Below, piece by piece: positions 1-64,000 of a stretch of 64,000 nt of DNA. Each line of letters begins with the position of its first letter. Positions within the stretch are counted from its first letter, which is position 1. This DNA comes from Perna viridis. Its lineage: Eukaryota. The DNA lies in the NCBI GenBank assembly GCA_037379345.1, contig CM074512.1:22816001-22880000 (forward strand). Reading direction: 5' to 3'. The position numbers and the translations under genes are program-made. Below the pieces are notes generated by a model. It worked only from the letters and a program-made list of their open reading frames with translations. It did not search any database and was not told the origin of the DNA.

Positions 1-583
1 ATGTGTGTGTAGAAGTATGCTATATAATTGGTTGGGGCCCTTTTAGGCCCCACCTTTGCATCTTGTAATGTCATTTATTCATATGGTTATTCATTATTAT
101 GTAATATGTTCTGGCTAGAAATCAAATATTGAATAAATGATCTTTCTCTCAATTCTAGTCTTTGTAATGATGCAAACAAAGATGCGTATCCTCTGCGACC
201 GTAAAATGGTTCACGTCATTATTGAAAATTTTAGCTGACAAAAATATAAATTGCTTGGTTTCGTTTTGTTTGTATTATGATATGTTCTTCTTGGTTTCGT
301 TTTGTTTGTTTATGATATGTATAATTTGCTATGTTTTTTAACACAAGATTTTATTAAAACGATCATAATAGAAAGATATTTGTTTGGCACTCCATACTCA
401 CTAATAATCTTATATATATTAATATACTCGGTGATTAAAAAAAACCTATGATATCATAGGAAATATATAACTGTCCTGTCAATACTGAAAAATATATCTC
501 ACTGTGCCAAAACATATTTATGAATTTATTTATCGGAGTGGAATGTCTCTTGATTGCATATCATCCTCACCATTTTATTTCTA

Positions 584-756
584 CATGAGCGGACCCAGAC
601 ACTTTGATAGGGAGAGGTGTCAGTCGGTGTCCCTCAGAAAAAGGGGGTGCTGGGACATAATTTACCATTTTTTGTCAAGCTAACACATGAAAATGACAAA
701 TTTTCCAATAACAAGGAGGGGTACTAGCCCCTGCAACCGTCCTGGATCCGCCACTG
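584..756. mobile_element. Small non-autonomous DNA element (MITE)
   Basis: Imperfect TIRs CATGAGCGGACCCAG / CTGGATCCGCCACTG; flanks ATTTCTA / ATTTCTG resemble a target-site duplication; GC-richer than flanks. Confidence 0.55.
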
Positions 757-1912
757 ATTTCTGTGTGTTGTGTATTGTTCCATTGTTCTCCTTATATCTT
801 CTTCCTTTATCCGAGTAATGTGTATTTGGATTTACTCTCATCTCGGTTTAGATAATTCAGTGTTATAGAAAGTAGCTCGAATCCAATGTAGTCTAGAATA
901 ACTGTTGGTAAAGCTAACAAGATGGATACGATTCAAACAAAGTCCATAGTCAGCACAAAAAGAAAATTAATTCAATTTTGTTTATTAACAGGATATGCAC
1001 AATGCTATTACGAGATAATAATTTCATCAAGAGGTTTCGGAGAGAATAAATTACACTAAAGAAAACTGAACTCATCTTTGAATTGAAAGTAAAAAAAATG
1101 TGTGTCCTATTGGCCTCACCGTGGATGTCTAATCCACCCCTACGTTATTAGCTAATAGTAATTTCATCAAAAAGTTAAGGGGAACTGTGGATAAAAAGTG
1201 CGTCTCCTGTCACTCTTACCTGGAAAATGACAAATTATATGTCGTATTATACTTTATTTCCACTCGAATCAGGTTACAAGTGTATCACATATAGAACATA
1301 CCTGTTAAGTTTGATGAATTTATTTATTTAGTGTAATTTGACTATTTACACCATCAGAAACTAGGAAACAGACAAGATTTTCCATATCATACTGTACCAT
1401 TGAGTTGCAATTTCATTGAAATGCACTGAAAATGAACATTTCAAGGGCAGATAACTCTGTCAAAAACCTCATTTTTTTCTAATTCTAAGCTTTTATTGAA
1501 AATTTTCTGTGCAAAGCCATTGATGAAGAGATCAAATAACGGTCTTTTCAAATACAGATAGGTATCCTTGAGTGATATTACATTGTCAGATCGGTGGGGT
1601 TTTGACATGCATGTTTCTGATTTTTCCCAAATGGCCTAATTCTTACAAATACTCGCACTCAAGTTTTGAAACCAATCCAGCCCGTATTTTAAAACAGCTT
1701 AAAGTACTAAATAAGAATAAACATGTCAACCAGGTGCATTTTTTACATTCTGGTAAATTGTAAGCATTTATATTAAATAATTATAAAAAGATATTGCAAT
1801 ATTTATTGCGAAAGAACAACAATGAGCAGATTAATTAATGAACTAATGTTTGACTAGTGAACACATTCTAACAACTTTGATACCACTACTATAAATGGTG
1901 ACAGGTTCTACT

Positions 1913-1941
1913 TCATTTCGATCTCATTATTTTGATGAACT
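1913..1941 (-). CDS. Calmodulin-like 1 exon 5
   Basis: TTTACAG| EFIKIMRSK-stop. Confidence 0.88.
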
Positions 1942-4900
1942 CTGTAAAAGATATAAGTAATTTATTGTGTGGTTTTTTGTAATTTTATGAATAGCATGTA
2001 TGTGTCTTTTATGTAATTCCTGCTTAACCATAAAGAACGCGATATTTGTTCTTCAGAATAGTTGACAAATAGAGAATCGTCTGTTAGAAACCATTTGGAG
2101 ATAATCAGCCGACACATAAAGGTTAAGATATGTTCTCTGGATTTGCTGCAGGTAATAGATCCCTTAAAGAGAGGTTCCGACCGCTTACAGAAATAACTGA
2201 TACTTGTACTAACCTTCAACTCCGACTTTCCCTTTTCCGTCTTCGTCCGCTTCTTTGATCATTTCTTCCATTGTCTCTTCTGAAATGTCTATATCTAAAC
2301 ATTGTATCACGTGTTTAAGATCAGCACATGTGATAAAGCCGTTATTGTCGTGATCAATTACAGCAAAAGCTGCTTGTAACACTTCTTCATTTTCTTCTGC
2401 ATTATTTCTTCTAATCATCATTTTGAGAAATTCGTCGAAATCAACAATTCCGTTTCCTGTGGGATAGACAATTATTTATCAAATCAATATCCTATTTTAT
2501 AATTTAAAAATAACAAGGAGTCAGTCGTTCAGAAATCGTTTCATGTTAGATATTCCGTGGCATTTTGGTTTTCGTAATCATAATTTGAAAAATGTCCACT
2601 GAAAATGTCAAATAGAATTAACAGTCCGTGTCGTAAAAAAAAACATTCAGTAACCACACCTTTTTGTATCGGTATCATTCCGGAGAAATTCAATATTTTT
2701 AATTTCATTGATGTCTAGTACAAGTCGATATGTGCTATGATTGAAGTCATCTCTACATCTATTTGTTCGCGGACATTCACCTGATGAATGCTTATTTATA
2801 TATCGTTAACTTGACTGTTATAAAACGCACATTACTGTTTACATCTATTGCTCATACCATCTAAATCAGCTTCTTGAATCATTTCAATTATTTCTTCATT
2901 TGTAGGATTCTGCCCCAGAGCCTTTAAGACAGATTTTAATTCCCATGTTGTTATAACTCCATCTCCGTCTTCGTCAAATAATCCAAAGGCTTCTTTATAA
3001 CCTGTTATGAGAAAACTGTTCGTGGTAATTATTCTGAAAACGGAATGTGCGACCTTGTTATCTTAGAAAGCAGTCTTTATAAGAAGCAGACAGGAGGTGA
3101 TTAAACCCATTGAATTCACTTTCAATTCTAATCTATAAACAGTTACAGCCCACAAAACCAGCCTTAGTTCGTCATTTTGTTGTTGCACATTATTTAGATT
3201 TGTATAAAGTTGCCACTTTGCAAGAGTTATCGTTTTTGATATTGTTTAATTTTTTTTTATTCTAGGGGAGATGAAGGTACGGTTTTCTCAAAAATAATTA
3301 TCTAAATACAGAAAGGACTATCGTTACGTAAAACATAGCATACATGTATGTACACCAAGAGAGCACTTTTTTATTCGTTGAGTTTCTCTACACCTTAAAT
3401 CACCTCTAACAAAAGCAGTGTCTGAAGTATATAGACTGGTACATAAGTTCCCATTTAAGGATGACAAAAATATTAATGTACAGTAACTGATGGTCCATGA
3501 AAGTTGTTTGTTTTTGTCGTTTATATCTCCAACGTAAATCGTATGTATTACATTTTGCGTTTTGAGATCTGCAAATATGAAATAGACGAGAAAAATAAAT
3601 GGTAAATGAACAACTTATAATATATCCTTATTAATGATTCCTTACCAAAACAACAGTCTATCATGTTATAATTGATGAACATAGGTACTCATACCCACTG
3701 AAAAGTTCCATGAAATACAGCTAGAACAATACCACATATTTTTTTACACACGGGCATATATGCAATATATATAAGTTTTCGAAAAAAAAAATTACAAAAC
3801 TGTTGGACGTTTTTCCCTCTTCAACAAAGAAAGCCGCGCGGCTTCAGTAGTGGACCTCACCTTGTAATTCTTCTTTTGAGAACTCACTGCTCTGTAATAA
3901 AAAATAAGGGTTTTTTTTTCATTTGTCTAATAGTTTCGTGTTTTATCTTCGATTATTGAAATAAGCATTTTATTTGTTCATATCAATACCCACTGAAGTA
4001 AAACCACGGGGTTGTTGGGGGTGGGGGCAAATACATTATATAAAACGTCCAAGGAAATAAACATGTGTTGATAAATCATATTCCACAACAGGGTATCGCG
4101 AACTTTTCTATATTTCTCTTAAATCCAGCTTAAAAAACTTTTAATGTAGGGCATATTAAAGGGATTACGTCAAGAGGCTATGTAAAGTACATAGTTATAT
4201 AGACGATTAACCTCTGTTCCTTACTTCAAAGACACTTCCTTCTTTAATGTTACAGTTCATAATATAGGTTTATTTGTCAAATATAGTACACGTGATTCCT
4301 TAAAGAAAAATAACAGGATATCACAAACACAAGGACCTTAGATCTGAACATACCCAGAAATCATCCTAAAGAGAACAATCAGCATGAATGTCTATAACAA
4401 ATATACATGGGGAAATCTGTTTTCGTTCTATTTGAGATGATTTAGCCCGCCTCCTCTGCGAAAATAGAATCTCAAAATTCAGCTGATATGTATAACATAT
4501 TCGAAAACTGTTTTAACTAAGCCACGTGTTTTATTACAGTTAATATATGTATAAGCTTTTTGTGATACACACATTTTGTGAGATACATTTTTGTGGTGTT
4601 ATTGGAGATGACGTTGTCATCAAACGAGCCCACAGTGGTAATCTTTGACCAAGTGTAAATAAAGCTGGAATGATATTTTTTGTATATAGATAATTTTAAT
4701 TTGGAGCCGGGTAGTGTGAATCACCATCTCAATACATTTTCACGTCTACCATTTTAACTTTCCTAATATTCTTTTTGTCATTTTGAAATTAACATTACTC
4801 GCTTTATCTTTATTTATAAATCACTTGAATCGTTTAATCAATAACAATATTCATTTGAAAATTCGGGTATACTATAAGGAAGCCATATTTCCTCTCCCAC

Positions 4901-5797
4901 CCATCCCCTCCGTTTGTCAAATGTGGAAATGGTTGCTTAGCTATTCTTCCGGGTGACATCTATTTTCTTTGGGGGAAAGCTTTAGAACACGGGAAAGAGT
5001 GTTGGTAACCTTTTGCTTTATTTCTTTTACTTAACGACCAGTTGATTATTAAATGAACTTGATGCAATAGACCAAAATATTGGTCCTGAGGTACTGAGAA
5101 TGATCAAGTGTTCTATTGCACTAGGCCAACGGTGGTCTATGATGGTAAGAGAGAAGCCATGGAAATCCTCCCAGGAGTGTCTAGCAGACCTCAAATTTCG
5201 TCTTGTACACAATGAGCATTCATGCACAATGTTCTGCCTCGCCAATACATTAAACCACCCCGACACTGATGAAAGTTCCCTATTACTGTAGAAGTTATTG
5301 TGATTTGAGTATGCGTTTGTAGTTAACCAGTGGGTTAAATAAACGTTGTTTGAAAATATGAGAACGACTGCTTTACATCACATCTTTAGAAAATAGCTGT
5401 TTAGTATAATAGCTATGTGCTTTCTGTGTTATATAGTTGATCATGTCAAAGCGGAGACTGATACATTTTTATTCATGTAGGTAAGTATCTACAATAGTCT
5501 TTGGTTATCCTGATAAAGCCATGAATTACCTACTTGGGTTTGTATGGCATACGATTGCAAAACGTCAAATACTGTCTGTAATAAGGAAATATCAGACAAA
5601 TACAGAACCTTCTAGAACTTCTTTCAACAATTATACACGGCAAAAACATATTGTTAAAGAAAGTTTAATTTAACTCAATGTTGATAAAATTATTAGTATC
5701 AACAAAATTATTTAGATGAGAATTCTTACTTTTGAATTAAGGAAAAACTTGCGACTAACAAAAATCTTACCGTCGAGCTATCTGATGATCTTGCCAT
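1913..5797 (-). CDS. Calmodulin-like protein 1 (157 aa, 5 coding exons)
   Basis: Exons 5771-5797, 3861-3891, 2858-3001, 2214-2456, 1913-1941, all GT-AG and in frame (474 nt). Protein [157 protein letters not shown]. Four EF-hands. Exon sizes 31/144/243/29 match calmodulin gene structure. Confidence 0.93.
2214..2456 (-). CDS. Calmodulin-like 1 exon 4
   Basis: 243 nt, NGIVDFDEF...[11 protein letters not shown]. Confidence 0.95.
2858..3001 (-). CDS. Calmodulin-like 1 exon 3
   Basis: 144 nt, [20 protein letters not shown]...ADLDG. Confidence 0.95.
3861..3891 (-). CDS. Calmodulin-like 1 exon 2
   Basis: TTACAG|[11 protein letters not shown]|GTGAGG, 31 nt as in calmodulin exon 2. Confidence 0.85.
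5771..5797 (-). CDS. Calmodulin-like 1 exon 1
   Basis: ATG...ACG|[15 protein letters not shown], phase 0 matches exon 2. Confidence 0.7.
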
Positions 5798-8700
5798 TAA
5801 ATCAAGCTGACGTTGACTGTGGCAGTCAAAATTTATCTATATTTTTATCATTGGAAGTTAAAATTTTAATCAACAGTTCATGACGGTACTATACTTCACG
5901 AAGTAATAACTTTATTTTGGTCGAGGCATTTAGTCAATTGTGACAGCCTTTTCGCATGTTTGCACAACTACTTAGGTTGAATAGTTTGATAACATCTATT
6001 TCAATATGTTTAAATAAAATTATTTAACTAAGCAGTGGGGTATCTAACGGTATATACATACGGAAACTAGATATCCTCGTGCAAATTGACTGATTTGTTT
6101 CAACTACTAAAAGTATTGTTTAACAAGTATTAAAATGGCAAATTTCAATGATTGTGAAATGGATAATTTATGTTTTAGTTGCAATACCATGCCTCTGTAT
6201 TGAATTATTAAGGTACCTTTGGATGTTATATTGTGATGTTATGCATTTGATATTTAATATTCGGAAACAAATAGCGAATCTAATCATTACGTCTCAGCGC
6301 ACACATGAAAAAAAACGGAACTTAATGATGAACTTATATGCAAAGAAGTATGAACGTTACCAAAACATATGTTTGCTCACCATAAGCATGTTTATCTGTT
6401 TTAGTAGTGACCTTTTCTCTTTTGTCGTGTAATCAATATACTATTTTGTACATGTGTGGGGTATTTTCAAAATATTTCGTAATGTCTCTTTATGATGTAG
6501 CTAAAATCTCATTCTGATTTTAACATATTTATTTTACCTTGGACTTTGATTGAAATAACGTAAAGTAAAAGGAAATATATATACATATAGAAGGGTCTGA
6601 TTTCCTCCTCGTAGGATTAATCTAGGGCTGTAACTTAGTACACGATGTATGGTAGTACGGGACAGCTCATTTAGGTGTTATTAGGTAGGATAGAGGATCA
6701 GATTAATGTTACATGTCACAACAAATCAATATTATACAAAGTTCTCAGAATATGACGACTCTATTCGCTACACTGCTCCATCGGATGATACAGAGAAGAT
6801 AATGTATACTTATAGAAGGGTCTGAAAAATTCCCAACGATGTTAGAACTGTCAAATTTGCGATGCAAATTTTAGCATTTTATTTAAGCCATAAGTTTACA
6901 GACTAACGGATTAATAACATGTTGAGATACACCAAACATGCACATACACAGAACAAGAAAAACTGTTCCAAAGCATTTAACAGTTAATTTTAACTGGCAT
7001 TGCATGTCTGTCTCCAATATATGTCACTGCCATTTGCTGATTTGGCCTCTTAATTGTTATTGTTATTGTTTTGCTTTCTACGTCAGATAAATTATCCTTA
7101 CTTTTCAAGACTTGATATATATACACACATGTATATGTATTAATCTACATTTTCAACACATTTCTTAGTCTATATGTGTGGCTATAGAAAAGGCGAGACT
7201 TTCGTGTGGTGTCAGTCTTGACATTTTGATTTGATAATGTACTAATGATTAACAGGAGGAAGGGCTCACTAAACTTCACGTTGAGATATTCAATACGTGA
7301 ATAATATTATAAATATATGTAAAATCAATATTTACTAGTAATATGACACTGAAGATATTTATTTAAAAGCAGTTAATTGGTATTGCTTGATTTATTAGCT
7401 TATTGTGCATTGCTTGGTATAACACTAGTTATCCTTTTGTGAGATTACCGAAAGTTGCACTTCGACATAGTACGAGAACGGTTGGCAAAAAAAGAGTAGC
7501 TCATGTCTTGTCACAATGAGCAGCTTCCCAACAATATATTATCATCAACATTTTGAAATTAATTAATTAAGTTCTACTGATCGGAATTCAAATAAAACGA
7601 AGTATGTACCATATCTTGTACAGTGGGCATTGCGGTGGAGCGCCTTTGCAATTCATTCTACAACTGACGTTTCTATATAGAATTATTTAAAAGACAGATT
7701 ATGGATGAAATGTGTCACAACAATCGAAGTTTTCGCTTTTGTAAAAAAGTGCATTCTTCAAATGACGGTACTTACAATACATTCATTCATATTCCATTTA
7801 CAAATAGATCCATCCAGAATAGATCCAGAATAGATCCAATATTATTTACATATTGAAGAAACTTGTACATTCACGAAAACATTTTAATTATCATTTAGAC
7901 TAGTAGATTGAACTAATCAGCAATTATAAGTTATTCGTCATTGATAATCAATTATTTATATCTCTACTTATCGGACATTTGGTTTACACTTGAAAGAGTC
8001 CCTTTCACTTCAAAGTTTATTTAGCCAATCGTCTAAGATCATTCTATATAGAAAGACGAATACATTTTTAAGTTGTTTCGATCATTTTAACGCCACAACT
8101 ACTAAATCATGTCAAACAAAATCATTTGTTAAGATTCTTTTCTAGTATAAATATTTAGTTTAAATGATCTTTCTCCTTTTGCTTTCAAATATTGGTTGTT
8201 AGACTTTACCTGGCAGTTAATTCAAGAGAAGGTAAACATGTTTGAAAATTTTGATTAAAAGGGTAATGATCGATTGGTTTGCATGAACCTTTCAGGACTC
8301 ACTAGATAACGAGTGTTAACATCACAACATACTGGTAAAAGACAATAGGCAGAGACAAAAGATACTTGAACATGTACGGGCTTCAGAATTCTATCATTAT
8401 CTTCAGTATGGTTTGGTTCGAGTGCTGCATAAAACACGTATAAAGCATGCCGAAATTTGAACTATTTCTTTTAGATTGTAATTTTTGTATTTACATTTAT
8501 TCTTACACTGACTCATCAATAACACCAACTCTAAAAAAACACAACACAGTTAGGCCAAGCAAAATATATTAGATTTAATTAAAGTGTAAATACTATATGT
8601 TCTCTTGTTCCATATGGTCACTTAAATCAAAAGACAAAACAATACACATTATAAATGATCTTAACGTCACTTTTTGAATTATACACGTAATTAAAAAAAG

Positions 8701-8855
8701 ACTTGCTAATTTCATCAGCAAAGTTCAGTATAATATTATGTAAGTAATATTTTTGAGAGTCGGAAACCATGTAGACATATAGAAGAGTTACGTGTAATCT
8801 TATTCAGAAACATCGTATTCCAGTAGAACCATTCTGATGAAATAACGAAGTCCTA

Positions 8856-8881
8856 TCATCTGACTAGCTGTCTTATAAAAT
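8856..8881 (-). CDS. Calmodulin-like 2 exon 5
   Basis: TTTCAG| DFIRQLVR-stop. Confidence 0.85.
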
Positions 8882-11800
8882 CTGAAATATATTAATATAA
8901 TCAATGTATATATATATATCTGTTACTAACTACTGGTATTCATGTAGCTCGCCCGTAACGGTTCAGAGATTTTTCATTTGAAATTCAAGACTCGAAAAGT
9001 AGTAAAAAGAAAAATCTAGAAGTAACTGGTGTAAAAACTAAAGCAATTATAAAAATGTAGACTGTCGGCTTATTATTTAAATGGTTTGTTTTTAATTCAT
9101 TACTATCACAGTGATGGAAACTCAAAAGTACCCATTTTATTTCAGCAATGGAACACCAAATTGTCGGTGACCGTTACTGTATGTTCGAACGATCTAAACT
9201 TATTAATTAAGCGATCTTAATCCCAGTGTATCGGCAATGGGAACTTCATGATACTAGTTTAATTTTCAATTATGGGAACTCCACGTAAATCCAGATTGTC
9301 GGTTTCTTATCCAAAACCAACCAAACTTCAAGTTGTCTGCGGTCGAAACAATGTTACTGGTATGTTATTTGAAGTTATCACCACTTTAGTGGCCAAGTTG
9401 TTATTCAGGTGATTGGAACAGAAATTTTGATTAATAATAAAATTCCTAGTTAGATTGACAAACAAAGCCAGAAGTCGAAACCAGCTAACATAAGTCCTAC
9501 ATAACGTCCCTACCTTCATATTTGATTTTATTGTCACCGTGTGATGTTGCTTCTTTCAACAGTTCCTCTATTTCGTCGACTGACATCTCTTCATCCATTG
9601 AAGTCAAAATATGTCTGACTACTTCTGCATCAAGAAAGCCTTTACCTTTAATGTCAAATATCTTAAAAGCATTCACCAGTTTGTTAGCAAACGCCTCTTC
9701 CTTGCTGCGGTTGACCATCAGAGACATGAATTCTCTGATACCTATTGTTCCTTTCCCTGCCAAAAATAGAAATATAAATGATTGGTCACGGAAAGCATAT
9801 TAAATAAACTTTGAGCATATCTAAGGGAAAAAGATCAACATATTTTGTCGGTAATAAATGAATTTTTCACGAACACGAATATTAAATTATACATTATACT
9901 CATTAGGATTCATAAGTTACATCAATGACCACCATGGTATCAAGTAACTGCAAAATAACTAGAGAAAGAGGCGGAGAAATGCCTAGGATACGACTATTTA
10001 CAAAAAAATTGTTATTGGTATTAAGTTTGTCGACATGTATTTGGATTTCAACTTATAATACATCTCACATACCCTCATAATCGACTTCATTCATCAAGTC
10101 AACCAGTTCGTCTCTAGTAACCTCGTGCCCCATAGATTTCATCACGGTTCCCAGCTCTCTAGTTAGTATCACACCCTCTCCACCGCGATCATATATGGCA
10201 AAAGCATGTTTGATTTCTAAAGAATACATCTAAGTCATATTTGGTCTTTATTTCCAAGTGGTGTGCATTTTCAATATGTTATTGGCAACTTTACCTTTGA
10301 TAATAACTCTATTCATATGATGCCGAGTATTTCCTATATGTAACAAATGATTCACGTTCTTTAAAAAACAAGGTTCTTCAAAACGTCTCCAAAATGTTAT
10401 AGAAAAAAAAACAATTTCAAAATATTACTTAATCAATACCTTATAATATGAAATAAACATAAATTACTATTTCGAGATTAAGTATACCTGACAGAAAACA
10501 TAGTTCAAAGGCTTTACGCAACCCCATTCATGAGTAAACTTGTAGACAAAAATTATATTCTATAATTTTTTCATCATAGTTCTATGTTTAAACCCACTGG
10601 ATGGAAAGCCCAGATTTTTTCACTATAAGTTCAAGTTGTTGTACGTTGAAAGCATCTCTAATCTTATATCACTCGACAAACAAAAAGAAAAAACTAATTT
10701 TCAAGCAAAAATTTTCGGTATTTAGAACACTAAATATACATGTAGATAACGCTGTGTTGAATATATCTGGTGAATTAGGGTGTCTAATTCAAAGGATTTT
10801 AACCACAAATACATGAACATGTGTGTAGGGCCGATTTCAAATGCTGTTTAAATGTCCTCGATTTTTATTGGAATCTGTAAAAAACCTTAAAATCAGAAAA
10901 ATACAAAATTTAGCAACATGGTTGAATTTTTGAAGTTTTGAATTATTTCAGTCGGGAGCCTTTTAAAAAATCGCAGCTCAAAAAAGGCAATTTACCATGA
11001 CCATTAAAATCATAATGAATATCCCAATATAAATAAAACAGCAAATGAGTGATACACTGTTACATCATGTGGTCATCTGTAAACTGTGCTGTGTGTGAAC
11101 AATTTGTTTCATACTGAGTTCTGTTTTATAGGAATACAGTAATATATTAACTTACCAACCGAATTACATGCATCATATTTGAAACATGAACTTGACAAGT
11201 CGAATTTATGCAGCTTTTAATGAAAAAAGCCTAAAATCCCATCTTCGGAATAAAATATGTTAATTTCGATGGGATAGGGACACATAGTGTGCATTTAACA
11301 TAAAAATCGTAGTTGTTCTTGTAACATTCCTGATAATATAAGAAAAGAAAAGACATTTTGGACCTTTAAAAAATATATAAAGACGTTCAGTAAAATCAGT
11401 TCACAAAAATTTTGGATTCGATATGAAATGTGTCAAAATATAAAAAAAAAACTAAATATTTGGCGATGTATATATGTGTATACTCTGCACAAGATCTTGG
11501 TAATCATTAATTCTTCTCAACAACTTTCTGTTTAGCATTATGAATAACAAAATCATGGTAATACAAACCTGCAATGTGTTCTTCTGTCAACCCATATTCT
11601 GCCTAAAACATAAAATCATACCCGCTTGATACTTACATTTGTCAAAAGTCAAAATAAAGTCTTATTCTTTGGCAAAACAGAGATAGGCTAAAGTAATACA
11701 TGTAACTCTATGGATTTGTTCAAAGTCTATTATTTTACTCGAATCGATCATAAAACATTTGTTCGACATTTACGCAAAAACTTGACCAAGTTCGTCTACA

Positions 11801-11900
11801 TCTGTTATAATAAAGCTATATAGTATAGAATGATAAAAGTTACGAAATAAAACAACTAAACTAATTATATCTCAGTACTAATATAATCAATTCTTACCAT
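8856..11900 (-). CDS. Calmodulin-like protein 2 (149 aa, 5 coding exons, degenerate EF-hands)
   Basis: Exons 11898-11900 (ATG only), 11569-11602, 10073-10216, 9514-9756, 8856-8881 (450 nt). Protein MAEYGLTEEHIAEIKHAFAIYDRGGEGVILTRELGTVMKSMGHEVTRDELVDLMNEVDYEGKGTIGIREFMSLMVNRSKEEAFANKLVNAFKIFDIKGKGFLDAEVVRHILTSMDEEMSVDEIEELLKEATSHGDNKIKYEDFIRQLVR. Same intron positions as calmodulin and as gene 1. Confidence 0.92.
9514..9756 (-). CDS. Calmodulin-like 2 exon 4
   Basis: 243 nt, KGTIGIREFMSLM...NKIKYE. Confidence 0.93.
10073..10216 (-). CDS. Calmodulin-like 2 exon 3
   Basis: 144 nt, IKHAFAIYDRGGEG...NEVDYEG. Confidence 0.93.
11569..11602 (-). CDS. Calmodulin-like 2 exon 2
   Basis: TTTTAG|AEYGLTEEHIA G|GTTTGT. 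Confidence 0.9.
11898..11900 (-). CDS. Calmodulin-like 2 exon 1 (ATG only)
   Basis: ATG|GTAAGA, the typical calmodulin first intron directly after the start codon. Confidence 0.75.
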
Positions 11901-12589
11901 ATTTATAATTCTATTCCATGAGGTTAAATTTGTCCTACTTATTAGTAAAGTAACAAAGAGTCATCAATAAAGATATTTTTTGAGATTATGTCGATCATTG
12001 CTAGGGACCTCACAATTATCTTAACGTTACAACAATACAGTTTTGGTTACTGATATGTATTTTAATTGGTACAGATGCATTATATAAGCAAACAATGGTC
12101 GACTCATTCTGTCAAACCGTACTAAATGAGTCTTTTGTTTGGTCGTATTTTTTGTCGATAAAATCAATAGTAGACAAAAGAGAAATAAAACAGAAGTTCG
12201 TAAAAAATAAACAATTTGGAAATGAATTAAATTATGTGAAACAGGACAAGCAAATTTTACCAAATTTAACATGAATAAAAAAGATCATTGACTGTGTTTT
12301 CATGTTTTTTTGACTTTTTGAATTGAATGTTCAATTGTTTAAATTTTCATTTACTTTAAATTTGTGATGGACTTCTGTTATAGTTTGATAACGGTATCGG
12401 TTGCTGAAGTGCTAAATAGAATTTACAGTAACAAGCATAAGGAGAATTCCCAGAAAAGCTATCTTGCAATTGATTTAATCAAAATACAAATAGTAGGACC
12501 TAACAAAACTATATACACGGGTATACCAAATTTAAATGTAGCCATTCCTTTATATGTTAGCTTCTTTCCTTTCAATTTACTCCGAATGA

Positions 12590-13462
12590 AATACCTTCCG
12601 CAGTTTTCACGTTTCCTTTGGGTTACCTTTTCATCATACCATCAGCAGTTCTTCACTTCCTTTGTGTCACCTTTTCATCATACCTTTGGCAGTTCTTCAA
12701 TTCCTTTGTGTCACCCATTCATCATACCTTTGGCAGTTCTTCACATTTACTTTGGGTCACCCTTTCATCATACCTTCAGCAGTTCTTCACCTTCTTAAGT
12801 TACCCTTTCATCATACCTTCAGCAGTTCTTCACGTTTCCCTTGGGTCGCCATTTCATCAAACCTTCAGCAGTTCTTCACGTTTCTCTTGGGTCGCCATTT
12901 CATCATACCTTCAGTGGTTCTTCACGTTTCCCTTGGGTTGCCATTTCATCATACCTTCAGCAGTTCTTCACCTTCTTTGGGTCACCCTTTCATCATACCT
13001 TCAGCAGTTCTCATTTTTCTTGGGTCGCCATTTCATCATACCTTCAGCAGTTCTTCACGTTTCCCTTGGGTCACCACTTCATCATACCTTCAGCAGTTCT
13101 TCACGTTTCCCTTGGATCACCACTTCATCATACCTTCAGCAGTTCTTCACGTTACCCTACCGGTGCACCTGGTCGATGCTCCCAGTTTTTGGTGGAGTCC
13201 GAGTAGCTCATTTGCTTTTGTTGCTTTGTGTGTGTGGTTTTGGTTGCTTTATGTTCTTTGTTGTATGTGTCTTTTTTCCATGTCTGGTCTTTGTCCCTGG
13301 AATACATTCTTTTGATTACCGCTATAACCTTGGTTCCCTTGATTACTCTTTCTCTTGGGTCGTCATTTCATCATACCTTCAGCAGTTCATGTTTCCCTTG
13401 GTTCGCCATTTCATCATACCTTCATAAGTTATTTGCCTTTTGTTTGGATTACCTTTCATCAT
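12590..13462. repeat. 43-46 bp tandem repeat array (about 15 units) interrupted by an interspersed repeat
   Basis: Unit TTTCATCATACCTTCAGCAGTTCTTCACGTTTCCCTTGGGTCGCCA. Confidence 0.95.
13152..13352. mobile_element. About 200-bp unclassified interspersed repeat, copy 1
   Basis: TTACCCTACCGGTGCACCTGG...CCCTTGATTACTCTTTC; second copy at 17283-17469 with the same boundaries. Confidence 0.8.
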
Positions 13463-15211
13463 ATACAAGTTTGAGAAAATGCATGTTTTGATCTTTAATT
13501 CCTAAACCCTAAAAATTAACATAATTAATACCCTCCCTTTGAGGTATTGAACCTTGTACAATATCCCAGAGATTGAATCTCTTATACTCAAAATAAAAGT
13601 CCCTTATTCCTATCTGGTAAGAGCCATTATCAAAATTAATCTCAATCTTCCTTTTGTGGTATGGAACCTTGCATTTTTTTTATTAACATTTCATTCTCCT
13701 TCAACAAATTGTGTATAGGTGCAAAGTAAGAGGAAATGGTGACACAGACCATAACATTAAATGACAGCCAACAATTTATGATCTTGTAAAATTTCAAGCC
13801 GCTGCAATGAGTAGTTAAAGAGAAAACTGTGCCAGAAAAAAGTGTTATGAAAACATGTTAACACAGACTGGGGTAAAACAATATACCCCTATCCTTTAAA
13901 GCAGGGGTATAAAAGACAAGTTCTGAATCCCAGTAATTATCAATGATATAACATGAACAAGTATTTAACAATTTATTCTATAATAGCAACTATCTATAAA
14001 TAAACAAAACCTAAATATCTAAAAGATATACAAATATATCCAAAACATAACAAATAATACATAATTGCACACTGATTTAAACATACAACCATTGTTTTTT
14101 ATATTAATATCTGACACCAAGAAAAACAGCATTTCATAAGTCACGACAGAAAGTAACACAAGCCAAGTGGGGGCCAGATATGAAGTTTTGTCAATATGTT
14201 CAAAACTAATATTAATATGTCTTTTCGGTAAAGTTGCTATTAACATTGTCATTTGAAATTGCTTATATTTTTCAGCATTATGACAGTAGCCTGAGATAAT
14301 TAGTTAGGTTGGAAGAATAACTAACTTATACGGATGATGCACTTCAATTCCTTTTCTTTCATAATGATTTCATTTAGTTCTAAGAAAAGGGAACATTTCA
14401 CATTTTTTTCTCTGTAATCATGTAATACCTCTTTACATTGAAATAAAAAAAAAACTACAGTTTTTGTAAAAGTAAAAAATAGGGCACACTGGGACATTAA
14501 ATGATACCCAACACACAAGAAATTTATAGGAGTAAAACAACTTAAAATGGCCATAACTTTTGTGAAAATAATCAAATCAAACTAAATACAAACATGATTT
14601 GTATTTCATGATACTCAATAAATATGCAAAGTTTGAAAAATAGTTGTCATCTGGAAACCATCAGAGGGCAGACTGATAGATAGACACACAATGTTTTTGA
14701 GTGGGGTAATAAAAATTTTAAAGAAACACTGAAGGCTCAAAAGATCATGAAACATTATCCAGTTTTAACAATATAAATTTAGTTGACCTATCAGCAGCAA
14801 CTCCTTTGTGTGTACAAGTGGAAAGCCAAAAAAAGCAAATACAATAAAATGTTTTTCCAAAGCAAGGTTCTGCCTACATTAAAGAGACCAAAAAAGGTAT
14901 TTATGCTTGTCTTTATGAAAAAATATTTTCTTTCTTCTCCTTTCTTTTAAGAAAGAAGCAACAGAAGTTAATTTAAACAAATTTACTTGCACTAAAACTT
15001 TTATATACCAAAAACTTGAGAAATTGAAACTGTGAGTTTGTCATATTGTCTTTTAAAAAATTCTAAGACTGTAAAAATTCAATCACATAAGTAATATCAC
15101 AATGTCTAAATTAACAGTAGATACTAAATCAACAAGTCTGGATTAAACAGCTGACTCAGTACATTCATAGGTCCAACTATCAAATATACAACTTGACTAA
15201 ACAAAGACGGT

Positions 15212-15391
15212 TTACACAGTATAGAACTGAGTGGCAGCAGAAGACTGAACCTCATTCTGACCAAGTTTAAACTGGATTCTTTTTAGCCATGACAGAAGGA
15301 CACTCGAGTTAAAAAGTGTCATATCATTAGCAGGTGCCGGGGGTTCCCAATTCTCTACTGTTTGTAGTCTCACTTGTAAATGACCAGGTAA
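15212..15391 (-). CDS. unc79: unc-79 terminal coding exon (LPGHLQVRLQ...AATQFYTV-stop)
   Basis: AG acceptor, TAA at 15212-15214, conserved UNC79 C-terminus. Confidence 0.94.
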   Translation of the reverse strand, partial: LPGHLQVRLQTVENWEPPAPANDMTLFNSSVLLSWLKRIQFKLGQNEVQSSAATQFYTV

Positions 15392-18300
15392 CTAAAAAAT
15401 AAAAAAAATATAATTCAAACAAACTTAAGCTAGTAAACATACATTTATCTCAAGGTTTCATTTATTTTTGTAGCACTTCAACAGGTTAAGATTCTTGTAT
15501 CTCCATATGCTACACAAGCAAAAAGAATTCTACCCTTAATAAATTCCTACAGTACAAGATTTAAATCCCCCTGTAACATTGTTATTACTTGTCAAGGTAG
15601 AGAGAGGGATAGGTCTTAACAAGATCAATAACGTGCCTGAACCAGCATCACGGTAGAGAGAGGGATAAGTCTTAACAAGATCAATAACGTGCCTGAACCA
15701 GCATCACGGTAGAGAGAGGGATAGGTCTTAACAAGATCAATAACGTGTCTGAACCAGCATCACTGTCAAATATTTTTCAGCACATAAATATCTTCAAGCA
15801 TAAATGAATAAACACCAACCAAGTTAAAAACTTTTATCATATATTTAGATAAAAATATACCTTTTGTATATGCAATATAAGTGTTTGTTTAAACCCTATA
15901 TTCTTTACCCTATATTGCATACCCTATATCACACCACTAGACCTATATCGCATACACATATCACACCCCTAGGCCTATATCACATACCCTACATTATACC
16001 CCTTCACAAACCATACTTAAAGTATAGTTAAAATCTACGATTTAATGAACATGACATGTGATATGTGATATCAACCCTTGACCTGTATCATCCCACAGGC
16101 TGGTGCCCCTTAAGGTGATATAGGAGTCTCAGGTTGATACAGATTTTGACATGTAATGTTTAGTATAAAAAGTGGCTTACATTTTACCTACAGTACTAAA
16201 AGCATGTTGCTGAAAAAGTGGCTAAGTTCAATGGGAAAAAATTCCCTAAAATTTGTTTATAGTAGGAGGTGCACAATCTTCAATATGTAAAAAACATCAT
16301 GAAAAATTTTAATTATATTTGTTCAAAGATTATTGAGCTACAAATTACACAAAATAGGTACCCATGACAATAATAAATAAAAAAAACTGAATAAGTTCAA
16401 CACACTAAAGAAAGTGTTGGAAAAGAATTAGTAAATGTCTCAATAATATGAAATTCTCATCTTCAATATATATATATATATAAACTGTGCAAAGTTTAAA
16501 TAATATTGGTTCAATATTTTTTTAGTTAAAAATAATCGGTACATAATGTAGGTACCATTAAGTGTGACAGACAATTGGATGAGCAGAGTAGAGCAGCTAT
16601 TTTCACTGTTAGTCACACAGGTAAAATACTGATACACTGTAAAAAAAGAAGTGTTCCATGTCCTGAACTTGTCCCAGTGATTCATTTATAAAATATTATA
16701 AGATATTTCGAACTATTTTGATTAAAAATCTGGCAACCAGGAAGTTGTTTGACCAATTCAAAAAGCTGGCAATACCATATAACAAACAAAGGAAAAACAA
16801 CACAGAGAATTTCATTCATTTTTTATTAAAAACTTTAACAAAACAACAAGATCATTCCAGCAAACAGGCAACTGATGCTTAACAAAGCAAAAAAGCTGTA
16901 CAACCTACCAAAGTCAAACTAAAGACAACATTTCCAATTGCTACCATTGTGAAAAAGGTTTTTAAATTTTACAGAGGAACAGACATACAGACAACAGTGA
17001 AACTTAATGCCCTGAAGCCTAGAAACTGCACACAAAAATGGGGTATTAAACCAAAATTATGTGTAATAGGGGTCTTATATGGACTTACCTGTGAATGATA
17101 TGTAAATAAAATAGATGTCCACATTGGAAACAGCTGTAAGAGAAACAAAACCATCAAGTCAGAAATCCAAATTTAAAAAGCAAGTTAAAATATAAAATGT
17201 TCAATGTGTCACAGTTTTCCTTTCCCCAGACTTGACTTTTCATGAGCAACTCAGTAGGTGTTTCAAAAAAAGCAGAGGACAATTACCCTACCAGTGCACC
17301 TGGTCCATGCTCCCAGTTTTTAGTGGAGTCCGAGTTGCTCATTTGCTTTTGTTACTTTGTATGTATGATTTTAGTGACTTTATGTTCTCTGTTGTGTATG
17401 TGTTTTCCATGTCTGGTTTTTGTCCCTGGATTACATTCTTTTGACCTTGGTTCCCTTGATTACTCTTTCAACTTCTGAAAACTCTTTCTTCAAGTACTTT
17501 TTGAAAAAATTTTTTGAACAAGTTTTGAATATACAAATAATTTATTTTTCATCACTTTCAATAAATCCCACTGAAATATAACTTGTAGTTGAAGGTTGTA
17601 ATTTTATTAAATCAGGCATTAGTAGTTACTACTTTCTAATTACTGGTAGATGTGTATGATTTCTAGTTATTATTTATGCAGTTCTTGGGTTTTGTGGTCA
17701 CAATTTATTTTCATACCATGAATTCATGTTAATATTTTGTGTACTATTAAAGGAACCTGTCAAGTGTGATTCGTGATTTTTATAATTAAATTTATTCCTT
17801 TTTTTCATTGTTGTCATCAGTTTGAGTGTCAGAAATCATAGATATAGAACTCTTACATTTTCAACTGTGGTTGTTTTCCTAAAGTACAAAATATATATGA
17901 TGAAACCTAAGTTTATTGTATAGGTAAGCACTAGATGGTTGATTTAGATCCATTGACTTTATAACTGTCTATCTCAATATACAATGTTCGTTAACATGGA
18001 CCTATTCATGAGAGATCTTAAAATAGGCAGGTGAGAAGTATGCATGAAAAACTAAACTGCATTGCAGGGCCCATCTTGATATGAATACTCATTTCTAAAC
18101 AGTTAGTCTCAACCACCAAAATCCATACCAACCTTTCATCCTGTGGTGGTATGGCACCTTCTGGTACAACTTCAAACAGATCCACTCAATTATAGTCAAG
18201 CTTTTATATTTAGTTCAGAGAATGTGGTTTTTTTTTTTACTTAAACACAAGTTGCAATATGGTTGTTTTTAAATAAAACTTGGTACCTTTGCCAGTACAG

Positions 18301-21300
18301 AAGAGTTGCACTCTCTCAGGGCTTCCATCAGTCCAAGAAAATGTAGGTTCACTTTCTCAGAGAACTACAATAAACACAAGAAAGCACCTTGTCAAATATT
18401 CATCCCTTTAACAGTATGTTTATCATTCAATAGATTACAATGTTATCTTTTTTTTTAAACGAAACATTGTATTGGTCTTAACAACACTTTTGATATAGAA
18501 ATCTCAAAATACAGCTAGTAAAACAACTGTGTTCAATGTTAAAGAAGTGAACTTAAAAACTGAGCAATGCTCACTGAACTGATATCCCCAATCCCCCATC
18601 TGATAATATACACCTTTTAACCTCCACATTAATTTGAATCAAAATCTTAAGAGGGGGTGCACAATGTAATATGTAATAAAAACTCTGTGAAAGTTTCATT
18701 AAATTCAATTCAGTTGTGTAGGAGTTACCTATAACAGATGGGTACCCCTACCTCAGGGAAGGATAAAGTTCATGTTCACAGATGTGAGACGTAAAAACAC
18801 TTCAGATAAAAATCTAAAATAAGAGGTGCTCTTTTCAATAAATAAGTATGGAATCTGTGAACATTTCATTAAATTCAATTTAGCAGTATAGGAGGAGTAA
18901 CAGATAATAGATGGGTACCCAATATTAAGATGTTCATAAACTACTAAGTCCATGTTTTGCTATATGAAACCCCCAAATTGATTCAGATCAAAATCTAAAA
19001 TATGAGGTAATATATAATAAAAGTTCTGTGAAAGTTAAATTCTATTCAATGGTGTAGGAGGAGTAACAGACAAGAGATGGGTACCCCTCTGTGTTACAGA
19101 AGAAAGTACAAATGGAAGGAAAGACAACCCTATACCAAGGGAGGTGGCAAAATAAAGTGTAAATGATAATCTCTACAATACAGGAGAGAGTACAATGAAA
19201 AACAATAAAACGATATTAAAAATTAATTAGCTATAGTTTACATTATGATCAAATGTTTCTATAGCAAACCACTGGTATAATATCTGTATGTATCCTCCAA
19301 TCATTATCTTTTTACTGTCAAATACAGATGTGCCTTATTTTGTGCACATGTACTTTATTGCTTGTATTACTTAAGACACTTCAGATACTTATACTGGATC
19401 ATATTTAGCCAGCAGTTCCTCAAATATTCTATTTATTGAGGAAACACACTGATAAAACATTATAACTCATGTCATGAATTATTTTTTTCTCATTTCTGAC
19501 ACCTTATATCAAACACAAATATACCAGTAGTTAACTTATACAGGTCAACCAAACAAATCATCATTAATTTTCTATTGTTTGAGTGATATCACTAGTTCAA
19601 TAATTATTTAATTTTATAAGTCATTTCCCTTTTAAGCAGTATGACTTTTATTACTAAGGGAAATAGCAATATACCTCTTTTGGTGTTGAAAGGAGTTGTA
19701 GTATGCCTGGTGTGACTCGAGCCCAGAAATCCATAATAGTAGATGAAGCAGCATGGTGACTCTCTGATGTTACTGGATGCTGGGCTGCAGCTGACTCACA
19801 ATACATTGACCACAGCTGAAATTAATTTTTAGAGCATCTTCATAGGTAATTTTTAACAGTTTCTTTTTCATTGAAGTTCAGTAATTTATAGCAGAAAGAC
19901 TTTTAAGGAAAATTCCTGAGTCTAAATTTACAATTCAAATTCCTGCTGTAAAAATTATACTTCAAAAGGTAAGTAACTATGGTCAAAGAACTAATACTTT
20001 GTAACCTACTTACCTGACAAAGTATGAAAGCATGGAACAAGGAGCTCATATGTAAAACTGAGTCCTGCAAAGAGAAATATTTCATATTTCAGAGGTATAA
20101 TTGAGTAAGCGTTATGTAATCAATCTCATTAAGGAAAAGTGTATTAATATTTAATGATCCGTCATTGAAAGTAAATGTATCATGATTAAACAGTGCAAAA
20201 TATAAATCTGAAATATATAAAAGTTAATTGAACAAACTTACCAGTTTATCATAAATAACTTCGAAGTAAATTGTTTATTTCACTTTTTGACTTAATATAG
20301 AATGAAAACAACATGCTTAATTTAAAAATTCATTAGAATTTTAACTTCCTTTACATGTAAATCTGTATTATACAGCTGTATTATTTAAATTATTGGTACA
20401 CATTTATTGGTACACATTTTACTCTGTCTTGGTCTTTCCCATTTAAACTAAAATACAGTGAGTAAGCTTACAAAAAGAATACCCCCTGCACCAAGTGAAC
20501 TTATATCATGTTTCTTTAATACTTTTAAACATTTACAATAATCTCCCAATGCATAGACTTGACATTACTTATCGTTGTTCATGCAAATCTAGTTATGAAT
20601 CCCAACCTTCCTGCAAACTTTCATCGAAATCCATTGACCAGTTTATGAAGAGTTATGCATACAAGGTTTTAACATGTAAAAATCTTAAGTTGGATAATCC
20701 TCTTTTGCAGGCATTGAACAAAGGTCACATTCCCTGAGATAGATAGACAGGAGGGGTGATTTATATACACACCAAAACTTTGTGTGCCTAGTTATAATAA
20801 CACAACTAAATCTACACAGCCTCTAAATCAACTAATTGCAAACCAATGTATCACCTAACATAAACATATTGCATTTTCAAGCATATTTTCCCTCAAAATA
20901 GGAACTTGTGTATAAATAGCAAATAAACCTAAAAATTCAAAAAGTAAAATTATAAATAGTGAATATTGCAAAATATTACTTTTAGATTTCAATCCTTAAT
21001 GTGAATATAGATAAATGATAAATGTCTAAAACCCAATATGTGATATAAGCTGTATAAATAAAATAACATCTACTACTAACAATACAAGTGATTTAACCTT
21101 ATGAGTTGGTTTCCATTGAGGATCTGCATGTCGCAGCTTGTATAAACAGTTTAACAATTAATTATAAGTCAATTAACACAAGTCAATTAACACAAGGCAA
21201 AGTTTGCCTTTATTTGATATCACAATTAAACCAAACTCATTATGAATTCTTATACACTGCAACTTTTCTAAATCATAAAAAAATTGAAAAATGATTAACT

Positions 21301-24300
21301 TAGTTTTCCACATATTTAGAAAGTAAACAATGTACAGCAAAATAACATTCATAATAGTGTTTTAATTCTGTACTCTTACTTTTGATCTTTCATCAAATCC
21401 AGTCATTATAACAAGAACATGTTCAGCAATGTAACTACTAGCATCCAGTGGTATTGGTAAACAGGAAACTGGTGCTGCCCCCTCTGTCATTGCTGTGTGA
21501 GTCAATGACCCAATCAAAAGCCAAGATAATGTTCTGATGTGTCCAATGCAGTCTGTGAATTCCTTTGGCCTAAAATATTAACAGAAATAATTTTGACCAC
21601 AATCATACACTTAAAACAAAGACCACATTTATTTTCTGATCTTCAATAGATATCCCTATGAACTTTATCTAGGACCTTATGAATCAATTGAGTTGAAGAT
21701 TAAAAATATAAGTATAGATAGATATTGAAGAACAGCAGAAAGATGGACAGAAGGGCTGATGGACAGTATGTTTCTTCATTCTTTTCTCAACTTCCTTTGA
21801 GATAAAAAGGACTAACCCTTGTTGTACAGTAGATGGTGGATGATATAACCATGGCAGATATCTGGTGATAGCTCTATTCGTCTCTCTGTTGTTACCTCTG
21901 GTAATCTCTAGGGCTACATACTGAGCAATGCCAGACTTTAACTGACTACCCAATGTATCCTCATTCAGGCTACTGGTTCCACTCTTCATATTGTTCTACC
22001 AAATATAATTTTTGACGGTTAATTTTATGCCTCTGTTTTATACACACATTACATACATTATGTGTCATGGCAAGACAGTTATCTTCACTTGTCGACTACA
22101 GGACACTTGTTGACTACAGGATACTTGTCGACTACAGGACACTTAATTTTAAGTAGTAATATTCATTATTGTGGCGTGGTCACACAAATCAAATAATGCA
22201 CATTCAATTCACATTCAATACAAGTACGAATTCAGTTATGCATTTACATGTAACAAATTTCCAACGCAAATAAATGGAACTAAAATAATGTGCAGTATTG
22301 GATTTGCTTTTGGATACATTTTAGATAATGTTAACTCAATGATTCATATTCAAATGGTATATGAATGAACACTTTCAGCAAAAGTGAATTTTTAAAAGTA
22401 ATCCAATGAAAATCTAACAATTTAATGTGTGTTAAACCAAAGCCAATTCAGGTGAACCTTACTGATGTTTCCAATGAACACTGAATCAATGCAAACTGGA
22501 TAATTTGAATTGAATGTGAATCATGCGTAAATGCATAATTGGTTTAGGCAACTGTTGAGATGAGATACACGTAGTAGTTTTGACACTTATATTATTGAAT
22601 TTAACATTCATAAGAATGCAGACCAATAAGAAATTCTAAAGACTTAAATAAAAACAGGTATTTCTTATGAAGAATAGTCCTCAACATCATTTGTAAGACC
22701 TTTTGAGGCAGATAATCACACTGAAATTTCTAATATATTCATTCTGACATCACCATCAGTGGTTCCAACTGAAGTACATCTTATATAGAAGATATAATTT
22801 TTTATCACCAAGGTTTATCAATGAGTAATAAAGCCATTTTTAAAAAATAAATTTTGATCAAATACAGGTTAACTTTTAGATAACCCCTCTATCATTTCCA
22901 TATACATTTTAAAGTAGATTCCTAAAGCTCATGAATACACTGAAAGGAGAACAGTGCTGTTTAAGAAAAGACATACAAACACAAAGACAAATTTAACAAG
23001 AGGTAAATGTGTAATTTTCATATGATATTAGATATAAGTTTTGGTTACCTTGACCTTAGATAAGGTATGTATATCTGATATAAACTCCAAGCATTCATTC
23101 AGATGTTCCCTCATACATTCAGCAGCACATGTGCTAACCAACATATGTGCATGTGTTTTGTACAACATTCCTTGTTCTCCTATAATGTTGGTATTAGCTA
23201 TGGTTCCTCCTCCATCCAACACTACAAACTACAATGTTTCAAATCAATCAACTAAGAAATAGGTTAGCTGTGGTGCAGCATGAGTAATGGATAAAAGATA
23301 GGTACCCCTCCGCGCAATAGAAGGAAGTACAGACAGAAGACACCTTAATTACCTGTTGAGGGGGGAGGTTATAATAATAAATAGTCAGTCCTTGTTAAAT
23401 GTGAGATAAATAAGAGTCTCCCTGCATTATTTGGATTCTGATATGAGTACAACTTTTATTTAGGTTTTTGAAAAAAAATTTAGCCTATATACATTTGTAT
23501 AGTGAAACTTGGCTAAACCAAACTCCTTTGGGACAACATGATTTATTTGGTTTAGGCAGATGTTGGGTTCATAATGGTTCAGAATGCAAAATAACCCTGA
23601 AATAAAGGGACTTAAAGAGATGTATTGTTTAGATATGCATTCATTTAATCAGGGTTCAATAACATCAAAGTTCTTCTGTACTAATATGGTAAAAACTATG
23701 GATGTTGTTGAAAAATAGAAAAAAAATATGTGTGTTGTTGAAACATGGTAAAAAACAATATATGTGTTGTTTAAACATGGTAAAAAAACAATATGTGTGT
23801 TATTAAGTCATGGTAAAAAACAATATGTGTGTTGTAGAAACATGGTAAAAAACAATATGTGTGTTGTTGAAACATGTCATGTTAGAAAAACTCATCAGTG
23901 AGTAAAACACTGTTAGAACTGTGACATTGTTTATAATATTTTTTTTCTTTATAAGAAAAACATATTACAACAATGGAAACCAAGTAGTTTTACCAATGTG
24001 ACACTATGGTTACAATCCATTCTGAACCAACTTCAATGTTCTCACCATGGAGTATGTATACCATGCTTTATGTCAAGATGAACAATAATCAACAATAAGG
24101 AGAATCTAAATAAAAGCAGACAGAAAATATGTCTAAACATGTATATGCAGTAATAATGACTTATGTTAACTTTATAGCCTGATTTGATTTACAATGATTA
24201 CCTGGACCAGAAGTAGAAAGTTTTCATCTGGTAAACTGATTTTGAACTTCATAGCCTGGACTAACTCAAATATTACAGTCCTTGTCAGGTAGAGCTTGTC

Positions 24301-27300
24301 TCTTTCCTAAATAAAGAAATTCTACATTTAAGAACATGCCATTGGTGACAGAAATCATTTATGACTTTCATTTTACAAAAATAAAACTTCATGAAAAACT
24401 GTTACAGAATTGTACCTTGAATTTGAATGATTTAATGCTGGTACCTTCCTTTTTAAACATCTATATATATCATAAATAACATTTCTATAGTTTTAGTCAA
24501 AACCATGGAGTGTTTAAGAAAGAGATGAGGACATGTAAAACACTTCAACTATTTAAAGAACCTTAATGAGCATGCTCACAATACCGCATGCACCCACATT
24601 TGCTCTCTTTAGAAGCCAAGTCCTTATACCAAATGGCCCCCTTGACTGATTTCTGTAAAAATCCATCCCATCCAATTGCTTATTTCTACTAATTTTCATG
24701 ATAGTTTAAAGGAAATACAGCAAAATTGGAGGCACTTAGTACCCAAGCAACAAGCCTTTTAACAAAGTCTCCCTCCCAAAAAATTTGTATCCCTGTACTC
24801 TTTCTAAGGAAATCAATCCCATCCAAAATTTAATAGCTATTAACCACTCACCAAAGTTTGAAGGAAATCAGTAAAAAGATGGAGGTGCTATCCAGACAAC
24901 ATGCTAAGACTGACAGAGGGACAGATCAAAGAACATTATACCCCTGCAATTCCTTGCATGGGGTATAATTATTTTCCCAAGCAGGCATTCAATAGCCATT
25001 ATCTTCTTTCATGCACATATGATGCCTAACATTACTATAATCCATTGAGCTATTAGACAGAGTTACACCTAAACAGACTAGACAATGTGATTCCTATATA
25101 CTCCCAAACTTAGGATATGATCAGAAAATGTTCATATGTTTCAACCTGTCAATAATTTTTACCTTTATATAGGACCTATTTCCCAAGGAACATATGTCCA
25201 ACATGTGCTGCAACTTGAAATTACAGTTCTGTACAGCAAAACTTAGCAACTTTGAAAAAGGTTCCAAGATATACTGAAAGGAAAATGGTTTTATCATATT
25301 CAGTGCAAAATTGATTATTATTCATTTTCCTAAATATATCTCTTTACAGCTCTTACTCAAACTCAGAAACAAGCAATCTGATTAGTCTATTTCCTCAATG
25401 ACCTACATGGATGAATTTTGTCTTCAAAATGTGAAAGAATAGAAAAAATAAAATAGAGTTAGATTTTAATTAAGTATCATAAAACAGGTAAGCATATTTT
25501 GTGTAACTTACTTTTTTATGCATCATCCTGAAAGTTGCAGACCATCACATGTTTTCATGTCTTCATTTGTCTATTTGTTTACATTTTTGAAATGAAAAAT
25601 ATCTTTCAAATTGTGTTAAAGACACAAATCCATCTTATATATAAAAAAAAAAATATAAATGATAAATGATAAGTAAAACTATTTACCCCCCCCCTGCCTT
25701 TAAGTGGGGTAGGTAGCTGCCTTGTTAGAATAACGTATATACAAGGGTATGGAACAAATTCTCATCTAGTGTTTGAGACACAAACCTGATTTTGCTTTGA
25801 ATACTTGGTATAATTTTAAAAATACATATTCCAAAAATAACCTATATCAATATCCACAGTTTCAGAAGACAAGATTTTTTAAAACCTGTGAATGGACGAC
25901 AATGGCTATATTTTATGACTAATCGATTCCTTCTTCTTAAAAAATGCAGCTTACCCTAGCATTACTGATGCCTGAGACTTTAAGTATAGCTGTAATGATC
26001 TTTAGTACTGGTGTCATATCACATGGACTTGGCAATACCGATGGTAACTTCCTCAGGACGATTTCAAACTGACAAATTATACTATTCCACATCGGTGCTG
26101 AGGACTCCAGCGATATACAGTTGATATACATTGACAGGTTGTTCAGTAGGAGCATGATATTGTCTGATGGCAGGTTCTTCCTGTTGTTAAGACCCTGTAG
26201 AAGTTATGAAGAATGAATTAGTCAGTCAGGATTAGTTGTGATAGTTTAAATATACCCTAACTTGAAGTAAACAAACAAGAGGCTACCAGGAGCCTGAATC
26301 ACTCACCTGGTTAATTTTTCGTCTTTTAAGGACAATATCTCTAATACTCACCTGGTTAATTTTTTGTCTTTTAAGGACAATAACTCTAATAAGAATCTGT
26401 CCAACAATTTTGACTCACTGAACACTTTTGTAGGACTTATCAGAAGGATCATTTCATCACCTGAAATTTTCATTCTATCTATTTTAGTTTTTCAAGTTAT
26501 TGACTGAAAACTGCTAAAAACATAATTTTTTGCTTTTCAAGGGTAATAACTCTACCAAGAAGTCATCCAACAAGTTTGATCACCACAAATATTTGTAGGC
26601 TGTATCATAAGGATCATTTCAAAAATTTAAAGTTTTATTCTATTATAGTTTTCAAGATACTAGTTAAAAACTGTAGAATTAGGCTAAACCTAACTGTTTT
26701 GGAGATATATGCAAAAAACTACTGTCTGATCCCTTTGTTCTACTTTTAGTAACGGCGGTCATGTTTTTTGATGAATCAAAAATCCTGACATCAGTTCTAT
26801 GCAGGATACCTCAAGGAACATTCATACCAAGTTTGTGCTAATTGGTCAAGTAGTTCCAGAGGTAAAGAGCTTTGTATAATTGTTAATGACAAAGGGCAAT
26901 GACGATGGATGCCAAGTAATGGCAATATCTCACATGGCCTTTGGCCAGGTGAGCTAAAAATGTGTTGATCTAAAACTTCTAAAATTTAAAAAGCTTAACT
27001 TTAACCATTCTCATTAAGTTTCATAAAAATTGGACAAGTGGTTTAGGAGGAATTATAGATACAAATAGCCACCTTCTATCATCAAACTAATTCAACAGTT
27101 AAGTCAATATTACTGATCACTATATATATATGTTACCCTGCTTTAAAAGTAATGGGGTATAAATCTCATCTGTTTCCAGTAAAAAAATTAAACTTTGATA
27201 CTGATTTAAGTTTGTTTTCATGTATTCAGACATATAATAAGGAAATCCAGCACTTTTAACATGCTTTTTGCTCTGTTTCAAGAATAACCCCTTTTTAAGT

Positions 27301-30300
27301 AGTATAATTGTATAAAACAGAGAAAAAAATTGTAAAATTTGTGAAAATAAAATATGTATAAAGCAAACATTGTGTATCACATTCATATATTTTTTTAGAT
27401 ATACTGATTTTACAATGAATACAGATGACGTCACATTGTCTGAACCTTATCTAATAATTTGATGGACATAACCTCTAACAAGAACTGTATAGGTGCCTGG
27501 CATGTTAGTTCAGAAAAGTCAACTAAAGCTGTGGCCATAGTCTTGAAGAAATTAGGATCTGTAAAACAAAATATGTTTATCATTAAAGCTCATGGAACCT
27601 GTATTGTAATTCAGGTTGCATTTAAAAAGAAAACCTTGACTACACGATAAGCTACTTTTAAGATTTTGAAATATTTGTTTGCCAAATAAAAAAATTATTC
27701 AGATCAAGTCTTAAGACTTAGCACTGTTGTGTTGGAACATAATAAATCTCATCAATTAACTTAAGAATATTTTTTTTTGGATAAGTAATCAATCACAAGC
27801 CTTTTGTGTCTCTTTTTCCAACAAAAGAAAGCATGCCTATCAAATCTTGTGGAATTTAAAACTGAATTACAAATATGTGTCTAACACTGAAATATTCTTT
27901 GTCCTTTTGATTTTATTTCTTTATCTTATTTCAAACCAAAACAGAACCCAGGAATTTAAAGTACTTAGGGTTAACAGCTCTGTAAGGAAGAATAATGTAT
28001 CATTTAACACTTTTAAATTTTTTTCTAAAATAAAATTTATACAGACCCTCAAAGTTGCTCTGGAACAACATTGGGAAGATGCCATTAGGGGCAAGCTGAT
28101 GTAGGACACATCTTAGGAACTGTCTGGCTATGCTTACACTGTTACCTGGTACCATCAGATTACTGGAGCATATAATAAGAGAAATCAAAATTAGATGAAG
28201 TACTTACACAGTGGCACCATAGAGTCTAGATAAAGTCAGTAGCTTGCCAAGAGAGTCAAACACGTTTGAAAAAGGTGCAATGCCAAAAAATGAGGCTACA
28301 AATAGTTTTAGGTTATATCAAACACCTTAGTCTAACATGATTCAAATGAAGTTCTTAATTAGTAACGGTGCAGTTTTGTTGTATTGAAATAGATGTATGC
28401 CTCTATTATGCAAATTGAACAAGACTTCTGTTCATAGTTTGTGTTCTAGAAAGAAGTGCTTAAGTTTTAAGGCAATATAGAGGGATCAGACAGTAATGAA
28501 TGCAAAGTGCATACCCACAATCTGGGTACGCTAATGATATACTATACTTAGAACTCAATAGCAAACTTCTCTACAGTGAATTCAGACACAGCTGTAAGGA
28601 TTTTCATAGTTATCATAAGAAAAGTTCCTACCTCTCTGCTTGCCAGGCATATGGGCTACTTGAAGCTATTCTGTAATGAAAATGCAAGTGATATAATGTA
28701 GTATACAGTAATTAATCAAAAAGTTTTGATAACAAAATTATTATCAAGAGCATCAATATGCACATATAAACAAAGAGGAGAATTTGTCCACATGACTGAT
28801 CATATATTGGATCAGAACTATCAGTAGATTTTCACTATAGAAAACATGTCTAAACTGAATCCTAAATAAAACATAAGCCTGTCTCAACCAGACACTTTTA
28901 AAGGTCCCTTCATATCAGTTTAAATGTACTGAACCTGGATAAACAAGGTACCCAACAAACTCTACAATCCAAAGGGGGCTCAGTTTGGACAGGTTTCACT
29001 GTAATGTGAACAAAAACCATAAAAAACTTTCATTTTTACCTCGACACACACTGCAGCATTTCAAGAAGGAGCGGTGTAGCTAGAGATGGTTCTCTGTGTA
29101 TGAAGGTTGCCAAGACAACAATACAATAACCAATTACATCATCATCATACTGTTCCAAAATGGCATTACATTCAGCACACCGATCCATCATCAAATTGTC
29201 ACCATATCGTGAAGGAGTTGTTTTCTTGGCAGCTTTCTTTGCCAGTAGTTCACTCTTCCTACTTTTACGACTGTTAAAGATAATTATTGACTTCAATATC
29301 ATTTCTAAACTTCTTATAAAAACTACTTAACCTTATTGACAAAATTTGGAGACGTATTTAGCATAATACCAAACCTATTACAAAAATTTGTGGATCTTAA
29401 ACATGAAACAAATATTTTTGCTTGAATAGAATACTTTTTGTAAAGCTTTATATTCAAATTATAAGCCCTGTAAGGCTCTTTGAAGTTAATTTCTTGGTTC
29501 TCAACCCATTTTTTATGAAAACTATTGAGGACGAGTGGCATTCCTTTTTACCATTTCATTGCACCAAAAATGACAAGGAAGCTTTTTACATTTCATAGAC
29601 GGAAACAAATGACAATTAGGAGTTTTTGTTTATCTTTTATTGATATGGCAATAAAAAAGGGTAATGAAGCAGCCTCAGAAGGGAGGGTCTGAGAACCAAA
29701 CTAATAATGTTGTGAGGCCTATATATGGCAATTATACCTCTTTGTAAAAGTACCCTCATCAGGAACAGGTTCATTTAGTTCTGGGAAAATATTCTGTAAT
29801 TCCACAGTTGTCAGTCCAGTCTTCCTTGGCTTTTTGTCCCTAAAGTTTGGTTTTGGTCCTACGCTTTTAACAGATTTCTTCTCAGATTTATCAGCTAAGT
29901 TTAAAAAAATACCACAACAATGTGAACAAAATACTAAAAATAGATGCAAAAACATTGAAACAAAATTGCCAAATTGTGAATTAAATAATCTTTATAATTG
30001 GAATTATCAATGGGAACCATATATGACTTCAGTATATTGACAAACAAAAATGTCTATCAATTAGTATCACCCTATACACTATGTATTTCTTTTCACACAA
30101 AAATGAAGAAAGACATGTATTCCTAGTGTTGCATTGACTGGATGAATTCTTAGATAATAGTACATGTGTATACTGTGAAAGTACTTTAATTCATGGACAC
30201 CAATTTTCGTTGATTAGGGATGAAACACAAGTTCGTGGATTTTTGATTTTGTGGTTTTGAGGTTTTCAGTATACATATCAATAGTATTCTCCTTTTTGTT

Positions 30301-33300
30301 GAAAACCCAATTTCCTAGTTTGGCCTACGCATGAAAACCACAAAAATCGGTATCCCATGAACAATAGTACTTTCACAGTAGATTTGAAACAAATAACCCA
30401 CAAAATTAAGTGGACCATTAAAATGCACAACTACATATCATACCTTTATTACTTACAAAGTTTCATTAAATTTGGTGCAGTAGTTTCCAAGGAGATACAC
30501 TTTTGGGGGAAGATATAACTAACCTAGTAACCTAGAATATGGCAAAATATATACCCAATACTTACCTCTACCATCAGCTCTGGCAGGAGACCTAATTCTT
30601 CCTCCTGTTAGTTTATCAGAATCTGTATCTGATGTAGTCAGATTCTTATCACTATCATCTGCACTCTCAAGTTCAGAGGTCATATCATGGCTCATATCAG
30701 TAGTAGATGTTACACCTGTCCAGGAACTCTCTGTTGCACTGCTAGAAACACCAGCAGACATCAAAGGAGGACTTGTCACTCTGCCTGCCTCTGTTGGGGC
30801 TAGAGGCTTGGTTTTAGATGGAGGACTTGTCACTCTACCTCCCTCTGTTGGGGCTAGGGGCTTGGTTTTGGATTTTTCACTTTGTTTAGAGAATTCCATC
30901 AGCTGTTTAGCCATGACTTTCTCCACAGATGTAGTATCATTAACAGGACTAGTATCAATCTTTGCTGGAGATGTGGAAGCTGTTTCTTCATCATTTACAG
31001 TATTTTTTGGTATATCTACAGGAATGCTCTTATCTTTTGGTTGTACCTGCAGTGAAAAATTTTAAAACTTGTATAACTGACCACACTGCTACATTACTTC
31101 AGGATGTTAGGATTTATTTTTCCAATTAACACCTTCCAATTTTTATTACCCAGGAAAAATAAAAGAAATACTGAAAACTCAGACATTATGCTGTGCTGTT
31201 ATTATTGCTAGAAAAAAAACTAAATCAGAATCTCAGTCATTAAAACTTCCATTATAAAGTTTTAACATAACTGGTGGAACATTCTTCTAAATAACACAAG
31301 AACTTAAATCATATTCTCATCTAAAATGACAAAATCACAATATTTAATGCACACAATTATTTTTGAATTTACAGTATGTGAGACAGTAATTATTCCCTGT
31401 TGAGAAACTCATTTCCAGTACTATGAGTCAATGTGAAAACCATGCAGAAATACAAATATATAATCCTTTTACACAAAAGGGCAGTTAAATACATATCCAT
31501 AGTATCCTTTAGTTATCATTGTAAATTCAAACCACTTAAAACAAAATTATAACAAATATGTTTACATTATTTTTTAGTTCCATATTAGGTTCATTGTATT
31601 CTACCAATCTTCTAGGTTTTCTGGTCCTGGCGACAGGTCGCTTTGGTGTCTGTTCTAAAGCCTCCTCTATAACCTGCTCTCTGATTGGTGAGACTTGATC
31701 AGCTTTCTTGAAGTGAACAGTACTGCCACTTGATCCAATACTGACTTTAATGGTATCATTATGATTTTTAGGGCTCTGTGGTGGTGTGTCTGTCTCCTGA
31801 ATGTTTTCTAGGTCATTCAGTTTACTTGGTTCTGAAAACATTAACATGAATAATTATGAATTATATTCATATCAGTTATAAGATATCAAACTAAATAAAA
31901 ATACAGCGGAAAGTATCTAATCCAAAACATGAGTATTCAAGAATACATTTAAATCTAGCCTGTGATTCATAAAACATCTCAAATTGAGAATTTCCTCAAA
32001 ACTTTGAGTTTTTGAGTTTTCCTCCGATCTTCAATTAGATTAGATTAGTAGAAAATTTGAAAGAAGGATAAAGATATAGTGAATAAGACATTTTCCACTG
32101 AACTCATTAAATGCAATACAACAGGTTTTGTGCTGTCTTCATATCTAGTGATATTGATAAGCTCAGATAAAGATATCTGTATGAATGTAACAAAAATCAT
32201 TACTTGACAGCATTTCAAGAAAAACTTTGTGAGAAAAAATTTAAAACTATAACAATACTTTTCACCATTAGTAAATATATGATTATGCAAAATTGTTATT
32301 TACAAATAAAGTATTGCAACTAGTAAACATGTATGTGTATACTTTGGAACCTCTATTTCTCAACAGTAAGACTAGGTGGTATAAATCCTACCTCACAGGA
32401 CTTCTTACACCTACCTCTATTTCTCAGTATAGTTGGACTAGATAGTATAAATCCTTCCTCATGAGACTTATTACACCTACCTCTATTTCACAGTATAGTA
32501 GGACTAGGTGGTATAAATCCTTCCTCATGAAACTTCTTACACCTACCTCTACTTCTCAGTATAGTAGGACTAGGTGGTATAAAACCTTCCTCATGGGACT
32601 TCTTATACCAACCTTTATTTCTCAGTATAGTAGGACTAGGTGGTATAAATCCTTCCTAAGGGACTTCTTACACCTACCTATATTTCTCGGTATAGTTGGA
32701 CTAGGTGGTATAAATCCTTCCTCATAAGACCTCTTACACCTATCTCTATTTCTCGATATAGTTGGACTAGGTGGTATAAAACCTTCCTCATGGGACTTCT
32801 TATACCAACCTTTATTTCTCAGTATAGTAGGACTAGGTGGTATAAATCCTTCCTAAGGGACTTCTTACACCTACCTATATTTCTCGGTATAGTTGGACTA
32901 GGTGGTATAAATCCTTCCTCATAAGACCTCTTACACCTATCTCTATTTCTCAATATAGTTGGACTAGGTGGTATAAATCCTTTCTCATAAGACCTCTTAC
33001 CCCTACCTCTATTTCTCAGTATAGTACGACTAGGCGGTATAATTCCATCCTCACTGGACCTCTTACATCTACCTCTATTTCTCAGTATAGTAGGACTAGG
33101 TGGTGTAAATCCTTCCTCATGAAACTTATTACACCTACCTCTACTTCTCAGTATAGTAGGACTAGGTGGTATAAAACCTTCCTCATGAGACTTCTTACAC
33201 CTGTGGTGCTGAGCTTCCACTGTGTTGATTACAATTCTTATCAGCGTTTGGATAATAGCCGACACTGGTGAGGTATAAAACTGATACTGAAATACAGATG

Positions 33301-36300
33301 TAAAATCCAAATATGATATACCGTATTTTGGTGTGTATTGTGTGCACTTTTTTACCAGGAAACTAATTTCAGCACATGGGGTGCGTATAATACACCCATA
33401 CATTGTTTCAACACATTTTTACAGACCAGAGATCGGTCGAAAATTTACGACCTCGAGGGAGTCAACATCGAATCAGAGACCACTTATGAGGTGCCAAAGC
33501 ATATTTATTGATTTTTCATGAGTTTTTTGTTGACTTGTTACCTTTGTAAGCATAGATTGTCAATAAAATCTTCTTGAACAGAATCTGGTTTCAATCTATT
33601 TCCTCCAAAAAAAACATGGCAGACTATGTTTACAACCGCCATACTTTCGTTTTTGTGTATTGATTAACTAATGTTGTCATGTGGTTATTGGGGCATTGCA
33701 AAGGGTATTTAGATGTCACTGATAATAGTTTCACCTGTTAATTTTATATCTAACAAGCAACTGACATATTTATTGAGGGGATTAATTAATCATGACGAAG
33801 ACACAAGACACTTAGTTACCGGTATTATCGAAGGAGATTGTAAATTGTTTTGCGATGTGTATATAATTATGTCTTTATGATGTACACGACTTGTTAATGA
33901 TATGAAAGAAGTAATTAAAATACACACAAGTTTAAACAATTTAATTACTGAATAACAAAATCTTGGGCACATTGCTCATAGAGCCCTAAAATATTTCCAT
34001 TGGACAGAGTAGTCGGTTTAAAAAAAAATATTGTTATTTATGCATCGTATTGAACTCTACTTCATAGTTATTGGATATTCTACTTTTTGAAAATATTGGC
34101 TTCTTTTTTTTATTGAACTAATATCAAAATCCTTATCCAATGTAAAAACAATAATTTTTAAACATAAACCCTTTATGTATCCCCTACATAACACACATGC
34201 CCTATTTGATGACCGTCTGCATTGTTCGCTCAGACCCCTTAATTGATTGTAGTAAAAACAGTCCTTCTTCTAGAATTAGCAATCTTCAGAAATTTATTAC
34301 TCTCAATAGAAACCTTTCAAAGGTAATCAAAACATATGCCCAAGCTGACAATTTCAGCTATTGTCTACGTTATACATTTCTTACCCGAAAAGTAAATGAA
34401 TACACATAAACACTGACAAAACAGACAAATACAAAAAGTAACAAAACAATATTCTTTATAGGAATAAATACACAAAACAGAGAAATGGTCCATTCTATTC
34501 AAAAATAAATTAAAGCCAGTAATGTTCGTGGTCCAAACAAGTTATGCTATTTTCACCACGTAAAATACATACATACATCGGTAAAAAAGTTTTTTACATC
34601 AACTTTTAAAGGGAAAACCACCCTGCACAATAAACACAAATGTGCATTATACACACCAAAATATTCCATTCAAGCCAATTCTTTTTTTATTTTTTTTTTT
34701 AAATATATAGAAGTTGTTAGGACTGAATTTAAAATATGTGCTGATACAACAAATCTGATAAGTATTGTCAATCCAGTCACTAGACTCTATGAATACTGAA
34801 TATTCATTACAAGATTTAGTTTGTAAGACTTTGAAGATGGACAGATAAAACTCATGATACAATGGTACTCAAAACCAGATATCTGAGATCAAATCTCAAG
34901 TTTTTCTTTTTCAAAACTTGACCAAGCAAAATAAAATGGCTTTCTCATAAGTTCATATCTTGCACAGTTCAACCAGAGGCTAATGCCTTTTTCATATTTA
35001 AATATCAGAATCATTTGTGATTGTTTGCTGGTAATTCATTAAATTGTCTATGAAATGACCAATGACATCATAAGGATATAATTAGAGAATGTATCTAAAG
35101 TTCTGACAGCATAATCAAGAACAAATTACAACCAAAAAACATGGAATAAGACATTTATCTGACAAAATATTTGACATTGTAATATATACTAACATTATCA
35201 TTCCACTAATCATATTTCCAAACAAATATTTTTACAGCATTGAATATGAAAGTTCTTCTGGGTTCACAAAATGACACCTATTCTGCAGATAATTGTATTT
35301 TACTTTAAGATCTTGAGCTGTTAACATCAGGGTTGATGCCTGTAAATTGATTTTACTGGCAGCATATCAGCAAACTTGTAAATTAAATGGTTGTTTGTGA
35401 CCATCAAATCATGATTAGTGAAAACAAATTTCAAATAAAATACAGTTATCTCTATTCTTAGCAACAGCTGCATAAATGTTGATATTCCAATTAAAAGTCT
35501 TTAAAAAAAACCTCAATTTAACCAAAGTATTGCACCGTTCTCACTAAGCCATTATAGCACTGTACTTTGCAGCACTATAATTTCTTAGCATTGTGCTATC
35601 AGTAATTAATTTTAATTAGAATGCACTATGGGCACTGTGTTGTAATTTGGAGGAAGGCCAAAAGAGCTGTGCTATGCCAGTAAGCACTGAGCTATTAAAA
35701 AATTATGGGGAGAACACTGTATTGATACCCTGTAATTTACAACATAGTCCAATGCAAACAAAGTCACAATTATTGTTGCATTAGAATGTAACTTGTAACC
35801 AGTAGTATAGAAGTGGATATCAGGAAACACATAAAATGTATCCGAGTGTTTAGTATTCAAAGAAAAGATTGCATTGTATATACTGTAAATGTATCCGAGT
35901 GTTTAGTATTCAAAGAAAAGATCACATTGTATATACTGTAAATGCATTGTATAGACTGTTAATGCATTGTATAGACTGTTAATGCATTGTATATACTGTT
36001 AATGTATTACTTTTTGCAGTTGCTAATTTTCACAGAATCTGTCAAGTGAACATATTGACAGCTATCAATTTTTCACGAAATCTGTCAAGTGAACATATTA
36101 ACAAGTATCAATTTTTCACTGAATCTGTCAAGTGAACATAATGACAGGTATCAATTTTTCGCAGTTTGAAAAAAATAATTAGGGTTTTATAGAGTTAAAA
36201 ATCAATTTAGCGTGTACTTTTTTTGCAATTTTCTGTCCACCACGAAAATTAGTATGTTTCCAGTAGTATAATCTACTACAAATAAGCCTCTTGTGTATTG

Positions 36301-39300
36301 ATGTCTACAAAATAAAGATGTCTAGATTCTAGTGTACCTTATACAATATAGTCAGCAAAGTCGTGAGCCAGGACACCTGTGTATGAGGCTCTAAGTACCA
36401 TAGAGTATAGTTTGGTGGCTGGTAGTCACTGGCATATCTCTGTGGTGAGGGCCCATACTGTAGTAGTAACAAAGTGATTGGTAATATCTGGTTACCTAGT
36501 TTAAAGTTTCTGTCAAGTACCTGCAAAATGTTAGGTTTCATTTCACTAGTGTATTTTGATCTCAATAAAATAAATTTCTATGATTCATTAACCGAACAGA
36601 GTTTTAATTATTTGTGGTATAAAACATTTGTGTCTAGCATAGAAGAAGTTACATTATTATAGTTCAGTATTTGATTTCTATAGTAAATCTAGGTAACATT
36701 ATAACTAGTTACTACAAGAGGCCTTGATAGTTCTGTTTCCCCAGTCAGAAGTTTTTACTATTGATCAGGGTAATAGTAACATAATCCTACTTCCCAGATT
36801 TTTCCCCCTCCAATTTTAATTGGTTAATCAAAGTTCAGATGTTATCAAGCTTTTTCCTTGAACAACATTAAAATCTGATACGGTGTGATCAGACAGCAAT
36901 AAGCAATCATAGTCATGTAATATATCTACTCACTTATTATGAAGAAATTTTTATGGTTCAGCATAATAAAACATTTGGTGACTGTTCATTCAGAAAACAG
37001 TAAATTGATTTGTCTCAGAAACCATTCAACAAATGTATACTGTTGAATACAATGAAACAATAAGAAACTTACAAATGGAACACCACTCAAAAATGCATTG
37101 AATACAGCTGACGTTCTGAAAAAGAAATGATCGGATGAAGCTGACATTCTGAAAAAGAAATGATCGGATGAAGCTGACATTCTGAAAAAGAAATGGATCT
37201 GATAAAGCTGACATTCTGAAAAACAAATGGATCGGATAAAGCTGACATTCTAAAAAAAGAAATGATCGGATGAAGCTGATGTTCTGAAAAGAAATTAATT
37301 GAACACAGCTGATGTTCTGAAAAAGAAAGGCATTGAATACCATTGAGGTCCTTAAAAAGAGAAACATTCTGACTTTTTTAAAATGTAACAGTATTTATTT
37401 ATTTTCATGACAATTTTTTAAAAAAGACTGATGGATTGATATCTGACCCATTACCAATAAGATATTAGGTATAAAAATTGACTTGATATATTTTTAATAA
37501 ATTTTTATTTGTTAAACTAAGAATATGTTAACAAAATTAATAACACAAGGAGAACACAATATATACCATATACCTCTTACAAACTTCCCATTTTTTACCA
37601 TCATTTTATATATTGAAGAAATAAATAATGGAAACTTCGTTTTATCAATGTTTTACCACGTGCTGACTATTTATGTTGCATTGTTTTGAATAATGACATA
37701 AATAACCAACCCATAGTAAAACAATGATAAAATGGAGTTATAAATGGCCAGCCTGTAGTAAAACAATGATAAAATGGAGTTTCCATGATTTATTTCAACT
37801 CTAGTAGGACTAGTGTCTTCATACTTTTTAATACATGCAGCTTATGTGTTGCACGAAATGTTGGTCATATGTTTATCACTTTTTGACCATGACTATGGTC
37901 TAAAGAGCTTTGAAGCATGTCATATTAGAATGGTTATTTTGGTTAGTGTTAAGTCACCATAGCACAGGGGCTTACTCCCACTATCAGCCCCAACAGTATA
38001 TGACTTATACAAGGGTGATCCCACATTTGGAAGTGCCTTGCTTCAACTCCATTTTTTTCAAATAAAATCAAATATATCACTATTTACTACTCAGCAATCA
38101 GTTGACAAATGATGAATTTCATCAATAAACACATGTTACTTGACAGTGGGAACAAGCCCCCGTGGCATATGCTTGCTATTTGTCCTCTTTCAAAAGGTCA
38201 CTTTTCAGATAGTATGAGCACTATTTGAATTACAGCCTCACCTTAATTTGTGTGGTGGTACTGTAAATGATTTCTCTGTCTGGTTGTATCCTAACAAAAT
38301 GTTCAAATGTCTCAACACAACATTCTGAAAAAAAGGCCAAATTTTCTTAACTATACAGAAAGCAAACTTAACTGGAAAAATATGGCATTTTGACTTTCAA
38401 TTGATTAATGTGTCATAAAACAACCAAGTTTGTACTTCAAATATAAACGTTTTTTTTGGTGAAAACAATTGTAAGCACTCAGTAACACTGCTACTAAAAT
38501 ACAAAAATAATTGTGAGGAAAAGTTTACTAACAAATACCTCCTGCTCCATACAGCAGAAACCATACAGACAGTACAGGTGTACAATGTAAATATGTAATA
38601 AAGGTTCTGTGAAAGTAACATTAAATTCCATTCAGAAGTTGTGGATAGGAGATAGGTACATGATATTCATATTGCAAGTCTAAGTTTTGCTATGGAACCC
38701 ACCATCCCCCCACACCCCCCCCCCCAAAAAAAAAAATTAATATTTCAGGAAAGTTTCATTCAATTCATTCTAATAGTAGTGTAGAAGGGTTAATGGACGA
38801 GGGAAGGGTACCCTTGTGTGTACAGAAGTTTCAACAGAATAACAGACATCCCTATCATTGTATACCCCTCACTTTCCACGTAGGGGTACGATAAATGTAT
38901 GATAAATAACACTTACCTGTGTTTTTGTGTTGACTTTGTCATCATCATTCATGTCACAGTTAACCATAAACTGGAAGAGAATATTTATCAAATTATTTTG
39001 TGTGCTATTAAGGTGAATCATATCTAATATTTCTAGTAGATAGATTTTTCTAGTTGTTCTTAAAGATGATCTTAATTGAACTTACTTTAGAATTTTAATG
39101 TAAAAAAATGTGTCACAGGACTTGATTTTGAAATGATTGTGCCATAAAAAAGCCATTATTTTACTAGCTTTTATATGGATTATGTAGGGAATTTTCAATA
39201 TTTTGCAAACTACTTAAATACTAGCAGATAGAATTTCATATAAATTTATAAAAAAGAATGCTATACTGACATTCTTTTACATTTCAAATAGAAAAGTGGG

Positions 39301-42300
39301 GTCACCTAACTCTTTTTCTTGTAATATCAAAAACTGAAATTACCCTTACAATTCTATAGAACATTTTCCCACCAATTATCTCCCCTTGAAAGACGCTTTT
39401 ACAAATAATGTCACAATTTTACCATAATAATTTTCCTGTCAAAAAATCAATTCAAACATATCATATTTACATTATTTTAATAACTATTAGTTATTAGAAA
39501 ATATGTATGTCTGTATGATTTTGCAAGATGACAGAAAAGAATGCTCCATGAAATAGGTATGATCTAACTTAAGCATTGTCTTCATTTGTTACATAGACTA
39601 ATTTAAGAGTTGTATATTCAATAAACCAACAATAAGACCTCCCCCCCACAAAGTATGTCAACAAAGGGTTCACTAAAGGCAGTGATTCAGAATAATGTAA
39701 GTCCAATCAAATAAAGTATGTGCACTAAGCTCAAAACTCAGTAAAATTCTCCACAGAGCCTTACATTTCCAAATCCAGTTTTTAAGTCTTGTACAAATAT
39801 TTTCTGTACTCTTCTATACAATAGTAGTATAATATATTTATTTACAAGGCAAATAATAAAAAGTCTATTAATTATATCACTACAATTAAACTTTGTATGA
39901 ATGGAAAAAGTGTTTCTACAACTTCTTCGTGGTTAAAGAAGGAACAATAAACTTAATAAAAAAACAAGCTATACAGGATTACACATGTATAACATAATAC
40001 AAACCTTCATTAGAAGAGCTACAAGTTGGAAGACAGTGTCCCTATCTATCCCATCCATATCCATAGCTTTCTGGAGCAGTGCTGTGAAATTACTATCTTC
40101 GTCAGAAAACTCCTTTAAGTTTCCTAAAGAAAAAAAAGTAGTGACATTACATGGGATGGTATATAAAACAAACATTTCATTTTCTCATAATATTATTTAT
40201 AATGTAAATTCAGAGAATTTTTACAAAATTAAATGTCATTTTCAGGGGATAATATTTCTAAAATCCAATCTCCCTTACAGTGAAAATTGAAGATTCACAA
40301 TGTTTTTTTTAATTTAAAGTACAAATGTATTAGTGTAAACTAAGTCATGACATTAACAAGTTTAAAGATTATGACAGATACTGAAGACCAAAGATTATGA
40401 TAGACACTGAAGACCAAAGATTATGATTGATACTGATGACCAAAGATTATGATAGACACTGATTAAGATTGACACTGACAACCAAAGATTATGATGGACA
40501 ATGATGACCAAAGATTATGATAGACACTGATTAAGATTGACACTGACAACCAAAGATTATGATGGACAGTGATGACCAAAAATTATGATAGACACTGATT
40601 AAGATTGACACTGACAACCAAAGATTATGATGGACAGTGATGACCAAAGATTATGATAGACAGTGATGACCAACGATTATGATTGACAGTGATGACCAAA
40701 GATTATGATAGACAGTAATGACCAACGATTATGATTGACAGTGATGACTAAAGACTATGATTGACAGTGATGGCCAAAGATTATGATAGACACAATCAGT
40801 ACAAAACAAAAAATATATTTTAAATAGGTCATTCCACAAAGACAAGTGTAACCAATTTCATGAACAAAGGTGCCAAAACAAAGGTGAACAGAATCTCATA
40901 CAGAAAGAAAATGAGACAAACTTCCACTCTGTATGTTCCGAAATGAATTGGGAAGGGATAAAGTTGAACACGTTGTGCTAATAACCCAACTTGTATGGCA
41001 ATCCAATGAAATAGAAAGTTGATATCGGACAAGAACAAAAATCCCTTCCTGAATGACAGATGGACAAGGTGATTCCAATACACCACCAACTCTTTGAGTG
41101 TACAATGTCAACTCTGCATGAAGCTTATGTGTCACATTAATTAATATGTAAGAATAAGTTTTGTAAAAACTCATGTCTTTACAGATCCGTTGTGATAATA
41201 AAGTATTATGTGACCTATCTGTACCTGGGAAAACATTGCTGAAAGCACCAAAATTCATCTTAGATGTCATTCTTCTTCCAAGGTTGAAATGAGGAGCTGA
41301 GTGTTGTCTTATACAGGATTTCTGTCTTTCCAAGTCCACTAAAATATTTTTTCTTATATGAATAAGCCATATATAATTCAAGTTGACTGATCCATACTTA
41401 AGATTACTTTTATATAATAATGAGTTTTTTCATGTTTTAAGTTTTCTAATGCTGTTGGCTGACTTGAAAGCATCATTCCTAAATATTAAATAATCTAATT
41501 TTCTATCTACTTGATAATTGGCAAGTTGAATAGAAGTTCAACATACAACTTGACATACTCCACATGGACACAAGGGTTTAGCACATCATTCAAAGTAGGA
41601 CTATCCTAAAAACATCTTTGTGACAGGAAGACACAGATAATGCCCAACCAAAATAAAAAAAATTGTCTATTGACACTTCATCAATGAAATACATAAACAA
41701 CTTTTCACAGAGCAGCTAAGCTGCTAAGTCGAGTTTTTATTAATCCTTCATAAACATATGTATGTGCATGCAGAAGAACACATAAAAATGAAAATAATTA
41801 CAAAATGGTTTATTCATAAAAAATAGGATTAGTTTCACTATGCTGATTAGGATCAAATGCCTACGAGAACATTCTGACATATCACACTAGTTGCTGCAAG
41901 AGTTTTCAAAAAATAAATTGCAAACTTTTCACAATGAATGTATTCACTTTCACAAAGATTCATTACAATTGGTGAAAGCATTTTTGAGTTATTGTGCAAA
42001 AACTGGAAAACATCATCCTTTTCCATAAAGAAATTTCAAAAACTTGAAAGAAAAATAAATTTGAATTTCTTACAAAATTAAAGGGAGCTTCCCACTAATG
42101 AAAAATACTTTCTTAAAGTTTTCAAATTAAAATGTGCAAGCATCATGTGAAAAACATATTGGACAGAAAAGGGTAAAACAATATGACCCCCAACCTTTAG
42201 TTATAGGGAATAAATAAGTCTACACCACTACCCATAGGGGGATGTTTTAATGTGTGATTTTCTACCTAAATACTGGTACTATTTATATACCAAAGCAAGT

Positions 42301-45300
42301 TTTTATTTTTTTTTAAAATGTACTTTTTATAAGCAATATTGAAGAAGGGAATTTTTTTCTTCCTTTTTTTTTGTGTGTGTGTGTTTTGTTATGTTTTTGG
42401 TTTTCAAAATTAAAAATATGGCTAAACTTTGCAGATATATTATAGAAGACATTATATATAACCAAATTTTAAATCACATTAAAAAAGAGAAATCAGCTGT
42501 TTCAGCCTCAAACTGAAAAATCAGCTGCTTCAGCCTAAAATTGAAAAATTAGCTGTTTCAGCCTCAAACTAAACCATACATTTATATTTTATATATATAA
42601 AAAAACATACAACAAAAGGGAAGAGCATTACATATAGATTCTTCAGTATAGAGTGATTTAAATTATTTGTCAACTCTCTATGGTAAAATTAAGATTTTCA
42701 ACATGTGATCTTTAGCTAGCTCACATGTTAAAATCTTAATTTTACCATAGAGAGTTGACAAATATATTAAATCAAAAATAGGCTTGAGGAGAATCGGTTT
42801 CTCCCCTGATATCTGTAGAAAACTTAGGAAATGTAAAATGGCAGAAAAACCCTTATAGAAATTTAATCACTGCCCAGTGGATATAAAGTCACATGCAATT
42901 TTAATCACCAGCTTACAATAAAAGAAATACTGTTGCATGCAAAAATTTAAAACAATTATTTTTAGCTATCAAAGTAAATCTCAAATTAACATCAATAAAA
43001 GTAAGGCAAACCATTTGATAGATTCTTACATGCAAATAATTTAACTATTAGTTTTTGTATTCATCAAATTACTTAATACAATAACAATATGAAGTTTCAG
43101 AAATTGTGTAACTTCAACAATGTAAATCTAGTTTTTATTAGAAGTTAAGGGCATGGGTAAATGGCTGCAGGGAAATAAAACATGTATAATTTAACCTTTA
43201 ATAAAGCATTACATTAGCCAACACTTTGAACTGTATTTTATACAGTTGTTAGATATTCACAGTTAGTATCAAACACCCACAAACTTACAATACTCAATCA
43301 ATTTACGTCTACGCTGTGCTAATTTCACTGAAAAATTTGCATACCATATTCATATACATCATAAATGCAAACACATCTATATCAGCTATATATATAATAT
43401 ATTGACGTTTTTGGTCTACATTTCCTAAACATGCCTTTCAATAACAGTTCTAATGTGTCATAGTACAATAACAGTCCACTTAATTATTATTTTCTCTTAT
43501 ATTTGGATCAAATGTTAAAAGTAAAACATTTTGCTGACAACATTGTTGGACATATAAAATGTTCAAGGTCCACTGTAGTTGAATAACATATAATGTAAAC
43601 ATGTATGAAATAAAACATCTACTAATGTAATAATTTAAAACTAGAAAAATTGTGAGGCAAGCTAACTAAAGGCTACCCTTGCTCCTCATCTCAATAACCT
43701 TAACAAACCAATACCTCATTTGGAAAAACATCTCAAATTTATCCAAAATAAATGATGAACAAAAGGAGTATAGTTATTACTTTCATGTCCCTTAGAATTT
43801 ATTCTACAATATTTCATAAAACAAAAGATCATGATAAATATTTCTTACTGATACAATACAAAACTGCTTATATTTTAAGTCTGTTGTAGAATAGCTGGTG
43901 AAAATATTTATAGAAATGTATAAGATCTATCAATACATTAAATATGACTATAGGTCCTCTAATAGGACACTTCACTCATCCCTGACACAAACTCTTTCAA
44001 GATTTAACTTACATTTAGGTGGAGCAGTCCTGGTCACCAGATGCATGGGAACTGACACAGCCCTTCTATAGGGTGGCTTACAGCTCTGGCTCACTGATCT
44101 AATACTATCTGTCCTGGCTAAGGCAAATCTGGCTCGGTTCAATCTCTTCAGGAAAGACTCACTCTCTCTGTCAGAACTCATTACGTCTAAAGTAGACATA
44201 CAATGTACAATATTAGCTTTGGATTATAGAAAAAACTGAAAATCTACAGTCATAATTATTTTTAAATATTTCACAAGGAAGAATTGGATACATCAACAGA
44301 TGAACATTAAACACAACATTCCAGTTTGATCATCACTTTTTTTGTTTTGTGATTAAATGTTACCACAATAGCATAGGTTTCTTACACAGAATGGAAGCAG
44401 TCACAAAAAATTTTAAAAAAATAATTTGGAAATTTACCTTAAACGGTGCAATACATGTAATCAAGATGCATACATTTATTCAGAACATTAAAGAACCTCT
44501 AGAATTCTTGAATTCAAGCTCATGTTAATTAAGGATCCTTTAGACCAAATTTAAAAGTGGGTCCAAAATCAGAAGTCTAAGAGTAGATTGGTTAATTAGA
44601 GAACCATTAATTAGTTGTTGAACTGAAACAAATTTGAACTTTGGACCTAATGGACCTTTATGTGAACCAATTGAAAGCTTGGCCCAAAATTAAAAAAACA
44701 ATAAACATGAAGATAAAACATTGTTCACTTTTCAAGAAATCAATTAAGGTTTTATTTTAGACCCTAAATGACACTACCTTAAAACTATGTGGCCAACAGT
44801 CAAATTCTGCATTTCAAAGAGCATTTATTAACTATTTCATTGATAAACAATTCACTTAAAACAATGATGGAAAAAGCAACAAGATATTGCATGATATGTA
44901 GTGCTAAGAATACCCCACTCAACCATTTCAGTCCAAGCTGGAAAAGGGAGACACAGTACAAGTCATCATGCGGAAGCAATATACGAAATATCTATGTATT
45001 CCCTCCAGTAGAAGCTGAGAAATCTGTTATGAAAATTTCTATTATATAGCACCTTAAAAAAATAACAGAGTCAATAGGTAAACAGGAAGAAGATGAGCAA
45101 TGAATATGAACAGGAAGACACAGTACAAGTCATCATTAAAAAGCAATATACCAAATATTTAGGCATTCTCTCTAGTAGATGTTGGGAAATCTGCTGAGAA
45201 AATTTCCATTATGCAGTACCTAAAAAAACTGCAAAGTGAATCGTTAAACAGGAAGTAGATGTGCGGCAATGCTTTAAAGAGGAGACACAGTACATTCATC

Positions 45301-48300
45301 TTGTGAAAGCAATATACCAAATATCTGAGCATTTCTTCCAGTAGAAGCCAAGAAATCTATTATGAAAAATGTATAAAACGGAAGGACTGACTGACAGCCA
45401 GACGGACGGACAGGGGGATTGCAGTATAGCCCCACTCATTAATTTTTTTCCGATTTACCGTTTAGAGGAATATTCTTGTTTACAGAACAAAATACTAATT
45501 TTGTAGTGAAATCAACCTTGTTCATACAAAAAAACAACATCTTAGATGTAATATTCACAGATCTTCATTTAAAACATAAATAGATCAAATGCAGGTGCAA
45601 AGTGCATCATTCATTGTTGTAATTCTTGTGCTATTTAATAGTATAACACACAGAAATGAATAGAAACAGGTGCAGAGAAGATAATGCTACCTATAACAAT
45701 AGAAAAGAGGCTTATTTATTTCATTTTTTCCATTGTTATTGAATGATAAATTTATTGAAATAGAATATCAGTGCAATGCCTAAGCAGTTTGTTCTGAGCT
45801 TACAAGTACTTTGAGATTTTAATTGCCCACAACTATCTATCAGAAAGAGAAGCCAACACATAAGCAAGCACTAAACTACATAGAGAACCTGATGAAAACA
45901 TATTATCACCACTGTTTTCTAGGTCTAGCTGTGCCTCTAATGACAGGGTATCAAATCTACTGAGGAAGAAATCCCATGAGAGAATATTATCTTCCTTCAG
46001 TACATTGGACAGGAGTCGCATTCTTTGTATAATCATAATCCTATCGTTGATCACATGGTCAAACTGGAACTCCAAACATCTACATAAACACTGTAACAGA
46101 GCAAAAATCACACGGTCAGACTGAAACTCCAAAATCTACACAAATACTGTAACAGATTGAAGTTAAAGTTTGATTTTGCCTTCAAATACATTTGACCTGC
46201 ACCCACCACCCCCACCCCCTCCCCCCCGCCTAAAATAAAAAAACAAAAATCTTTCGTCCTAACCCCTTGAGTTTTTTTTGATTGTCTGCAATTGAGTGTC
46301 TTTGATATGTGTAGAATTTGAGATGAATGAAACATCTTGTATGGCAGAAATCATTATAAGCAAAGTGAATCATAGCATATAAGACCTGAAAGGAACCATA
46401 CCCTAATAGATGAGGTTTTGATTGTTTCTAAGTATAAAATAGCCCTCTGTGCCACAGAAGAGTTGATGTCCTCCAATGATCCAATCAGGAGACAGAAGGC
46501 ATGTGCTAGAGCTGTCTGTAAGACTTGGTTGTGGGAGATAGAGTCCAGATCTAACAGTCGACACAGCACTGTAACTTTCTCCACTGTAAAGACAAATTTT
46601 GAATAATTCTAAATTTTCTCCACTGTAAAGACAATTTTTGAAAAATTTAAGAAACTCGAAAATTAAGATCAACCCAGGCAATCTTTATTAAATTGTTCTA
46701 AAATGTTTTATTCCAATTAAGTTTGATGCCTCATTCCAATACTTTCACAAATAAGCATCAACTTACGTTCAAATCCACAACCATGCTCATTTCTTAAATA
46801 CTTCTAAAAACATTATTAGAAAAATATTTGTTTTAGACACATGAAATAAACAAATTATGAACACCTGAAGCAAATCTAACTCTCCAGTCATCACTTGTAA
46901 ACTCATCCTCAACAATCTTCCAGAGGATGTCAGCACCAGTTGGTAGAGTCAGACAGTGTACCAGTAGAGGTACAGCTACAAATGCTAGCTGTGAATGCTG
47001 AGCTATTAAACACTTCCATAAACTACAATAATATAAACATTCAGTTCAAATGTACCCAGTAACATAACATTCTTGTGTATGAATTCAACCAATGAATAAC
47101 AACATCTGAAATATTTGTGTTGTAATGAAGTATGTTTCAGTGTGTAGATCAGTATCCAGGATATTTGAATGTTTTTGAAAAGAATCACCTCAATACAATT
47201 TAATAAAGGTTGATGATTCCTAAACTTTGCAAAAAAAAATACCGAATTCAATAAAAGTTCATAATTCCTAAACTGAAAAAACAGATTCAAATAATTTAAC
47301 TATACAATCAGTGAGATTATGATTATTACCTTGGTATAAGATGCCTGGCCAATGAAAACTTGACATAATTAGGATATTGGTTGACTGTGTAATTAAGACA
47401 CTCAGCATGCAGTATTAGATACTTCATTGATGTCAGCAGTGAGTAAGAAGCATCGGTATCTGTAGTTCTCTCCAACTCCTGAAAATATCATAGATAGTGG
47501 TACTGTAAAAGTTACTATGAAGGGTACCAATTTTTGTGATATATAAGAGAATCATACTTTATGATGTTTCTTTAACATGAAAAAAAGAACCCTCATACCA
47601 TAATCACAAATTTAAATTCTAGCAAAACAATGATATTTTGCCAAACTACAAAATTGATATCAGTGAATAAAACCTCATTTACAGTACATACAGTCAAATC
47701 TCGTTAAGTCGAAGTCGAAGGGACCATGCATAAATTTTGAAATTTCCTTTTTATTTTTTCTACAATCCAAAATGTCATAACTCATAACATGCTGTTTTGT
47801 TTGTCTCACAATCAGGAGTGTCATCAAACCATGTGCTCTACATTATAATGATAAAATTTCAAATTCACTAGCAAAACCAATGTAATCGTTGAAATACACT
47901 TACTCTGTTTGAAGTTTCATTAAATAGTCAGATATCATTACAATTCATCGGTATTTTTAAAAAAAAAAATCATCAAATATCCAATATCACTGAAAGTATG
48001 AATTCTGATGTGTAATTAATAAAATTTGTTTCTTTTCACTACACATGCATTTTTAAATTAAATATATACACAAATCAAATCATAAAAAAGTATCAACAAA
48101 TTAATTTCAGAAGCCATGCTAATCCTTGTAAAAATACACCTCAATCATGGCTTGTAATACAGCAATCAGTTTTCTGACTAATTAGTTGACTTTGAGACAT
48201 CAGGGTTAATTAACTCAAAGTCCTATTGGGAGACTGATTAATTACCTCGAGTTATCCAAGGTTTTGATTCATCCAAGCTCGAGTCATCCAAGGTTTTGAT

Positions 48301-51300
48301 TCATTCGAGCTCGAGTCATCCAAGGTAAAATTGTATTGGAGTAAGGGAAGTTTTGCTGGGACTTTGTAATTAGTTAGAGTTATCAGAGATTTCGACTTTT
48401 CGATTAACAAATTAGCCAGTACAGTGTAACTTCATGTACAATATTGGGCAAGACTTTGACTATATAATGATGATAGTTTGCAATACTATCCTTCTGGAAG
48501 CCACTTACAAGTAGGAAGGCATGATAAAGCTGGAGGTGTAGTGGCATTGCCTTTATGTCAAATTTGGGTTCAGATTTCTCCTTCTCTTCAGGGTCTTCTT
48601 CTTCAGTTGATGTAGAATCTACAATTAAATGTTTAATGGCTATTTTCTTAGTTAAAATTTTCCAACAAAAATCAACAAGGTAAGACTCAAGTGCTTACTG
48701 TTCAAGCAATAAATTTTAAGCCTTTAGAATATGTATTCACCTACATCAATTTTAAGTCTATTGAATATATATTCACCTACACCAATTTTAAGTCTATTGA
48801 ATATATATTCACCTACACCAATTTTAAGCCTATGGAATATGTATTCACCTGCACCAATTTTAAGCAAGTACAACAGTAACTTATACAGATTTTCTTGCTA
48901 TCTGAACTGGATATTGTTTACAAATTTCCAACAATGTCAAAACTAAACAACAGACTGTAAAATAAAAATTTAAAACTCAAAAAGGATACAATAAAAAAAG
49001 TGCAAGCAATGAAGTAAACATGTAACTCATGAGTTTGTTTTTTTACCAATTCTAAACTTACTTTTCCTAGATTGAGAGTTAGAAGAAACCTGTTTGACCT
49101 CCTCAACCCTAGGAACCTCTTTTGTTGGTATCTTAGCTGGATCTCTGGGACAGAAGTTACACATGACCTGTGCCATCAGCTGATGCCAGAGTGTGATATT
49201 ATGACAGAAATTACAGGTCTGTTGCTGGTCATCAGAACAGGTATGAGTCCCATCTAAATCCTCCTTTAACATGATGGTTAAGATCTGCATTACCTGTTTA
49301 CTTGTATCATTGTATATGCCAAGGTACTTGGGAAACTCTAGGAGTTCAAGCTGAAAAAGATAAAAAAAAAACAAACATCATAACTGTACAGTTGTTCATA
49401 ATCTCAATTCACAGTAACTGAGTGCTTTCAAGTATCTAAACTCCTTAAAGTTTGCCTAATGTAAGAAATGAATGTTTTGCCATTTTGATAATGTAGATTG
49501 TATTCATTATTCCATTTTTTTTTTCAAAAAAATAATAAAGTACTTTTTTGTAAGAACATAAGCTCATGAATTTTCATGTTTTCAGCATTCGTTAATGTAA
49601 AATAGGTCATTCATCTGGTATAAAATGTCATGAATATGAGACTTTACAATAAATCCCCCAAAAAATAACATCCTTAACCTTACCTGTTTAAGATATAAGT
49701 CCAGCATCATGATATAGCAAGGTAAGACTAGTTCTGTCTCTCTATCATACACCTCATATGCCTCCACAACAACATGTGTTTTCTCTGGACTGAGTGGAGG
49801 AGGGTTGTCCTGTGTAGGAGAAGTAGGGAAGACAGTTTGGTGCCCTGTTGATCCATTACCTTTCTTAACAGATTTCTCTGGCATTGGACCAACACTCTCA
49901 ACATGAAGATTTTTCACTCCACCTAGGAACATACCTAGTAGTAGATGCATGGGAATAACAATATCAAGGGTTGATAAAATCTGCAAGTAGAAAGAAAATG
50001 ACTTCTATGTATACAAGTTATCTGAAGTGAGAAATTAAGGCTAATAGCTTCACAAATAATAAAAGTGAAATAGCACAGCATACAAAGAAGATTTTTGTGA
50101 TGAAAATTTTTGAATTTTCCTTCCATTTATTTTCACTGTGATTCCTCACCTGTAGCCACTGTAGTGCTTGCTCCTGTACATAAGCACTTGGATCTGTAAA
50201 TCTATCAGATATAAAGCTGTACATCTTCTCCAAGGTAAAAGGCAATGGACACATGTCAATGTCAAAGGACTTACTGAAACAAGAAAGTACAAACATTACT
50301 GTTAAGTACATACATTACTGTTAAGAACAATTATACTTAACAATAAACACACATAACACATTCATCACAGATAACTGTAATGTGAGAGCACAATTCTCAT
50401 TACAAAATTGTACCTCTGTCACCAAGGATCAAACCCTAGAACATTCCATGACAAGCCAGCGACTAATAGATTTGGCTACAGAATTAATCCTTTAGCCAAG
50501 TCCAGTAATTGGCTATTCAAACCTACTACCTACTACAATGCAGGTAGGCCAGTATGCCACACTTCCCCCACCTGAAGAGTCTTCGTATGACGAATGACTC
50601 CTAATACTAGCTCACTAGCTACACAAACCCGGACGGTTTTTCAGTTGGGCACAAATGGAACAGGAGAGCATGATTCTCTTTACAAAATTGTACCTCCCCA
50701 CCTAGGATCAAACCCTAGACCACACGGTGACAAGCCAGTGACAAACTGGTTTGACAAAAAATTAATTCCTTAACCACGTCAGTTAACTGACTATTTATTG
50801 AAGGGAAAGTTCCATTTTGTGGGAAACCAAATTTTGTGGTTTGCCAAACCCACAAAAAACACAAAATTGATACACCACAAACACCACCAGTAATACTTCC
50901 ACAGTAACCAAAACAAAAAAAAATATTCATTTAGGATTTACATGAATGAGAAAGTGTAAGTTAGTGTATTTTTCTCATTTCAGTTTTTTTTCCTTGTTGG
51001 TGTCAGTTTCTCATTAGTAGCTATTTATTGCTTATAAATTACACAGAATATCTGGTTCCCCAAAAAATTTACTTCATAGGTAAACAGTTGTACTGACAAC
51101 TGAACTAATTTACCAGACAACATTTAAGAAAATCATTTCTATCAATTGATCTTATTACAAAAAAATACATACATAAACTAATACTGACACTTGTGAATTA
51201 ATGAATGACAATGTATATTTAGCTAATACACATCAATTGTTTACCTAAGAAGAACTTTCAGTTCATGTAAATCCTCTGCTGGTACCTCTGTCCTGATAGC

Positions 51301-54300
51301 TTCTAACCAGTAAGGCATTACATAGTCCCATATCTGAAATAGCAACACAAAAATAATGAAAGTTGACCTAATGATCACAGATGACCCTGTATTCATTATT
51401 TTCACAGTGAAATAGGCCTATAATTCCTGAATTAAAAATGCAGTACACATAAACACCCAATTAGCCTCCATATCATGGCCCCCAAAAGGTCAATTAAGAT
51501 AGAAATTATTTTTAAAGCCATCTAGAAACAGAGAGTGTGACAATACAGATGTATTGACAGACACAAAGATCACTATATACCCAACCAATGGAGTGAGGGC
51601 TAAAAATGACAAAAATTCAAAAAGTTCAAATCATTTGATCAACTCATGGAGTGGGGGCATAAAAATGACTAAAATTCAAAAAGTTTATATCATATGATTA
51701 TGTATTAGGATTAACAATGATCTCTTAAAGTCATTAAGAAAGATTTAAACATCCTACACCTCAAACAAGGAGAGGAGATGACAGACAAGAGCAGACAAAT
51801 AGAGAAACAAAACATTGTTAGATGCAAAAAACTCTAAAACTTTGCTGACAGGTAAAATCAAAACTTTAATTTTAAGGGAGACTGTGTCACTGACCTGGGG
51901 TTATCAGAAGACTCCAAAGGAAGAACTATTATACAATTTTTGTAGGACATCTAATCAATTCAATCTAACCACATTCTGTGGTTTTAAAGGCAGAAGCTTT
52001 AACCATAAAAATCAGCAAATTGAACTTTTCAAGAGCAACACCTTCAGTAAAGATATATTGCACAACCATGACCTAATGGGGACTTTCTATCATAAAGCCA
52101 AAGAGTACCATTTTTTAAAAGACCAGTTAATATGGAATTATACAGATGGTATCTTAGGCAGGTTTGACTGTATACCACAATATAAAGTGCTTTATCCTAA
52201 CTTCTAAGATCATCAACAAAGGCCTCTTTTATATCAACAGAGACAATGTTTTTATTTTTAGTAAAGCAAAGATGTGAGGAAACTTTCCCATTTATTTTAA
52301 TGTTAAAAAAACAACAAGTGGTAGGATTCAAACTAGAAAAGCTCTTATTGGTCCTAACTGACAGTGAACAAAATTGTACAGAAAAATACGAAAAAAGAAC
52401 AGAAATAGACGAAACACCCTACAAATGAGTTCCTGACTTGATAGAGGTGTATTGAAGGCAAAATTACAGGGGTGGTCTTCCATTGTATGTTTGGATGTTT
52501 TGAGATGTGATATCAACATTTAAACAGTGACAATGGATCAAAATCAACATTTACCTCAAAAGTGATGATATCATAAGGATTCAGACAAAAAAAACAGTTA
52601 AGCCCTTCTTTAATCTGTGTTGTTCTGTTGGTAATAAAGTCCCTACAAAATAAAATACTTCATATCTATAAACTATGCTGTATTTGTATTTCAGTAAGGC
52701 TTTTCAATAATCAATGATCAATACTTAGTTCTAGTTATAAAGATTTCAGCTTAAATTGTGTTCTCTATACAGTTATATTATAAGTTTCTGGATCCAGCCT
52801 GATTTCCATCACCAATGCTGGTATCATTGTAAGTAAATCATCTTCTATTTGTTCAATTTAAAAAAGATATGCAAACATTTAAAAATAATACACAATTTAC
52901 TGCTGGATTCATCTTAGTTATGTAGAAGCAATTGATGCAATAACACACAATTTACTGAATATAATTTTAACTTCTCACCAGAATCCCCCAACCCTAGCAT
53001 AGTCTACAGGGTGTGGTAACAGACATGACACAATGACTTCAAAGTGGGTCTTGGATACCTCCTCTAACCATTCACAAATATACTGAAACAAATAAACATT
53101 ACTTATGGTATAACATCAGTTAGAAAGCTGAGACAGAAATTATTACAAGTATCATGATATCACCCATGAGAGGACAAGCTGTTACCATGGTGATACATTG
53201 TCAAGACCTCAATGGAAATACTCCTTTTACCACCATTATCTCAGACATGACAATGTACAGTAGTCTGTGGATAAAATGTTAATTTAAATTCACAGTAAAC
53301 TGATGTGAAAATATCTTACGAGAGAAATGAAACAAAGACAATTACTAAAACCACTGTTAAAAATATTTATTTTCATATTTTTTTCTCAAGTAGTTGTATG
53401 ACTATCAATACTTTAAGATTTTAAAAAAATCTAAATGACCTAGTTTACTTAAAATAACCTATCATTACCAACAGGCCTAAATTACCATAAATTTTAAACT
53501 TAAAAAGATTTTATAATCTCCCTTTTAATTTACCTTTCTTATGTCATGACATACATACCTCCCTTTTCAGTCTTTCTAATGCATTACCAAAATTGTCTGT
53601 AATAGAAGGTAGAAATGAAAACCTCCAAATGTGAACACTAACTCTGACACCAGTTCATATTGTAAAATGGGAACTTATTTTATATAGATATTACCTCAAC
53701 CTTTAGCCTACTGGCAAAAAAGTGATATGTATCTTCTTTATCCCTAAAGCTTTCATATACATAAGTTTCATTAACTTCCTTGAAAGCTTGGCGAAGCTAT
53801 GCTCAATAAACCAATTTCTAACTAAAAAATCTATTTCAATAATAGTATGAATGCCCTGGACCTTTACACTTCCGACCCAATGTAAGTACCCAGTAAGTGT
53901 ACTCTTCACCACTTAACTCATCACCTATATGAGTTTCATTTAATTCTACAAAGCTTACTAAAGTTATGCTCTAGAAAGCAAACTTCAGACAAAAGGGCAA
54001 GAGGCAGACAGTTTAAATTCTATCACTTCACCTTGAGCTAAAGGTTGGGTTTAGAAGAATGAAAAATATCACACTCACATCTGTTCTGACCGTGCTATTT
54101 TTAAAGTTATTTTTATGACAAATGAGTACAAGACAAATCAGCCATTATCATTAATTTTTTTAAATGATTTATTTAAAATAGCAGGTGGATGTTTAGAAGT
54201 CCTTTAGAAGTCCATTTGTCCTATCTGCCAAGTGATGGTATCAATGGCTCAGTGTTGTTGTTATTGGATACTCTGAGTTCTTCACCTATCTCCAAGATAA

Positions 54301-57300
54301 TTGAACAAGATTATTTGAAAAGAGTATTTAGATTTACAAGCCAATAAAGTTTAGACAATTATATCATAATATTAGAGGAGATGGACCAATGAGTCAGTCA
54401 AATACCCTCTTGCAGTAATCTTGTTCATTCAAGCAGAACCAAGAGTGGACTGTAAGTAGAAGACCATTCAATTATCATTCCAACCAAGAGAGATTAAAAT
54501 CTATCAAATAATGTCTGTAGAGTCGATCTTCATAGAAATTGTCAACAACATACTCAAGATGTGAAAAATCTTCAAAATTTGTAAATTCTTCTAATTAAAG
54601 CTGGAGGGAAATACTGTTAAGTGTTTTTTTTTTCTCGTGTGTGGAAAAGTTTTTCTTAAAAAAAAACTGGGCGATTGATTCTTTGTGTATTGTAATTTTC
54701 ATGGCAGATAAAACTGCTCATGAATAAAATGAAGATTAATCACTTTATTTCATCTACATAAATATTTTGTGTGATTGAATTTTCATGTTCCAACTTTGAC
54801 TGCAAATACAATGTATAGCGAAAATTAAATCACTTAATGGTAGAACAATTCAATGAAGTAAAAGATTGTATTACTTAAATAAATAATAATACATAAAACA
54901 ATATTTAGTTGTTATCGTAAGTCTGTACATGCTCATTTGACTATTTGTCATTGACCATCTACAATGGAAATGTTTAATATGGAAAGATCCCAGCTTGCTT
55001 AAATAAAATGCCTCACAAAGACTAGCTTGATACGACCACAGAGGCCGAACTATGAACAGTTGGGGCAAGTATGGACACATTATTTAAGCTTGATACAGAT
55101 CTGAATTGGGTTCTGGTTGGGATTATTTGACTCAGGAAAAGAATTTGAACAAAATCACAGCGGCCTCTTTCTGGTCCCTTAGTTCAAGTTGCACCCTCCC
55201 AAAATCAATCCAAAGCTTTGCTTTGTGATATGGCACCCTATGGTATAATTTCATAACGATCTATACACTTAAACTCAAGTAAATGTCCAGAAAGTAAGTA
55301 TCTACAGACAACAAGGAACGATGACGACAGCACGATTCAATTATACGACTGTAAATTTGTAGAGGTCGTATAAAATATTCTTTGGTAATGATTGTTACAA
55401 AACATGAAAATAATAGATAGAATAATAGAAAAACTGTATCTTACTATATACTAACCATCTGGGAGGTAAGCTGTAGCATCAAACCATTGAAACAACATAC
55501 CAAGTAAACGTCCTAAAACTTCCTTTAAAACAAAAAAATTAAAACGTAAATTTATGCATTTCGTCAGACAAATAAATATTTATTTATTGTTCTACTACAA
55601 GTTCTAGACTACTGTTAGGATTCTACCAACACCATCAACAGCAATAATGACATCAAACTGAGTGAAAATCTGGGGAAAACAAGACTACGAGATTCTACCA
55701 ACAGCAATAATGACATCAAACTGAGTGAAAATCTGGGGAAAACAAGACTAGGAGATTCTACCAACAGCAATAATGACATCAAACTGAGTGAAAATCTGGG
55801 GAAAACAAGACTAGGAGATTCTACCAACAGCAATAATGACATCAAACTGAGTGGAAATCTGGGGAAAACAAGACTACGAGATTCTACCAACAGCAATAAT
55901 GACATCAAACTGAGTGGAAATCTGGGGAAAACAAGACTACGAGATTCTACCAACAGCAATAATGACATCAAACTGAGTGGAAATCTGGGGAAAACAAGAC
56001 TACGAGATTCTACCAACAGCATCAACAGCAATAATGACATCAAACTGAGTGAAAATCTGAGGAAAACAAGACTACGAGATTCTACCAACAGCAATAATGA
56101 CATCAAACTGAGTGGAAATCTGGGGAAAACAAGACTACGAGATTCTACCAACAGCAATAATGACATCAAACTGAGTGAAAATCTGGGGAAAACAAGACTA
56201 CGAGATTCTACCAACAGCAATAATGACATCAAACTGTGTGAAAATCTGGGGAAAACAAGACTACGAGATTCTACCAACAGCAATAATGACATCAAACTGA
56301 GTGAAAATCTGGGGAAAACAAGACTACGAGATTCTACCAACAGCAATAATGACATCAAACTGAGTGAAAATCTGGGGAAAACAAGACTACGAGATTCTAC
56401 CAACAGCATCAACAGCAATAATGACATCAAACTGAGTGAAAATCTGAGGAAAACAAGACTACGAGATTCTACCAACAGCAATAATGACATCAAACTGAGT
56501 GGAAATCTGGGGAAAACAAGACTACGAGATTCTACCAACAGCAATAATGACATCAAACTGAGTGAAAATCTGGGGAAAACAAGACTACGAGATTCTACCA
56601 ACAGCAATAATGACATCAAACTGTGTGAAAATCTGGGGAAAACAAGACTATGAGATTCTACCAACAGCATCAACACCAATAATGACATCAAACTGAGTGA
56701 AAATCTGGGGAAAACAAGACTACGAGATTCTACCAACAGCAATAATGACATCAAACTGAGTGAAAATCTGAGGAAAACAAGACTACGAGATTCTACCAAC
56801 AGCAATAATGACATCAAACTGAGTGAAAATCTGAGGAAAACAAGACTACGAGATTCTACCAACAGCAATAATGACATCAAACTGAGTGAAAATCTGAGGA
56901 AAACAAGACTACGAGATTCTACCAACAGCAATAATGACATCAAACTGTGTGAAAATCTGGGGAAAACAAGACTACGAGATTCTACCAACAGCAATAATGA
57001 CATCAAACTGAGTGGAAATCTGGGGAAAACAAGACTACGAGATTCTACCAACAGCAATAATGACATCAAACTGAGTGGAAATCTGGGGAAAACAAGACTA
57101 CGAGATTCTACCAACAGCATCAACAGCAATAATGACATCAAACTGAGTGGAAATCTGAGGAAAACAAGACTACGAGATTCTACCAACAGCAATAATGACA
57201 TCAAACTGAGTGAAAATCTGAGGAAAACAAGACTACGAGATTCTACCAACAGCAATAATGACATCAAACTGAGTGAAAATCTGGGGAAAACAAGACTACG

Positions 57301-60300
57301 AGATTCTACCAACAGCAATAATGACATCAAACTGAGTGAAAATCTGAGGAAAACAAGACTACGAGATTCTACCAACAGCAATAATGACATCAAACTGAGT
57401 GAAAATCTGAGGAAAACAAGACTACGAGATTCTACCAACAGCAATAATGACATCAAACTGAGTGAAAATCTGGGGAAAACAAGACTACGAGATTCTACCA
57501 ACAGCAATAATGACATCAAACTGAGTGAAAATCTGAGGAAAACAAGACTACGAGATTCTACCAACAGCAATAATGACATCAAACTGAGTGAAAATCTGGG
57601 GAAAACAAGACTAGGAGATTCTACCAACAGCAATAATGACATCAAACTGAGCGAAAATCTGGGGAAAACAAGACTACGAGATTCTACCAACAGCATCAAC
57701 AGCAATAATGACATCAAACTGAGTGAAAATCTGAGGAAAACAAGACTACGAGATTCTACCAACAGCAATAATGACATCAAACTGAGTGAAAATCTGGGGA
57801 AAACAAGACTAGGAGATTCTACCAACAGCATCAACAGCAATAATGACATCAAACTGAGTGAAAATCTGGGGAAAACAAGACTACGAGATTCTACCAACAG
57901 CAATAATGACATCAAACTGAGTGAAAATCTGAGGAAAACAAGACTACGAGATTCTACCAACAGCAATAATGACATCAAACTGAGTGGAAATCTGAGGAAA
58001 ACAAGACTACGAGATTCTACCAACAGCAATAATGACATCAAACTGAGTGAAAATCTGAGGAAAACAAGACTACGAGATTCTACCAACAGCAATAATGACA
58101 TCAAACTGAGTGAAAATCTGAGGAAAACAAGACTATGAGATTCTACCAACACCATCAACAGCAATAATGACATCAAACTGAGTGAAAATCTGGGGAAAAC
58201 AAGACTACGAGATTCTACCAACAGCAATAATGACATCAAACTGAGTGAAAATCTGAGGAAAACAAGACTACGAGATTCTACCAACAGCATCAACAGCAAT
58301 AATGACATCAAACTGAGTGAAAATCTGAGGAAAACAAGACTACGAGATTCTACCAACAGCAATAATGACATCAAACTGAGTGAAAATCTGGGGAAAACAA
58401 GACTACGAGATTCTACCAACAGCAATAATGACATCAAACTGAGTGGAAATCTGAGGAAAACAAGACTACGAGATTCTACCAACAGCAATAATGACATCAA
58501 ACTGAGTGGAAATCTGAGGAAAACAAGACTACGAGATTCTACCAACAGCAATAATGACATCAAACTGAGTGAAAATCTGAGGAAAACAAGACTACGAGAT
58601 TCTACCAACAGCATCAACAGCAATAATGACATCAAACTGAGTGAAAATCTGGGGAAAACAAGACTACGAGATTCTACCAACAGCAATAATGACATCAAAC
58701 TGAGTGAAAATCTGAGGAAAACAAGACTACGAGATTCTACCAACAGCAATAATGACATCAAACTGAGTGAAAATCTGGGGAAAACAAGACTATGAGATTC
58801 TACCAACAGCAATAATGACATCAAACTGAGTGAAAATCTGGGGAAAACAAGACTACGAGATTCTACCAACAGCAATAATGACATCAAACTGAGTGAAAAT
58901 CTGGGGAAAACAAGACTACGAGATTCTACCAACAGCAATAATGACATCAAACTGTGTGAAAATCTGGGGAAAACAAGACTATGAGATTCTACCAACAGCA
59001 TCAACACCAATAATGACATCAAACTGAGTGAAAATCTGGGGAAAACAAGACTACGAGATTCTACCAACAGCAATAATGACATCAAACTGAGTGAAAATCT
59101 GGGGAAAACAAGACTACGAGATTCTACCAACAGCAATAATGACATCAAACTGAGTGAAAATCTGGGGAAAACAAGACTACGAGATTCTACCAACAGCAAT
59201 AATGACATCAAACTGAGTGAAAATCTGGGGAAAACAAGACTATGAGATTCTACCAACAGCATCAACACCAATAATGACATCAAACTGAGTGAAAATCTGG
59301 GGAAAACAAGACTACGAGATTCTACCAACAGCAATAATGACATCAAACTGAGTGAAAATCTGAGGAAAACAAGACTATGAGATTCTACCAACAGCATCAA
59401 CACCAATAATGACATCAAACTGAGTGAAAATCTGGGGAAAACAAGACTACGAGATTCTACCAACAGCAATAATGACATCAAACTGAGTGAAAATCTGGGG
59501 AAAACAAGACTACGAGATTCTACCAACAGCAATAATGACATCAAACTGAGTGAAAATCTGGGGAAAACAAGACTACGAGATTCTACCAACAGCAATAATG
59601 ACATCAAACTGAGCGAAAATCTGAGGAAAACAAGACTACGAGAATATTACATGTAACAATACATAGTGCCCTTCAGGCTGGAACATGGAAATACTTGTAG
59701 GAGGCCTAAATTGTGTCAAAATTCAACCCATCAAAACAATAAATCAGGAAACACACTGACAAATCTAGAGTCTCCTTCAGTACGGGACTGAAATAAGGTC
59801 AAAACATGAACTTACATAGATTAACTGCCTTGCATGTTATATATACTAAGAGTTTCAAGATGACTAAGCATTATCATATAAGAATAAATGGCATTTTTTT
59901 TCTGATAATGACTTAATCACAGTTCATATCAGGTGAGCTTACTAGGGCCAGCCGATATAAACCACGATGAAGTCACTATCTAAAACAAAATGTCATTTAT
60001 TCCTTTCATTGGTAATTTGCTATTTAAAAAAGAAAATGATGCTCGTTATCTGAAATATGTTAAAGAAATCGACCAAAAGCATTCCTTAACTGGGAGCTTT
60101 TTTATCGAATGACCACCGATTGTCATGATTTGTGAAAAGGTCCAGTCAAAATTTAGCAAATGCGTCAGTTGATGAAGAGATGTAACACGTGAAGGTTGGC
60201 ATGTCACAAGATTAATGTGTTAAGATCTGTTGTGTAATATTATCAGAATTATTTTAAGGACTATATAAATTCTACAATGGTAAGTTACAATTTGCCAGTT

Positions 60301-63300
60301 CTCTTAAAAATGAAGTCACTTCCATGTACATTGTAAGTACTGCTCAAAATCTACAGGACAATACACATTGTCAGTTATCTGGTTACCATCCATGTGCCAT
60401 GTTTTATTTTAAAATAGTACGTTATAGTAACTAGTTTACAAGACAAGATTAACATCAGCTACATAACTTATAAGAGCATCATGGTTTTTCTTCAGCACAA
60501 GAGCAGATGATTTACATGTACATGTAAATTGGTGGCAAATCTTAAGTGCAGCTTAAGAAAAGTATAACATATTGATTTATTGTACCATTTCAGAATAAAT
60601 GTGATATTGTTGTACATAAACCATATTTCTTTTGTATTTGTTTAAAAAGTATTGTTTACAGTAACAGTTGTAATTACAAATTAGCCTGTTGTTGCAATGT
60701 CATATTAAAACAGAATTTCATTGGCCTCTTCAAAAAAGGGATCCCTATGCAGGTAACTGGTGCATTCTTATTGCAAACTGACTGGATAATGTCAAAGAAT
60801 GATATCAAGCAGTTCACAATTTTAATCAGTTGTAAAACCCATTTCTTTTATAATTTAGTAGATTACAAATGTTAGAATATGCTCATAAATAGGAAACATT
60901 ACATTTATCAACACATCAGATTGCACAGTCACTTACTGTGAGTGTGTGCCTGAACTTGACTGAAACTTAACATAGAACAAATCTAAAAAGAAACCCACTA
61001 AAAAGTAATTCAAAAGCTGGTGAAAAAAAATGCCAACATAAGAGTTCTAGAAAAGCTACCAGAGAAACATTACCTCAAACATGCTGTAAACATCATGCAC
61101 AATATACCATGCTGTTCTACAGAAAGAAAAGGAAATTATCACTACATAAACAACACAAAGCACATTTTCAAACAACAATTTGGATCTGAAAAACTTGGGG
61201 TTTTTTATCATTAAACTCATAAGATTTCATTCATAACTTAACTGATTATATAAGAATACTCTCAGACTTAAATAAATGTTCAATACAAGTGGTGCTTTGG
61301 TCACACATACTACAGGCATATTTTCTTTAAATTGTGTAAAATAATTGAGCCATTATAATTACATGTATAAATATTTTCAACTCTTCCAGTGACATCAAAT
61401 GAATGCAAGATTCAAAACAATAAATTTTAATACTTTTTAATAAATTTTAAATAGTAACAAACGTAAAAATTAATTATAAACTACATGCAAGATGACAAAA
61501 CCTTTACAAAGATCTAACAAAACCAACAGATTCAGGTTTTCTATCATAGGAATACAATGCACTACACTATGTACATACTATAGGTACATCGTCCCTTGGC
61601 CTACATAACTCCACCAATAACCAAATACCATATCTACTCAGTAATTTTTTCTCTCCAGATTCCTCCATTTCATAATGATCATCATCATCACACACTACAG
61701 TAGGGTGTTCTTCACCCATCTCTACCAATCTCTTTGATTCTATTGGCTGAGCTTCCTTCAACAAACTGAATCATTATACAATACTTTTAGTAATTCTAGT
61801 TAATACAGATCATTTAAACTGTAATGCCAAATGATATCAAAGTGGTATATTCAGAACCATAACTATGAAAATCATTTTTACAGGTAAATTGTGTTGAAAC
61901 AGTAAGTGTTAAAGTGTCCTTTTTTTTCGCAAAAATTAGATGTATTGATAGCAAAAAAACCACTCCTTTTGTATATTTTATTCATACTTTTCATGTATTA
62001 AGACAGTACTACACTGCTAAAATCATGTTAATTGAAAAATCTATTTTACATTCCACCTAACAAGCTACCTAACAATAGCATCCATGAGGTATCTCTGAAC
62101 CTGCTGACTACAATCCCATATTTCTGGAATACTCAGATGATAGACATGTTTCTTTCCTCTTGGTGTATTATGTCTTGTATCATGACAACTCTGACAGTAC
62201 CGAATTGGTTTGTTTTGGTTAAAACTAGCACATTCTATGGAAAAACAGGTACACACTGCTATGTTTTCTCCTGATCGACAATTCTAAAAAAAATTTAAGA
62301 GACTTGTTGCACAATTGAGATAATAAATACTTTAATATTGGTGTCAAAATATTGTAAAATGACTTGAAGATTCTGTATTGGTTTTGTTATTGGTCTGAGG
62401 CTTGATTGGTAACCTATGGTGATACAAAAGGAATATACAGCAAGTCTAATTGTAATATCATCAGCACAGACAATTTTACTTTAGAAGAAATTAGATTAAT
62501 TTTATACTATGTCAGTTCAAGCCCATTTTTGAAACATCAGTATTTAAGATTGACATGCCTGATCAAATTTAATTTTTATAATTCCTTACAAAATATTCTG
62601 TTGTAATTCTGCCATTTTTGTTGCTAAGTGCTAATTATTGACAAAATAATGGTAAGTGTATTTTCCAATTTCTGAGTTGACAAAAATGTAATTTCTCACA
62701 AATTAGAAAATAAACAATTCTTTGGTGATAACTTACGGGGGTAAACCATTGCTTTGGTAAAATTACCAACAACTGAAAATCGTCTTGGTAGCAAAATTAC
62801 GGCCAATTTGACAATGTAAACATTGTGATGCTGGATTTAAATGTCATCAAAATTTAACATTTAACATTTTACAAGGAAGCTGTTTTGTGACATGAATGAG
62901 CAAGTCATTTAACACCATAAAAAAATCAGTAGGTATCAATAAAACTGTAGACCAATTATTCATTCAAATTTGAACATTATGTTATGTATGTGCCGCCAAG
63001 TATAGTTTGAACTTTATTCATAATATATATGGTAATTTCAAGGTTTATTTTAAAATTAATAAATTGTTCAAACTTAGGCTATGTTCCTAGTCCATTGACA
63101 AATCTATATATCTAAGAAAGGAGATAAATGAGACATGTGCTGTAATATATCCAGGTATACCTTGAAATTCAAATTCACAACAAAATATACAATTTTCATT
63201 CAAAACATTCATGCTGAATTGAAATTCACAAACTTAAAAACTGGTGAAATTATGAAATTTTGACTTACCATGAAACTGCTACCTATAAAAGTATCTTCAC

Positions 63301-63504
63301 TGTACCTTTTCTCAGACTGATTGAATGAGTGATTATACTATTTACCTTATTCTCACAGATAGTTGACACATGAGACATTGGCAGTAATATATCAGTCATG
63401 TATTCACTGTGGCCTTTCCTTAGATTATCAGCACAATCACTACAGATATACAGAGGAGGTGGCTTGTCTCCAGAATGTATTGCCAGGGCTGGGTTTAAAC
63501 ACAT
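15212..63504 (-). CDS. unc79: Protein unc-79 homolog (NALCN channel accessory subunit), 5'-partial, 42 exons in window
   Basis: 42 GT-AG exons join in frame (6213 nt, 2070 aa plus stop). Recognisable UNC79 motifs include KPPYRRAVSVPMHL, ERDKLYLTR, LKSGIAQYVALEITRGN, GPKEFTDCIGHIRTLSWLLIGSLTH, SVLHMSSLFHAFILCQLW and the C-terminal QFKLGQNEVQSSAATQFYTV. Confidence 0.96.
15596..15763. repeat. 3 x 56-bp tandem repeat flanked by a TGTCAA direct repeat
   Basis: Unit GGTAGAGAGAGGGATAGGTCTTAACAAGATCAATAACGTGCCTGAACCAGCATCAC. Confidence 0.9.
17089..17133 (-). CDS. unc79: unc-79 exon (LFPMWTSILFTYHSQ)
   Basis: GT-AG, phase 0-0. Confidence 0.9.
17283..17469. mobile_element. About 190-bp unclassified interspersed repeat, copy 2
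   Basis: Aligns end to end with 13152-13352. Confidence 0.8.
18287..18364 (-). CDS. unc79: unc-79 exon (FSEKVNLHFLGLMEALRECNSSVLAK)
   Basis: GT-AG, phase 0-0. Confidence 0.93.
19675..19815 (-). CDS. unc79: unc-79 exon (LWSMYCE...DFWARVTPGILQLL...)
   Basis: GT-AG, phase 0-0. Confidence 0.93.
20014..20064 (-). CDS. unc79: unc-79 exon (DSVLHMSSLFHAFILCQ)
   Basis: GT-AG, phase 0-0. Confidence 0.93.
21380..21569 (-). CDS. unc79: unc-79 exon (PKEFTDCIGHIR...GFDERSK)
   Basis: GT-AG, phase 2-0. Confidence 0.94.
21817..21995 (-). CDS. unc79: unc-79 exon (NNMKSG...YLPWLYHPPSTVQQ)
   Basis: GT-AG, phase 0-2. Confidence 0.94.
22086..22144. repeat. 3 x 18-bp tandem repeat
   Basis: CACTTGTCGACTACAGGA units. 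Confidence 0.85.
23049..23228 (-). CDS. unc79: unc-79 exon (FVVLDGGGT...DIHTLSKVK)
   Basis: GT-AG, phase 0-0. Confidence 0.93.
23686..23876. repeat. About 31-33 bp tandem repeat, about 6 units
   Basis: AAACATGGTAAAAAACAATATGTGTGTTGTTG units. Confidence 0.85.
24202..24306 (-). CDS. unc79: unc-79 exon (ERDKLYLTRTVIFELVQAMKFK...LLVQ)
   Basis: GT-AG, phase 0-0. Confidence 0.93.
25163..25273 (-). CDS. unc79: unc-79 exon (YILEPFSKLLSFAVQN...YIK)
   Basis: GT-AG, phase 0-0. Confidence 0.92.
25955..26194 (-). CDS. unc79: unc-79 exon (GLNNRKNLP...GISNAR)
   Basis: GT-AG, phase 0-0. Confidence 0.92.
26274..26960 (+). mobile_element. Helentron/HINE-like non-autonomous element
   Basis: Starts AACAAGAG...CTCACCTGG and ends with a short palindrome GGCCTTTGGCC followed by CCAGGTGAGCTAAAA, the inverted match of the 5' motif; internal degenerate repeats. 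Confidence 0.6.
27473..27558 (-). CDS. unc79: unc-79 exon (PNFFKTMATALVDFSEL...LLE)
   Basis: GT-AG, phase 1-0. Confidence 0.92.
28047..28162 (-). CDS. unc79: unc-79 exon (NLMVPGN...QFLRCVLHQLAPNGIF...)
   Basis: GT-AG, phase 2-1. Confidence 0.92.
28632..28670 (-). CDS. unc79: unc-79 exon (IASSSPYAWQAE)
   Basis: GT-AG, phase 2-2. Confidence 0.88.
28836..29003. mobile_element. MITE with degenerate CAGTGAAACCTG-type TIRs
   Basis: AAACATGTCTAAACTGA ... TCAGTTTGGACAGGTTTCACTGTA inverted ends. Confidence 0.5.
29040..29270 (-). CDS. unc79: unc-79 exon (RKSRKSE...RCAECNAILEQYDD...FIHREPSLA...)
   Basis: GT-AG, phase 2-2. Confidence 0.93.
29738..29894 (-). CDS. unc79: unc-79 exon (DKSEKKSVK...GTFTK)
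   Basis: GT-AG, phase 1-2. Confidence 0.87.
30171..30380. mobile_element. MITE with TA target-site duplication (Tc1/mariner-type ends)
   Basis: TACTGTGAAAGTACT ... AGTACTTTCACAGTA perfect inverted termini plus longer subterminal inverted similarity; related decayed copy at 47501-47686. Confidence 0.75.
30566..31046 (-). CDS. unc79: unc-79 exon (VQPKDKSIP...ARADGR), low-complexity linker
   Basis: GT-AG, phase 0-1, 481 nt. Confidence 0.88.
31605..31831 (-). CDS. unc79: unc-79 exon (EPSKLNDLENIQETDTPP...KPRRL)
   Basis: GT-AG, phase 1-0. Confidence 0.85.
32349..33202. repeat. 66-bp tandem array (13 units) derived from an unc-79 exon end plus splice donor
   Basis: First unit overlaps the coding exon; includes a duplicated three-unit block. 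Confidence 0.95.
33139..33286 (-). CDS. unc79: unc-79 exon (YQFYTSPV...AQHHRCKKSHEEGFIPPSPTILRSR)
   Basis: GT-AG, phase 0-1 using the first donor AG|GTAGGT; the 3' end is ambiguous because of the donor array. Confidence 0.85.
36025..36162. repeat. 3 x about 43-bp tandem repeat inside a MITE-like segment
   Basis: GAATCTGTCAAGTGAACATATTGACAG...TCAATTTTTCAC units. Confidence 0.8.
36338..36520 (-). CDS. unc79: unc-79 exon (VLDRNFKLG...YTLWYLEP...ILYK)
   Basis: GT-AG, phase 0-0. Confidence 0.93.
37073..37115 (-). CDS. unc79: unc-79 exon (TSAVFNAFLSGVPF)
   Basis: GT-AG, phase 2-0; acceptor is the last unit of a tandem array. Confidence 0.88.
37092..37362. repeat. 33-34 bp tandem array (8 units) derived from an unc-79 splice acceptor plus exon start
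   Basis: Minus-strand unit TTCATCCGATCATTTCTTTTTCAG|AATGTCAGC. Confidence 0.92.
37613..37799. mobile_element. Palindromic MITE-like element
   Basis: GAAATAAATAATGGAAACTTCGTTTTATCAATGTTTTAC ... GTAAAACAATGATAAAATGGAGTTTCCATGATTTATTTC inverted arms. Confidence 0.55.
38242..38324 (-). CDS. unc79: unc-79 exon (NVVLRHLNILLGY...PPHKL)
   Basis: GT-AG, phase 0-2. Confidence 0.92.
38917..38970 (-). CDS. unc79: unc-79 exon (FMVNCDMNDDDKVNTKTQ)
   Basis: GT-AG, phase 0-0. Confidence 0.88.
40005..40123 (-). CDS. unc79: unc-79 exon (NLKEFSDEDSNF...ALLMK)
   Basis: GT-AG, phase 1-0. Confidence 0.92.
40364..40792. repeat. Compound minisatellite with about 26-bp basic unit and a repeated higher-order block
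   Basis: GACCAAAGATTATGATAGACAGTGAT units with a recurring shortened variant ACTGATTAAGATTGACACTGACA. Confidence 0.9.
41225..41338 (-). CDS. unc79: unc-79 exon (DLERQKSCIRQHSAP...VFP)
   Basis: GT-AG, phase 1-1. Confidence 0.88.
42654..42774. repeat. Near-perfect inverted repeat (hairpin)
   Basis: About 44-bp arms TATTTGTCAACTCTCTATGGTAAAATTAAGATTTT(C)AACATGTGA with a 12-nt loop. Confidence 0.92.
43289..43327 (-). CDS. unc79: Candidate 39-nt cassette micro-exon of unc-79 (LKLAQRRRKLIEY)
   Basis: TTTTTCAG| 39 nt open |GTAAGT, phase 1-1 matching the host intron; not counted among the 42 exons. Confidence 0.5.
44013..44186 (-). CDS. unc79: unc-79 exon (DVMSSDRESES...KPPYRRAVSVPMHL...)
   Basis: GT-AG, phase 1-1. 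Confidence 0.92.
44945..45436 (+). mobile_element. 3' part of a Helentron/HINE-like element with about 170-bp internal tandem units
   Basis: Three units starting GACACAGTACA, followed by a GACN microsatellite and GGGGGATTGCAGTATAGCCCCC hairpin. Confidence 0.55.
45889..46090 (-). CDS. unc79: unc-79 exon (CLCRCLEFQFD...LSWDFFLSRFDTLSLEAQ...)
   Basis: GT-AG, phase 0-1. Confidence 0.9.
46402..46583 (-). CDS. unc79: unc-79 exon (VEKVTVLCRLL...KTSSIR)
   Basis: GT-AG, phase 1-0. Confidence 0.9.
46865..47022 (-). CDS. unc79: unc-79 exon (LWKCLIAQHSQL...DWRVRFAS)
   Basis: GT-AG, phase 2-1. Confidence 0.9.
47330..47478 (-). CDS. unc79: unc-79 exon (ELERTTDTD...LARHLIP)
   Basis: GT-AG, phase 0-2. 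Confidence 0.9.
48509..48618 (-). CDS. unc79: unc-79 exon (STSTEEEDPE...LQLYHAFLL)
   Basis: GT-AG, phase 1-0. Confidence 0.9.
48712..48865. repeat. 4 x 36-bp tandem repeat
   Basis: AATTTTAAGTCTATTGAATATATATTCACCTACACC units. Confidence 0.9.
49062..49350 (-). CDS. unc79: unc-79 exon (LELLEFPKYLG...SQSRK)
   Basis: GT-AG, phase 0-1. Confidence 0.9.
49684..49980 (-). CDS. unc79: unc-79 exon (ILSTLDIVIP...MMLDLYLKQ)
   Basis: GT-AG, phase 0-0. Confidence 0.92.
50150..50273 (-). CDS. unc79: unc-79 exon (KSFDIDMCPLPF...QEQALQWLQ)
   Basis: GT-AG, phase 2-0. Confidence 0.92.
50376..50796 (-). mobile_element. TRIM (terminal-repeat retrotransposon in miniature), 5' repeat truncated
   Basis: On the minus strand: partial 5' repeat 50656-50796, decayed PBS TTTGTGCCCAAC (50644-50655), 94-bp internal region, PPT GGTGGGGGAAG (50562-50572), complete 3' repeat TGTGGC...TTACA (50376-50561, 186 bp). 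Confidence 0.72.
51245..51333 (-). CDS. unc79: unc-79 exon (IWDYVMPYWLEAIRTEV...)
   Basis: GT-AG, phase 0-2. Confidence 0.92.
52555..52642 (-). CDS. unc79: unc-79 exon (DFITNRTTQIKKGL...PYDIITFE)
   Basis: GT-AG, phase 2-0. Confidence 0.92.
52979..53082 (-). CDS. unc79: unc-79 exon (YICEWL...PHPVDYARVGGF)
   Basis: GT-AG, phase 0-2. Confidence 0.92.
53559..53596 (-). CDS. unc79: unc-79 exon (NFGNALERLKRE)
   Basis: GT-AG, phase 1-0. Confidence 0.88.
55456..55522 (-). CDS. unc79: unc-79 exon (EVLGRLLGMLFQWFDATAYLPD)
   Basis: GT-AG, phase 0-1. Confidence 0.92.
55619..59642. repeat. 63-bp minisatellite (with 72-bp variants), about 62 units, about 4 kb, intronic
   Basis: Unit GATTCTACCAACAGCAATAATGACATCAAACTGAGTGAAAATCTGGGGAAAACAAGACTACGA; highly homogeneous. 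Confidence 0.98.
59882..60002. mobile_element. Palindromic MITE-like element
   Basis: GAATAAATGGCATTTT...AAAATGTCATTTATTC; imperfect palindrome over its whole length. Confidence 0.55.
61579..61765 (-). CDS. unc79: unc-79 exon (LLKEAQP...YGIWLLVELCRPRDDVPI)
   Basis: GT-AG, phase 2-0. Confidence 0.93.
62069..62283 (-). CDS. unc79: unc-79 exon (NCRSGENIAVCTCFSIECAS...DAIV)
   Basis: GT-AG, phase 0-2. Confidence 0.93.
63346..63504 (-). CDS. unc79: unc-79 exon (MCLNPALAIHSGDKPPPLYICSDCA...CENK)
   Basis: GT-AG, phase 0-0. Confidence 0.93.
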
Positions 63505-64000
63505 CTGAAAAAAAAATAATAAATGCTCCACCTGGCACAGCTTGATACAACTATAGAGGTCAAACTCTGAATAAATTGGGGCAAGTTACAATGTGCTTAA
63601 TACAACAAGGCTTGGATTAGCCAGCTCACATTTTACCTATTATGGATAAAAAATCCAGAATCAAAACATGGTTAGATTCAGCATATCAAAGAACCAATAG
63701 AATTGTTTGGGTTTGGGCAAATTAACACATGGCCAAAAATAAAAAGAAACTTAAACATTTTAGATTCAGTATTGATATCAAAGAATCCTAAGAATTCAAT
63801 TTTGCTGAAACCAAACAAGGTTTAATTTACAACTCTTTAGACCCAGATGCAGACAAAATTGAAAATGAAGGCCGCAATCAAAAGTCTAAATACACAGTAA
63901 GATTCAATTTATAGAATAAACCAAATCCGCTAATATTTTGAATGAAATCAAGCCCAGTTAAATGTAGGATCCTTTGAACCCTGATGTAGACCAATTTGAA

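Follow-up and report, generated by a model that had tools for sequence, protein, structure and literature searches.

A conserved exon of the mussel UNC79 gene runs at its 3' end into a 66-bp minisatellite, and the first of the repeated donor sites was the only one found joined to the next exon. We consider it probable that unit 1 of the array serves as the 3' end of this exon, that splicing takes place at the first donor, and that units 2 to 13 are silent spare copies, likely neutral. Each unit comprises 64 exon bases and 2 intron bases, and 66 is a multiple of three; the units that depart from this length are units 6 and 9 (65 nucleotides [nt]) and unit 13 (64 nt). The window, which is the whole stretch of 64,000 nt that was analyzed, is rich in repeats, and the array is 1 of 48 tandem-repeat rows obtained with Tandem Repeats Finder (period 66, 13.0 copies, 87% matches, score 1251, far above chance). 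This confirmed the initial annotation, which had described a 13-unit array repeating the exon end. The array and the exons around it are as follows (window coordinates).

32349-33202, minus strand: minisatellite, 13 units of 66 bp, crossing an exon-intron boundary (Tandem Repeats Finder; covered end to end by the DNA-like run X15)
36338-36520, minus strand: upstream coding exon of UNC79, 61 codons (PDB UNC79 match; RNA-like contigs in 4/4 runs)
33139-33286, minus strand: 148-nt coding exon, the last 64 nt of which are unit 1 of the array (RNA-like contig pieces and joint; frame matches Mytilus UNC79)
31832-33138, minus strand: 1307-nt GT-AG intron holding units 2-13 (RNA-like contig joint)
31566-31831, minus strand: downstream coding exon (RNA-like contigs and Mytilus alignment; the RNA pieces span 31563-31831, and 3 nt fit on either side)

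By homology, the host gene is identified as mytilid UNC79. The upstream exon (36520-36338) matches PDB UNC79 chains (7SX3, 7W7G, and 7WJI) with an E value of 9e-09, and the array-bearing exon aligns weakly with the part of those chains that follows (E 0.2-0.7). Residues 271-2343 of Mytilus edulis UNC79 align with one exon after another between 63507 and 15215, which makes the animal a likely mytilid mussel, and the Pfam domains PF14776 and PF26723 are present in mollusc UNC79 homologues. The array begins at the last conserved motif (chain 7wji_B, 1411-1441), at the start of a variable linker, and its unit 1 is coding. According to PMC9098444, UNC79 is a subunit of the NALCN-FAM155A-UNC79-UNC80 sodium-leak channel complex, and 1528 of its 2654 residues are modelled in the structure. 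The array lies in the mussel version of this gene and leaves the main protein unchanged.

The array is real sequence and not an assembly artefact, because the DNA-like run X15 covers 30/30 bins of 31640-33300, including the whole array; the evidence comes from contigs. A genome search found a single location for it in the mussel's own genome, although the method may skip common words. Divergence between the units, which reaches 15 of 66 places, also argues against an artefact. Within the array, a block of three units was recently duplicated:

32567-32951, minus strand: three-unit block duplication, 32764-32951 and 32567-32754, offset 197 (units 5 and 8 are identical, as are units 6 and 9)

Two pieces with double depth in X15 (32567-32648 and 32825-32917) fall in stretches that are present twice in the assembly. 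For a third such piece, 32691-32780, the assembly gives a partial explanation, with just 34/60 words in doubled stretches, and X15 has other letters at 32410 and 32426, inside units 12-13. These two observations are what speaks for an array that is much different in the animal or an artefact altogether, which we regard as very improbable. Allele length may differ, and the array alleles of the X15 sample, a single DNA-like run seen through contigs, may depart from the assembly.

The evidence on splicing comes from 5 of 17 RNA-like runs (X4, X5, X8, X19, and X20), which belong to four studies and have no recorded tissue of origin. The run type is a guess, none being recorded as RNA; the term RNA-like rests on spliced contigs with a joint that is missing from X15. 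All 17 runs contain 0.30-0.32 of the words of 30560-33300, where the exons alone predict 0.30. The junction from 33139 to 31831 was found in 5/5 of the runs examined. The joint itself (31831/33139, 1307 nt skipped, GT-AG, minus strand) is listed in X8, X19, and X20. In X4, the exon pieces are adjacent within one contig, and the record coordinates in X5 leave a gap of exactly 148. At 93% likeness, 3/3 RNA-like runs had no cover on units 2-13, and no second contig meeting the acceptor exon was found in these runs. On either side of the joint, the depth agrees to two decimals with that of a single contig. Thus, at the contig depth available, just one donor is joined to the acceptor at 31831. The initial annotation had proposed a working ladder of alternative donors, to be disproved by a single junction; the ladder was not seen, and a single junction is what all five runs gave, with the most upstream donor dominating in contigs where minor forms are invisible. 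Contigs of depth 6-13 drop rare forms, and minor isoforms below roughly a fifth (an estimate) would be missed.

At 90% likeness, X4 and X5 still fit the exon alone. In X8 and X19, the depth over 32976-33209 was 4.01 (2.01 expected) and 5.76 (3.08 expected), with trace depths of 0.25 and 0.33 over 32742-32975. This extra depth stems from one unlisted piece and is absent at 93%; it may reflect a short chance match or divergent units.

All 13 exon-end equivalents that had been described were found, at 33139, 33073, 33007, 32941, 32875, 32810, 32744, 32678, 32613, 32547, 32481, 32415, and 32351. GT is kept at 11 of the 13 (10 of the 12 later units); the ends at 32941 and 32744 read AT, the two places at which GT loss had been noted. 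The corresponding features are listed below (a slash marks the exon end).

33133-33141, minus strand: used donor GAG/GTAGGT, exon end 33139, phase 1 (joint 31831/33139 in X8, X19, and X20; adjacent pieces in X4)
32869-33075, minus strand: in-frame, stop-free spare donors 33073 (GTAGAT), 33007 (GTAGGG), and 32875 (GTAGGT); 32941 is without GT (sequence; no RNA-like cover at 93%)
32819-32858, minus strand: loss of 1 nt in unit 6 (about 32858-32854), leading on read-through to the stop TGA at 32821-32819 (sequence)
32409-32812, minus strand: spare donors behind the stop (those at 32547, 32481, and 32415 have the used donor's nine bases)
32345-32353, minus strand: last exon-end equivalent, GAG/GTTCCA, a poor donor (4/9 consensus matches; above 2/40 donors of the gene)

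Joining these ends in silico to the exon at 31831 reproduced the predicted reading frames. Ends 33139, 33073, 33007, and 32875 are in phase 1, in frame, and stop-free, and the latter three would add 22, 44, and 88 residues. The 65-nt sixth unit shifts the frame to the TGA at 32821-32819, and therefore all later ends lie behind a stop, as had been claimed. Donor strength was ranked against 40 donors of the UNC79 gene called by automatic alignment, a small and slightly noisy reference with at least one wrong end (30572 was called, whereas RNA shows 30566). The used donor scores above 33 of the 40, 33007 above 31, 33073 and 32875 each above 25, and the last donor above 2. This agrees with the earlier description of a strong first and a weak last donor. 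Judged by such scores, a number of the later donors appear to be on a par with the first, and two or three of these are in frame.

Since several later donors match the first in quality, position rather than strength likely decides. The first donor would win as the most upstream good site after the acceptor of the 148-nt exon, which we infer by likeness to the human F7 array, and units 2-13 would then be removed with the intron. A slip to the donors from 32810 onward would bring in a premature stop, and the transcript would likely be degraded. Decay of transcripts cannot hide the use of the in-frame spare donors, because their products are without an early stop.

Three further candidates found no support. 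A donor at the start of the array, which would make the whole array intronic, is not an RNA junction, and 33201 and 33199 lead to immediate stops when joined to 31831. Selection weakening the neighboring donors was not apparent, as 4 of the roughly 33 distinct substitutions fall within the six donor bases, where 3 would be expected by length. For units acting as cassette exons or recursive splice points, inspection of the sequence found no pyrimidine tract preceding the AG.

An alternative to exclusive use of the first donor is that this donor is dominant while 33073, 33007, and perhaps 32875 are used rarely or in a tissue-wise manner, adding 22, 44, or 88 residues to a poorly conserved linker. 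The rank of these three donors, their open frames, and the low-likeness depth on the proximal array in 2/4 runs at 90% are consistent with it, and the same gene tolerates an 18-residue duplication inside an exon nearby. The empty units 2-13 at 93% and the single contig at the acceptor exon in 3/3 runs argue against it, and so do the comparisons with relatives and the substitution pattern given below. Overall, we judge rare use of the spare donors improbable.

Homologues were represented by 37 of 57 proteins; short fragments, flatworms, and insects were left out. Anchoring succeeded for 31 of the 37, and no repeat was found in any of these 31. The spacer from a conserved Cys to the conserved motif of the next exon measures 26-29 residues in 27/27 measurable homologues. 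Over this stretch, the Mytilus protein equals the product of the first donor, with a match to unit 1, and one unit is present in 14/14 Mytilus proteins covering the site (among 15 of 22 cluster members listed). These alignments indicate that the ancestral state is one unit. The orthologous intron was also sought in metagenome host DNA, where the unit pattern gave 0 stretches and the exon peptide gave 0 confirmed of 594 candidates. In Tegillarca granosa, a predicted protein (P0008) stops ten residues past this exon end. Its last residues apparently come from translated intron, in agreement with a phase-1 intron conserved at this position.

Compared with unit 1, units 2-13 carry about 33 distinct substitutions, 6 of them synonymous; 22-27% are expected without constraint. 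Unit 11 contains a stop, and independent frameshifts are present in units 6/9 and in unit 13. One apparent stop in units 6 and 9 results from where the alignment gap was placed and was excluded from the stop count. Unit 10 has its 3' part in common with unit 1. In the open units 2-5, 6/22 substitutions are synonymous, and the chance of at least 6 without constraint is 0.36-0.57. Random placement of 22 changes leaves no stop in 45-68% of trials, and therefore the open frame of these units needs no explanation. From this pattern, units 2-13 appear to drift without protein constraint and are not protein-like.

The initial annotation had suggested that the first donor was created by the duplication junction itself through AGGT microhomology. 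This is doubtful. Copies of AGGT lie in the exon interior at 33202, at the exon end at 33140, and at intron positions +3 to +6 (33136). The first two lie 62 nt apart, not 66, and their pairing gives a different junction; creation by the junction and AGGT microhomology are therefore not both possible. A 66-nt unit calls either for a blunt join or for an AGGT already at intron +3 to +6, that is, a donor predating the duplication. In the latter case, slippage or unequal exchange between the AGGT at 33202 and the AGGT at +3 to +6 of a pre-existing AG/GTAGGT donor would give exactly 66 bp, and the last copy, no longer needed, would likely have decayed afterwards, for example, by a four-base loss from the doubled AGGT. 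Origin from a pre-existing GTAGGT donor, with the junction reproducing the old donor, is the course that we somewhat favor, since the last donor is unusually poor for the gene and a four-base loss explains it. Origin from another good donor, since eroded, is possible but less probable.

The remaining view of the origin is that the last donor (AG/GTTCCA) is the ancestral one and that the duplication junction made a stronger first donor that took over. It accounts for a last unit whose end coincides with the ancestral exon end and borders on unique intron DNA, and 1/40 gene donors called by alignment likewise lacks both the +3 purine and the +5 G. However, it requires a blunt join, and GTTCCA scores above only 2/40 gene donors. 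With 10 positions unlike unit 1, the last unit is also among the most changed, and it does not have to preserve the ancestral end. We regard this view as unlikely; it concerns the origin only and is compatible with splicing at the first donor alone.

A loose end at 32344 in 3/4 runs prompted the idea that a dispersed repeat had cut the array short after the last unit. This was unsupported, as own-genome searches for dispersed copies of the DNA past the last unit returned only the window's own place. Elsewhere in UNC79 introns, numerous unrelated contigs pile up to high depth on the stretches 30168-30401, 31966-32002, and 35550-36251, in RNA-like runs as well as in DNA-like ones; these stretches are likely fragments of dispersed repeats.

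The arrangement has counterparts in human genes described in PMC1557585. In F7, where the minisatellite lies in intron 7 and has a 37-bp unit, splicing uses the most upstream donor alone, and mutating it moves splicing to the next. The LMNB2 (100 bp) and PDGF intron 4 (81 bp) arrays, with 10-18 copies, likewise use only the authentic donor. In the CBS intron 13 VNTR and the intron 2 minisatellite of the interferon-inducible gene 6-16, splicing employs two spare donors in addition to the first, a precedent for occasional use of the UNC79 spare donors.

The UNC79 array resembles F7 in that unit 1 crosses the exon-intron boundary, later units repeat the donor, and only the most upstream donor was found used. 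It differs in its unit, which has 4 exon and 33 intron bases in F7 and 64 exon and 2 intron bases in UNC79. This multiple of three means that a later donor, if used, would bring further copies of coding sequence into the transcript. Mutation proved the spare sites of F7 functional, according to the same paper; those of UNC79 are putative sites read from the sequence. With LMNB2 and PDGF, as described there, it shares a long unit, a copy number like their 10-18, a reiterated exon-intron junction, and use of only the authentic donor, although those are mammalian genes. It shares with CBS and 6-16, so far as described there, a ladder of donor copies downstream of the authentic donor; two spare donors are used in those genes, and none was seen used in UNC79 contigs. 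The head-to-tail array, the authentic junction in unit 1, the repeated donors, and the dominance of the upstream donor are common to all. On these testable defining features, the UNC79 array belongs with the exon-intron-spanning minisatellites of F7, LMNB2, PDGF, CBS, and 6-16, an already known arrangement of which it is an ordinary but clean invertebrate example. The scanning rule ("most upstream donor wins") was tested in mammalian cells; by analogy, the unused spare donors, which are good, in frame, and stop-free, suggest that the F7 rule holds in a mollusc too. A search of the literature at the level of title listings found nothing on this locus or any mollusc case, no paper was found for a UPF3A example, and PMC10078293 contributed nothing further. 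A practical consequence is that gene predictors could wrongly extend the 148-nt exon through the array.

A mirror-image array is present in the same gene. It has 33/34-bp units at 37091-37339 (minus strand) and crosses the acceptor of a 43-nt exon (37115-37073), two exons upstream, with seven acceptor-like sites. The last site, 37115, fits the Mytilus protein. As read from the DNA, sites 37148 and 37181 keep an open frame (+11 and +22 residues), and 37283 and 37316 keep the frame but run into stops. This array offers natural material for the opposite test.

One may imagine that, by way of the in-frame spare donors of a lineage-specific, length-variable array, nerve tissue makes versions of UNC79 carrying one, two, or four additional Pro/Ser/Arg-rich repeats, with a second in-frame ladder at the acceptor array. 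We consider this quite improbable. Use of the spare donors in nerve tissue would allow a minisatellite to vary a NALCN channel subunit, and if both ladders were used, minisatellites would tune this subunit of the sodium-leak channel at donor and acceptor sites alike.

The in-exon duplication mentioned above is an in-frame repeat of 54 bp (18 residues) at 30766-30873 (minus strand), inside the exon 31046-30566. It is present in RNA-like contigs, and the exon appears as a whole piece in 3/4 RNA-like runs; Mytilus has a single related stretch at this place. The UNC79 intron 61578-55523 holds a 63-bp array of 62 copies (55636-59643), with 1336 open codons in one frame of the minus strand and only 6 stops in one frame of the plus strand. 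The scarcity of stops may be compositional, as T makes up 45% and A 17% of the minus strand. A further array, with about 12.5 copies of a 46-bp unit (12591-13158), lies past the final coding exon of UNC79 (15215); two of its plus-strand frames are stop-free, probably due to base composition.
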